Source: Candidatus Methylomirabilota bacterium (GTDB taxonomy: Bacteria > Methylomirabilota > Methylomirabilia > Rokubacteriales > CSP1-6). Taken from it: DNA of 52,989 nucleotides. The notes under the pieces are model-generated. The model had not been told where the DNA came from and searched no databases. It worked only from the letters and a program-made list of their open reading frames with translations. Both the position numbers and the translations under genes were made by a program. Position 1 is the stretch's first letter. The number at the start of each line of letters is the position of its first letter. The stretch covers positions 1-52,989 of the forward strand of contig JBKPAK010000051.1 of NCBI GenBank assembly GCA_046726415.1, in the 5' to 3' direction. Shown piece after piece: positions 1 through 52,989 of the stretch.

Positions 1-1916
1 GTAACAAGGTCTTCAGCACCGCCACCTTGCAGGAAAAAGTCGAGGTCAAGCTCGGCAGCGTCTACAACCCGGTGGAGGTCCAGCGGTCGGTCGACGCGCT
101 GAAGACGTACTACGAGGAGGACGGCTACCTGGAGGCCAGCATTACGCCGGAGGTCGAGCGCTTCGGCGACGGCGACGTCAGGATCGTGTTCAACATCGTC
201 GAGGGCCGGCGCATCACGATCAATCGCGTGGTCATCGTGGGCAACAAGGGACTGACCGCCGCCCAGATCCGGGAGGCCATGAGCACCCAGGAACGCGAGT
301 ACTACATCTTCCACGGCAAAATCCAGCGTCAGAAGCTCGACGAGGACGTGGAGCGGATCCTCGCCCTCTACAACGACCACGGTTATATCCAGGCGCGAGT
401 GGAGCGCACCGACATCGCCGTCGATCGAGCCCGGGCGGAGGCGACCATCACCATCACCGTGGTGGAGGGACCGCAGTTCCGGGTCGGCGAGATCACGACG
501 ACCGGAGTCACCCTGCTTCCGCTGGCCGAGATCGAGCGCCAATACAAGCTGAAGCCCGGCGATGTGTTCTCGCGGACCAAGCTTCGCGAGACGGTGCAGG
601 CGATCACCGACCTCTACAGCACGATCGGGCGGGCGTCGGTCGACGTGGTTCCCCGCACCGAGAACATCGCCTCGCCACCCACCGTCAACATCACCTACGA
701 GATTACCGAGGGCCCCGAGGTCTACGTCGAGCGGATCAACATCGCGGGGAACACCCGTAGCGAGGACAAGATCCTGCGCCGGGAAATCCCCATGGCGGAG
801 GGCGACCTCTTCACGCTCAAGAAACTCAACACGGCGCGTCAGCGCCTGGTCAACCTGGGCTATTTCGAGACCGTCAACGCCACCACCCAGCCGGGATCGG
901 ATCCGTCCAAGATCATCGTGAACTTCGAGGTGGCCGAGAAGCCGTCCGGGGTGTTCAGCATCGGCGGTGGCTACTCCTCGGCCGATAGCTTCATCGGGAC
1001 CATCGACCTCGCCCAGAACAACTTCTTGGGGCGCGGGTACCAGGCGGCCATTCGCATCCGGGCCGGCGAGCTGATCCAGCAGGGTGTGATCAGCTTCACC
1101 GATCCGTGGCTGTTCGACATGCCGCTGGCCGGTGGCTTCGACCTCTTCAGCCTGAATCGGAACTATACCGACTACACGTGGGAATCCCTGGGAGGCAGCG
1201 CGCGGCTCAGCAAGCCCTTCGAGGAGTTCTGGCGGGTCACCGGCTCCTACCGCCTCTCGCGCGACACCATCTCCGACATCAACCCGATCGCCACCCAGGC
1301 GCTCCAGGACCAGGAGGGAACGACCATCACCTCGATGATCTCGGCCGGGCTGGCGCGCGATAGCCGCGATAGTACTTCGACCCCATCGAAGGGGGGCCAG
1401 GTCTCCGCCAACGGCGACTTTGCCGGCCTCGGCGGCGATCAGCGGTTCGTCAAGCTGGTGGGCAACATCTCCTACTTCCAGCCGGTCTGGCTTGACCACA
1501 TCATCGGGGCCCGCATCGAAGGCGGGTACTTGGCGGGCTGGGGGGGACGGGAGTCGCCGCTGTTCGAGCGCTTCTTCCTCGGCGGACCGAACTCGCTGCG
1601 GGGCTGGAAGTTCCGCCAGATCTCGCCCGTCGACTCGAGCGGTCAGCAGACGGGTGGAACCAGCGAAATCCTGGGCAGCGTGGAGTATCTGATCCCGCTG
1701 CCGTTCAACTTGCGGCTCGCGCTGTTCGTAGATGTTGGCAATGTCTACGGCTTCTCGACCCCCTTCAACATCACGGACCTCAAGGCCGACGTGGGGGCGG
1801 GAATCCGATGGATCTCCCCGTTCGGTCCCATCCGCGTCGACTACGGGCTCAAGATCACCCGGGAATCGGGCGAGGACATCGGGGCCATTCAATTCTCCGT
1901 GGGCTCCCCGTTCTGA
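1..1916 (+). CDS. bamA: Outer membrane protein assembly factor BamA (5' partial; frame open to window edge)
   Basis: POTRA repeats (GNTRSEDKILRRE, LVNLGYFE), barrel motif FFLGGPNSLRG, SPFGPIRVDYG, terminal Phe. Confidence 0.97.
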   Translation, partial: NKVFSTATLQEKVEVKLGSVYNPVEVQRSVDALKTYYEEDGYLEASITPEVERFGDGDVRIVFNIVEGRRITINRVVIVGNKGLTAAQIREAMSTQEREYYIFHGKIQRQKLDEDVERILALYNDHGYIQARVERTDIAVDRARAEATITITVVEGPQFRVGEITTTGVTLLPLAEIERQYKLKPGDVFSRTKLRETVQAITDLYSTIGRASVDVVPRTENIASPPTVNITYEITEGPEVYVERINIAGNTRSEDKILRREIPMAEGDLFTLKKLNTARQRLVNLGYFETVNATTQPGSDPSKIIVNFEVAEKPSGVFSIGGGYSSADSFIGTIDLAQNNFLGRGYQAAIRIRAGELIQQGVISFTDPWLFDMPLAGGFDLFSLNRNYTDYTWESLGGSARLSKPFEEFWRVTGSYRLSRDTISDINPIATQALQDQEGTTITSMISAGLARDSRDSTSTPSKGGQVSANGDFAGLGGDQRFVKLVGNISYFQPVWLDHIIGARIEGGYLAGWGGRESPLFERFFLGGPNSLRGWKFRQISPVDSSGQQTGGTSEILGSVEYLIPLPFNLRLALFVDVGNVYGFSTPFNITDLKADVGAGIRWISPFGPIRVDYGLKITRESGEDIGAIQFSVGSPF

Positions 1917-1944
1917 GGCCGCCCCCCGGGCGAGGAGGAATCGC

Positions 1945-2502
1945 ATGAGACAGCTCGCGGTCGTGATCGCCGCCGTGGTCAGCGTGGCCGGCGGGGTGTG
2001 GCTGGCGGCGGCGCAGACGCCGGCTCCGCCGCCCGCCCAGAAGATCGGCTACATCGACGTGCAGCGCGTGCTGGCGCGCTCGCAGGCGGGGGTGGCCGCC
2101 CGAGAACAGCTGGAGCGTGAGAAGGCCGCCATGCAAAAGGAGATGGACGGCCGGCGGGCCGAGATGGAGAAGCTCCGCGAGGAGATCGAGAAGAAAGGGC
2201 CGCTCATGACGGTCGAGGTCCGGCGGGAGAAACAGGAGTTGTTCGAGCGGAAACGCCGTGACGCCGCTCGACTCGCCGATGACCTCCAGAAGGAACTGGA
2301 GAAGAAGGAGGCCGGCCTCCTACAAAAGGTGTTGAGCGACCTGGCCGGTATCATCGATCGTGTGGGCAAGCAGAAGGGGTACTGGCTGGTGGTCGAACGC
2401 TCGCGGGGCGGCGTGCTGTATGCCGCCGCCGAAGCGGACCTCACCGACGACGTGATTCGCGCCTACGACCAGGACGCGCAGAACAAAGGGCCGAAGAAGT
2501 AA
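1945..2502 (+). CDS. skp: Periplasmic chaperone Skp/OmpH
   Basis: RBS GAGGAGG before ATG 1945; signal peptide; KIGYIDVQRV, coiled coil, DLTDDVI; follows bamA. Confidence 0.93.
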   Translation: MRQLAVVIAAVVSVAGGVWLAAAQTPAPPPAQKIGYIDVQRVLARSQAGVAAREQLEREKAAMQKEMDGRRAEMEKLREEIEKKGPLMTVEVRREKQELFERKRRDAARLADDLQKELEKKEAGLLQKVLSDLAGIIDRVGKQKGYWLVVERSRGGVLYAAAEADLTDDVIRAYDQDAQNKGPKK

Positions 2503-3333
2503 GTGGGGGCGACGGCAGAGATCCATCCGACGGCCGTCGTCGATCCCCAGGCGGTGCTCGGCCCGGGGACTCGCATCGGGGCCTTCTCGATCATCGGCAG
2601 CCAGGTCACCATCGGGCCCGAGGCCGAGATCGGCCATCACGTGGTCCTCGAGGGGCGGGTGATCGTCGGCCCGCGCGCGCGGATCGGTCACGGGAGCATC
2701 CTGGGGGGCATCCCGCAGGATCTCAAGTTCAAACGGGGAACGCCCTCGGGGGTTCGGATCGGAGCCGGCACCACGATCCGCGAATACGTCACGATCCATC
2801 GGGCCACCCAGCCGGAAACGTGGACGGAGATCGGCGACGACTGCCTGCTCATGGCCATGTGCCACGTCGCGCACGACTGCCGGGTGGGCAACCACGTCAT
2901 CGTGATCAACTATGCGGGACTGACGGGCCACACGGAAGTCGAGGACCATGCGACGGTCGGTGGCTTGACCGGGGTGGCGCCCTTCGTCCGCATCGGCGCG
3001 TTCGCCTACATCGGCGGCTGCTCGAAGGTGACCGCCGACGTTCCGCCCTATATGCTGGCCGACGGCGCCCCGGCGACCGCGCGCGGGGTGAACGTGATTG
3101 GGCTTCGCCGGAGTGGCATGAGAGCCGCTGAGCGGAGGCTCCTCCAGGAGGCATATCGGATCCTCTACCGCAGCGCACTGGTGCCGGCCCGGGCGGTGGA
3201 GACCATCCGCGCCACGCTGCCCGCCACGGCCGCCCTGAGCCATCTGGTGGAATTCGTCTCCGGAGCCCGGCGCGGCATCTGTGGTCCGCTCCGCCGGCGG
3301 ACCGAGCCCGACCGCGGCGAGCCCGTCTTCTGA
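2503..3333 (+). CDS. lpxA: Acyl-ACP--UDP-N-acetylglucosamine O-acyltransferase
   Basis: Hexapeptide repeats, IHPTAVV, PQDLKF, IREYVTIHRAT, HVAHDC, GVNVIGLRR. Confidence 0.96.
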   Translation: MGATAEIHPTAVVDPQAVLGPGTRIGAFSIIGSQVTIGPEAEIGHHVVLEGRVIVGPRARIGHGSILGGIPQDLKFKRGTPSGVRIGAGTTIREYVTIHRATQPETWTEIGDDCLLMAMCHVAHDCRVGNHVIVINYAGLTGHTEVEDHATVGGLTGVAPFVRIGAFAYIGGCSKVTADVPPYMLADGAPATARGVNVIGLRRSGMRAAERRLLQEAYRILYRSALVPARAVETIRATLPATAALSHLVEFVSGARRGICGPLRRRTEPDRGEPVF

Positions 3334-4361
3334 TGGGAACCGCCGAGCATCGGGTGCGAGCCGGAGTCGTGGGCGCGGGCCACATGGGCCAGTACCACAT
3401 TCTCGTCTTCGCCGAGCTGTGGGAGGTGGATCTCGTCGGGGTGGTGGACATCGACAGTGAGCGGGCGGCCACCGTGGCGCGGAAGTACGACACCCTGCCC
3501 TTCGCGGATCACCGCGACCTCATCGGACGGGTCGACATCGCTTCGGTCGCCGTGCCCACCGACCGACATTACGCGGTGGCCCGCGATCTTCTCGAGGGCG
3601 GAGTGAGCGTGCTCGTGGAGAAGCCCATGGCCCCGACCCTCGAGGAGGCGCGCGGGTTGTTCGAGATCGCGCGCCGCGCCGGGGTGGTCCTGCACGTGGG
3701 GCACGTGGAGCGGTACAACGGCGCCGTGCAGGAGTTGCGGAAGATCGTGGAGCGCCCCATCCTCATCGAGTCCCGCCGACTCGGGCCCTTCGTGCCTCGC
3801 GTGCGGAAGGACACCGTGGTCATGGACTTGATGATCCACGACATCGACATCGTGCTGAACTTGATGCCCAGTCGGCCCCGAGCGATCTGCGCCTTCGGCT
3901 CCGCCGTGCATTCCGCGGTGACCGACGTGGCCAGTGTGCAGATCGGTTTCGAGTCCGGGGCCATCGCCATCATCACGGCCAGCCGGGCCACCGAGGAAAA
4001 GATCCGGACTCTCGCCATCACCCAGCCCGAGGCCTACATCGTGCTCGACTATAGCGATCAGAGCATCGAGATCCGGCGCCGGGCCGCGCAGGAGTACAGT
4101 CTGAACCGCGAGGCCATCCGCTACCGACAGGCCTCCTTCGTCGAGCATGTCTTCGTGCACAAGGACAATCCGCTCAAGCACGAGATCCTCCACCTCGTCC
4201 GCGCCTTCCGCACGATGCGGGGGGGCGGCTCGATCGAGCTGGCCGAGGCGGAGGATTTGAGGTCCTTGGCCATGGCGCTGGAGATCGAGCGCATGATCCA
4301 GGAAGGGCGCACCGAGGGCCTCCTGCCTGACGGCCTGCCGTGGAGCGCACGCTCGCTCTGA
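3333..4361 (+). CDS. Gfo/Idh/MocA NAD-dependent oxidoreductase, GnnA-like
   Basis: GAGHMG Rossmann motif, VEKP, GHVERYN, DLMIHDID; lies between lpxA and lpxI/lpxB. Confidence 0.85.
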   Translation: MGTAEHRVRAGVVGAGHMGQYHILVFAELWEVDLVGVVDIDSERAATVARKYDTLPFADHRDLIGRVDIASVAVPTDRHYAVARDLLEGGVSVLVEKPMAPTLEEARGLFEIARRAGVVLHVGHVERYNGAVQELRKIVERPILIESRRLGPFVPRVRKDTVVMDLMIHDIDIVLNLMPSRPRAICAFGSAVHSAVTDVASVQIGFESGAIAIITASRATEEKIRTLAITQPEAYIVLDYSDQSIEIRRRAAQEYSLNREAIRYRQASFVEHVFVHKDNPLKHEILHLVRAFRTMRGGGSIELAEAEDLRSLAMALEIERMIQEGRTEGLLPDGLPWSARSL

Positions 4362-5161
4362 TCTGCGGGGCGGGGCCGCTCCCGGCGCGAATGGCGAGTC
4401 AGGCGCGAGGGGAGGGATGGCGAGTCGTCGCCTTCACCTTCGCCGCCGAGGAAGGCCTCGACGAGTGGGTCGCCCGGGTGGTGCCGAGCCGGATCACGGA
4501 ACTCGGGCCGGTGTTGGCGGCCTTTCATGAGGAGAAGGTCGGCGGAGCGCTCTTCTCCGGGAAGTTCTGGATGCAGGAACTGCTGAGCGCCGACCGCGGT
4601 CAGGCCGACACCCTCGCCGCGTCGTTTGAGGAGCGAGCGCAATCGCGGTCCGGCAGCCATCTCTCGCGCGTGATCGTCGCGACCCTGGCCGGGCTCGGCA
4701 TCGAGATCCTCGACCAACGCGATTTCATGGGTGACTGGCTGGCCGAGCCAGGATGCCTGACCCCGCGGGTGCCGACGGAAGAAGAGCTGCGCGATGTGCA
4801 TACCGGGCTGGGAGTGGCCCGCGCGGTGGCCGAGGAGGGTGTCGGCCAGACCGTGGTGCTTCGCCACGGGATCGTGACGGCGGTGGAAGCCGTGGAGGGA
4901 ACGACGGTCGCCATCGAGCGAGGCATGGCGCTGGCCGGACCGGGGGCGGTGATCGTGAAGGCCGTGGCGCGCGACCACGACTATCGCTTCGACCTCCCTG
5001 CCATCGGTCCCGACACGATTGAGGCGGCGGCCGGCGGGCGCGCGAGCGTGCTGGCCATCCAGGCCGGCCAGGTGGTGCTTCTCGAACGCCAGCAGGCGCT
5101 TGCTCGCGCCGCTGCCCTGGGGCTAGCCGTCGTGGCCGTGGTCGACGATGCCGCCAGGTGA
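4340..5161 (+). CDS. lpxI: UDP-2,3-diacylglucosamine pyrophosphatase LpxI
   Basis: LICGAGPLP, GQTVV, AVEAVEGT, D.RFDLPAIGPDT motifs; adjacent to lpxB. Confidence 0.9.
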   Translation: MERTLALICGAGPLPARMASQARGEGWRVVAFTFAAEEGLDEWVARVVPSRITELGPVLAAFHEEKVGGALFSGKFWMQELLSADRGQADTLAASFEERAQSRSGSHLSRVIVATLAGLGIEILDQRDFMGDWLAEPGCLTPRVPTEEELRDVHTGLGVARAVAEEGVGQTVVLRHGIVTAVEAVEGTTVAIERGMALAGPGAVIVKAVARDHDYRFDLPAIGPDTIEAAAGGRASVLAIQAGQVVLLERQQALARAAALGLAVVAVVDDAAR

Positions 5162-6371
5162 CGGCGACGTCGCTCAGCGAGCGATGGTGTCCGGGGGGAT
5201 TGGTCGAGAGGAAGGACGGTCAGCGGCCCGCACCGATACGATCATGATCGTGGCCGGTGAGGCCTCCGGGGACCTTCACGGAGCAGCCCTGGCTCACGCG
5301 CTGAGAAGGCAGGCCGAGGGGTGCCGCCTGATCGGAATGGGCGGGCCAGCCATGGCCGAGGCTGGCGTGGACTGCGTGGCCGACGTGACGGGAGCATCGC
5401 CGGTTGGCTTCGTCGAAGCGCTCGGGCACCTCGGCGCCCTGCGCCGCGCGTTTCAGCGCCTGCGCGCAGTGGTCGTCGGTCCCACTCCTCCCCGCCTCGT
5501 CGTGCTCATCGACTTTCCCGAGTTCAATCTCCGCCTCGCCAGGGTCGCGCGGCAGGCGGCCATTCCCGTCGTGTACTTCATTCCACCGCAGATCTGGGCC
5601 TGGCGCCCCAGACGCGTGAAGACCATCCGACGGGTCGTCTCGCTCGTCCTCGCCGTCCTTCCCTTCGAGCGGGCGCTCTACCGGCGGGCGGGCGTGCCGG
5701 TCGAGTTCATCGGACACCCCCTGCGCGACCGCATTGCCGCCGCACCGTCACGAGAGGCGGCCCGCGAGCGACTCGGTCTCACGGCCAGCGGGGAGGTGAT
5801 CGGGCTGCTCCCGGGCAGCCGGCCCGCCGAGATCGACTCCGTGCTTCCCGTGATGCGGGAGGCCACGCGGCTGATCCGCCAGCGGCGACCCGGCGTGCGG
5901 TTCGTGCTGGCGCTGGCCCCCACCGTCGAGCGCCACGCGGTGAGCGCGGTCCTCGGCTCGGCGCCGGGCGTGGCAGTGGTCGGTGGGCAAACGTATGCCG
6001 TCATGCGCGCCGCTGATCTCCTCCTCGCGACGTCCGGCACGGCCACTCTCGAAGCGGCCCTGCTCGGGACCCCGATGGTGGTGTGCTATCGGCTGACGGC
6101 GCTGAGCGAGACCATCGTGCGTCTCTTGGTGCGCGTGCCGTGGGTCAGCCTGCCGAATCTTCTGGCCGGGCGGGCCGTGGTGCCCGAGCTGTATCGGCGG
6201 GCCACGTCGCCTGAGAAGCTTGCCGACACGGCGCTCGACCTCCTGGCGAGCCGCGAAGGCCTCGCGGCGCAGCGGGCCGCGTTCTCGGAAATCAGCGAAC
6301 AACTCGGAACCGGCAACGTCGCCGAGCGGGCGGCCGCTCTGGTGCTGGCGGAAGCGGCCCGCTCGCGATGA
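5148..6371 (+). CDS. lpxB: Lipid-A-disaccharide synthase (start uncertain)
   Basis: IVAGEASGDLHG, IDFPEFN, PQIWAWR, LLPGSR, SGTATLE. Confidence 0.96.
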   Translation: MPPGDGDVAQRAMVSGGIGREEGRSAARTDTIMIVAGEASGDLHGAALAHALRRQAEGCRLIGMGGPAMAEAGVDCVADVTGASPVGFVEALGHLGALRRAFQRLRAVVVGPTPPRLVVLIDFPEFNLRLARVARQAAIPVVYFIPPQIWAWRPRRVKTIRRVVSLVLAVLPFERALYRRAGVPVEFIGHPLRDRIAAAPSREAARERLGLTASGEVIGLLPGSRPAEIDSVLPVMREATRLIRQRRPGVRFVLALAPTVERHAVSAVLGSAPGVAVVGGQTYAVMRAADLLLATSGTATLEAALLGTPMVVCYRLTALSETIVRLLVRVPWVSLPNLLAGRAVVPELYRRATSPEKLADTALDLLASREGLAAQRAAFSEISEQLGTGNVAERAAALVLAEAARSR

Positions 6372-6398
6372 CGACGGTGGCTGTGCGATGAGAGCGCC

Positions 6399-7073
6399 GT
6401 GCGGGCGATGACCGGCGCGGCGCTCCGGGTGGCGGTGGCGCCTCCCCTAGTCTCGGGCCTCGTGCGATGTCTGGGGCCAACCTTGCGGCTGGCCGTCGAG
6501 GGCACCGAGCCCCTCGCCCCGCTCTGGGGGATGGGCCGCCCGCTGATCTATGCGGTGTGGCACGGGCGCATTCTGATGGTCCCATGGCTGAACGCGCGCC
6601 TTCGGCACATGGCCGGCGCCCGCCCCGTGCGCGTTCTGGCCAGCCGATCGTCGGATGGCGAACTCGTGGCGCGTTACGTCCGTCGCTTCGGACTCGGCGT
6701 CGCGCGCGGATCTTCGTCCCGCGGCGGCGCGGCGGCGTTGCGCGCCCTCGCCGTGGCGTTAGGCGAGGGGGAGGACGTTGCGGTCATTCCCGATGGACCA
6801 CGGGGCCCGCGCGGTCACGCGCAGCCCGGCGTGGTGGCGCTCGCGGCGTTGAGCGGGGCTCCCGTCGTCCCCATGGCCTTCGCCGCGCAGCCCAGTCTCC
6901 GCCTGGCGACGTGGGACGAGTTCATGATTCCGCTGCCCTTCGCCCGCGCCGCCGCGATTTTCGGCGCGCCAGTGCGCGTCGATCGCGACGCCGACCGCGC
7001 GGGAGCGCTGAAAGCAGTCGAAGGGGCCCTGGAGGACGTCACCGCGGCCGCCGACCGGCGAGTGCGCGCATGA
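6399..7073 (+). CDS. DUF374 lysophospholipid acyltransferase family (LpxJ-like)
   Basis: WHGRI, SRSSDGE, RGSSSRGG, PDGPRGP, WDEFMIPLPF. Confidence 0.88.
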   Translation: MRAMTGAALRVAVAPPLVSGLVRCLGPTLRLAVEGTEPLAPLWGMGRPLIYAVWHGRILMVPWLNARLRHMAGARPVRVLASRSSDGELVARYVRRFGLGVARGSSSRGGAAALRALAVALGEGEDVAVIPDGPRGPRGHAQPGVVALAALSGAPVVPMAFAAQPSLRLATWDEFMIPLPFARAAAIFGAPVRVDRDADRAGALKAVEGALEDVTAAADRRVRA

Positions 7074-8407
7074 TCCACGGTGTGTATACGGCGGTGCTGG
7101 CCGGCCTGATCGCGGCGTATGCGCCCGTGGCCCTCGGTCGGAAGCTCACCCGAGGCGTGCCGCTGAACCTGCGAGCCCGTCTCGGCTTCGATCCCCGTAC
7201 GCGGTCTGGGCGGCGGCCCGGATGGATCCATGCGGTGTCGGTCGGAGAGTCGATCGCCGCCGTGCCGCTGGCGACGGGCCTCCGGAGGCGCTATCCCCAG
7301 CTACCGCTGGTGATGACGACGGTGACAGAAACCGGCGCCCAGGTGGTGCGTCAGCGGCTGGACGAGTTGGTCGAGCACCGCTACTTCCCGCTGGATCTTC
7401 CGCGGGCGGTCGGGCGCGTCGTCGATGCGATCGACCCCGCCTTCCTCATCTGCATGGAGACGGAGCTATGGCCCAACCTCCTGCGTCGGCTTCATGCGCG
7501 GGGTGTCCCGGTCATGATTGCCAATGGCCGTCTCTCCGACCGCTCGTTTCGTCACTACACCGTCGTGCGGTCACTTTTGCGCCCGATGTTGAAGTCGATC
7601 CAGCTGTTCGCCATGCAATCTGAGGAGGACGCGCGGCGCATCATCGCGTTGGGTGCCCCGGCGGATCGCGTCGTGGTGACGGGAAACATGAAGCACGACG
7701 TGGTGACGCCCGCGGCCGACCAGGAGGAGCGCTGGCGACGATGCCTCCGGCTCGACGCCGCTCGCCGAGTGTGGATGGCCGGGAGCACGCACCCGGGCGA
7801 GGAAGAGGCGGTCCTGGACGCTCACGCGCTGGCGCGTGAGGGATGCCCCGACCTGGCGCTGATCGTGGCGCCGCGCCATCCGGAGCGAGCGACCGAAGTG
7901 GTGGACCTGGTGCGCGCGCGGGGTTGGCCCGTCGTTCGAAGGAGCGCGCTGGTCGACCCGCTGGCCCCGGATGCCGCGATGATTGTCGACCCGCCGGCCC
8001 AGGATACCGTGATCGTTCTCGACACGGTGGGAGAACTCGCGGGACTCTATGCGGTCGCCGACGTGGTCTTCGTCGGCGGGAGCCTGGTGCCCAGGGGCGG
8101 TCAAAATCTGCTCGAGCCAGCGCGGCTCGGAAAGGCCGTGCTGTTCGGTCCCCACACCGGCAACTTTCGCGAGGCAGCCGCCCTGCTCCTGAGCGAAGGA
8201 GGAGGTCTGATCGTGACCAACCCGGCCGAGCTGGCGTCGGGCCTACGGGCACTACTGGCCGACGAGACCGAGCGACGGCGAATGGGTGCCGCGGCCCGCG
8301 CCGCGGTGGTTGGCCGGCAGGGCGCGGTGGGACGGACCCTCGACCTCGTCGGCGTCCTCCTCACGCCCCCGCGCGATCGCGCCTTCGCCCTTCGCGAGAG
8401 CGGATGA
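7070..8407 (+). CDS. waaA: Kdo transferase
   Basis: WIHAVSVGE, ETELWPN, GSTHPGEE, APRHPER, GGQNLLEPA; ATGA overlap with previous gene. Confidence 0.95.
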   Translation: MIHGVYTAVLAGLIAAYAPVALGRKLTRGVPLNLRARLGFDPRTRSGRRPGWIHAVSVGESIAAVPLATGLRRRYPQLPLVMTTVTETGAQVVRQRLDELVEHRYFPLDLPRAVGRVVDAIDPAFLICMETELWPNLLRRLHARGVPVMIANGRLSDRSFRHYTVVRSLLRPMLKSIQLFAMQSEEDARRIIALGAPADRVVVTGNMKHDVVTPAADQEERWRRCLRLDAARRVWMAGSTHPGEEEAVLDAHALAREGCPDLALIVAPRHPERATEVVDLVRARGWPVVRRSALVDPLAPDAAMIVDPPAQDTVIVLDTVGELAGLYAVADVVFVGGSLVPRGGQNLLEPARLGKAVLFGPHTGNFREAAALLLSEGGGLIVTNPAELASGLRALLADETERRRMGAAARAAVVGRQGAVGRTLDLVGVLLTPPRDRAFALRESG

Positions 8408-9498
8408 CGGCGAGCGTGTCCGCACGCATCGTGGCGGCGTGGGAAGCGGGCGCACGGCCGGGTCCGCGTCCGCTGATGACGGCCCTGTCCGGGGCGTACC
8501 GAGGGCTCATCGCGACTCGCGAGTGGCTGTACGAGAGCGGGCTGCTGAAGTCGGAGGCAGTCGGCTATCCCGTCGTCTCCATCGGAAATCTCACGGTGGG
8601 CGGCACCGGCAAGACACCGGCCGTGGAGTTGGCGGTGCGGACCTTGAAAGACCTCGGATACAAGCCCGCGGTGGTGAGTCGCGGCTACCGGCGCCGCAGC
8701 CGCGGCGTTCAGGTCGTGGCAGACGCAGCGGCGATCCGCCTGGAGGGCGAAGATGCCGGGGATGAACCGTTCCTGCTGGCCCGTCGTCTGCCCGGGATTC
8801 CGGTGCTCGTGGGGGCGAACCGAGCCGAAGCGGTCAAGGTCGCTCGGAACCGATTCGACATCTCGGCCATCGTGCTCGACGACGGCTTCCAGCATCGGAC
8901 CCTCAGAAAGGATCTGGAGATCGTCATGGCGCGAGCTCGGCACCCCTGGGGTAACGGCCGCCTGCTGCCCGAGGGACCTCTGCGCGAGCCGCTCGGTGCA
9001 CTCGCGCGGGCAGACCTCGTGGTGGTCGCGGGGGCGGAAGCGGTCGACGATGCCCCGGAGGTCCTGGCCGCCAGTCGTCGATACGCGCCCGCGTGTCCCG
9101 TTTTGGCCGCGCGGTTTGTGCCGGTGGAATGCTGGGAGGCGCAGCGCGGGCGTCCTGTCCCGCTCGCTCAGCTTTCCAGCGCGCGTCTGGTCGCCTTCGC
9201 CGGAATCGCGTCGCCTGCGGCGTTCGACGCTACCCTGGCCGAACTCGGCGTGCAGGTGCAGACGGTGGTGGCCTTCCGCGATCACCACTGGTACGAGGAG
9301 CGTGACCTGGCCGCGCTCGAGTCCCGAGCGGAGGCACCGGGAATCGACGGGCTGGTGACCACCGAGAAAGACTGGGTCCGCCTCCGCCCCCTGCGCCGGT
9401 GTCGACAACCTCTTTACGTCGTGAGCGTCCGCCTGGACCTGGTGGCCGGGCACGCGGCCTGGATGGCGGCCTTCGAGCGCGTATGCCCGAAACGGTGA
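8404..9498 (+). CDS. lpxK: Tetraacyldisaccharide 4'-kinase
   Basis: [37 protein letters not shown]. Confidence 0.96.
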
Positions 9499-10493
9499 TC
9501 GTGCGCCTGCCCAATTGGCTGGGGGACACCGTGATGGCCGTGCCAGCCGTCCGCGCGCTGCGGGGGCATTGGAGCGAGGCCCGGCTCGTGCTGGCTGGGC
9601 CTTGGGCTGCACTGCTGGCCGGACAGGGCCTCGGCGATGTCCTTGTCGACTATCCGCGGGATTGGATGGGGCGGTTGCGCACGGCGGACAGCGTGCGCGC
9701 CCTCGGGGGTGACGTCGCCGTCCTGCTGCCGAACTCAGTGGAGGCCACGTTGGCGGCGCGGTACTGGGGGGCGCGCCGCATCGTGGGCTTCGCCACGGGC
9801 GGACGGGCATGGTTCCTCACCGATGCCCTCCCGTTGCCGAGCCCGCGCGGTCATCAAATCGACGAGTATCTCTGTCTCGTCGAGCACCTCGGCGCGGCGA
9901 ACGGCGAGCGTGAGCCGCGTCTGATGGCGCCGAATGCCGACGGCCACGCGCGTCGCGAGGTGCGCGCGTTGCTCGACGAGGCGGCCGGACCGGCCGCCAT
10001 CGCCGGTCGGAGGCGCGTGGGTGTTCACGTCGGCGCTGCCTACGGCGCCGCCAAAGTGTGGCCCGTTGAACGCGTGATCGATTTCTGTCGGCTCCTCGCG
10101 GATACCGACCTCGTGGCCGTGCTCCTGGGGGCACCGGGCGATGCCGCCATCGCCGAGGAAGTCTTGCGGGCGGCGCCCGCGGCAAATCTGGTCGGTCGCG
10201 ATCGCCCCGACCGCCTCACTGCCGTTCTCGCCGAGATGGATGCCCTCGTGTGTGGCGACACCGGCGTGGGCCACTTGGCGGCGGCGATGGGAACGCCCGT
10301 GGTCGCGGTCTTCGGACCTACCGATCCCTGGCGGAGCGCCCCGCGTGGGCCCGCCGTGGTCATGCGGAATCCGCTCCCCTGCGCCCCCTGCTTTTACCGC
10401 GTCTGCCCCATCGACCACCCCTGCCTGCGAGGAATCGAAGCCACGGCCGTGACCGAGCGCGTTCGTCTCGCACTGGCGGCGAGTGCGGGGTGA
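9483..10493 (+). CDS. waaF: LPS heptosyltransferase II
   Basis: RLPNWLGDTVMA, GAAYGAAKVWP, DTGVGHLAAA, CAPC..R.CP..HPC (GT9). Confidence 0.9.
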   Translation: MPETVIVRLPNWLGDTVMAVPAVRALRGHWSEARLVLAGPWAALLAGQGLGDVLVDYPRDWMGRLRTADSVRALGGDVAVLLPNSVEATLAARYWGARRIVGFATGGRAWFLTDALPLPSPRGHQIDEYLCLVEHLGAANGEREPRLMAPNADGHARREVRALLDEAAGPAAIAGRRRVGVHVGAAYGAAKVWPVERVIDFCRLLADTDLVAVLLGAPGDAAIAEEVLRAAPAANLVGRDRPDRLTAVLAEMDALVCGDTGVGHLAAAMGTPVVAVFGPTDPWRSAPRGPAVVMRNPLPCAPCFYRVCPIDHPCLRGIEATAVTERVRLALAASAG

Positions 10494-11623
10494 CGACCCT
10501 CGAACGGCGATCGCTCACCATCCTTCATCTGGCCGCCAACCGATGGTGGACAGGAAGCGCGGATCCCGTGATTCGCCTGGTTCTGGCCCTGCGGCAGCGC
10601 GGACATCGTGCGCTGCTGGGCGTGATTCCCGGCGATCGCTTCGAGGCAAAGGCCCGTGAGGCTGGTCTGGATCTCGTCGCGTCCTTGCGCCTCCGGGTGC
10701 GGGGCGAGCCACTCGCGCTGGCGCGCGACCTGAGGCGAATCCGCGCGGTGGCCCGGGAGGAAGACGTGGATATCATCCACGCCCACCACTCGCACGACCA
10801 CTGGCTGGCCGCGCTCGCGGCCCCGCGCGGACGAAGTGGACGGCGCGTGCGGCTCGTCCGAACCTTTCACAACTTCCGCTCGGTGAGGGGAGGCGTGCTG
10901 GCCCGTGCGCTCTACCGCCGAACGGCGGCCATCCTGGCCGTGTCGCGGCGAATCGAAACGCGCTGCCATGACCTGGGGTTCTCACCCGAGCGGGTGATCT
11001 GGACCCCCGGCATGGCCGACCTTCCGCGCTTCGCGCCACAGGACAACGGCCTGGCCATCCGCGAGGAGTTCAAGCTCGGCACCGCTCCGGTCATCGTGAG
11101 CGTGTCGCGTTTCGCCCCTAACCGCGGCCACGAGCTGCTGCTCGCCAGCTTTCGACTGCTTCTCGTCCGGCTGCCCGAGGCGCGGTTGCTGCTCGTCGGT
11201 AAGGGGGAGAGGCGAGCGCGACTGGAAGCCATGGTCCACGAACTGGGATTGGGCGAGCGCGTAATCTTCACCGGCTACCGCGACCGCGATCTCCCCGCCG
11301 TGCTGGGTGCGGCCGACTGTTTCGCGCTCATGGCCGCCGGCTCTGACGACGCCTGCCGCGCCGCTTTGGAAGCCATGGCGGCGGGGCGAGCGGTGGTCGC
11401 CCGGCGCGTGGGCGCGCTGCCCGAGACCGTCGTCCATGGCGAGACCGGATGGCTCGTCGACGACGAGCGCCCCGAAAGTGTGGCGACGGCTCTGGAGGGC
11501 GTGCTGGCCGACCGGACGTGGGCCCAGGCCATGGGTCGCGCGGGCCGCCGCCGCGCCGAAAGAGAGTTCAGCGCGGAGCGGACGCTGGCCACCGTCGACG
11601 AGGTGTACCGCACACTGGCGTGA
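10490..11623 (+). CDS. Glycosyltransferase family 4
   Basis: GT-B fold; ALEAMAAGRAVVA, ETVVHGETG; GTG overlapping previous stop. Confidence 0.88.
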   Translation: MTTLERRSLTILHLAANRWWTGSADPVIRLVLALRQRGHRALLGVIPGDRFEAKAREAGLDLVASLRLRVRGEPLALARDLRRIRAVAREEDVDIIHAHHSHDHWLAALAAPRGRSGRRVRLVRTFHNFRSVRGGVLARALYRRTAAILAVSRRIETRCHDLGFSPERVIWTPGMADLPRFAPQDNGLAIREEFKLGTAPVIVSVSRFAPNRGHELLLASFRLLLVRLPEARLLLVGKGERRARLEAMVHELGLGERVIFTGYRDRDLPAVLGAADCFALMAAGSDDACRAALEAMAAGRAVVARRVGALPETVVHGETGWLVDDERPESVATALEGVLADRTWAQAMGRAGRRRAEREFSAERTLATVDEVYRTLA

Positions 11624-12729
11624 AGATCCTCCAGCTGATGTCCTGCAGGGGATGGTCCTCCGACGCGTATCTCGCCGCGCGGCTGACGTGCGAGCTGGCG
11701 CGGCGGGGCCACGAAGTATGCCTGGGGTGCCGCCGCGGCGCGGGCGCCCGCGTCGTCGACCGAGCGCGCGCAGAGGGCGTGGGACGGATGGACCTTTTCG
11801 ATTTCGCTGGCGGACTGGCGCCCCGAACCGACCCGGCCGATGTCCGTCGGCTGCTCACATGGCTGCCACGCGTCGACGCGGTGCACGTTCACCGCGGAAA
11901 GGAACACTGGCTCGCTGCCGTGGCCAACCGTCTGAGCACGACCCCGAGGCCGCTGGTGCGCACACGGCATATCGTCCAAGCGGTGCGGCCTCATGCGGGG
12001 AACCGATGGCTCTACGGACGCGCCACCGCGCTGGTGCACACCGTGAGTGAGGCGATGCGACGGCAGTACATCGCCAGCGGGTTGGTAACCGGTGAGCGCG
12101 TCGTGGCGCTGCCAGGCGGTGTCGACATCGCGCGCTACGAGCCGAGCACCTCGGACAGCCGGTGGCGAGCGAGGCTCGGTGCAAACGGGCGGACCATGCT
12201 GGTAGGGATGGTCGCTGGCCTTCGGGTCATGAAGGGGCACGAGGTCGTGATCGAAGCTGAGGCGACGCCGCGTCGGGCGTCGCCGCGGGTGCGTGTGGCC
12301 TTCGTGGGGAAGGGAAGGCACGAATCGGCCATCCGCGCGGCCCTGGCGCGGCAAGGTCTGGCTGGCCAGATCATTTTGACCGGCTTCGTGGAGGACATCC
12401 CGTCGCTCCTGTCTGCCCTCGACGTGGCGCTGTATGTCCCGTTGGAGTCGGAGGGCATGTCGCGCGTGCTCTTCGAGTACTTGGCCGCCGCCCGTCCGAT
12501 CATCGCGGCCCGCGTCGGGGTCGTTCCCGAAATCCTCCGCGACCGCGAGCACGGGCTCCTCGTTCCCGGCGGCGATGCCCCGGCTCTGCGGGGGGCGCTC
12601 GATGAGTTGCTCGGCGACCCCGCCCTGCGCCGCCGGCTGGGCGAGGCAGGGCGCGCCCTCGTCGCAGAGCGCTATTCCGGCGCGTGCCTCGCAGAAGCGC
12701 TCGAAAGACACTACGCGCGGCTGAGGTAG
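11620..12729 (+). CDS. Glycosyltransferase family 4
   Basis: KGHE, EGMSRVLFEYLAA, EHGLLVP; paralog-like to upstream GT4. Confidence 0.88.
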   Translation: MKILQLMSCRGWSSDAYLAARLTCELARRGHEVCLGCRRGAGARVVDRARAEGVGRMDLFDFAGGLAPRTDPADVRRLLTWLPRVDAVHVHRGKEHWLAAVANRLSTTPRPLVRTRHIVQAVRPHAGNRWLYGRATALVHTVSEAMRRQYIASGLVTGERVVALPGGVDIARYEPSTSDSRWRARLGANGRTMLVGMVAGLRVMKGHEVVIEAEATPRRASPRVRVAFVGKGRHESAIRAALARQGLAGQIILTGFVEDIPSLLSALDVALYVPLESEGMSRVLFEYLAAARPIIAARVGVVPEILRDREHGLLVPGGDAPALRGALDELLGDPALRRRLGEAGRALVAERYSGACLAEALERHYARLR

Positions 12730-12730
12730 C

Positions 12731-13864
12731 GTGAAAATCTCCGTCGTTGCCTTCGATCTATCCGACAACGCCACCGGGCGCGCCGATCTGCTGGCGCGAT
12801 TGCTAGCGCCCCGGTACGAGACGCGCGTGGTGGGGCCACGCTCCGAGGCGGAGATTTGGAGGCCGGCTCGCGCCGGCGGCGTGGCCTACTGCGCCCTTCC
12901 CGGCGGGCGGTATCCGGCATTCGCGGGACGGGTGCCCGCCTTGCTGGAGGAAATCGACGGCGACGTCATCTACGCGTCGAAACCGCGTCCCACCAGCTAT
13001 GGCCTTAGCCTGCTCGCGCGAGCGCGACGCGCGCGACCGCTCCTCCTGGACATCGACGACTGGGAGCTGGGCTTCTTCTATCGGGCGCGTCCCTGGCGGC
13101 GGATCGGGCGCGCGCTCAACGTCGGCAATCCAAACGGGCTCCCGTGGACATGGTTGATGGAGCGCCTGGTCGCGCGCGCCGACGCCGTGACGGTAGCGTC
13201 CCGGTTCTTGGAATCGCGGTTCGGTGGCACGCTGATCCCTCACGTGCGAGACACGGAGACCTGGACTCCGGAGCGCTTCGACCGCGAGGCCGGGCGGACC
13301 TCCCTCGGCGCTGACGGCCGCCCCGTCGTCATGTTCCTCGGGACCCCGCGCGCCTACAAGGGCATCGACGACCTCGTGGAGGCCGTGGCGCTCCTTCCGG
13401 CAGACGTCCTCCTGGCCATCGTCGGCGTGAAATCGGGCTCCCCGGAGGCCCGGCGATGGGCGTCGCGTCCCTTTGTCCGACTGGTGGGCGAGATCCCTTT
13501 CGACGAGGTGCCGCGCTACCTCGTGGCGGCCGATGTGGTGGCCGTTCCCCAGCGCGCCACCATCGACACCGTCGGCCAGGTGCCCGCCAAGCTGTTCGAC
13601 GCCATGGCCCTGGCCCGTCCCGTCGTCTCGACGCACGTCTCCATGATTCCCGAGATCCTCGACGGATGTGGTCTGGTAGTGCCGCCGGGCGACGTGCGCG
13701 CCCTCGGTGGGGCGCTCGGGCACCTGCTGGCCGATCGCGCTCTGGCCGAGGCCTTGGGCCGCCGGGCGCGAGCGCGCTGCGAGGAGCGCTATAGCTTCAC
13801 CACCGCGCGACAGCGGCTGTATCCGCTCGTCGAGCGGCTCGTCGCCTCGGGCGGACGCCGGTGA
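12731..13864 (+). CDS. Glycosyltransferase family 4
   Basis: YKGIDDL, PAKLFDAMALARPVV. Confidence 0.88.
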   Translation: MKISVVAFDLSDNATGRADLLARLLAPRYETRVVGPRSEAEIWRPARAGGVAYCALPGGRYPAFAGRVPALLEEIDGDVIYASKPRPTSYGLSLLARARRARPLLLDIDDWELGFFYRARPWRRIGRALNVGNPNGLPWTWLMERLVARADAVTVASRFLESRFGGTLIPHVRDTETWTPERFDREAGRTSLGADGRPVVMFLGTPRAYKGIDDLVEAVALLPADVLLAIVGVKSGSPEARRWASRPFVRLVGEIPFDEVPRYLVAADVVAVPQRATIDTVGQVPAKLFDAMALARPVVSTHVSMIPEILDGCGLVVPPGDVRALGGALGHLLADRALAEALGRRARARCEERYSFTTARQRLYPLVERLVASGGRR

Positions 13865-14970
13865 GAATTGCCGTCATCGCGCGTCCGTACTCCTTTCACG
13901 GCGGCGTGGAGCACGCCACCGAAGGGCTCTTGCGCGGCCTCGTCGAACGCGGCGAAGAAGTCGAGCTGCTCACGCCGGGGCCGCCGCCGCCAGTGTCGGG
14001 TGTGGGTGTCCGGCATCTCCGCGTGCCGCCACTGCCCGCCGCGGCTCGCATGCTCGCGATCGCCGTGGCCGCGCGGTGGGCGGTCCGGCGTGGGCGATGG
14101 GACATCGTGCAGAGCCATGAGCGGACTCTGGACCAGGACATCTATCGCGCCGGTGAGGGCTGCCACCGAGCATACCTGGCCAGCGTGGAGCGCCTCCCGC
14201 GGCGTCGGGTCTATCACGCCGTCGCGCTCGCGTTGGAGCGCCGGCTGTTCGCGCGCACGCCGAGGATCGTGGCCATCGCCGCCCGAGGGCGGCGCGAGAT
14301 CGAGCGCTTCTACGCGGTTCCAAACGAACGGCTGCGCGTGGTCTACAACGGCGTGGACCTCGATCGCTTCCATCCCAGGAACCGAGAAGTGCACCGCGAG
14401 GCGGCCCGTCGCGCCATGGGGGTTGCCGCGCCGACGTTCGTCGCCCTCTTCATTGGCAGCGGTTTCGAGCGCAAGGGGCTGGCCGCCGCCATCGAGGGGT
14501 TGGCGGCCATGGGCGATGCGTCGGCGCGGCTGCTCGTACTCGGTCGGGGATCGCGGGCGCCCTTCGAAATGGTCGCCGAGCGGCGCGGCGTCGGCGACCG
14601 CATCATCTGGCTGGGGCCGCGATCGGACACTGAGCGCTGGTACGCCACCGCGGATGTCGTGGTCCTCCCCACCCGCTACGAGCCGTTTGGCAACGTCCAT
14701 CTCGAGGCGCTCGCCTCTGGTCTTCCTGTGGTCACGAGTGAGCTGGCCGGCGGTGCGGAGTTGATCCAGGATGGGCTGAACGGGTATGTGGTGGATCCGT
14801 TCGAGTCCGGCGCGGTGGGACGCGCGCTCGACCAGGTCCGAACGAGTGATCCCGAGGCGATGGCCGCCGACGCCCGCCGCTCGGCCGAGCCCTTCACCCA
14901 TGCCCTCCAGGCCGACGGATTCGTTCGGATCTACCGGGAATTGAGGGCCGCAAGGGCTGAAGATCCTTGA
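13861..14970 (+). CDS. Glycosyltransferase family 4, WaaG/RfaG-like
   Basis: VQSHER, DIYRAGEGCH, GSGFERKG, YEPFGNVHLEALASGLPVV. Confidence 0.88.
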   Translation: MRIAVIARPYSFHGGVEHATEGLLRGLVERGEEVELLTPGPPPPVSGVGVRHLRVPPLPAAARMLAIAVAARWAVRRGRWDIVQSHERTLDQDIYRAGEGCHRAYLASVERLPRRRVYHAVALALERRLFARTPRIVAIAARGRREIERFYAVPNERLRVVYNGVDLDRFHPRNREVHREAARRAMGVAAPTFVALFIGSGFERKGLAAAIEGLAAMGDASARLLVLGRGSRAPFEMVAERRGVGDRIIWLGPRSDTERWYATADVVVLPTRYEPFGNVHLEALASGLPVVTSELAGGAELIQDGLNGYVVDPFESGAVGRALDQVRTSDPEAMAADARRSAEPFTHALQADGFVRIYRELRAARAEDP

Positions 14971-14980
14971 GGAATCAGCA

Positions 14981-16006
14981 ATGAGCGCTTACACTTACGC
15001 GGTGGATAGCGTGGGCCTGCGCTCCGCGGTGGAAGGTTTCAGCGACCGGACCGTAGCCGTCATCGGCGATCTCATCGTCGACGAGTACCTGTCCGGAAAG
15101 CCCGCCCGGATCTCCCGCGAAGCCCCTGTCCTCATCCTCCGTTTCACCGAGCGCGACGTACGGCTTGGAGGGGCGGCCAACGCCGCCCACAACGCCCATG
15201 CGCTGGGCGCTCGCGTCATTCCGGTCGGCGTGGTCGGCGGTGATAGTTTCGGCGAGGAACTCTTCGCGCTCTTCCGCCGGGAGGGCGTGAGGACGGATGG
15301 CCTCGTCGTGGAGGCGGGGCGGGAGACTCCCGTGAAGACCCGAATCATGGCTGGTGGCTATCGAGCCACGCGCCAGCAGGTCGTGCGATTGGACCGCGAG
15401 CCGGCGACTGAGGTTGCCCCCATCACCGAGGATGCGCTCCTCGAGCGCCTGTCGACGCTGGCCAGCCGCGTCGACGCCATCATCGTCTCCGACTACGGGT
15501 ACGGGACCGTCACGCCGCGGGTCTTCGAGCGCGTCCGGAGCATCGCCCAGCGCTGTGGTGCCGTGGTCACCGTGGACAGCCGCTACGATCTGCCGCGCTT
15601 CACCGGAATCACTGCCGCCACTCCGAACGAGCCCGAACTCGAGCAGCTCAGCGGCATGCCCGTCGACACCGAGCGAGCCGTCGAGAAGGCCGGGCGGCAG
15701 CTGCTGGAGCGTCTGGACGCGGGCATGCTCCTGGTGACCCGCGGCAGTCAAGGTATGGCCCTGCTGGAGCGCGACGGCGCCTCCAGTTTCATCGCCATCC
15801 ACGGCACCGACGAGATCGCGGACGTCACCGGCGCCGGCGATACGGTGATCAGTGCTTTCACAGTCGCCCTGGCCAGCGGCGCAGCGCCGCTCGACGCCGC
15901 CCATCTCGCCAACGTGGCCGGCGGACTGGTGGTGATGAAGCGCGGGACCTCTACCGTATCGCGCGCAGAGCTGGCGCGGAGCGTCGGCGCCCGCGCTCGC
16001 TCGTGA
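14981..16006 (+). CDS. hldA: D-glycero-D-manno-heptose-7-phosphate kinase (HldE kinase domain, RfaE-I)
   Basis: [38 protein letters not shown] (PfkB). Confidence 0.9.
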
Positions 16007-16491
16007 CGCCGGCTGCTCTCGCCGGGCCCATGGCCCTCGACGAAGCGGCGGCACTGGCGGCTCGGCTACGGGCGGCGGGCCAGCGCATCGTGCTGGCCAA
16101 CGGCTGCTTCGATCTCCTTCACGTCGGACACGTCCGATATCTGCGCGCGGCCCGTGCACTGGGGGATGTCCTGTTCGTGGGCGTCAACTCGGATGCGGCG
16201 GTGACCCGCCTCAAAGGACCTGGGCGGCCCCTTATGGCCGCGACGGAGCGCGCAGAGCTCCTCGCGTCCCTGCGTGCCGTCGATCACGTGGTGGTGTTCG
16301 ACGATGACACCGCGGACCGTCTGCTGGCCGCCCTGCGGCCCGCCATCCATGCGAAGGGCACCGACTACGGGCCGGACAACGTGCCCGAGGCGGCGACGGC
16401 GCGAGCCCTGGGGACGGAGGTGGCCATCGTCGGCGACCCCAAGGATCACTCGACCGGCGACATCATTGCCCGCATCGCGGAGCGTTTTTGA
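16003..16491 (+). CDS. hldC: Heptose-1-phosphate adenylyltransferase (RfaE-II)
   Basis: [32 protein letters not shown]. Confidence 0.92.
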
Positions 16492-17522
16492 TCGACGGTG
16501 AGGCGGGGCGCACGGCGATGAACGTCGCCATCGTCAAGCTCTCCTCGCTGGGCGATGTGGTGCACGCACTCCCGGTCGCCGCCGCGCTGCGCGCCCGTTT
16601 GCCGCATGGACGTGTCACCTGGGTCGCGGAGCGCCGCGAGGCCGCGCTCCTGTGGGGCAATGCGGCCATCGACGATGTCGCCATCGCCGACACCCGGGGA
16701 TGGCGGCGATGGCGGGGGTTGAAGACGGGAGTGCGCGCGGCGCTCGACATGCGGACGGTCTTTCGCCAGTTACGGGCGCGGCGCTTCGACGTGGCGCTCG
16801 ACCTCCAGGGGAACATCAAGAGCGGGCTCCTCACCGCCGCCACGGGCGCGGCAATCCGCATCGGCTTTGGCGCGCGCTACTGCCGGGAGCCGCTGAACGC
16901 CCTTTTTACCAATCACCGCATCGAACCGCCCGCCGCCGCTCGCCACATCGTCGATCAGCACCTCGCGTTGCTCGGGGCCCTGGGCATCGTCGCTCCCTCG
17001 GCCAGCTTCTGGCTCCCGTCGGATCCCACCGCCGCCGAGGCCATGGAGCGCTTCTTCGCCGGCCACGGGCTCAAGGCAGGAGATCGCGTGGTAGCGCTGA
17101 ATCCAGGGGCGGGCAAAGACGCGAAGCGGTGGCCCGCGGCGCGCTTCGCCGAACTGGCTCGGCGCCTCCGGGCCGAGGTCGGGGCCACCGTGCTCGTGGT
17201 ATGGGGACCGAAGGAGGTGAGCCGGGCCCAGGCCATCGTCGAGGCAGCGAGGATCGCAGGCGCCATCCTAGCCCCGCCCACTGATCTCCACGCGCTGTTG
17301 GCGCTCCTACGTCGGGTACGCGTCATGGTGGCCGGAGATACCGGACCGCTGCATCTGGCCGCGGCCCTGGGCCTCGCTTGCGTCGGCCTCTACGGCCCCA
17401 CGGATCCCGTGCGCAATGGTCCTTACGGACCCGGGCACCGAATCGTCTGCGGGTCCGGTGGCTCCATGCAGATGTTGCCGGTGGAACCGGTTCTCAGCGC
17501 CGTGGCCGCGCTGCTCGACTGA
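16488..17522 (+). CDS. waaC: LPS heptosyltransferase I (start may be ATG 16518)
   Basis: [40 protein letters not shown]. Confidence 0.9.
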
Positions 17523-17686
17523 GGGGCCGTTGGTGAACCACGTGGCGCCGGACTCCCGAAGAACAGGTTGCCGGCTTCACTCAGGAGACGCGGCTGACCC
17601 GCACGGCACTCGCTCAAGTCGCCGAGCAGCAGTTGATGAGGCGGCGAGAGAGCGAACGCTTCCCCCGCCGTCGCCAAAGTGGCGGT

Positions 17687-17726
17687 GGGGGGTGTGGGGG
17701 GGGGCGGCCCTCGCTCCCCCCGACGT
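17687..17726 (+). repeat. G/C-rich palindromic REP-like element
   Basis: GGGGGGTGTGGGGGGGGGCGGCCCTCGCTCCCCCCGACGT; hairpin; resembles elements at 20419-20459 and 36355-36389 (reverse). Confidence 0.6.
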
Positions 17727-17729
17727 GTA

Positions 17730-18485
17730 GTGCCTTCGCGCGCGACGTGCTCGGCTGTCGTCATCACGCGCAATGAGGCGCCGCGGCTGGGAACCTGCCT
17801 GGCGAGTCTGGCCTGGACCGATGAGATCGTCGTCGTGGACGCCGAGTCGAGCGATGCGACGGTGGAGATTGCGCGGCAGTTCACCGAGCGCGTCATCGTG
17901 CGACCGTGGCCCGGCTTTGCCTCCCAGAAGAACTTCGCCACCGGTCATGCGCAGGGGGACTGGATTCTCTCGGTGGATGCCGACGAAGAGGTGAGCACCG
18001 ACCTTCGCCGGGAAATCTTGGCCGTTCTTGCGGAATGGCCGCCGGTGGCCGGCTACGCCGTCCCCCGGCGGAACATCTTCTGGGGGCGCTGGATTCGTCA
18101 CGGGGGCCTGTACCCCGACTGGCAAGTGCGGCTCTTCCAGCGGGGCCGTGGGCGCTTCGTCGAGCGGGCAGTGCATGAGTCGCTCGAGGTCGCCGGCGAG
18201 GTGCAACGGCTCGGCGGCCCTCTCGTCCACCGAAGCTACGAGAGCGTCACCGAGTTCCTCGAACGGGCCCACCGCTACTCGTCCCTGGCCGCCGATGATC
18301 TCATCCGGGGCGGCGCGCGCATCGGCCCCGCGCAGCTGGTCTTGCGCCCCCTGGCCCGCTTCCTGAACATGTACCTGGTGCACCGCGGCTTCCTCGACGG
18401 CACGCCAGGGTTTCTTCTGGCGGCACTCTACGCGTACTATGTCTTCATCCGTTCGGCCAAGGTGTGGGAGAAGACGAGGGCCTGA
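17730..18485 (+). CDS. Glycosyltransferase family 2 (WaaE/KdtX-like LPS beta-glucosyltransferase)
   Basis: VITRNE, VVDAESSDAT, WPGFASQKN, SVDADE, VHE, GFLDG; start placed after the repeat. Confidence 0.88.
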   Translation: MPSRATCSAVVITRNEAPRLGTCLASLAWTDEIVVVDAESSDATVEIARQFTERVIVRPWPGFASQKNFATGHAQGDWILSVDADEEVSTDLRREILAVLAEWPPVAGYAVPRRNIFWGRWIRHGGLYPDWQVRLFQRGRGRFVERAVHESLEVAGEVQRLGGPLVHRSYESVTEFLERAHRYSSLAADDLIRGGARIGPAQLVLRPLARFLNMYLVHRGFLDGTPGFLLAALYAYYVFIRSAKVWEKTRA

Positions 18486-19474
18486 TGACGGCTGTGCGCG
18501 ACCGAGTCCTGTCCGGCATGCGTCCTACCGGGAAGGTGCACCTGGGAAACTATCTCGGGGCGCTCGACAACTGGGTTCGCCTCCAAGAGACGAACGAGTG
18601 CTTCTACTTCGTCGCCGACTGGCACCTGCTGACCGACCATCTCGACACGCGCGAGGTCCCCTCCAACACCATCGAGATGGTGGCGGACTGGCTTGGCGCG
18701 GGACTTGATCCCGAACGCAGCACCCTGTTCATCCAGTCGCTGGTGCCGGATCACGCCGAGCTGCATCTGCTCTTCTCGATGGTGACGCCGGTGAGCTGGC
18801 TGGAGCGCGTGCCGACGTACAAGGAGCGGATCGAGCAGCAGGAGATCGCCTCACCGTCGTACGGCTTGCTCGGCTACCCGCTGCTCCAGTCGGCGGACAT
18901 CCTCATGTACAAGCCCCGGTGGGTTCCGGTCGGCATCGACCAGGTGCCACACATCGAGCTGACGCGCGAGGTGGCTCGGCGCTTCAACCATGCGTTCGGG
19001 CCCGTTTTCCCGGAGCCAGACGCCAAGCTGACCGAGATCCCCAAGGTCACCGGAACGGATGGCCGGAAGATGTCGAAGTCCCTAGACAACTGCATCTATC
19101 TGTCCGATGGGCCCGAGGTCGTCATGCAAAAGGTGAAGCCGATGGTGACCGATCCGGCGCGGAAGCGGCGGACGGACCCCGGCAATCCGGACGTCTGTCC
19201 CGTGTTCGATCTGCACAAGATCTTCACGCCGCTCTCGGATCGCGACGACGCGGCTATGGGCTGCCGCACGGCGGCCATCGGCTGTCTCGACTGCAAGGGC
19301 ATCCTGCTCAAGCACCTGCTCCCGGCGCTCTCGCCCATCCGCGAGCGCCGGCAGGCGTTCGCGGAGAAGCCCGATCGGATCCTCGACATCCTCCAGGAGG
19401 GAACGCGGCGGGCTCGCGCGGTGGCCGCCACGACGATGGACGAAGTCCATCGCGCAGTGCACTTGACTCCGTGA
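18485..19474 (+). CDS. trpS: Tryptophan--tRNA ligase
   Basis: SGMRPTGKVHLGNY (HIGH-like), YPLLQSADI, VPVGIDQ, KMSKS. Confidence 0.97.
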   Translation: MTAVRDRVLSGMRPTGKVHLGNYLGALDNWVRLQETNECFYFVADWHLLTDHLDTREVPSNTIEMVADWLGAGLDPERSTLFIQSLVPDHAELHLLFSMVTPVSWLERVPTYKERIEQQEIASPSYGLLGYPLLQSADILMYKPRWVPVGIDQVPHIELTREVARRFNHAFGPVFPEPDAKLTEIPKVTGTDGRKMSKSLDNCIYLSDGPEVVMQKVKPMVTDPARKRRTDPGNPDVCPVFDLHKIFTPLSDRDDAAMGCRTAAIGCLDCKGILLKHLLPALSPIRERRQAFAEKPDRILDILQEGTRRARAVAATTMDEVHRAVHLTP

Positions 19475-20484
19475 GCACTGTCGAGTCCCCCGGGGCGCTC
19501 ACGCTCCGGGTTGGCGACTTCCAGGGTCCCCTCGACCTCCTCCTGCACCTGGCCCGCACCCAGGAGATCGACCTCGCGAGCCTGCCCATCCGCATCATCA
19601 CCGATCAGTACCTCGCGCATCTGGAGGCCATGGAGTTCCGGGATCTCGAGATGGCCGGGGCCTATCTCGTTATGGCAGCCACCCTCATCTATCTCAAGTC
19701 GAAGCTGCTGGTGCCGCCCGATTCCACAGCGCCGGAGCAGCTCGACGACGAGGGCGAGGCCCTGCGTCACGAGCTGGAGGAGCGGCTGCGCGCGTACGCG
19801 GGGATCAAGGCGACAGGAGCCTGGCTGGCGCAGCGCGAAGCCGAGCAGGCACTGCTCTGGGGACGGCCGGGAAGCTGCCTCCCGCCCCTCGACGACATCC
19901 CGCTCGACGATCTCAGCGTCCACCTCCTCGAGCGGACGCTGCGCCGGCTCATCGAGGAGCAACGCCGGCAGCGGCCGCGCGAGGTGGAGCCCAATCCTCC
20001 CTCCGTACTCGAGCGCATGACCGAGATCCTGGCGGTTCTTCGCGACGCCTGGTCGCTGCTATTCTCCGCGCTCGCCGGATCCGATCGCCGTCGCTCGGAC
20101 ATCGTGGTCAATTTGCTGGCCGTTCTCGAGCTGATCCGTCTCGGAAGAATCCGCGCCCAGCAAACAGAGCTGTTCGGCGAGATCGTGATCGAGCGACAGC
20201 CCGCGGCAGGCGCGACAACGGAGGGCGACATCCCGCTGGCCAGCGAATTCGACTCGACACCGCGTGAGCGGCCCGGCGCCAGTGGCCAGGGCGAAGGGGC
20301 GAGCGCGATCGAGGCGTCGCGGCGCACTGGGGGGGGCCTGCGGGGGGGCGCCGCGTCCGGGGCCGGGGCTACCGACAACAGCGAAGGGGCGAGCGCGATC
20401 GAGGCGTCGCGGCGCACTGGGGGGGGCCTGCGGGGGGGCGCCGCGCCCCTCCCGCACTTCAAGGACACCGGATCAGATGCCTGA
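19471..20484 (+). CDS. scpA: Segregation/condensation protein A with repeat-derived C-terminal extension
   Basis: FQGPLDLLLHL, YLVMAATLIYLKSKLL, LAVLELIR, Q.ELFGEI. Confidence 0.93.
   Translation: MSTVESPGALTLRVGDFQGPLDLLLHLARTQEIDLASLPIRIITDQYLAHLEAMEFRDLEMAGAYLVMAATLIYLKSKLLVPPDSTAPEQLDDEGEALRHELEERLRAYAGIKATGAWLAQREAEQALLWGRPGSCLPPLDDIPLDDLSVHLLERTLRRLIEEQRRQRPREVEPNPPSVLERMTEILAVLRDAWSLLFSALAGSDRRRSDIVVNLLAVLELIRLGRIRAQQTELFGEIVIERQPAAGATTEGDIPLASEFDSTPRERPGASGQGEGASAIEASRRTGGGLRGGAASGAGATDNSEGASAIEASRRTGGGLRGGAAPLPHFKDTGSDA
20291..20445 (+). repeat. Two identical 65-bp direct repeats (20291-20355, 20381-20445; 90-bp period) inside scpA
   Basis: GCGAAGGGGCGAGCGCGATCGAGGCGTCGCGGCGCACTGGGGGGGGCCTGCGGGGGGGCGCCGCG occurs twice; encodes EGASAIEASRRTGGGLRGGAA twice. 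Confidence 0.95.
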
Positions 20485-21103
20485 GCCCATCGACGTCGTG
20501 GAAGGACTGCTCTTTGCCTCCGACGCCCCTCTGGAGGCCGAGCGCATCCGCGAGGTGCTCAGCCTCGACTCCGAGGACGAGGCTCGCGACGTGGTCGCGA
20601 TGTTGCGCGAACGCTACGAACGCGAGTCCCGCGCTCTGCAGATCACCGAGGTCGCGGGGGGGTATCGCATGGTCACGCGCCCCGAGTTGGCTCCCTGGCT
20701 CATCCGGCTCGCGCGGACGCGCACGCGCGTGCGCTTGTCGCGGGCCGCGCTGGAGGCGCTGGCCATCGTGGCCTACAAGCAGCCGGTGTCCCGACCCGAG
20801 GTGGACGCCGTGCGCGGCGTAAACTCCGAGGGCGTCCTGGACAATTTGCTCGAGCGCCGACTCGTCCGCATTGCCGGGCGCAAAGAGGCGCCGGGCCGAC
20901 CGTTCCTCTTCGAGACGACCCGTGAGTTTCTTGTGGCCTTTGGCCTCCGGGATCTCGACGATCTTCCCAAGGTCGAGGGGGAACTGGTGTTACCCGGTGT
21001 CCCGGGAAGCGAAGATGGAACGGAGGCGGCCGAGCCCGATGGCCAAGCTCCGGCTCAACAAGATCCTGGCCCAGGCGGGTCTGACCTCGCGGCGGGGCGG
21101 TGA
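20477..21103 (+). CDS. scpB: SMC-Scp complex subunit ScpB
   Basis: EGLLFASDAPL, EVAGGY, LSRAALEALAIVAYKQPV, RGVNS, PGRP..TT..FL..FGL..LDDLP. Confidence 0.95.
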   Translation: MPEPIDVVEGLLFASDAPLEAERIREVLSLDSEDEARDVVAMLRERYERESRALQITEVAGGYRMVTRPELAPWLIRLARTRTRVRLSRAALEALAIVAYKQPVSRPEVDAVRGVNSEGVLDNLLERRLVRIAGRKEAPGRPFLFETTREFLVAFGLRDLDDLPKVEGELVLPGVPGSEDGTEAAEPDGQAPAQQDPGPGGSDLAAGR

Positions 21104-21770
21104 CCGCCTGATCCTCGACGGTCGTGTGGCGGTCAACGGAACCGTCACACGCGAGGCGGGCACCCTTGCCGATCCAGCGGCCGACGTCATCACCGTCGAT
21201 GGTCGTCCACTCCCAAGCCGTGAACCCCTGCATTATGTGCTTCTCAATAAACCTCCCGGCTACGTCACCTCGCGATGGGATCCGCGGGGCCGCGCGGTGG
21301 TGACGGACCTCGTTCATGCGCCGGTCAGGCTCTACCCGGTGGGCCGCTTGGACTACGACGTGGAAGGGGCACTGTTATTGACCAACGACGGCCTCCTGAC
21401 CCATCGGCTCTTGCATCCGCGCTACCAGATCGCACGCGTGTACGAGACCGCGGTGCGCGGCAAGGTGACGCCGGCAGATCTCACGCGCTGGCGCCGCGGC
21501 GTGCTGCTCGAGGATGGAGTGGCGCGGCCGATCTCGGTGGAGTTGCTGCAGAGCGGCGCGGAGGAGAGTCGAATCCGCCTGGTGTTCGCCGAGGGACGCA
21601 AGCACGAGGTCAAACGGTACGCCGAGGCGCTCGGGCATCGCGTGCGCCACCTCCGACGGGTGGCCTTCGGACCCATTCGCCTGGGGACCCTTCCGAGTGG
21701 CCAGAGCCGGCCCCTGAGCCCTAGGGAGGTCCGCGCGTTGCGCGCGGCGGTCGCTGACCCGTCGCGCTAG
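21039..21770 (+). CDS. rluB: 23S rRNA pseudouridine synthase, RluB/RsuA family
   Basis: S4 domain RLNKILAQAGLTSRR, LNKPPGY, PVGRLDYD.EG.LLLTNDG, EGRKHEV. Confidence 0.9.
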   Translation: MAKLRLNKILAQAGLTSRRGGDRLILDGRVAVNGTVTREAGTLADPAADVITVDGRPLPSREPLHYVLLNKPPGYVTSRWDPRGRAVVTDLVHAPVRLYPVGRLDYDVEGALLLTNDGLLTHRLLHPRYQIARVYETAVRGKVTPADLTRWRRGVLLEDGVARPISVELLQSGAEESRIRLVFAEGRKHEVKRYAEALGHRVRHLRRVAFGPIRLGTLPSGQSRPLSPREVRALRAAVADPSR

Positions 21771-21800
21771 TTGCGCCTCTCGGAGGCGTTTGCCTATAAT
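21771..21800 (+). promoter_or_regulatory. Sigma70-type promoter for pheA operon
   Basis: TTGCGC (21771-76), 18-bp spacer, TATAAT (21795-800). Confidence 0.6.
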
Positions 21801-21837
21801 GCCAAGGCCTGCGAGAGTAACCGCGGCAGGAGTCCCT

Positions 21838-22899
21838 ATGAACCTGGGCGATTGGCGCTCCAGGATTGACGACCTAGACGACCAAATCCTCAACCTCCTC
21901 AACCAGCGCGCCGAGGCCGCCCTTCAAATAGGAGACCTCAAACGACGGCAGGACGCGCCGTCGTATGTCCCAGAACGCGAGGCGGAGATCCTCCGCCGTC
22001 TCCTGGCGCGCAGTCCCGGACCGCTGGGCGCCGACGCGGTACGCGCGATCTGGGCGGAGATTCTCTCGGGTTGCCGCGTGCTGGAAGGCCCTATGGCGAT
22101 CGCGTACCTCGGCCCCCCGGCGACGTTCACCCACCAGGCCGCGCAGCAGCGCTTCGGCTCCGTGGCCGAGTATCGCCCGGTGCGCACGATCGTCGACGTC
22201 TTCGAGGAGGTCGAGCGCGGACGAGTGCACTTCGGAGTGGTGCCCGTGGAGAACACCACGGAGGGCGCCGTGAACGTGACGCTCGACCGCCTGGCCGAGT
22301 CGAGTGCGATGATCTGCGGCGAGTTGGCCCTCGACATCGCCCAGTACCTTCTGTCGCATGCCCGCGACCTCGGCGAGATCAAGCGCGTGCTGTCCCATCC
22401 TCAGGGACTGGCCCAGTGCCGCGACTGGCTGAGCGCGCACCTGCCGGACGTGCCGCGCGAGGAGGTTCCTTCCACGGCCGGCGCCGCCGAGATCGCCGCT
22501 GTCGATCATTCCGCCGCGGCGATCGCCTCGGAGCTCGCCGGGCAGCTCTATGCTGTTCCCGTGCTGCGCGCGCGCATCGAGGACACCCGGCACAACTCGA
22601 CGCGGTTCCTCGTCATCGGAGCGCGGGCCACCGGCCCCACCGGACGAGACAAGACTTCGATCCTGTTCGCCATGCGCAACGAGCCCGGGACGCTCTACAA
22701 GATCTTGGAACCCTGCGCCCGCCTGGGTATCAATCTCACCAAGATCGAGTCCCGGCCCGCGAAGAGCCGACCGTGGGACTACGTTATCTTCGTCGACCTC
22801 GAGGGGCACCGCCAGAGATCGCCCATGGCCGAGGCCCTCGCCGAGATCGAAAAGCGCACCCTGTTCCTGAAGGTCCTCGGATCGTATCCGGCGGCATAA
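21838..22899 (+). CDS. pheA: Chorismate mutase/prephenate dehydratase
   Basis: RIDDLD..IL.LLN.R, YLGPPATF, PVENTTEG, SHPQ, TRF, NLTKIESRP ACT domain; RBS AGGAG. Confidence 0.96.
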   Translation: MNLGDWRSRIDDLDDQILNLLNQRAEAALQIGDLKRRQDAPSYVPEREAEILRRLLARSPGPLGADAVRAIWAEILSGCRVLEGPMAIAYLGPPATFTHQAAQQRFGSVAEYRPVRTIVDVFEEVERGRVHFGVVPVENTTEGAVNVTLDRLAESSAMICGELALDIAQYLLSHARDLGEIKRVLSHPQGLAQCRDWLSAHLPDVPREEVPSTAGAAEIAAVDHSAAAIASELAGQLYAVPVLRARIEDTRHNSTRFLVIGARATGPTGRDKTSILFAMRNEPGTLYKILEPCARLGINLTKIESRPAKSRPWDYVIFVDLEGHRQRSPMAEALAEIEKRTLFLKVLGSYPAA

Positions 22900-22908
22900 G
22901 GAGAGAGC

Positions 22909-24021
22909 ATGCACGTGCAGTGGGAGTCGCTGGCCAACGAACACATCCTGGGAATCGAGCCGTACGAACCGGGAAAGCCCATCGAAGAGCTGGAGCGGGA
23001 GCTGGGGATCCACGACGCCATCAAGCTGGCCTCCAACGAGAATCCCCTCCCGCCGTCGGCGCGGGTGCAGAAGGCCATCGAGGCGGCGCTGTCCCAGCTC
23101 AACCGCTATCCGGATGACAGCGGGTTCTATCTCCGCCAAGCCCTGGCCAAGAAGCATGGGGTGACGGCAAATCAGATCGTGCTCGGCAACGGGTCCAACG
23201 AGCTGATCGAGCTGATCGTGCACAGCTTCCTGAAGCCGGGCGACGAGGCCGTGGTGCCCCATCCGTCGTTCGTACTCTATCCGATGGTCGTGCAGGCCGC
23301 GGGGGCTATCCGGGTGATGGTGATGCTCAAGGAGTACCGGCTCGATCTGGAGGCGATGGCGCGTGCCATCACTCCGACCACCAAGCTCGTGTTCATCGCC
23401 AACCCCAACAATCCCACGGCGACGATCGTGACGGCCGACGAGGTCGAGCGCTTCATGTCGCGCGTGCCTGATCGCACCATCGTCGTCTTCGATGAGGCCT
23501 ACATGGAGTTCGCCCACGGTCCCGACTTTCCCGACACCTTGGCCTACGCCAAGCAAGGGCGCAAGGTCGTGGTGCTCCGGACTTTCTCCAAGGCCGCCAG
23601 CCTGGCCGGCCTCCGCGTGGGCTACGGCATCGCCGATGCCGACGCCATCTCGCTCATGAACCGCATCCGTCAGCCTTTTAACGTGAACTCCCTGGCCCAG
23701 GCTGCCGCGCTGGCCGCCGTCGACGACGAGGCGCATACGCTGGAGTGCGTGCGGATGATCGAGGCCGGCCGGCACTTTCTCTACGACGGGTTCAAGCGCC
23801 TCGGCCTCCGGTACGTGCCCTCGCGCGCTAACTTCGTCCTCGTCGACGTCGGTCGAAACGCGGGAACGATCTATCAGAAACTCCTGCGCGAGGGCGTCAT
23901 TGTGCGGGCCATGACGTCCTTCGGCATGGAGACCACCCTGCGGGTCAGCGTCGGCACGCCGGAAGAGAATCGACGGCTGGTGAAGGCCCTACAAGCCGCG
24001 CTGGCGGGCGGCGGCACGTGA
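22909..24021 (+). CDS. hisC: Histidinol-phosphate aminotransferase
   Basis: KLASNENP, GNGSNELI, NPNNPT, DEAY, RTFSK, LRVGY. Confidence 0.95.
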   Translation: MHVQWESLANEHILGIEPYEPGKPIEELERELGIHDAIKLASNENPLPPSARVQKAIEAALSQLNRYPDDSGFYLRQALAKKHGVTANQIVLGNGSNELIELIVHSFLKPGDEAVVPHPSFVLYPMVVQAAGAIRVMVMLKEYRLDLEAMARAITPTTKLVFIANPNNPTATIVTADEVERFMSRVPDRTIVVFDEAYMEFAHGPDFPDTLAYAKQGRKVVVLRTFSKAASLAGLRVGYGIADADAISLMNRIRQPFNVNSLAQAAALAAVDDEAHTLECVRMIEAGRHFLYDGFKRLGLRYVPSRANFVLVDVGRNAGTIYQKLLREGVIVRAMTSFGMETTLRVSVGTPEENRRLVKALQAALAGGGT

Positions 24022-24866
24022 TCCAGCGCCTGGCCATCGTTGGGATCGGACTGCTCGGTGGCTCCGTCGCGAAGGCGGCGCGAGCCCGCGGGATCGCGCG
24101 GACGATCGTCGGCATCGGTCGCGACCAAACCCGACTGGCCAGTCCCCTCCGGGACGGCACCCTCGATCATGCGACCACGGACCTCGCGGTCGGCCTTCGC
24201 GACGCCGACGTCGTCGTCTTGGCGGCCCCCGTGTTGGTCATCGAGCGGGTGCTCCCAGTGGTGGCCGCCGCGGTGCACGCGGAGACGCTGGTCACAGACG
24301 TGGGGAGCACCAAAGCCTCCATCGTCAGGGCGGCCGAGGCTCTGGCTGCCGGGAGGCCCTTTCGATTCGTGGGGAGCCACCCCATGGCGGGATCCGAGCG
24401 CGCGGGATACGGCGTGGCACGGGCCGATTTGTTCGAGAAGGCGACGGTCATCGTGACCCCGACCGACGCGACCTCCCCACGCTCGGTGAAGGAGGTCACC
24501 GCCTTGTGGGAGGCGATGGGCGCCCGGGTGAGTCAACTCGAGCCGATGACCCACGACCGCGTGGTGGCGGCCATCAGTCATCTGCCGCACCTGGTCGCGT
24601 TCGCCGTCGTGGCGGCCGCTCATCGCTTCGAGCCGTCGTCCTTCGGCTTCGCGGCGCGGGGATTCAAGGACACCACGCGCGTGGCGGCGTCGGATCCGGT
24701 GGTCTGGCAGGAGATCTTCCACGGCAACCGCGATGCGCTGCTGGCCAGTGCGGCGAGCTTCCGGGCGGCCCTGGTCGAGATCGAACGTCTCGTGGAAGCC
24801 GGCGATGTCACCGGACTCCAAGAGTGGATCGCCGGCGTCAAGGCATTGCGCGAGACATTGGCATGA
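24018..24866 (+). CDS. tyrA: Prephenate/arogenate dehydrogenase
   Basis: GIGLLGGS, TDVGSTK, HPMAGSE, HD...A.ISHLPH, GFKDTTRVA. Confidence 0.94.
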   Translation: MIQRLAIVGIGLLGGSVAKAARARGIARTIVGIGRDQTRLASPLRDGTLDHATTDLAVGLRDADVVVLAAPVLVIERVLPVVAAAVHAETLVTDVGSTKASIVRAAEALAAGRPFRFVGSHPMAGSERAGYGVARADLFEKATVIVTPTDATSPRSVKEVTALWEAMGARVSQLEPMTHDRVVAAISHLPHLVAFAVVAAAHRFEPSSFGFAARGFKDTTRVAASDPVVWQEIFHGNRDALLASAASFRAALVEIERLVEAGDVTGLQEWIAGVKALRETLA

Positions 24867-25063
24867 AGCGGTGGATACGTCGGGTCCAACGGTTCGAGGG
24901 GCGATCATCGAGGGCCACGTCGATTTCCCACCGGGCCACGCGGTTCGGCGCCGATAGAGAGACGGGGATCGACGAGGCGGCGTGCATTCCCCGATCATTT
25001 CCGAAGTTTCCGGAGCCAGGCAACCGGCTGGTTGGAGTGACCGCCATCACGGGGGAAGGGTGA
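24863..25063 (+). pseudogene. aroA: aroA (EPSP synthase) relic: N-terminus fused to C-terminus by a large internal deletion (66 codons)
   Basis: MKRWIRRVQRFEG...SISHRA (cf. PGDKSISHRA) followed directly by ETGIDEAACIPRSFPKF (cf. C-terminal ..I.D..CV..SFP.F); occupies the canonical slot between tyrA and cmk with start/stop overlaps. Confidence 0.75.
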
Positions 25064-25740
25064 GGGAACGCGAGCCAGTGGTCGCCATCGATGGTCCCGC
25101 GGGAGCCGGTAAGAGTACCGCCGCCCGCATGCTGGCGCGCAGGCTGGGGTACCGTTGGCTCAACACGGGGAGCATGTACCGCGCAGTGGCATGGAGCGTG
25201 GCGCGAGCGCACATTCCCCCCGTCGACGGGCCACCCCTTCGCCGACATCTGGCGGCCCTGCGGGTCTCCGTCGATGGCGAGCGGGTGAGCGTAGACAGTC
25301 GGGACGTGAGCGACGAAATCCACACGCCCGAGATCAGCGAGTTGACATCGCACCTCACGACGTTGGCGCCCGTCCGCGAGAAGCTCACGCCCCTTCAGAG
25401 AGAGTTGGCCACGCCCGGTGGGGTCGTCTTGGATGGGCGCGACACTGGAACGGTGATCTGTCCCGACGCCGAAGTGAAGTTCTATCTCGACGCCTCGCTC
25501 GATACCCGCGCCCGGCGGCGGCAGGTGGAGTTGGCCGCGCGAGGGGTCGAGATGGACCTCGACGAGGTGCGCCAGCAGGTGCAGGCACGGGACCGGCAGG
25601 ACACGGAGCGCGCGCTGGCCCCGCTGCGGAAGGCCGTGGACGCCATCGTCCTCGATTCCAGCGCGCTGACCGTGGAGCAGGTCGTCGCCTCGATGGTGTG
25701 CACGGTGAAAGGTCGGCGGGCGTGCTGTACGAGATCCTGA
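25060..25740 (+). CDS. cmk: Cytidylate kinase
   Basis: AIDGPAGAGKST, TGSMYRA, DGRDTGTVICPDA.VK.YL.AS, RDRQD.ER..APL. Confidence 0.95.
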   Translation: MREREPVVAIDGPAGAGKSTAARMLARRLGYRWLNTGSMYRAVAWSVARAHIPPVDGPPLRRHLAALRVSVDGERVSVDSRDVSDEIHTPEISELTSHLTTLAPVREKLTPLQRELATPGGVVLDGRDTGTVICPDAEVKFYLDASLDTRARRRQVELAARGVEMDLDEVRQQVQARDRQDTERALAPLRKAVDAIVLDSSALTVEQVVASMVCTVKGRRACCTRS

Positions 25741-26420
25741 AACCACTCGCGGTGTTCTTCATGCGGCGGATGTTCCGCCTTACCAGTGTGGATCGGCACC
25801 ACGTGCCGGCCACCGGACCGGTGCTGTTGGTCTCGAATCACCTGAGCGTCTTGGATCCACCGCTCGTGGGAGGCGCGACCGACCGGCAGCTCTCGTTCCT
25901 CGCCAAAGCCGAACTGTTCAAGATCCCGCTGTTCGGCCGGCTGATCCGCGGGCTGAACGCGCGGCCGGTTCGCCGGGACGGAGCGGACGCTTCCGCTCTG
26001 CGCGACGCGCTTCGCGCGCTCGGAGAAGGACGAGCCCTCCTCGTGTTCCCCGAGGGCACGCGCGGGCAAGATGGGGAGCTGCGTGCGGCCAAAGCGGGGG
26101 CCGGGATGCTCGCCGTGCTGAGCGCCGCGCCGGTCGTGCCGGTGTACATCACCGGCAGCGGTCGGGCGTGGCCCAAAGGCCGGCGCTTGCCCCGGCGGAG
26201 CAAGGTCACGGTGACCTTCGGGCCGCCTCTGACCCTCAGCGAGGACCGCTCACGAGCGCGCAAGGAGCGCTACGCGGGCGCGAGCCGCGCGATGATGACG
26301 GCCATTGCCGAGCTCCGCGATCGCGCGGCCGGGGCGACCCCAAGCCAGGTACCATGGCAGGACGTACGAGCGGTGGGCGGGGCGGGCGTGACAGCCCAGA
26401 GCCCGACCCAAAATCCCTAG
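25722..26420 (+). CDS. plsC: 1-acyl-sn-glycerol-3-phosphate acyltransferase
   Basis: SNHLSVLDP, FLAKAELF, VFPEGTR. Confidence 0.88.
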   Translation: MLYEILKPLAVFFMRRMFRLTSVDRHHVPATGPVLLVSNHLSVLDPPLVGGATDRQLSFLAKAELFKIPLFGRLIRGLNARPVRRDGADASALRDALRALGEGRALLVFPEGTRGQDGELRAAKAGAGMLAVLSAAPVVPVYITGSGRAWPKGRRLPRRSKVTVTFGPPLTLSEDRSRARKERYAGASRAMMTAIAELRDRAAGATPSQVPWQDVRAVGGAGVTAQSPTQNP

Positions 26421-26435
26421 GGAGGACGCAGCGGC

Positions 26436-28148
26436 ATGGAGAAGGAGCAGACCCGCACTAACCTCGGCTTTGGAAAGGAGGGTGCTCGCGACGCCGAGGA
26501 ACGGATGGAGGACTGGTATACCGAGGGCACCACCAGCGAGGTCGAAGAAGGTGAAGTCGTTCGCGGGCGGGTCGTGCATATCGGGACCAGCGAGGTCCTC
26601 GTTGATGTCGGGTATAAGAGCGAGGGCGCGATCCCCATCGATGAGTTTCGCGGGGCGCTTCCCAAGGTAGGCGAGGAGATCGAGGTCTACCTGGAGGCGA
26701 AGGAGGATTCGGAAGGGCTGATCGTCCTCTCCAAAGACAAGGCGGACAAGATCAAGGTCTGGGACGCCATCACGCGCGCCTACGAGAAGGGCGCCGCGGT
26801 AGAGGGCCGGGTCGTGGAGGTGGTGAAGGGCGGTCTCGCCGTCGATATCGGCGTGAAGGCCTTCCTGCCCGGCTCGCAGGTCGACTTGCGCCCGATCAAG
26901 AACCTCGGCTCGATGATGGGCCATACCATCCGGGCCAAGGTCATCAAGCTCAACCGCCGCCGGGGCAACGTGGTGCTCTCCCGCCGCACCCTCCTGGAGG
27001 AGGAGCGCGAGGACAAGAAGAAACACACCTTGGAGGTTCTGGCCGAGGGCATGGTCATGATCGGCGTGGTGAAGAACATCACCGACTACGGGGCTTTCGT
27101 CGACCTCGGCGGCATCGATGGCCTCCTGCACGTCACCGATATGTCCTGGGGCCGCGTCGGGCATCCCTCGGAGATCTTCCAGGTCGGCGACCAGATCGAG
27201 GTGATGGTCCTGCACTTCGATCGGGAGTCTGGCCGGGTGTCTCTCGGCTACAAGCAGAAATCGTCCGATCCGTGGGAGCGCGTAGAGCAGACCTATCCAC
27301 CGGGCACCAAGACGCACGGCAAGGTGGTGAGTCTCACGAACTACGGCGCCTTCGTGGAGCTGGAACCGGGGGTCGAGGGGCTGGTGCACGTCTCGGAAAT
27401 GTCGTGGACGCGCCGCGTCCGCCACCCGTCGAAGCTGGTCAATGTGGGAGACGACGTCGACGTAGTGGTGCTGGACGTCAACAAGCAAGCCAAACGGATC
27501 TCACTCGGCATGAAGCAGGTCGAAGCCGATCCCTGGGAGACGATCGACGAACGGTACCGCCCGGGACAGCGAGTGGCCGGCAAGGTCCGCAACCTCACGG
27601 ATTTCGGAGCGTTCGTCGAGTTGGAGCCCGGGGTGGACGGCCTCCTGCACATCTCGGACATGTCCTGGACGCGCAACGTCGGCCATCCGTCGGAGATCCT
27701 GAAGAAGGGGCAGGACATCGAAACCCAGATCCTGAACGTCGACCGAGAGAACAAGCGGATCAGCCTCGGGCTCAAGCAGATCCAGCCCGACCCCTGGACG
27801 ACCGTGGCCCAGCGCTACCCCATGGGCTCGCGGGTCACGGGCAAGGTCGTGCGGCTCACCGACTTCGGCGCGTTCGTGGAGCTGGAACCAGGCGTGGACG
27901 GGTTGCTGCACATCTCTCAGATGGCCAATCGGCCGATTGGCCGGCCCGACGAACTCGTGAGCGTGGGTGACGAGCTCGGGCTGCTGGTGATCCGAGTCGA
28001 TCCGCACGAACGCCGCATCGGTCTCAGCCTCAAGGAATTGGCCCACGCCGTGGAGCCCCCGCGCGAGGTCGACGAGCGTGGTGGCCACGGACGGCGTGGC
28101 CGTCGAGGCAAGCAGCGGGACGACTACGACTACGAAGACGAGGAGTAG
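26436..28148 (+). CDS. rpsA: 30S ribosomal protein S1
   Basis: Tandem S1 domains (YGAFVDLGGIDGLLHVTDMSW etc.); RBS GGAGG. Confidence 0.98.
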   Translation: MEKEQTRTNLGFGKEGARDAEERMEDWYTEGTTSEVEEGEVVRGRVVHIGTSEVLVDVGYKSEGAIPIDEFRGALPKVGEEIEVYLEAKEDSEGLIVLSKDKADKIKVWDAITRAYEKGAAVEGRVVEVVKGGLAVDIGVKAFLPGSQVDLRPIKNLGSMMGHTIRAKVIKLNRRRGNVVLSRRTLLEEEREDKKKHTLEVLAEGMVMIGVVKNITDYGAFVDLGGIDGLLHVTDMSWGRVGHPSEIFQVGDQIEVMVLHFDRESGRVSLGYKQKSSDPWERVEQTYPPGTKTHGKVVSLTNYGAFVELEPGVEGLVHVSEMSWTRRVRHPSKLVNVGDDVDVVVLDVNKQAKRISLGMKQVEADPWETIDERYRPGQRVAGKVRNLTDFGAFVELEPGVDGLLHISDMSWTRNVGHPSEILKKGQDIETQILNVDRENKRISLGLKQIQPDPWTTVAQRYPMGSRVTGKVVRLTDFGAFVELEPGVDGLLHISQMANRPIGRPDELVSVGDELGLLVIRVDPHERRIGLSLKELAHAVEPPREVDERGGHGRRGRRGKQRDDYDYEDEE

Positions 28149-28152
28149 GCGC

Positions 28153-29040
28153 GTGGCGAGGCGAGCGTTCGTCCTCGGGACGAGCCTCGTCATCTACCTC
28201 GTGGTGGTTGCGCTATTCGTCATGACCCTCCGCGCTTTCGCGCGGCCCGGGGCTGAAGGTTTCGGCTTCGGGCCGCGGGTGGCCGTGGTCGAGCTGGACG
28301 GGGTCATCATCGACACCGGCGAGCTGATTCGCGATTTGCGACAGCATCGCGAGGATCCGCTGGTCAAGGCCGTGGTGATCCGGATCAACAGTCCGGGTGG
28401 CGTGGTGGCGCCGACCCAGGAGCTGCATACGGCCCTCATGCGAGTCCGCAATGCGGGCAAGCCGGTGGTGGCGTCGCTCGGAGCGGTGGCGGCATCGGGG
28501 GGCTACTACGTCGCGGTGGCGGCCGATCGCATCTACGCCAACCCCGGAACGCTCACCGGTTCCATCGGGGTCATCATGCAGCTGGCGAATCTCGAGTCTC
28601 TCTTCAAGAAAGTCGGCGTCGATTGGGTCGTGGTCAAAGCCGGCCAGTTCAAGGATATCGGCAACATCGCGCGGCCCATGAGCGTCGAAGAGCGACGCGT
28701 GCTGCAGGCCTTGCTGGACGACGTCCACGGGCAGTTCGTAGTCGCCGTCGCCGACGGGCGCAAGCTCGACCGCGCCGAGGTCGCGATCATCGCCGATGGT
28801 CGGATCTTCTCCGGGGCGCAAGCCAAGGCGCAGCGCATGGTGGACGAGATGGGTGGACTCGAGGATGCGATCAACGGCGCGGCCGCACTGGCCGGGATTC
28901 CGACGCCCCCGAGGCTCATCATGCCCAGACGCCGATTCTCCCTCGGGGAATTCCTCCGCAACTCCGTGGGGCTTTCTGCGCTCACCGCGTTCAGGCCGGA
29001 CTTGCCCAGCTTCAAGACACCCCTCTACCTCATGGACTGA
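28153..29040 (+). CDS. sppA: Signal peptide peptidase SppA (S49)
   Basis: RINSPGG, AASGGYY, TGSIGV, K.G.FKD, DGRIFSG. Confidence 0.93.
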   Translation: MARRAFVLGTSLVIYLVVVALFVMTLRAFARPGAEGFGFGPRVAVVELDGVIIDTGELIRDLRQHREDPLVKAVVIRINSPGGVVAPTQELHTALMRVRNAGKPVVASLGAVAASGGYYVAVAADRIYANPGTLTGSIGVIMQLANLESLFKKVGVDWVVVKAGQFKDIGNIARPMSVEERRVLQALLDDVHGQFVVAVADGRKLDRAEVAIIADGRIFSGAQAKAQRMVDEMGGLEDAINGAAALAGIPTPPRLIMPRRRFSLGEFLRNSVGLSALTAFRPDLPSFKTPLYLMD

Positions 29041-29076
29041 CCCAGCGTGGTCCCGTCATCTAAGTGCCTACCAAAG

Positions 29077-29106
29077 TTGACATTATTGAAATCGGCATGG
29101 TAAGGT
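29077..29106 (+). promoter_or_regulatory. Sigma70-type promoter for ihfB
   Basis: TTGACA (29077-82), AT-rich spacer, TGG-TAAGGT extended -10-like (29101-06). Confidence 0.55.
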
Positions 29107-29142
29107 CCCCCTCAGGTTCAAGCGCCGGACACGGGGTGGACG

Positions 29143-29418
29143 ATGACGAAAGCGGAGCTGATCGACGAAGTCTCCAAGCTGTCGAACCTGACCAAGAAAG
29201 AGACAGAAACGATCGTCAACACCATCTTCGACAACATTACGGACGCGCTCGCCCAGGGCGACAAAGTCGAATTGCGCGGGTTTGGGAGCTTCCGAATCCG
29301 CCGGCGCAACTCGCGCAAGGGTCGAAATCCCAAGACCGGTTCGTCGGTCGAGGTCCCCGAAAAGCGCGTTCCGTTCTTCAAGGTCGGCAAGCGGCTCCGC
29401 GAGCTGGTCAACACCTAG
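29143..29418 (+). CDS. ihfB: Integration host factor beta subunit
   Basis: MTKAELI, VELRGFGSF, GRNPKTG, VPFFK.GK.LRE; follows rpsA-sppA. Confidence 0.9.
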   Translation: MTKAELIDEVSKLSNLTKKETETIVNTIFDNITDALAQGDKVELRGFGSFRIRRRNSRKGRNPKTGSSVEVPEKRVPFFKVGKRLRELVNT

Positions 29419-29434
29419 TTTCGCATTCCCGCGC

Positions 29435-29920
29435 GTGGACCGCCTGTGGGCGCCTTGGCGGATGGCGTATTTGAGCGGTGCCCTACCCCCCGCGACCGGC
29501 TGCTTCCTCTGCGACGCCCGAACCACTGATGACGACCGCGCCAGCTTGGTCGTGGCGAGGCGCGGACGGGCCTTTCTGATGCTCAACGCATACCCCTACG
29601 CCTCCGGGCATCTCATGGCGGTGGTCAATTCGCACGTCGGGACGATCGAGCACGTCGAGACGGGCGAATTGCACGACGCCCTCGCTCTCGTCACGGAAGC
29701 GACGACCATGCTCAAGGCCGAGTACCGGCCGGACGGCTTCAACATCGGCGTCAATCAAGGTCGGGCGGCCGGGGCCGGCGTGCCAGAGCATCTGCACGTG
29801 CACGTCGTTCCCCGCTGGCAGGGGGATCTCAACTTCATGCCTGTGCTCGGCGACGTCCGGGTACTCCCGGAGACGCTCGACCAGACCTGGACGCGCCTGC
29901 GAGGACGGTGTGGTGTCTGA
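29435..29920 (+). CDS. HIT family hydrolase (Ap4A phosphorylase-like)
   Basis: LWAPWRM.Y, C.LC, LNAYPYASGHLM, HLHVHVVPRW. Confidence 0.92.
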   Translation: MDRLWAPWRMAYLSGALPPATGCFLCDARTTDDDRASLVVARRGRAFLMLNAYPYASGHLMAVVNSHVGTIEHVETGELHDALALVTEATTMLKAEYRPDGFNIGVNQGRAAGAGVPEHLHVHVVPRWQGDLNFMPVLGDVRVLPETLDQTWTRLRGRCGV

Positions 29921-32507
29921 CGCGCCGCTGGCCGTCACGCCCATGATGCGGCAGTACCAGGAGCTGAAGCAGCGCTATCCCGATTTTCTCCTGTTGTTCC
30001 GGCTCGGCGATTTCTACGAGATGTTCTTCGCGGATGCCGAGCGTGGTGCGCGCTTGCTCCAGATTGCGCTCACCTCGCGCCAGGGCGCGCCCATGGCGGG
30101 CATCCCGCACCACGCGGCGGAGGGCTACATCGCGCGGCTCGTGAAAGCCGGGCAGAAGATCGCCGTCTGCGAGCAACTGGAGGCGCCGGGCAAGGGCAAG
30201 AAGCTGCTGCGCCGAGACGTCGTGCGGGTGATCACGCCCGGCACGATCACCGACACCGCATACTTGCCGGGGGCGGCCAACAACTTTCTCATGGCCCTGG
30301 TGCCGGTTGGCGATGGCGGGCGGCGGCGAGGCCTCGGTCTCGCCCTCCTCGACGTGTCCACGGGGGATTTCTGGGTAGGCGAGGAGAGCGAGCCAGACGA
30401 GGGTCTTCTTGGCACGGGCCTTCTCCGGCGTCCGGCCGAGATTCTCTTCCCGGACGCCATGAGAGAGGCGTGCCCGGAATTGCTCGGCCGCCTGCAGAAC
30501 GTCGCAACGACCTTGACGTTCTATGGTGCGGCGCCGCCGACGCTCCATCAGGCTCGCGACGATCTCCGCACGCAATTTGGGGCGCCAGCGGTCGAAGCAC
30601 TTGGACTGGCTCGGATGACCGCCGGACTGCAGGCTGCATCGATCGCCCTCCAGTACGTGCGGGCCACCCAGGGGGCGTCGTCGCTGGCCCATCTGACCAC
30701 GCCACAGAGACTCGTGCCCGCCGATGCGCTGGCCCTCGACGAGACGGCGGTACGCACGCTGGAACTTCTGGAGGGGGCGGACGGGAGCGTCCGCTCATCG
30801 CTGCTCGGCGTGCTCGACGCCACTGTCACGCCCATGGGTGCGCGATTGCTGCGGCAGTGGCTCCTGCGCCCGTTGCGTTCTCCCGATGCGATTGCCACTC
30901 GTCAGGAGGCCGTGGCCGCTCTGATCGACGATCCGGGCGCTCGTGCCACTCTCCGGCGAAGCCTGGGGGCTATCGGTGACCTGGAACGGTGCACGAGCCG
31001 CGCGAGCCTCGGGACGGCTCACGCCCGGGACCTGGTGGCCCTTCGCGCGTCGCTTGGGTTGCTGCCGAATGTCCGGGAGGCCGCCTCGAGACGAACGGCC
31101 GCGATGCTCGCCGAGGCCGCCGCGCAGATCGCCCCCCTGGAGCCGCTCCGTGAGGTTTTGGTGGCCGCTCTCGTGGACGAGCCGCCGCTCCTGCTCCACG
31201 ACGGCGGGATGATTCGCCAGAGCTGGAGCGAGGCGCTGCGCGCGATCGCCGAGGAGGCGCGCGAAGCCCGGGAGTGGATTGCCGGGCTCGAAGGGCGCGA
31301 GCGCACGCGCACCGGCATTGCTGGACTGCGCGTGCGGTTCAACCGCGTCTTCGGCTATGGCATCGAGGTCACCCGCTCACAAGCGGGGCGGGTCCCTGCG
31401 GAGTACGTCCGTCGGCAAACGCTGACCACGGGCGAGCGCTACATCACCGAGGAGCTGAAATCCCACGAGACCACGGTGTTGGGGGCGGACGAGCGGCGCC
31501 GCCGGCTAGAGTACGAGCTGTTCGACGAGGTCCGTCGCCGCGTCGCGAGCCAGGCTCCGGCGCTGCAGGCGACGGCGCGCGCGGTGGCCCTACTCGACGT
31601 GTGCGCCGCGCTGGCGGAGGTCGCTCACCTGCGCGGCCACACCCGGCCGACCGTGGACGATAGTGACGCGCTCTTCGTCGTGGACGGTCGCCACCCGGTG
31701 CTCGAGGCGCGCGGGGAGGCGCCCGTCACCCCCAACGATGCGGCCCTCGATGCCGACACCCGCATCATGATCCTGACCGGGCCCAACATGGCTGGCAAGT
31801 CCGTCTATCTCCGCCAGACCGGGCACATCGTCCTCATGGCCCAGATCGGCGCGTTCGTGCCCGCGCGCGAGGCCCGCATCGGGACGCTCGATCGCCTCTT
31901 CACGCGCGTGGGAGCTCAGGACAATCTGGCCCGCGGGCAGAGCACGTTCCTGGTGGAGATGGTCGAGACGGCGGCCATTCTTCACAGCGTCACTCCCCGG
32001 AGCCTGGTCCTCCTCGACGAGGTCGGCCGGGGCACGTCGACCTACGATGGGCTCGCCATCGCTTGGGCCGTCGTGGAGGCCCTCCACGACCGGGCACCGG
32101 GGGCCAAGGTGCTGTGCGCCACGCACTTTCACGAGTTGACGCGCCTGGCCGACCGGTTGCCGGGGGTCAGGAACTTCCACGTGGCGGTGCGCGAATGGCA
32201 CGACGAAATAATCTTTCTGCACAAGGTGCGCCCGGGCAGCACCGACCGCAGTTATGGAGTCCAGGTGGCGCGGCTCGCGGGGCTGCCGCCCGCGGTCATC
32301 GCGCGCGCCCGGGCGCTGCTGGCGGAGTTCGAGCGGGAGCGCGAGGGGCGACTCGAGGCCCGTGATACCAAGCAGCTCGGCCTCTTTGCGCCGGTCGAAC
32401 ATCCTCTGCTCGCGGAGCTGGCGGGCCTGGAGCTCGCACACGTGACGCCGATCGAAGCGCTCAACCTGCTGGCCAAGTGGCAGGAGCGGTTCAGGAGCGG
32501 CGGGTGA
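29913..32507 (+). CDS. mutS: DNA mismatch repair protein MutS
   Basis: TPMMRQY, FRLGDFYEMF, TGPNMAGKS, STFLVEM, DEVGRGTST. Confidence 0.98.
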   Translation: MSDAPLAVTPMMRQYQELKQRYPDFLLLFRLGDFYEMFFADAERGARLLQIALTSRQGAPMAGIPHHAAEGYIARLVKAGQKIAVCEQLEAPGKGKKLLRRDVVRVITPGTITDTAYLPGAANNFLMALVPVGDGGRRRGLGLALLDVSTGDFWVGEESEPDEGLLGTGLLRRPAEILFPDAMREACPELLGRLQNVATTLTFYGAAPPTLHQARDDLRTQFGAPAVEALGLARMTAGLQAASIALQYVRATQGASSLAHLTTPQRLVPADALALDETAVRTLELLEGADGSVRSSLLGVLDATVTPMGARLLRQWLLRPLRSPDAIATRQEAVAALIDDPGARATLRRSLGAIGDLERCTSRASLGTAHARDLVALRASLGLLPNVREAASRRTAAMLAEAAAQIAPLEPLREVLVAALVDEPPLLLHDGGMIRQSWSEALRAIAEEAREAREWIAGLEGRERTRTGIAGLRVRFNRVFGYGIEVTRSQAGRVPAEYVRRQTLTTGERYITEELKSHETTVLGADERRRRLEYELFDEVRRRVASQAPALQATARAVALLDVCAALAEVAHLRGHTRPTVDDSDALFVVDGRHPVLEARGEAPVTPNDAALDADTRIMILTGPNMAGKSVYLRQTGHIVLMAQIGAFVPAREARIGTLDRLFTRVGAQDNLARGQSTFLVEMVETAAILHSVTPRSLVLLDEVGRGTSTYDGLAIAWAVVEALHDRAPGAKVLCATHFHELTRLADRLPGVRNFHVAVREWHDEIIFLHKVRPGSTDRSYGVQVARLAGLPPAVIARARALLAEFEREREGRLEARDTKQLGLFAPVEHPLLAELAGLELAHVTPIEALNLLAKWQERFRSGG

Positions 32508-34177
32508 TCCGAAAGCTGCCCGAGTCGCTCATCAACAAGATCGCGGCCGGCGAAGTGGTCGAGCGGCCGGCCTCGGCGGTCAAGGAGCTGGTGGAGAACG
32601 CCCTCGACGCCCAGGCGAACAGCATCTCGGTGGAGCTGCGCGACGGCGGGAGTGCGCTCATCCGGGTCACCGACGACGGCATCGGCATGACGATGGACGA
32701 GTTGCCCCTCGCCCTCGAGCGGCATGCCACCTCGAAGCTCGCGCGCGACGAGGACCTGGCAGCCATTCTGACCATGGGTTTTCGGGGGGAGGCGTTGCCG
32801 GCGATCTGCGGCGTCGCGCGGTTCACCATCACGAGTCGAGCTCGCAGCTCGGGGGAGGGCTTGCGGCTGAGCGGCGAGGGGGGTGCGATCGCGCAGCGTC
32901 TGACGGTCCCCGCCGAGCCGGGGACCACCGTCGAGGTGTGCGACCTGTTCTTCAACACTCCGGCGCGTCTGAAATTCCTCAAGAGTGCTGCCGCCGAGGC
33001 CGCGGCCACCTTCCGAACGATGACGGCCCTGGCCGCGGCCCATCCGCGCGTCCAGATGCGCGTGACCCACAATGGCCGTGCCGCCATCACCGCGCCGGAG
33101 GCCACCGACGACCGCGCCCGGATGGGTGCTTTGTGGGGCTGGGAGGCCGCGGAGCGGCTGCTCCTCGTCGACCGAGCCGAGCACGGTCTTTCCGTGCAGG
33201 GCTTGGCGGCGCCTCCGGACCTCAGCCGCGGCAACCGCGACGACATTCTGATCGTGGTCAATGGCCGCCCCGTGCGCGACCCGGCACTGGTCCAGGCGGT
33301 CCTCGAAGCCTACCGCCCTCTGCTGCCCCGGGACCGCTACCCGCTCGCCGTCGTACATCTCGCCCTCGATCCCGCCAGCGTCGACGTCAACGTCCATCCC
33401 ACCAAGGCGACGGTGCGCTTCCGCCATCCCCGACTCGCGCACGAGATGGTCGTGGCGGCGGTCCGCGAGGCGCTGGGGCGGCGCGAGGTGGTTCCCGAGA
33501 TGCGCCCCGCCCCGCCCGCACCGCCGGGGCCCGGGCTGGCCACATCGGAGGCGGCGGCGGTGGAGCAGGCGCGGCTCTTCGCCGAGGAGCCTGCACCGTA
33601 CGCGCCTGCGCTTTTCGGGCGGGTGCTCGGGCAGGTGCAGGAGACGTTCATCGTCTCCACCTCAGAGCGCGAGATCTTCTTCCTCGATCAGCACGTGGCC
33701 CACGAGCGAGTGGTCTTCGAGCGACTGCACCGAGACCTGCGCGAAGGGATCCTCGCCTCGCAACAGCTCCTCTTCGCCGAGCCACTGGACATCAGCCCGG
33801 CCGCGCGGGCGCTGCTGGCGCGATGGCGGCAGCCGCTCGAGCGTCTGGGCTTCGCCTTCGAGGAGCGCGCCGACGAGTTGATCCTGATCGCCGTGCCGAC
33901 CTTGCTCAAAGCGGAGGATCCGGTCCGGTTGATCGAGGCGGCCGTCGACGATCTCGGGGCACCGCGCATCGGTGCGCCCGCAGTCGATCGCGTCCTCGCC
34001 TTCGTGGCGTGTCGGGCCGCCGTCAAAGCGGAGACGCCGCTCAGCCGCGAAGAGATGGAGCGAATCGTGGACGATCTTGCCGCCACCGCGACGCCGTACT
34101 TCTGCCCCCACGGCCGCCCCATCGTGAGCCGGGTTTCCCTGGCCGACATTCGCAAAGAGCTTCGCCGCACGTGGTAG
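32504..34177 (+). CDS. mutL: DNA mismatch repair endonuclease MutL
   Basis: IAAGEVVERPAS.VKELVEN, HATSK, GFRGEAL, DVNVHP.K, DQHVAHER, CPHGRP. Confidence 0.97.
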   Translation: MIRKLPESLINKIAAGEVVERPASAVKELVENALDAQANSISVELRDGGSALIRVTDDGIGMTMDELPLALERHATSKLARDEDLAAILTMGFRGEALPAICGVARFTITSRARSSGEGLRLSGEGGAIAQRLTVPAEPGTTVEVCDLFFNTPARLKFLKSAAAEAAATFRTMTALAAAHPRVQMRVTHNGRAAITAPEATDDRARMGALWGWEAAERLLLVDRAEHGLSVQGLAAPPDLSRGNRDDILIVVNGRPVRDPALVQAVLEAYRPLLPRDRYPLAVVHLALDPASVDVNVHPTKATVRFRHPRLAHEMVVAAVREALGRREVVPEMRPAPPAPPGPGLATSEAAAVEQARLFAEEPAPYAPALFGRVLGQVQETFIVSTSEREIFFLDQHVAHERVVFERLHRDLREGILASQQLLFAEPLDISPAARALLARWRQPLERLGFAFEERADELILIAVPTLLKAEDPVRLIEAAVDDLGAPRIGAPAVDRVLAFVACRAAVKAETPLSREEMERIVDDLAATATPYFCPHGRPIVSRVSLADIRKELRRTW

Positions 34178-35091
34178 CGCCGGGCCCGCCGCTCGTGATC
34201 ATCGCCGGCGCCACTGGGGTGGGAAAGACGGCGACTGCCGTCGCTCTGTCCAATCGCCTGCCCATCGAGGTGATCGGAGCGGATTCGCGGCAGGTGTACC
34301 GCGGCATGGACATCGCGACGGGGAAGCCGACGGCCGAGGAGTGCGCCGCGGTCCGGCATCATCTGATCGACATCGTCGATCCAGACGATCGCTACCACGC
34401 GGCGCGCTTTTGCGTGGACGCGACGCGGGCGATCGAGGACGCCCGGGCGCGAGGCCAGATAGCGGTCGTGGTCGGGGGAACGGGACTGTATATCCGGGCT
34501 CTGTTGCGCGGTCTGGATCCGGCACCTCCCGCCGATCCAGCGCTCCGCGCCGAGCTGACCGCGCTGGCCGCGCGTTGGGGGCGCGCCGCCCTTCACGAGC
34601 GGCTCCAACACGAGGCTCCCGCGCTCGCGGCGCGGCTGCATCCCAACGACTCCGTCCGGATCATTCGGGGCCTCGAGCGGGCGCGAGCCGGGCGAACGCA
34701 GCAGGGGGCATGGGGCCGATCGGGCGCGTCCTTTCCCCACCTCTCCATCGGGTTGACAATGAATCGAGAGCATCTGGCCATGCGCCTCCGCTCCCGCTGT
34801 GAGGCGATGGTGGCGGCCGGGCTGGCCGCCGAGGTGGAGCGGCTCCTGGAACGCGGCTACGACGAGTCGCTGCCGGCCATGCAGGGGATCGGCTATCGCG
34901 ACTTCGCGCGGGCCGTGCGCGGCAAGGTGAGCGAGGCCCAGGCCCTGCGCACCATGCAGCGGGACACCGTGCGTTACGCCAAGCGGCAGACAACGTGGTT
35001 CCGGCGTGAGCCGGACTTCGAGTGGATCAATGTCGAACGCGAGGGTGGACCAGAACGGGTTGCCGCCCTCGTGGAGGAACGCCTGGGGTGA
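34171..35091 (+). CDS. miaA: tRNA dimethylallyltransferase
   Basis: GATGVGKT, DSRQVYRGMDI.TGKP, GGTGLY, YAKRQ.TWF. Confidence 0.96.
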   Translation: MVAPGPPLVIIAGATGVGKTATAVALSNRLPIEVIGADSRQVYRGMDIATGKPTAEECAAVRHHLIDIVDPDDRYHAARFCVDATRAIEDARARGQIAVVVGGTGLYIRALLRGLDPAPPADPALRAELTALAARWGRAALHERLQHEAPALAARLHPNDSVRIIRGLERARAGRTQQGAWGRSGASFPHLSIGLTMNREHLAMRLRSRCEAMVAAGLAAEVERLLERGYDESLPAMQGIGYRDFARAVRGKVSEAQALRTMQRDTVRYAKRQTTWFRREPDFEWINVEREGGPERVAALVEERLG

Positions 35092-36356
35092 GAGCAAGCG
35101 CGAATGGTGGCGGTCCAGAGCGGGCGGTCGTCGGGGCCCTCCGGTTCGGGGGAGAACGGCGCTGGCAGGTCGAGGAGTCCCTCGACGAGCTGACGAGGCT
35201 GGTCCACGCGGCAGGAGGGGTGGTCGTCGAGCGCGTCATTCAGGAGCGCGCGTCGCCGTCGCCTGCCCTGTATTTCGGCCGCGGCAAGGTGGAGGAGATC
35301 GGCGAGACGGCGAGGCGGCTCGGAGCCAACCTGTTCGTGTCCGACGATGCGCTCACCCCGGTCCAGGAGCGCAACCTCTCCGAGATGTTGGGACTGAAGG
35401 TCATCGATCGGACGGCGCTGATTCTCGACATCTTCGCTCAGCGCGCCCGCACCAGCGAGGGCAAGCTCCAGGTGGAACTGGCCCAGTTGACCTACTTCAT
35501 GCCCCGGCTCATCGGGCAGTGGAAACATCTCGAACGCCTCGGTGGCGGAATCGGCACCAGGGGACCAGGAGAGACGCAGCTCGAGTCCGACCGCCGCGTC
35601 ATCCGCCTGCGGGTCCGGCAAATCACGCGGGACCTCGAGCGCGTGAAGGTTCATCGGCGCGTTCAACGCGATGGTCGGCGCCGGGCTGGTCTGCCCGTGG
35701 TGGCCCTCGTGGGCTATACCAACGCCGGGAAGACGACCTTGCTGAACCGGGTCACGGGCTCCGCGTTGACGGCCGCCGATTCACTCTTTGTGACTCTCGA
35801 TCCCGCGGCTCGGGTGGTGAATGGCCACGGACTTCACGCCTTCATCCTCACCGACACCGTCGGCTTCATCCGCAAGCTGCCGCACGAACTGGTGGCGGCG
35901 TTCCGGGCGACGCTCGAAGAGCTGACGGACGCCGACGTCCTCCTCCATGTGGTTGATGCGAGCCATCCTCAGGTCGACGAGCACATGGCGGCGGTGGACC
36001 GGTTGCTGGAAGAGCTCGGGGTCGCCGCACGGCCGCGGCTGGTGGTGTTGAACAAGCTCGATCGCTTGGAAGATCCCACGGTGGCCGCCGGGCTCGCTCG
36101 ATGGCACGGCGGGGTGGCCGTGTCGGCCCGCACGGGTGAGGGCCTCGATGGACTTCTCAGAGCCATCCGCGACCTCTTGCCGCGACCGGGGGGACCTGTC
36201 ACCCTGCGCATTCCTCATGGCGCCGGCGCCGTGCTCGCATCGTGCTACGAGCGGGGGCGCGTGCTCGTGCGATCCGACGAGGCCCAGCACGTGCGCGTGG
36301 AAGTGGAACTGCCGCCCGACATGCTGGGGGCGTTGAACGTCTATCGCGTGACGTGA
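35088..36356 (+). CDS. hflX: GTPase HflX
   Basis: LILDIFAQRA, GIGTRGPGETQLE.DRR, GYTNAGKT, DTVGFI, NKLD. Confidence 0.96.
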   Translation: MRASANGGGPERAVVGALRFGGERRWQVEESLDELTRLVHAAGGVVVERVIQERASPSPALYFGRGKVEEIGETARRLGANLFVSDDALTPVQERNLSEMLGLKVIDRTALILDIFAQRARTSEGKLQVELAQLTYFMPRLIGQWKHLERLGGGIGTRGPGETQLESDRRVIRLRVRQITRDLERVKVHRRVQRDGRRRAGLPVVALVGYTNAGKTTLLNRVTGSALTAADSLFVTLDPAARVVNGHGLHAFILTDTVGFIRKLPHELVAAFRATLEELTDADVLLHVVDASHPQVDEHMAAVDRLLEELGVAARPRLVVLNKLDRLEDPTVAAGLARWHGGVAVSARTGEGLDGLLRAIRDLLPRPGGPVTLRIPHGAGAVLASCYERGRVLVRSDEAQHVRVEVELPPDMLGALNVYRVT

Positions 36357-36389
36357 CGTGGGGGGCTCGAAAGGCCTCCCACAACCTCC
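36355..36389 (-). repeat. G/C-rich palindromic REP-like element downstream of hflX
   Basis: Reverse strand GGAGGTTGTGGGAGGCCTTTCGAGCCCCCCACGTC; stem 36358-36367/36373-36382; resembles 17687-17726. Confidence 0.6.
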
Positions 36390-36502
36390 AACGCGCGAAG
36401 CCCCGGCAAGGGGGTCGTGGCGTTCGTCGCGTCTTGCAATGCTCCGAGCGGTCCGCGCCCGGCCGGGCCCCGATGGTGGCAGTGGTAGACTGAGTTGCTT
36501 TC

Positions 36503-37087
36503 ATGGGACTGGCAAACTGGTTGACCGTCCTCCGGATCGTTCTGATTCCAGTGTTCGTGCTGCTGCTCGTGTACCGGCGGCCGGGCCTTGCCCTGGCCGT
36601 GTTTGCGCTGGCCGCCCTCACGGACATGCTGGATGGCTACGTGGCGCGCCGGCGGGGGAGCCAGAGTCGGTTGGGCGCCTTCCTCGATCCCATGGCCGAC
36701 AAACTGCTCCTCACGGCGTCGTTCATCACCCTGACCCAGCTCCGCGTGTTGCCCGCCTGGATCACCATCGTCGTCATCAGTCGGGACGTGATCCTCATTG
36801 TGGGAGCCCTGCTGATCCACATACTCGGTGGGCGGATCCATCCCCGTCCGACATGGGCCGGGAAGGCGGCCACCTTCTTCCAGATCTTGACGGTGCTGGT
36901 GGGTTTGCTCGTCCGCTACGCGCGGACGCCCGCGGGGACGGGAGCTCTGGTGCTGAATTCCGTCACCGCGCTGGCCGCCGTGTTCACCATCGCGTCGGGC
37001 CTGCAGTACCTCGTGCACGGCATGCGCTATCTCAACGCGACCGACGCCGCCCGCGAGGAGTCCGATGAGAGTGTGCTCTTCCGCTGA
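36503..37087 (+). CDS. pgsA: CDP-alcohol phosphatidyltransferase (PgsA-like)
   Basis: AN.LT.LRI, TD.LDG..AR, G..LDP.ADK. Confidence 0.85.
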   Translation: MGLANWLTVLRIVLIPVFVLLLVYRRPGLALAVFALAALTDMLDGYVARRRGSQSRLGAFLDPMADKLLLTASFITLTQLRVLPAWITIVVISRDVILIVGALLIHILGGRIHPRPTWAGKAATFFQILTVLVGLLVRYARTPAGTGALVLNSVTALAAVFTIASGLQYLVHGMRYLNATDAAREESDESVLFR

Positions 37088-38387
37088 GGGCGTCGTGGTG
37101 GCCGCCGTGCGGCCGCGGTCGCCGGCCGCCGCGGGGGGAATCGCCGCCGGTGACCGGTTGCTCACCATCAACGGCCGGCCGCTCCGCGACGCGATCGATT
37201 TCCAGTTCCACGCCAGCGAGGACTTGCTGGACGTGGAGCTGGAACGCGGGACGGCGCGGCGCCGCCTGACCGTGCTGCGGGACTCCCGCGACCTCGGGCT
37301 GACCCTCGAAGCTCCCCGGCCCGGCGAGATCGCCACCTGTGCCAACAAGTGCGTCTTCTGCTTCATCCACCAGCTGCCGAAGGGTATGCGGCGCAGCCTC
37401 TACGTCAAAGACGACGACTTTCGGCTGTCCTTCCTGCACGGCAACTACATCACGCTCAGCGATCTCGCCGAGGACGCCGTGGCCCGCATCATCGAGCAGC
37501 GTCTGTCGCCCCTCTACATCTCCGTCCACACCACGGACCCTGCGCTGCGCCACGCCCTGCTAGGCCGCCCGCGCCACTCTGCGGAGATTCTGCCGCGCCT
37601 GGAGCGCCTGGCCCGCGCAGGGATCCGCATGCATGCGCAGATCGTGCTCTGCCCGGACTGGAACGATGGCGCGCATCTGGAGCGCACGGTGCGCGAGTTG
37701 GCCCCTCTGGCGCCCCAGGTAGCGACCGTGGCCATCGTCCCGGTGGGCCTGACCCGCCACCGCGAGCGCTTGCCTGCGCTGCGCCCCTTGGCTGACGACG
37801 AGGCTCGCGCCCTCGTCGACACGGTGAGGGGCTGGCAGGGCCACTTCCTGGCGTCCCTGGGCACGCGCTTCGTCTTCCTCGCCGACGAAGTATACCTGCA
37901 GGCCCAGGTGGAAGTGCCGGCCGCGAGGGCGTACGAGGGCTTCGCCATCGCCGAGGATGGCGTGGGCCTCGTCCGCCGCTTCGAGGATGCGTTCGCCCGC
38001 TCGGTGGCGCGCCGGCGCCAGTGGAAACCCGGTGGCCCCGTCACGGTGGTGAGCGGTGCGATGTACGCGCCACGGTTGGGGAGTCTGCTGACCTCGCTCG
38101 CGCCGCGCGGTGTCCGCGCCCACGTGGCTGGCGTGACCAATGACTTCTTCGGCGGTGGTGTGGCCGTGGCGGGTCTCCTCACCGGGCGGGATATCCAACG
38201 GCAGCTGGCGGCGCACGATGATCTCGCCGCGACGGTGCTGGTCCCCGCGGTGGCTGTCCGCGACGGGGATGGAGTGTTCCTGGACGACCTCACCGCGGAC
38301 GATCTGGCGCGTGGCCTCGGCGTCTCCGTGCGGATCGTCGAGCCGGATGCGCCCAGCCTGCTCGACGCGCTCCTGGGACCGGCATGA
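37065..38387 (+). CDS. DUF512 family PDZ + radical-SAM-like Fe-S protein
   Basis: N-terminal PDZ-like segment, CANKCVFC (CX3CX2C), KDDDFRLSFL.GNY.TL, VAGLLTG.D. Confidence 0.9.
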   Translation: MRVCSSAEGVVVAAVRPRSPAAAGGIAAGDRLLTINGRPLRDAIDFQFHASEDLLDVELERGTARRRLTVLRDSRDLGLTLEAPRPGEIATCANKCVFCFIHQLPKGMRRSLYVKDDDFRLSFLHGNYITLSDLAEDAVARIIEQRLSPLYISVHTTDPALRHALLGRPRHSAEILPRLERLARAGIRMHAQIVLCPDWNDGAHLERTVRELAPLAPQVATVAIVPVGLTRHRERLPALRPLADDEARALVDTVRGWQGHFLASLGTRFVFLADEVYLQAQVEVPAARAYEGFAIAEDGVGLVRRFEDAFARSVARRRQWKPGGPVTVVSGAMYAPRLGSLLTSLAPRGVRAHVAGVTNDFFGGGVAVAGLLTGRDIQRQLAAHDDLAATVLVPAVAVRDGDGVFLDDLTADDLARGLGVSVRIVEPDAPSLLDALLGPA

Positions 38388-39733
38388 AGCCCGAGCCGGT
38401 CATTGCCATCGTCGGGCGGCCGAACGTCGGCAAGTCGACGCTCTTCAATCGGTTGATCGGGCGGAGGGCATCGATCGTACGGGACGTTCCGGGGGTCACG
38501 CGGGATCGGCTGTACGGGCAGGTGAGCCTGGGCCGGTGGCAAGCTACCGTGATCGACACGGGAGGATTCGATCCCACCACGGCCGAGCCGCTCATCGAGG
38601 GCGTCCGCCGGCAGGTGATCGCCGCCGTCCACGAGGCCGACTTCGTGCTGTTCGTCGTCGACGCTCGCGCTGGCGTCACTGCGCTTGATCTCGAACTGGC
38701 GCGTGCCCTGCGGCGGGCGGGGCGACCGGTCGCTCTCATCGCCAACAAGGTCGACACCGCAGGGGTGGAGAGCGGGACCGCCGAGCTGTATCGGCTGGGA
38801 TTCGGAGACCCTCTGCCCGTCTCCGCGGAGCATGGACGCGGCGTGGCCGAGATGCTGGAGGTCGTGCGAGATCGCGCGCCAGCCCTCCCCGTGCCGGCGC
38901 CGATTCGGGAGTCGGCCGTTCACATCGCCGTGACCGGGCGGCCGAATGTTGGCAAGTCATCACTGGTCAACGCCATGGTGGGCGCCGAGCGGGTCCTGGT
39001 GGACGCGGCGCCCGGGACCACCCGCGATGCCGTCGATACCCCGTTCGTCTATCAGGGCCGATCGTATGTGCTGGTCGATACCGCCGGCATCCGCCGCAAA
39101 GGGCGGGTGACCGAGGCGCTCGAGAAGCTTGCCGTCGTCATGGCGCGGAAGAGTTTCGAGCGCTGTCAGGTGGCGTTGATCGTGCTCGACGCGTCCGAGG
39201 GGATAGCTGCCCAGGACGCGCACATCGCCGGATACGCGGAGGAGGCGGGTCGGGCCACCATCCTCGTCGTAAACAAGTGGGATCTCGTGCCCCCCGGCAT
39301 GGTGCGCAAGGCCGAAGTGATCGACCAGCTTCGCGATCGCCTGCCCTTTCTCGACTACGCGCCGGTGTGCTTCACGTCAGCCCTGCGAGGCGAGGGCATG
39401 GCCGACCTCTTCGCGACCATCGATCTGGTGGCCGCCGAGGGGCGGCGACGCCCGCCCGGCCGGGAGGTCATCGAGACGCTTCGCCAGGCCATCGAACGGC
39501 GACCGATTTCCATTGGAGGCGCTCCGCTGGCGATCCAGTCGGCCGTGCAGATTGCCGTGAACCCGCCGACCTTTGCCCTGCGGGTGAGCCGACCAGATGG
39601 CATTCACTTCTCCTACGCGCGCTACCTTGCGAAGTCACTGCGGCGCGCCTTCGCCTTTACCGGGTCTCCTATCCGCCTCGCGTTCCGCCAGGCGATGACC
39701 CGCAAGAGGCGCGCTCAGCGGGTGAGACGCTGA
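38384..39733 (+). CDS. der: Ribosome biogenesis GTPase Der
   Basis: Two GTPase domains GRPNVGKS, DTGG/DTAG, NKVD/NKWD. Confidence 0.96.
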   Translation: MKPEPVIAIVGRPNVGKSTLFNRLIGRRASIVRDVPGVTRDRLYGQVSLGRWQATVIDTGGFDPTTAEPLIEGVRRQVIAAVHEADFVLFVVDARAGVTALDLELARALRRAGRPVALIANKVDTAGVESGTAELYRLGFGDPLPVSAEHGRGVAEMLEVVRDRAPALPVPAPIRESAVHIAVTGRPNVGKSSLVNAMVGAERVLVDAAPGTTRDAVDTPFVYQGRSYVLVDTAGIRRKGRVTEALEKLAVVMARKSFERCQVALIVLDASEGIAAQDAHIAGYAEEAGRATILVVNKWDLVPPGMVRKAEVIDQLRDRLPFLDYAPVCFTSALRGEGMADLFATIDLVAAEGRRRPPGREVIETLRQAIERRPISIGGAPLAIQSAVQIAVNPPTFALRVSRPDGIHFSYARYLAKSLRRAFAFTGSPIRLAFRQAMTRKRRAQRVRR

Positions 39734-39762
39734 AGCGTCGCGTCCTGCTCGGCGCCGCGGCG

Positions 39763-40536
39763 ATGGCCCTCGTCGTCGCGGTGACCGCAGGGGTGGTGCT
39801 GCGGCGGCAGGCTGCGTTGCCAGGGCTGATGGACCCGCTCCCGGGGGGGTCAGTGGCGCGCGGTCGAGCGCCAGCGCTGCCCGTCATCGACCCCACCGTC
39901 AATGTTCCGTTGAGCGACCGGCTTCCCCCGCGCCTGCCGGCGGCGGGTATTCCCGTGGGATGGCGTCTACGAGAATTCGCCGGGCGATCGGACGTGGAAC
40001 TGGTACGCGACGATGCCGTCGCGCTGCGGCTGCGAAGCCAAGGAGCTTCGTACGTCCTCTATCGCGATGTGGTCGTCGACGTCCAAGCGCATCCGTGGTT
40101 GTCGTGGTCGTGGAAGATCGTTCGACTTCCCCCCGGGGGCGATGTCCGCATGGCCAGCGCCGACGACCAGGCCGCGCAACTCTATGTCGTGTTCCCGCGC
40201 TGGCCGGATCCACGAGGAAAGAGCCAGGTCATCGGTTACGTATGGGATACCACGGCTCCCGTGGGGACTCGCACGATCAGCTCTCGAGTCTCCAACGTGA
40301 AGATCATCGTGGTCGCCTCCGGCGGTGGCGGCCTCGGGGCCTGGCAGCGCTTTCAGCGCAACCTGGCCGCCGATTATATGGACCTTTTCGGACGCCAGCC
40401 CCCCCGGGTCGGGAAGGTGGCCATCATGATCGACAGCAACGACACGCGATCCGATGCCGAGGCCCTGATCTCCGAGGTTCGCTTTTCCCGCGCCGCCCCA
40501 GAAGGGAAGGAAACTCCAACGTCCATGCTACGATAG
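39763..40536 (+). CDS. DUF3047 domain exported protein (start could be CTG 39730)
   Basis: N-terminal TM/signal; L.WSWK, DD.AA.LYV.F, Y.W, RN..ADY..LFG, IMIDS.DT. Confidence 0.8.
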   Translation: MALVVAVTAGVVLRRQAALPGLMDPLPGGSVARGRAPALPVIDPTVNVPLSDRLPPRLPAAGIPVGWRLREFAGRSDVELVRDDAVALRLRSQGASYVLYRDVVVDVQAHPWLSWSWKIVRLPPGGDVRMASADDQAAQLYVVFPRWPDPRGKSQVIGYVWDTTAPVGTRTISSRVSNVKIIVVASGGGGLGAWQRFQRNLAADYMDLFGRQPPRVGKVAIMIDSNDTRSDAEALISEVRFSRAAPEGKETPTSMLR

Positions 40537-40580
40537 CGCCGGTCAGTTCGCCGAGATCGCCAAGGAAGGGAACATAAGGC

Positions 40581-41348
40581 ATGAACTCAGGCCGCGATCC
40601 CGACGATCTCCGAAAGCGTGGTGCTTTCGCAGAGAGGTGCTCGATCCTTGGGCCGACTCGTTGGTTTCGAACCGCGCCGGTCATTTCGCTCGTCTTGGTG
40701 AGCGCGATCGGGATCGTGTCGGCGCCCGCTGCCGCGAAGACTTCCGAGACCAAGCCGGCCAGGGCGGTCGAGGAGGCGGCGCCGGCGAGACCCTCCCGCG
40801 CAGCGCAGCCTACCTTGGAATCAGGCGAATCGTACTGGGTCCAGGTCGGTGCCTACCGCGATGCCCAGATGGCCAAGCGCGTCGCCGAGCGGCTCCGCCA
40901 GGATACGTATCAGGTCCAGGAATCCGTCATCACACGCCCGTTCTCCGGCGCGGAGAGTGCCGTGGTCAGCGGTGACGCCACATCGCACGTCGGCCGTGAG
41001 CGCTACGAGGTGATCATCGCGCGTTCGTCCCGCGACGTGGCGGCAACGCTCACCGCGAAGGGCCTCGCCAGCCAATCGGACGGCGAGGACACCGCAATCA
41101 CTCCGAGCCTACCCCTTGGAGAGGCCGTCGCCCTCTCGAGGGATCTCTCGGAGAGTGGCCTCGCCGTGCGTGTCCGCCGGGTCGCATCGCCTGCCACTCC
41201 GCCGGCCTCCCCGCCGGGCGTCGGCCGGACGGAGACGCTTTATCGGGTTCGCGTGGGCGGTTTTCCCGATCGGGCTGCGGCGCTGGCCGCGATCAAGGAC
41301 CTGGAGTCGCGAGGCTACAAACCATTTCTCATGCGGGGCAACCAGTGA
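40581..41348 (+). CDS. SPOR domain-containing protein
   Basis: TM segment; YWVQVGAYR...A and LYRVRVGGF.DR..A SPOR motifs. Confidence 0.8.
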   Translation: MNSGRDPDDLRKRGAFAERCSILGPTRWFRTAPVISLVLVSAIGIVSAPAAAKTSETKPARAVEEAAPARPSRAAQPTLESGESYWVQVGAYRDAQMAKRVAERLRQDTYQVQESVITRPFSGAESAVVSGDATSHVGRERYEVIIARSSRDVAATLTAKGLASQSDGEDTAITPSLPLGEAVALSRDLSESGLAVRVRRVASPATPPASPPGVGRTETLYRVRVGGFPDRAAALAAIKDLESRGYKPFLMRGNQ

Positions 41349-41385
41349 GCGCGAGCCAGTCTGCGACAGGGGGGTGAAGGGTCAC

Positions 41386-41715
41386 GTGACGAAGAACGAT
41401 CTGGTGAATGCCGTCGCCGCGCACGGTCTCTCTAAGCGGCAGTCGTCATCCGTCGTCGAGTCCGTGTTCGACATCATCTTCAATTGCTTCGAGAAGGGCG
41501 AAGACGTGAAGATCGTCGGCTTCGGGCACTTCCGGATCCGCCAGAAGGCCTCGCGGCGGGGACGGAATCCGCAGACCGGGGACAGCATCGAGATCACCGC
41601 GCGCAAGGTGCTCACGTTCAAGCCGAGCAAGGGACTGAAGCAGCGAATCAACAGCTTCTCGGTCCGGTCCGGGGGCACTCCTCCCGCGGCGCCGACCTCC
41701 ACCTCGCAGCCCTAG
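41386..41715 (+). CDS. ihfA: Integration host factor alpha subunit
   Basis: TK.DL, VKI.GFG.F, GRNPQTG..I.ITARKVLTFKPS; followed by merR and tRNA-Pro. Confidence 0.88.
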   Translation: MTKNDLVNAVAAHGLSKRQSSSVVESVFDIIFNCFEKGEDVKIVGFGHFRIRQKASRRGRNPQTGDSIEITARKVLTFKPSKGLKQRINSFSVRSGGTPPAAPTSTSQP

Positions 41716-41724
41716 GCCGGCGCC

Positions 41725-42081
41725 ATGGCCGCCGAGGCAGCCGAGAAGCTCTACTACCGGATCGGCGAGGTGGAGTCGATCACGGGCGTGCCGGCCTACG
41801 TGCTGCGCTATTGGGAGTCGGAGTTCAAGCTGCTGCGACCGAAGAAGAACTCGGCCGGTCAGCGCCTCTACCGCCACCGCGATCTCGATCTGGTCAAGCG
41901 CATCAAAACGCTGCTGTACGACGAGCGCCTCACGCTGGAGGGCGCCAAGAAGCGACTCCTGGCCGAATCGCGCAAGGGGCCGGAGCAACTCGATCTGGGC
42001 ATGCGCGAGGCCTCGTACGCGGCGGCGCTGCGCCGGGTGCGCGATCACCTCACCGCGCTTCGCGCGAAGCTGAAGGGTTGA
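41725..42081 (+). CDS. MerR family transcriptional regulator
   Basis: KLYYRIGEV, YVLRYWE.EF..L.P.K...GQR.Y, LLY....T.EGAK. Confidence 0.92.
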   Translation: MAAEAAEKLYYRIGEVESITGVPAYVLRYWESEFKLLRPKKNSAGQRLYRHRDLDLVKRIKTLLYDERLTLEGAKKRLLAESRKGPEQLDLGMREASYAAALRRVRDHLTALRAKLKG

Positions 42082-42118
42082 AGGCCCCGCGCGCTTCTGC
42101 GAGAATCCGAGGCGAGGT

Positions 42119-42195
<77 letters not shown>

Positions 42196-42250
42196 TCTGA
42201 TCTGACGGAGCACGGGGCGGTCGGCCGCTCCGTGTCCGATCATACCTTCC

Positions 42251-43021
42251 ATGCCAGTGCTCCTGGTTACGAACGATGACGGCATTCACGCCGACGGCCT
42301 CGCCGCGCTGGCCCGGGCGGTGGAGGGGCTCGGCGCTGTGTACGTGCTCGCCCCCGAGCGGGAGCAGAGCGCCTGCGGTCATGCGCTCACCTTGCACCGC
42401 CCGCTTCGCGTGGACCAGGTCGCCGAGCGCCGCTTCGCCGTGAACGGTACTCCGTCGGACTGCGTGAATCTCGCCGTGCTGGGCTTTCTTCCTGAGCGCC
42501 CGGTGCTCATTCTGTCGGGGATCAACCATGGCTCCAACCTCGGCGACGATGTGACCTACTCGGGCACCGTCTCGGCGGCCATGGAGGGAACACTGCTCGG
42601 TGTGCCCTCCATCGCCGTGTCCCTCGCCACCGGCGGCGATTTCGAGGAGGCCGGCCGCATCGCGCGCCTGGTGGCCATGCGCGCACTCGCGAGTGGCTTG
42701 CCCGACAAGACCCTTCTCAACGTGAACGTGCCGTCCGGGGCGCCGCGGGGCTTCCGGGTGGCGCGTCTGGGCCATCGCATCTACGGCGGAAAGATCCTGC
42801 AGCAGGCGGATCCCCGCGGTCGGCCCCACTACTGGATCGGCGCGGGGCCTCCGGAGTGGGGCCTGCTCGAAGGCACCGACATGGGTGCGGTGCACGACGG
42901 TTTCGTGGCGCTGACGCCGCTGCATCTCGATCTCACCCACCACCGGGCCCTTGCCGAGATGCGAGACTGGCCCACGTGGCTGACCGCGCAGCGTCGCCAA
43001 GCACCCCCCGCGCCCCCGTGA
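42251..43021 (+). CDS. surE: 5'/3'-nucleotidase SurE
   Basis: LVTNDDG, GTPSDCV, SGINHG.NLG.DV.YSGTV.AA.EG. Confidence 0.96.
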   Translation: MPVLLVTNDDGIHADGLAALARAVEGLGAVYVLAPEREQSACGHALTLHRPLRVDQVAERRFAVNGTPSDCVNLAVLGFLPERPVLILSGINHGSNLGDDVTYSGTVSAAMEGTLLGVPSIAVSLATGGDFEEAGRIARLVAMRALASGLPDKTLLNVNVPSGAPRGFRVARLGHRIYGGKILQQADPRGRPHYWIGAGPPEWGLLEGTDMGAVHDGFVALTPLHLDLTHHRALAEMRDWPTWLTAQRRQAPPAPP

Positions 43022-43671
43022 ACGGAGCCGACCTCTTCGAGCGGGAACGCGGTCGCATGGTGGAGGATCAACTCGTCCGTCGCGGGATCAGCGACGGACG
43101 CGTGCTCGCTGCCATGCGTCGCGTCCAGCGCCACCGATTCGTGGAGGAGGCCTTTCGGGAGCGCGCCTACGGTGATCATCCACTCCCCATCGGTCAAGAG
43201 CAGACCATTTCGCAGCCCTACATCGTAGCGCTCATGACCTCGCTGCTCGCGCTCACCGGTCGCGAGAAGGTCCTCGAGGTCGGTACGGGCTCCGGATACC
43301 AGACGGCCGTGCTCGCCGAGCTGGCCCGACGCGTCTGCTCGATCGAGCGCATTCCGGCCCTGGCGGCGCGGGCGCGCGGCGCTCTCGAGGCACTGGGCTA
43401 TGCCAACGTATGGGTGCGGGTGGGCAACGGTACTCTCGGCTGGCCGGACGAGGCTCCGTTCGACTGCATCCTGGTGGCGGCGGGAGGCCCCACCGTACCC
43501 CCGCCGCTGTTCGAGCAACTTGTCGATGGTGGCCGCATGGTGCTCCCCCTCGGAGACCAGACGGGCCAGACGCTCACCCTCGTGCAGAGCGTGGGTGGGC
43601 ACATGCGGACGCGCCCGTGCGGCGATTGCCACTTCGTGCCTCTGCTCGGCAAGTACGCCTGGAGCCTGTGA
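43018..43671 (+). CDS. pcm: Protein-L-isoaspartate O-methyltransferase
   Basis: QTISQPYIVA, VLEVGTGSGYQ.A, GWP.EAPFD, FVPL. Confidence 0.96.
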   Translation: MNGADLFERERGRMVEDQLVRRGISDGRVLAAMRRVQRHRFVEEAFRERAYGDHPLPIGQEQTISQPYIVALMTSLLALTGREKVLEVGTGSGYQTAVLAELARRVCSIERIPALAARARGALEALGYANVWVRVGNGTLGWPDEAPFDCILVAAGGPTVPPPLFEQLVDGGRMVLPLGDQTGQTLTLVQSVGGHMRTRPCGDCHFVPLLGKYAWSL

Positions 43672-43696
43672 AGCCTGTATAATCGAGCGATCACTC

Positions 43697-43773
<77 letters not shown>

Positions 43774-43834
43774 TCACCGTGTCGCCGCCGATCGGTCGTG
43801 CCGGTCGGCGGTCGACTGAGTCTCAACGAACGGT

Positions 43835-44137
43835 TTGGACGCAACAGCACGGGAGGCGGCGGAGATCACCATCGAGGGCCGCGTGCAAGGAGTCGGGTTC
43901 CGCGACTTCACCCGACGTCACGCTCGCGACCTGGCCCTGGTTGGGTACGTGATGAACCTTGCTGACGGCCGGGTGCGCGTGTGGGCGGAAGGGCCCCACG
44001 AGGCCATCCAGAGCCTGGCCGATCGGCTCGAGCAAGGGCCTCGTCTGGCTCGAGTGGATCGCATCGCGGTGACCTGGGCCGCATCGACCGGGCGTTGGCC
44101 GACATTCGCGGTTCGTACCGAGAGCGCTGACCGGTGA
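43835..44137 (+). CDS. acyP: Acylphosphatase
   Basis: [15 protein letters not shown]...AEG. Confidence 0.92.
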
Positions 44138-44958
44138 TCGCCGGCCGTCGAGCGCGACGGATCGGCACCGTCGCCATGCTGGCGATCACGACGGCCAGCG
44201 TTCCCGCGCGCGCGATCGCCGCCGGCCCCGGGGGGATGTCGCACGAGGTGAGGCGCAGCGACACGCTCAGCGGCATCGCGCGGCGGTATGGCGTCAGCAT
44301 CCGCGAGATCGTGGCGGCCAACCGCCTTCCGGGACCGCGCGCCCGCCTTCCCGTGGGACGCCGTCTGACCATCCCCGACCAGACCATTGGCGAAGGCGCG
44401 AAGTCGACCTGGCGCGCCATCGCGCGGCCCGGGCCGCGGACCACGCGAGCGGCCCTTCGAGCCACGGCGCGTGAATCCGTGTCGGATCCTCCGGCCAATC
44501 TTCTTTTGGCGGTCCCTGAGTTCAGCGTCCCAGTCCCCCCCTTTGCCTGGCCGGTGGACGGCGTCGTCAGCTCCAACTTCGGACGGCGCGGCCGGGGTTG
44601 GCACCGCGGGGTGGACATCGCGGCCCCGGCCGGCGCGCCCATTTCTGCGGCCGCGGGAGGTCTCGTCATCGCGAGCGGGATCGAGGAGCGGTACGGGCGC
44701 GTCGTGAAGATCGAGCACGATGCGGGCTTCGTGACCGTCTATGCGCACAATCTGTCGAACAGCGTGGACGTCGGAGACCGCATAGCCACTGGTCAGGAGA
44801 TCGGGCACGTGGGACGGACTGGCCATGCCACCAGCTCGCATCTGCATTTCGAGATCCGCCATGAGGGGCGCGTCGTCAATCCACTCTATCTCCTTCCGCT
44901 TCCGCCTCGGGTGACCGCGGAGGAGTTTGCCGTCGCGCCCGAGGACGACGATGAGTGA
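44134..44958 (+). CDS. LysM + M23 peptidase (NlpD-like)
   Basis: Lys[15 protein letters not shown]23 HRGVDI, YAH, TG......HLHFEIR. Confidence 0.9.
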
Positions 44959-45871
44959 GGAGGTCGACGAGGCGGTCATTCCCGATGAGCCCCTCGGCTC
45001 GCTGATGGACGTCGCTGACCACGAGGTCCGCCAGGAGACCCGGGACACGAGCCGGGCCAACCTGGGCTTGTACCTCTCGGAAATCTCGCGCATCCCTCTG
45101 CTGAGCCGGCAGAAAGAAGGGGCGCTGGCGCGACGCGCGAGAGCTGGCGACGAGGCGGCCAAAGCGCGCCTGACCGAGGCCAATCTGCGGCTGGTCGTCC
45201 AGGTCGCGCGACGGTACCTCAACCGCGGGCTTCCGCTGCCCGACCTGATCGAAGAGGGCAATCTCGGACTCATGCGCGCGGTTGAGAAATTCGAGCCCGA
45301 GCGTGGGACTCGGTTCTCGACGTATGCGACGTGGTGGATCCGCCACGCCGTCGTGCGCGCTTTGGCCAACCAGGCCCGCATGATCCGCTTGCCCGTCCAC
45401 GTAGAGGCTCTCTTGGGGCGCTATGCCAAGGAGCACGCTCGACTCACGCAGGAGCTGGGGCGTGCGCCGACGGCGGACGAAATCGCCTCGGCCCTTCAGA
45501 CCACGGTAGAGCAAGTGCGCGAGCTCGAGGAGATCCGTCAACCGCCGGTGTCGCTGGATGTCCCCGTTCGCGACGACGCCACCCTGCGGGACCTGGTGGC
45601 CGATCCGGCCCCGGAGCCGGGCGCGGCCATCGGCAACCTTCTTCGGTCGCGCTCCGATCTGCTCACGGTTCTGGACGACCTGCCCGCCAACGAGCGCACC
45701 GTGCTCCGGCGCCGCTTCGGACTCGAGGGCGATTCTCCCGAGACGCTGGAGGCCATCGGACGCCGCCTGTCGATCAGCCGTGAACGCGTCCGCCAGATCG
45801 AAGCCAACGCGCTTCGGAAGTTGCGCGGTCTCCTCGCCGCGCGCGGCATCGACGCCGCTGATATCGACTGA
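44951..45871 (+). CDS. Group 2 sigma-70 factor, RpoS-like
   Basis: [56 protein letters not shown]; lacks region 1.1; downstream of surE-pcm-nlpD-like. Confidence 0.88.
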
Positions 45872-45897
45872 CTCGTCCCGCCGAGAGCTCTACCGCG

Positions 45898-46092
45898 TAG
45901 TGTCCGAATATTCGGTCGAGGCCTTCCCGGTACCGGTCCGGGCGTAAGGCTCGGTAAGATCGGCCTATGAAGGCCGATCTCTACGCCTTGCGGGTGCTAC
46001 TCGTAACGCTCGCTGGATGGGTCAACCGCCACCAACAACACGTCTTGCCGGTCCCGGGAGGAGACCGACGAGCAGGACGTTGTGGCCGATAA
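45898..46092 (+). mobile_element. Truncated IS remnant: putative left end plus 5' fragment of an integrase-core (rve) transposase
   Basis: TAGTGTCCGAATATTCGG at 45898; ATG 45967 encodes MKADLYALRVLLVTLAGWVNRHQQHV, resembling the N-terminus of rve transposases (LAGWVNR.QQ.VI.YL.EEN), then diverges and stops at 46092. Confidence 0.55.
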
Positions 46093-46225
46093 CAAGCCGA
46101 GCGGCTACGTGCTTGTCCTTTCGACGGCAGGCTCTTGATTCCAATGCGCTTGCCTTTTCTCTGGCGGAAGGAACGGAGGAGTGGCGGCGTCTTGTGAAAT
46201 GCGGAGAGGTCGATGAGCTGCTCGG

Positions 46226-49200
46226 TTACGCTCCGATCTCCGCTGCTGCCCGTTCACGCCAGAACTGCATATCCATCTCGTGGTACATCGTCGTCGCGGT
46301 GCTGAGGTGCTCCTGCGCCTCTTGCCGCTTTCCGATGCACCGATAGAGCTTGCCGAGGCCGAGGTGGCAGTGGGCGATGAGGGGACGCATTCCCCGCTGC
46401 TCGGCCAGCGCCAGCGCTTGGCGGTACTGATCCTCGCCGCGCTCGGAATCGAACCGATCGGGATGCGTCGCGATGTCGCCGAGCAGGTGTAGCGCATGGG
46501 CCGCGAACCCGGGGTGCTGCGGAGATGTTTCGACCACGCGATCGCCGAGGTCTCGCGCCTCGTCGAACCGGCCGAGCAGCAGACCGGCGCGACCCAGTGC
46601 GTGGTGGACCCAGCCGCGATAGCCGACGATCCCCGCCGCCTGCTGACGCTCGAGAAGCTGCTCGCCTTCACGGAGCCGGGGCAGCGCCTCACTCGTCTCG
46701 CCGAGTTGCGCCAGCACCCAGGCGGAGCAGGCAACCGCGTGGGGGAGCAAGAGGACGATGTTCGCCGTTCGAAGCACCCCGATCTCACGCTCGAGCAGAG
46801 CGCGTGCCTTCACCCAGTTGCCTTTCACGAGGTGAAGCCAGCCGGCGGCGCGGAGGGCAACACCGAGGGTATACGGATGATGTGTCGACTCAGCCAGCCG
46901 AATCGCCTCGACTTCGTACTCGGCCGCCTCGGCGAATCTGCCGAGTTCGGCCATGCTCATGGCGAGCCAGCCGCGATCAGCGACTGATGGCAGCGCGATG
47001 TTTCCGAAATACTCGTAGACCCGCTCGGTAGGCAATGCTGCGAGGTTGTCGGTGGCCAGCCGAACCACTCGCTCGAATTCGCCTCGGCGGTAATGACCCT
47101 GCTCGAGGAGGGTCGTGGTGAGGATGCGAAGCTCGAAGTCCCCTCGCATCCAGGCAATCTCCAGCGCGCGGGTTCCATATGTGTGAGCCTCATCCAGCCG
47201 GCCGAGATGCATGTAAATGGCCGCCGTGTCCGCCCACACATACCCGCGCCTGCGGTCGTCGTTCAACCGCTCGGCAAGCATCTCTCGCTCGCGCAGCCAT
47301 TCGAGCAGGGGACCGACTTCGCCGAGCTGGACGAACGCGGTGTGCAGGTCGCAGCGGATCTCGAAACCGTGCTCCAGGGTGGACTGGTTGTCCGGGAGAT
47401 GGGCCAGCGCGTCGAGCGCGCGCTCGAAGGACGCCACCGCCTCCCCGTTGGCGGAGCGTTCGAGGGCTCTCGCCCCAGCCCGGCGGAGATGGACGACGGC
47501 CTTGTCCCAGACCTCGCCCTTGGCGTAGTGAAGACCGAGCGCGAGGTGGTGCGACTCCAGCCTCCCTTCGTGGAGGGCCGCGAGCGCCTCCGCTACACGG
47601 CGGTGAAGTACCTTATGGCGGGGAACGAGGATGCGGCTATACGCTACCTCGCGCACCCGATCGTGAGTGAAGTCCAGACGCTCGCCCACGCTGTGCAGCA
47701 CGCGCCGGCGGATCAGCTCCTCCACTCGCCGCGCCGCCTCCTCCTCGCCAAGCCCGGAGACGTGCTGGAGCAGAGCGAACTCGAACTCGCACCCGACGAC
47801 GGAGGCTTGCGCCACCAGCTCACGGCTCCGCTCGTCGAGACGATCGAGCTGGCGGCTGATGATGTCACGGACACGTTCCGGCAGTGGCAGCCCCTCCAGC
47901 CCGGGGGGGAGCACCTCGTGAGCGGCCGCCCGCATCGCCTCGATCACCACGAAGGGATTCCCGCCGCTGGTGCGCCACATGTCCTCCCCCAGGCGCGCCG
48001 TCTCCACGTCGTCCGTTCCCGGACGCGTGAGAGCCTCGACGAGGTCGAGCGTGTCGCTCCGGGACAATGGTCCGAGCGCCACCCGGGTCACGTGGGGCTC
48101 GCGCTCCAGCTCGCCGAGCGTCCGCTGCAGCATCGGCGCATCGACCAGCTCCTCCTCGCGTGCCGTCACCAGCAGCAGGAGCCGCCACGCCCGGAGGCGG
48201 CGGGTGATGAACGCCAGCAGCCTGACGCTCATCTCGTCCGCCCAGTGGAGGTCTTCGAGGATCAAGACTGTCGGCTGCCGGTCGGCCACGTGGCCGAGGA
48301 GCAAGCTCACACCCTCGAAGAGCCGCAGGTAGTCGGGAGGGGCCGCCCACTCGGCATCTCCGAACCCCAGTTCGGGAAGCAGACGTCCCAGCTCGCGGCG
48401 GATCGCCAGCGGCAGGGTGTCGAACCATTCCCGGTCTTCCCCCACGTGCCCTGTGCGCAAGGCCTCCACCCAGGGGCCGAACGGCAAGATCTGCTCGCTT
48501 TCGTGGCAGCGTCCGATCAGCACGCGGGTAGTGTCCACGGGAACCTCTGCTGCCAGTTCCGCGACGAGTCGTGTCTTGCCGACGCCGGCTTCGCCAATGA
48601 AGGCCACCACCCGCCCCTGCCCGCTGACGGTCTCCGCGAGGGCCGCTCGCAACCGGGCCATCTCTTGGTCGCGCCCGATGAGGGGCGTGTCCCTGGTCAA
48701 GACTAGGGACGGGCGCCGGATGCTCGCGAAGGGTTCCGACCCTTCTGAACCTGCTGGCTCGGAGGTCGTCGTGAGGAGCGGTCGCCGGCGGAGGATCTCC
48801 TGGTAGAGACGTTTCGTCTCCTCCTCCGGCTCCACCCCCAGCTCGCGCTGGAGGACACCCACGCAGAGCTGGTACTGGTGGAGGGCAGAGCCCCGTCGCC
48901 CGAGCTGGGCGTAGAGACGCATGAGCGTGCGGTGCACTGGCTCCTGGAGCGGGTCGAGCGCGCTCAGTCGCAGCCCGGTCTGCAGGGCGGTCTCCACGGC
49001 CCCGGCGGCACGCTGCGCGGCGAGCAATGCGGCGTGCGCCTCAATCGCTAGCTCGCGCAACCGCTCCCGCTCCGCCATCAGCCACTCCTCGAACGGGGGC
49101 TCTTGCAGGGTCAGCCCGTCGAGCAGGTCGCCCCCATAGAGTTGGACCGCCTGCCCAAGCGCCTCGGGCGTGCGCGCGCGCACCAGCCGCTCGAAGGTCG

Positions 49201-49510
49201 CCGCATCGACGTCGACGGCGTGCGGGTTCAGGGCGATACTCGCGCCCTCGATGTCTAGACAGCCGGGGCGGGCGGGCTCCACGGCCGGCCGGAGCGAAAA
49301 CAGGGCCTGCCGAAAGCTTTTCCGGGCGTGTCCCCGCGAGAGGTCCCCCCAGAGCAAGGCGGCTAGTTTGTCGCGTGAGTGCCTTCGGCCAAGGGGGAGA
49401 GCGAGATAGGCGAGAAGTGCCTGGAGCTTCTTGGTGGGCAGCGGCAGGGGCGGGCCGGCACCGAGCCGAGCCTGAAAGCCGCCCAAGAGCGTGAGGGTGA
49501 GCCGCGCCAT
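46226..49510 (-). CDS. SARP-type (wHTH+BTAD) regulator fused to STAND AAA ATPase and TPR repeats, 1094 aa
   Basis: LLGGF..., ALLAYLAL, SR.KLA.LLW (wHTH); LY.GDLL, F.EW...ERE.L, DPL.E..HR.LM..Y (BTAD); Walker A GEAGVGKT, Walker B LEDLHWAD; helical repeats; RBS GAGGAGG before ATG 49510. Confidence 0.92.
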   Translation of the reverse strand: MARLTLTLLGGFQARLGAGPPLPLPTKKLQALLAYLALPLGRRHSRDKLAALLWGDLSRGHARKSFRQALFSLRPAVEPARPGCLDIEGASIALNPHAVDVDAATFERLVRARTPEALGQAVQLYGGDLLDGLTLQEPPFEEWLMAERERLRELAIEAHAALLAAQRAAGAVETALQTGLRLSALDPLQEPVHRTLMRLYAQLGRRGSALHQYQLCVGVLQRELGVEPEEETKRLYQEILRRRPLLTTTSEPAGSEGSEPFASIRRPSLVLTRDTPLIGRDQEMARLRAALAETVSGQGRVVAFIGEAGVGKTRLVAELAAEVPVDTTRVLIGRCHESEQILPFGPWVEALRTGHVGEDREWFDTLPLAIRRELGRLLPELGFGDAEWAAPPDYLRLFEGVSLLLGHVADRQPTVLILEDLHWADEMSVRLLAFITRRLRAWRLLLLVTAREEELVDAPMLQRTLGELEREPHVTRVALGPLSRSDTLDLVEALTRPGTDDVETARLGEDMWRTSGGNPFVVIEAMRAAAHEVLPPGLEGLPLPERVRDIISRQLDRLDERSRELVAQASVVGCEFEFALLQHVSGLGEEEAARRVEELIRRRVLHSVGERLDFTHDRVREVAYSRILVPRHKVLHRRVAEALAALHEGRLESHHLALGLHYAKGEVWDKAVVHLRRAGARALERSANGEAVASFERALDALAHLPDNQSTLEHGFEIRCDLHTAFVQLGEVGPLLEWLREREMLAERLNDDRRRGYVWADTAAIYMHLGRLDEAHTYGTRALEIAWMRGDFELRILTTTLLEQGHYRRGEFERVVRLATDNLAALPTERVYEYFGNIALPSVADRGWLAMSMAELGRFAEAAEYEVEAIRLAESTHHPYTLGVALRAAGWLHLVKGNWVKARALLEREIGVLRTANIVLLLPHAVACSAWVLAQLGETSEALPRLREGEQLLERQQAAGIVGYRGWVHHALGRAGLLLGRFDEARDLGDRVVETSPQHPGFAAHALHLLGDIATHPDRFDSERGEDQYRQALALAEQRGMRPLIAHCHLGLGKLYRCIGKRQEAQEHLSTATTMYHEMDMQFWRERAAAEIGA

Positions 49511-49573
49511 AAGGCCCTCCTCGCCTACGGGGCTCCAACCTAGCACCGCCTCCGTTTGGTACCCAAGGGTTCC

Positions 49574-49613
49574 TTGACGTCCTTTTGACGTCACATCGAC
49601 GGATTGATGACGC
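49574..49613 (+). promoter_or_regulatory. Four heptamer direct repeats at 11-bp period (putative SARP/wHTH binding array)
   Basis: TTGACGT 49574, TTGACGT 49585, TCGACGG 49596, ATGACGC 49607. Confidence 0.7.
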
Positions 49614-49672
49614 GCCGCCGTCCACGCTCGCCCACGCCGTGACATCGAGTGGCGGGAGTGGCCGGCAAGCGC

Positions 49673-49834
49673 ATGACGTTCATCGTCCGGATCTTCGTTG
49701 ACGAGGGAGGTGCGATCAGCGGCGTGGTGGAGCAAGTCACGAGCGGCAGGAAGGAGTCCGTCCACGCCATCGCGGACGTCAGCCGCGTCATCGCCGTGAT
49801 GGTCACGGGCGAGAAGGCGACCGGCCGCATGTGA
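49673..49834 (+). CDS. Conserved microprotein, copy 1 (53 aa; alternative GTG 49649)
   Basis: MTFIVRIFVDEGGAISGVVEQVTSGRKESVHAIADVSRVIAVMVTGEKATGRM; ungapped paralog at 50923. Confidence 0.75.
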   Translation: MTFIVRIFVDEGGAISGVVEQVTSGRKESVHAIADVSRVIAVMVTGEKATGRM

Positions 49835-49978
49835 GGCGAGTCTTACAGGATGAGGTTGAGGAGGTGAGAACGGTTCCGGTACTTGATGATGAGGCAAGGC
49901 TGATGCGGGTGTGCCTGGCATACTCAGCCCTTCAGCCGCCCACACGACGACCTCATGGCATTGCCGAAGGAGAAAAGT

Positions 49979-50714
49979 ATGATTTCAACGCTCAGAGCAG
50001 TCGGACGTGCTGCCCTCGTCACAATTCTGGCAGCCTTGATGCCGATGGGCCTTTCGGGCGGTAAACGCACAGGGCTCGAGCTGGGGCTCCAATCGGCTGT
50101 CGCGGCATCGAAGGCACTCGCAGCTTCGCGGGGTGGGCCCCTGATTCTGAGCCTCAGCGACAATCCCGGACCTGGCGAGAGTCCGGGGCCACCCGTGTAT
50201 GCGGGCATCGCGTTGTTCTTCATGAATACCGACGGCGAGTGGGTGGCCATCGAGTTCGTTCGTCAACCAACGTGTATTCCCCAGTACTTCAACTTGCTTG
50301 AGTTCTTCGATCTCCCCGGCGCGTTCGCGTGTCCGCTCACTTTCGCGGGAGAGGAGTGGTGGCACGCCGAGGATCTGATCGGGCTGGATCCCTGGGAGAC
50401 GCTACCTCCGTTTCCGTTTCAGGCACACTACGTAGGGGGCTGGCGCCATTCCGATCTACTTCGTCAAGCTGGCCGAGTTGACAGCAGCCATGGCAGACGG
50501 CGTCCTGACCATCGGCGAGCTTGATGCGCTGCCTTCGTTGCTGGTCGGCCGCACGAGCAAATACCAGATGATCCAGCTCAACCCGGAACAAGGCCACCGA
50601 CCCGGCCATTCGACCACGGTAGCCCACGGTGCGCTGCAGGACGGGCGCTCATTCCAGTACCACAAGGTCGATCGGAACAACGAGACGATCAGCATCGAGA
50701 TCAGCTTCGATTGA
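49979..50714 (+). pseudogene. Putative secreted protein of unknown function, split by one frameshift at G run 50435-50439
   Basis: RBS AAGGAG; hydrophobic N-terminus; ...PFQAHYVG continues in another frame as AGAIPIYFVKLAELTAAMADGVLTIGELDALPSLLVG to stop 50714. Confidence 0.65.
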
Positions 50715-50922
50715 ATCGAGCTGGCTGGGCCTACCGGCTCCAGCATGACTCCACCTTGCGGACGATCTGCTCGTGTCTGTGCGGGGCGGGCGCCACAACT
50801 ACGCCGGAAAATCGATCTGCGACGGCGGGCTGATGATCGGCCTGTCGCGATGAAGGGGATCCACGTGGACCCCGGGCGGCGGACAGCCCCGCCCAGGTGT
50901 AACGGAAGTCACAGGCGAGTTG

Positions 50923-51084
50923 ATGACGTTCATGGTCCGAATCTTCGTTGACGAGGGAGGTGATATCCGCGGCGTCGTGGAACAGGTGAGGACCGGCAGG
51001 AAGGAACCGATCCACGCAGTCGCTGACGTCAGCCGCGTGATCGCGGTGATGGTGGCGGCCGAGCGGCCGGATGGGCGAATGTGA
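50923..51084 (+). CDS. Conserved microprotein, copy 2 (53 aa; not in ORF track)
   Basis: MTFMVRIFVDEGGDIRGVVEQVRTGRKEPIHAVADVSRVIAVMVAAERPDGRM; 40/53 identical to copy 1 by hand alignment. Confidence 0.75.
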   Translation: MTFMVRIFVDEGGDIRGVVEQVRTGRKEPIHAVADVSRVIAVMVAAERPDGRM

Positions 51085-51110
51085 AACGACGGCTCTTCGC
51101 GGAGGAAATG

Positions 51111-51962
51111 ATGGAAGCTCTCTTGCCGCACAAACACAGGATGATCCGGCTCCATGGTCTGCCACAATGCCGCCGCCTCGGGTTCTCCCTCGGAGCCGGC
51201 GTTCTGGTGACGCTGGCCCTTCTCGGGCCGGCCTCCTCCCTGGCGCTCGCGGCGGGCGTGCGGGCCCGCTTCGATCTCGATGATCGCCGGGGCAGTCCGT
51301 TTCCGAGCGATCGCTTCACCGTGGCCGATACAACGCAGAACACCGGGCTGCGCGTCAATGTCCCCAAGCCCGACTGCACGACGCGCCGAACGACTGCCAG
51401 AATCTCGGCGTCATCAACACGCTCGACGGCTTCAACGTGCAGCCACGTCTCTCCATCCCGTTCGACGGAACGATCGATGTGACGAGCGTCAGCAGCCAGA
51501 CCATCTTCCTGGTGAGCCTCGGGAGCACGCTGTCGGGCGGCGACGGCGGTGGCCAAGTGATCGGCATCAATCAGTGATATGGGATGTGGCGACGACCACT
51601 CTCCACGCAGAGTCCGACAGTATGCTGGATCAGCACACACGCTACGCACTCATCGTGACCCGTGGTGTCTTGGACGCCGCCGGAGATCCGTCGAGGCCGA
51701 CGACGCCATCCGGCGATTCCGCCACGACCTGAACTTCGGACAGACGGGGCACGATCCGGTCCTCAAGCGCTACCGGAAGGATCTCCTCGACGCGTTGGCC
51801 GCCGCGGGGGTGGCCGAGCAGGACGTGGCGGTGGCGAGCGTCTTCACGACCCAGAGCGTCACCGCGATGCTGGAAGCGGTCCGCGATCAGATCCCGCTGG
51901 GGACACCTTCCGCGGCCGACTTTGTGAGGATAAGAATTCCAAAGCCCGTTCGTTGCCGCTAA
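51111..51962 (+). pseudogene. Secreted Ig-like (Big_5-type) domain protein, three frameshifts and C-terminal truncation
   Basis: Signal peptide, PFPSDRFTV, RVN.P.PDC, INTLDGFN.QPRLSIPFDG.ID..SV, IGINQ/VIWD, LDQHTRYALIVT, ASVFTTQS; frame breaks near 51386, 51574, 51690. Confidence 0.7.
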
Positions 51963-52774
51963 CCTTTCCCCCTTACCCCCTGCCGCAGGCCACGATCGCG
52001 CTCCCGGAGGGAGCGTAAGTCAAGCGGCCGGGAAGGGTGATGCCCTTCGGCGGTGCTCAGAAGGGCGGCGATCCGTCGAGGGACCGTGCCCTCGTAGAGA
52101 AGAAGACGGGAGCGGCCAGAGCCAGAACGAAGACGGGAGGCAGACGACGGGTTGCCGACCCCTGCTCGGTTAGCCATCGTGCGCAGTCGCGGGGGCCAGT
52201 TCACAGAGAAATCGGGGTGGATCTCGCCGGGCGTGACAGGGAGGCAGCTGAGGTCGGCGAGATGGGCCCGAAGTGAGGATCCGTGGCGGCCAGCCTGGAG
52301 AAGATGAAGTCCGTGCTCGGGTCTTCGCGCCAATTGGCGGCGCCGTGCACATCGTCAGCGCGAGGGGACCTGACTCCGCACGCTCACACTATAAGGCTCG
52401 AGACGACCGATCGCTCGTTCTCCCTTGTCACGAACGACAGAGCATTTTATGGTCAAACCGACCTTCCCCTTGTCCATCCTTGCTACCAAATCAGCGTGGG
52501 GAGCAGCTCGACCTACTCACCCGGCGCGTGGTCGGTCGACGGATGGAGCACGGGCCGACACCGGAGACGGACTGAGGCGCTGGACAAGCTGATGGTGCTC
52601 CGAGCCTGGACGGCGCGGCGCTTGGTGAACTGAACGTGGGAGGCGAAGGCCCGACGGTCGGGATAACTACGTAGCCTTCCGATGACCCGGCCACGTGATA
52701 CCCAGAGGCATTCTCTTCCAACGCGCCGCTGACAGGAGAATGTCCGCATGACCGGACTGAGGAGGCACCTGAAA

Positions 52775-52989
52775 ATGGGTCTGGACTCGAGCGCGCGGCG
52801 GCGGCTCATCGATGACTTCAATCGGCTGTACTACGACGGACCGGAGGGTCGTCATCTCTACGAGACGACAAAGTGGCTGGGCGTCCCCGTCCAAAAGTGT
52901 CCGCTCGACCTTTGGATGTATCAGGAAATCCTCTACGAGACCAGGCCGGACGTGGTGATTGAAAGCGGAGTCTACTGCGGCGGCAGCAC
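52775..52989 (+). CDS. CmcI-family (cephalosporin hydroxylase-like) methyltransferase, 3' partial
   Basis: RBS GAGGAGG; MGLDSSARRRLIDDFNRLYY...WLGVPVQKCPLDLWMYQEILYETRPDVVIESGVYCGGS; absent from ORF track because no stop is in the window. Confidence 0.85.
   Translation, partial: MGLDSSARRRLIDDFNRLYYDGPEGRHLYETTKWLGVPVQKCPLDLWMYQEILYETRPDVVIESGVYCGGS

Follow-up and report, generated by a model that had tools for sequence, protein, structure and literature searches.

The window analysed here, a stretch of 52,989 nucleotides from a Candidatus Methylomirabilota bacterium (assembly GCA_046726415.1, contig JBKPAK010000051.1), carries on its minus strand at 46226..49510 a gene for a large SARP-type regulator of 1094 amino acids. 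Pfam matches were obtained to BTAD (residues 112-240, E 9e-27) and to AAA_16 (residues 276-445, E 2e-24), which corresponds to a STAND ATPase, and TPR repeats follow at the C-terminus (TPR_12, E 1e-12). Unlike that of AfsR, the ATPase scores as AAA_16 rather than as a member of the NB-ARC clade (E 0.025 only), and an F-T-H-D motif at 614-617 (position taken from the alignment) is the HD motif of the central STAND nucleotide-binding domain. The original prediction of a wHTH-BTAD-ATPase-TPR protein thus holds for the last three parts, while Trans_reg_C gave no Pfam score over residues 1-110; this stretch aligns over its full length with proteins annotated as BTAD regulators, and we infer the N-terminal winged helix from homologues.

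On the plus strand two paralogous microproteins of 53 amino acids, m1 (49673..49834) and m2 (50923..51084), are encoded as originally described, and are 75% identical. The reading frame of m1 is intact in the window, and three strands and one helix are predicted for its product; the stop of m2 overlaps the start of the following gene B. The substitutions between m1 and m2 (pS 0.41, pN 0.09), together with pN < pS in 52 of 54 close microprotein pairs, identify a real coding family under purifying selection. In near-identical contigs of three other runs m1 is short of one base at 49758, which causes a frameshift, and a 41-residue truncated form is on record.

Both downstream genes of the window, described originally as signal-peptide-bearing genes, are broken relics. 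Gene A (about 49979..50714, plus strand) has a signal-like N-terminus, is frameshifted near 50435, belongs to no family that we could find, and gave no homologue with the query used in 150 other genomes of the order. Gene B (51081..51923, plus strand) is what remains of the 5' third of a gene for a secreted protein, likely an alpha/beta-hydrolase, with three frameshifts and a truncation; it matches, in four pieces, only residues 1-281 of an intact 754-residue paralogue on contig C314. A dispersed repeat of about 225 bp (51926..52150) lies at the end of gene B, and a jump in depth occurs there; elsewhere in the genome the repeat is matched 8 more times (81-93% identity), with five of these matches almost complete. 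The cargo in the window has decayed, and we propose that m2 is a spare copy.

The divergent promoter region

An extended -10 element, TGnTAnnnT, at 49537..49545 on the minus strand is the predicted promoter of the regulator gene, and the same element was found in 35 of 49 regulator-microprotein intergenic regions (shuffle mean 0.9, maximum 5). On the plus strand, four direct repeats with the core GACG follow each other in 11-bp steps at 49574..49613 (starts at 49574, 49585, 49596 and 49607) and are predicted to be binding sites of the regulator. The 11-bp-periodic array claimed for this region is well supported, since none of 5000 dinucleotide shuffles matched the four phased GACG sites, and the array is unique in the 7.6-Mb genome, where no second fourfold phased GACG array occurs. 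Over the 49 intergenic regions the repeat spacing peaks at 11/12 and 23/24 bp, 12-bp steps also being common. A putative, weak -10-like hexamer can be read at 49623..49628 (plus strand), 10 nt 3' of the last repeat, and a comparable hexamer stands 6-12 nt 3' of a repeat pair in 23 of the 49 regions, a count that has no shuffle control. For SARP promoters, direct repeats with a spacing of 11 or 22 bp are described, the last of which stops 8 bp short of the -10 element (PMC10936776). Such a geometry, with a gap of about 8 bp, is found here, and the -10 element in the window is weak. A phased repeat array is absent from the second unit, m2 with gene B.

An unnamed microprotein family and its genomic neighbours

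The microproteins belong to an unnamed family spanning six bacterial phyla, with 653 clusters at 50% identity. Searches of Pfam (116 and 25 members) and NCBIfam (54 members) gave stray single matches only, none common to two members, and we found no description of the family in the literature searched, which included few subscription journals. The m1-type fold was predicted with pLDDT 91; Rokubacteria and Chloroflexota microproteins have the same predicted fold (pLDDT 91 each), and their profiles align with an hhalign probability of 95% (E 3e-8). The Rokubacteria and Deinococcus profiles alone match weakly (probability 3.8%, E 0.011), and the family link between these two runs through Chloroflexota. 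Foldseek with the microprotein model returned nothing at E<=0.001. Fold look-alikes (HicB N-terminal, MmoD, dsRBD, COMM), which likewise consist of one helix and three antiparallel strands, gave Z values of 3.4-5.5 with none outstanding; the highest value came from MmoD (Z 5.5, rmsd 1.7, 48 aligned), next to HicB-like (Z 4.2-5.1) and COMMD (Z 3.6-4.4) domains. All of them are below the level of kinship, and none gives a sequence match. No HicA-like gene was noticed beside a microprotein. Three unnamed clusters in the ESM Atlas at 0.87-0.89 (Deinococcota, Actinomycetota) serve as a lead only. The search of 'Binatia' gave the same contigs as that of Methylomirabilota and therefore adds no further phylum; on plasmids of Skermanella and Sinorhizobium, the small genes that diverge from BTAD genes did not match the microprotein profile, and matches in Nonomuraea and Microbacterium were noise.

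The enrichment near BTAD genes, which had been put forward as a check of the original prediction, was found and is strong. In the Rokubacteria lineage of the window, 45 of 62 microprotein genes face a BTAD gene in head-to-head orientation at a distance of at most 350 bp (chance level about 0.07%), where the 62 exclude the 17 weakest rows (E above 1e-8), the 45 include the weak match L135, and all neighbourhood counts include related genomes and are not independent. A BTAD gene directly adjoins the microprotein in 18 of 29 Chloroflexota loci, and the corresponding counts are 5 of 9 in Actinomycetota and 5 of 5 in Acidobacteriota. Homologues in these three groups, in Pseudomonadota and in Deinococcus retain the regulator link; the Pseudomonadota search gave 4 of 201, one of them noise and one with no regulator within 1.5 kb, and a pattern scan of metagenomes yielded just 2 loci of the Deinococcus type. 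Within the flanking DNA examined, no winged-helix regulator was seen near 4 of 62 Rokubacteria and 3 of 29 Chloroflexota matches, and one copy sits behind a LuxR-type response regulator. The microprotein is optional (only 12/80 BTAD loci from many phyla carry it, and 4/6 N-terminal SARP genes of this genome); the C297 regulator has the repeats and a divergent secreted gene without a microprotein.

The type of regulator also varies. Small SARPs without an ATPase stand beside the microprotein in the adjacent Chloroflexota cases (6 of 18 upstream, 2 downstream), proteins with Trans_reg_C and AAA_16 but no BTAD adjoin it in 6 of 8 cases, and some neighbours carry their SARP part at the C-terminus. 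Because ATPase-less small SARPs and BTAD-less winged-helix ATPases are both among the neighbours, the constant feature is an OmpR-type winged helix plus repeats, not STAND/TPR. The proposal of a dedicated partner of BTAD-STAND regulators is thus upheld as to enrichment and fails as to the tie with STAND, and a dedicated partner of the regulator is the best reading of the microprotein. No fusion of a microprotein gene to a regulator gene was seen.

The cargo behind the microproteins varies freely. Of the 44 next genes that could be scored, 20 have a signal-like stretch (control: 268 of 1518), many outputs are cytoplasmic, and 14 of 62 Rokubacteria copies form an in-frame fusion with an SDR-like enzyme. 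The downstream genes can therefore be called interchangeable outputs, as was suggested, but not always exported ones.

Possible role of the microprotein

We give an even chance to a model in which the microprotein serves the regulator as a feedback cofactor in the manner of AfsS and is the first product of a promoter that the regulator itself targets. A sensed signal would turn on the STAND/TPR part of the regulator, which would then load onto the repeats over the -35 region and recruit RNA polymerase. The microprotein, encoded by the first gene behind the 11-bp repeats predicted to be bound by the regulator, would be made first, bind the DNA-binding part of the regulator and tune the regulator-DNA complex; by analogy with AfsS it would stabilise this complex, although feedback could take either sign, and the genes behind it would be exchangeable cargo. 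Signal switching, repeat loading, polymerase recruitment and tuning are steps that we infer, and computed support for the model comes from the coding family, the fold prediction, the neighbourhood, the promoter geometry and the domain-swap pattern. The enzyme fusions are odd for a free cofactor, and the optional presence of the microprotein, the m1 frameshifts, the C297 regulator, the matches with no such regulator in the flanking DNA, the LuxR-type neighbour and the lack of microprotein-regulator gene fusions also speak against the model.

It is unlikely, in our estimation, that the microprotein makes no contact with the regulator and acts at the same promoter or transcript by its own binding to nucleic acid or RNA polymerase. 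The near-invariant Arg6, a basic face formed by strands 2 and 3 in the Rokubacteria type and weak fold matches including dsRBD and MBD (Z 3.4-4.8) would suit such a role, but all Z values are below 6, which points to a common arrangement, conservation between subfamilies does not extend to the basic residues apart from Arg6, and the three sequence subfamilies follow distinct regulator types and repeat cores. Some features would fit a translated leader acting in cis, which brings ribosomes, or a tag for folding, to the cargo gene that comes first: the microprotein usually heads its unit, 27 of 67 matches show a 4-nt overlap between its stop and the start that follows, SDR-like fusions occur, and a second copy precedes the second cargo in the window. 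This is quite improbable, as a folded domain is retained across six phyla, many copies are separated from the next gene by 40-300 nt, and a leader has no need to follow winged-helix regulators.

STAND-TPR proteins make up most neighbours and signal-like cargo is enriched, as would be expected if the microprotein were a chaperone for exported cargo, or if it acted on the STAND/TPR sensor as an adaptor or inhibitor. The retention of the microprotein beside ATPase-less small SARPs and ahead of cytoplasmic cargo makes either role very unlikely. There is slightly less reason still to expect a mere passenger, copied along with the promoter cassette and having an unrelated or minor role: regulator, spacer and microprotein did duplicate as a block (C51 against C314, 79% DNA identity), and loss and frameshift of the microprotein occur, but across phyla, and under purifying selection, the link has outlasted four different arrangements of the genes and three types of regulator architecture.

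The cofactor model owes most to AfsR-AfsS, for which the sources describe a large SARP adjoining a small gene, 11-bp direct repeats just 5' of the -10 element (PMC10936776, PMC11301090), and binding of AfsS to AfsR, which raises the affinity of AfsR for promoters (PMC10832544). The window resembles this arrangement, with a large SARP (a predicted winged helix followed by BTAD, a nucleotide-binding domain and TPR) by a small gene behind 11-bp repeats; adjacency and repeats are present, and activation is predicted. AfsS is defined by internal sequence repeats and located downstream of afsR (10.64898/2026.09.02.748808), whereas the microprotein is a single, non-repetitive domain of predicted three-strand-plus-helix fold. 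Its gene mostly diverges from that of the regulator and stands at the head of operons whose cargo varies, and it is also found with regulators without ATPase or BTAD. A further parallel is offered by another activator. MalT is a STAND transcription activator under the control of protein partners; these are large proteins of metabolism or transport, and their target is its ATPase/sensor part; a partnership is likewise predicted here, but the domain that co-occurs with the microprotein is the winged helix, not the ATPase/sensor. BTAD genes also lie beside operons for extracellular contractile injection systems, and the part of that source consulted makes no mention of a small partner protein (PMC8213781). 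Similarly, several small SARP and microprotein pairs precede genes recognised by eye as tail-sheath-like.

It is tempting to speculate, with rather less than even confidence, that these microproteins form a widespread, undescribed class of cofactors of about 50 residues, which dock on the OmpR-type winged helices of one-component activators (SARP, STAND-SARP and CadC-like ATPases) and make self-reinforcing or self-limiting switches; such a class would be an independently evolved equivalent of AfsS, controlling secreted-protein and contractile-injection operons in at least six phyla. Silent gene clusters are widely activated by means of SARP-type activators, for which AfsS is the only small cofactor that we found described in the literature searched. 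The culturable Deinococcus allows a direct test of the cofactor model. If it is true, hundreds of unannotated genes would be named, the regulated promoter could be recognised by the microprotein in Rokubacteria and Chloroflexota that are uncultured, and the existence of another family, unrelated to AfsS and much more widely distributed, would show that small feedback partners are general to winged-helix one-component switches.

The window locus and the microprotein family

The regulator (46226-49510, − strand) encodes 1094 aa with BTAD, AAA_16 and TPR domains, as originally predicted. The 162-bp spacer between it and the first microprotein gene, m1 (49673-49834, +), contains four GACG-core sites at exact 11-bp steps, an array which was reached by 0 of 5000 shuffles and which bears out the predicted 11-bp periodicity. 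No second fourfold 11-bp-phased GACG array was found elsewhere in the genome (7.6 Mb, 67.5% GC; the window is all of its contig C51), and a phased array is absent 5' of the second microprotein gene, m2 (50923-51084, +). The two microproteins are indeed paralogous (53 aa each, 75% identity) and both lie within a 187-nt direct repeat; homologues of the microprotein carry the labels Rokuibacteriota/Methylomirabilota. Upstream, 42251-45871 is what we take by eye to be an ordinary housekeeping run, with surE-like, protein-isoaspartate methyltransferase-like, acylphosphatase-like, LysM/M23 peptidase and sigma-factor genes, while the start of an RMNT_CmcI methyltransferase gene (52748-52987, Pfam E 9e-13) is cut by the contig end.

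The AlphaFold2 model of the microprotein has three strands and a helix (pLDDT 91), and structure searches with it gave background-level matches only. The weak fold matches of model ma40d4af52e00 included several COMMD chains, among them a bacterial COMMD-like protein (Z 3.6-4.4). No Pfam or NCBIfam family was common to two microprotein members. The search with a 17-row profile gave 653 clusters at 50% identity, pS and pN between m1 and m2 over 42 codons are 0.41 and 0.09, and pN was below pS in 52 of 54 pairs with at least 72% DNA identity. The microprotein is a real family.

Association with winged helix regulators

A microprotein match was present in 56 of 251 genomes of the phylum. Analysis covered all loci outside the window's genome with E < 1e-8 (57 loci, 62 matches; 17 weaker rows excluded), and 45 of the 62 copies stand head-to-head with a winged helix-BTAD gene at 350 bp or less. 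Among the other 17, a BTAD gene lies within 7 kb in nine, a truncated STAND-TPR gene is the neighbour in three, one is at a contig edge and four have none of these. Since genomes have 0-14 BTAD matches (15 candidates scored per genome), chance adjacency is about 0.07%, although kin are not independent, and the anticipated enrichment beside BTAD genes was found. Across 49 spacers, ACG-ACG pairs are most frequent at distances of 11 (55 pairs), 12 (40), 23 (37) and 24 (29), shuffle means being near 5 at the distances reported, and an extended -10 faces the regulator in 35; both features agree with the SARP promoter layout described in PMC10936776.

The Chloroflexota members have a profile that matches the Rokubacteria one with 95% probability and a similar predicted fold, and they occur in 54 of 201 genomes with up to 18 copies each. 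Among the 29 best matches from genomes outside profile building, counted by hand, a BTAD gene is the neighbour in 18 (six divergent, four behind a full SARP-STAND-TPR gene, six behind and two in front of a small SARP); of the remaining 11, six have BTAD within 0.9-5 kb, two a cut-off STAND-TPR neighbour and three neither. The Chloroflexota members were retrieved by a Deinococcus profile. On two Deinococcus plasmids the small gene is divergent from a BTAD gene, followed in KNUC1210 by a delta-60 repeat protein, and in a third case it lies behind an AAA gene. In Actinomycetota (9 of 251 genomes) a BTAD gene is beside the microprotein in five, BTAD being C-terminal in the three scanned; such a regulator also adjoins it in 5 of 5 Acidobacteriota (151 genomes) and in two of four Pseudomonadota (201 genomes). 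The phylum assignments follow the titles of the records.

The proposal of a dedicated partner of STAND-SARP regulators holds for its place beside BTAD-STAND genes but not for any tie to STAND: the ATPase part is dispensable, because the microprotein is kept beside small SARPs without it. A third subfamily, from Acidobacteriota (E 2e-9 to 5e-5 with a mixed profile built without it), is head-to-head with Trans_reg_C + AAA_16 proteins without BTAD in six of eight loci, with repeats of its own seen by eye. The window's genome (G000) has two distant third-subfamily copies, one at C250:3627 facing a winged helix-ATPase gene without BTAD, seemingly in pieces, and another at C32:9257, followed 3' by a presumably arylsulfatase-like gene (by eye). 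The domain common to these partner architectures is the OmpR-type winged helix.

Against a fixed partnership, 80 BTAD loci spanning many phyla yielded a detectable microprotein in only 12 cases, four of which had helped to build the profiles, and one copy lies behind a LuxR-type response regulator. A microprotein-regulator gene fusion was absent among the loci examined. Four of six N-terminal SARP genes in the window's genome have a microprotein. Upstream of C297:6177, phased repeats and a divergent signal-peptide gene accompany a SARP-STAND gene but the microprotein is absent, and this locus is a natural minus-partner control. A third own-genome copy (C260:6569-6706) is cut after residue 38, its 3' gene (934 aa) being by eye presumably cyclase-like/ATPase/TPR; the same short sequence recurs at an ORF end near C260:10238.

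Decay and variable cargo

The signal-peptide genes of both units, which had been proposed as outputs, are broken here. Gene A (about 49979-50714, 3' of m1) is frameshifted near 50435 in the window and run X1; in runs X2 and X3 one base fewer there would place both parts in one frame. Gene B (51081-51923, 3' of m2) aligns in four pieces (54-71% identity) only to residues 1-281 of a 754-aa protein on C314, itself 3' of a microprotein. It stops at a dispersed ~225-bp repeat (51926-52150), possibly a small non-autonomous mobile element, which has 8 other genome matches and whose depth in soil runs is very high. A further gene B copy is followed immediately, on its 3' side, by a microprotein fragment at C203:1999-2055. 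The base at 49758 in m1 is missing in near-identical contigs of X1, X2 and X3; a 41-aa truncated form is on record and the intact form is on five contigs. The well-covered near-identical contigs listed have m2 intact, and one depth-2 contig lacks the base at 50980. Assembly error does not account for the frameshifts in the outputs, because zero-difference contigs from other runs share them; the source sample may itself be among these runs. The window locus is decaying.

Cargo behind the microprotein is free to vary, as proposed, but its export is not general: a crude rule found a signal-like stretch in 20 of 44 next genes (62 copies minus 14 fused and 4 unscorable) against 268 of 1518 control genes. 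In 14 of 62 copies the microprotein runs in frame into an SDR-like enzyme (Rokubacteria loci L087, L109, L111-L114, L116, L118-L120, L122, L123, L126 and L127). In L080, L081 and L084 this enzyme is instead encoded on its own, by a gene that overlaps. Other next genes we take, by eye, to be SDR, AraC, DsrE, peroxiredoxin and tail-sheath genes. Small SARP-microprotein pairs lie directly before presumed contractile-injection-like genes (tail sheath, ATPase; by eye) in L330, L323, L332 and L337, which come from Chloroflexota, Acidobacteriota and Pseudomonadota.

Comparison with AfsR-AfsS

The closest known system to the regulator-microprotein pair is AfsR-AfsS: according to PMC10832544, the small gene afsS is activated by AfsR, whose promoter affinity increases when AfsS binds it. 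The microprotein is not an AfsS, since it is without internal repeats and has a different predicted structure. By analogy we give it an even chance of working like AfsS, and we predict that its contact would be the winged helix. The literature searched contained no account of this family, which supplementary gene-neighbourhood tables could nevertheless list. Overall, our data indicate a real, undescribed and widespread regulatory module, of which the window carries a partly decayed copy.
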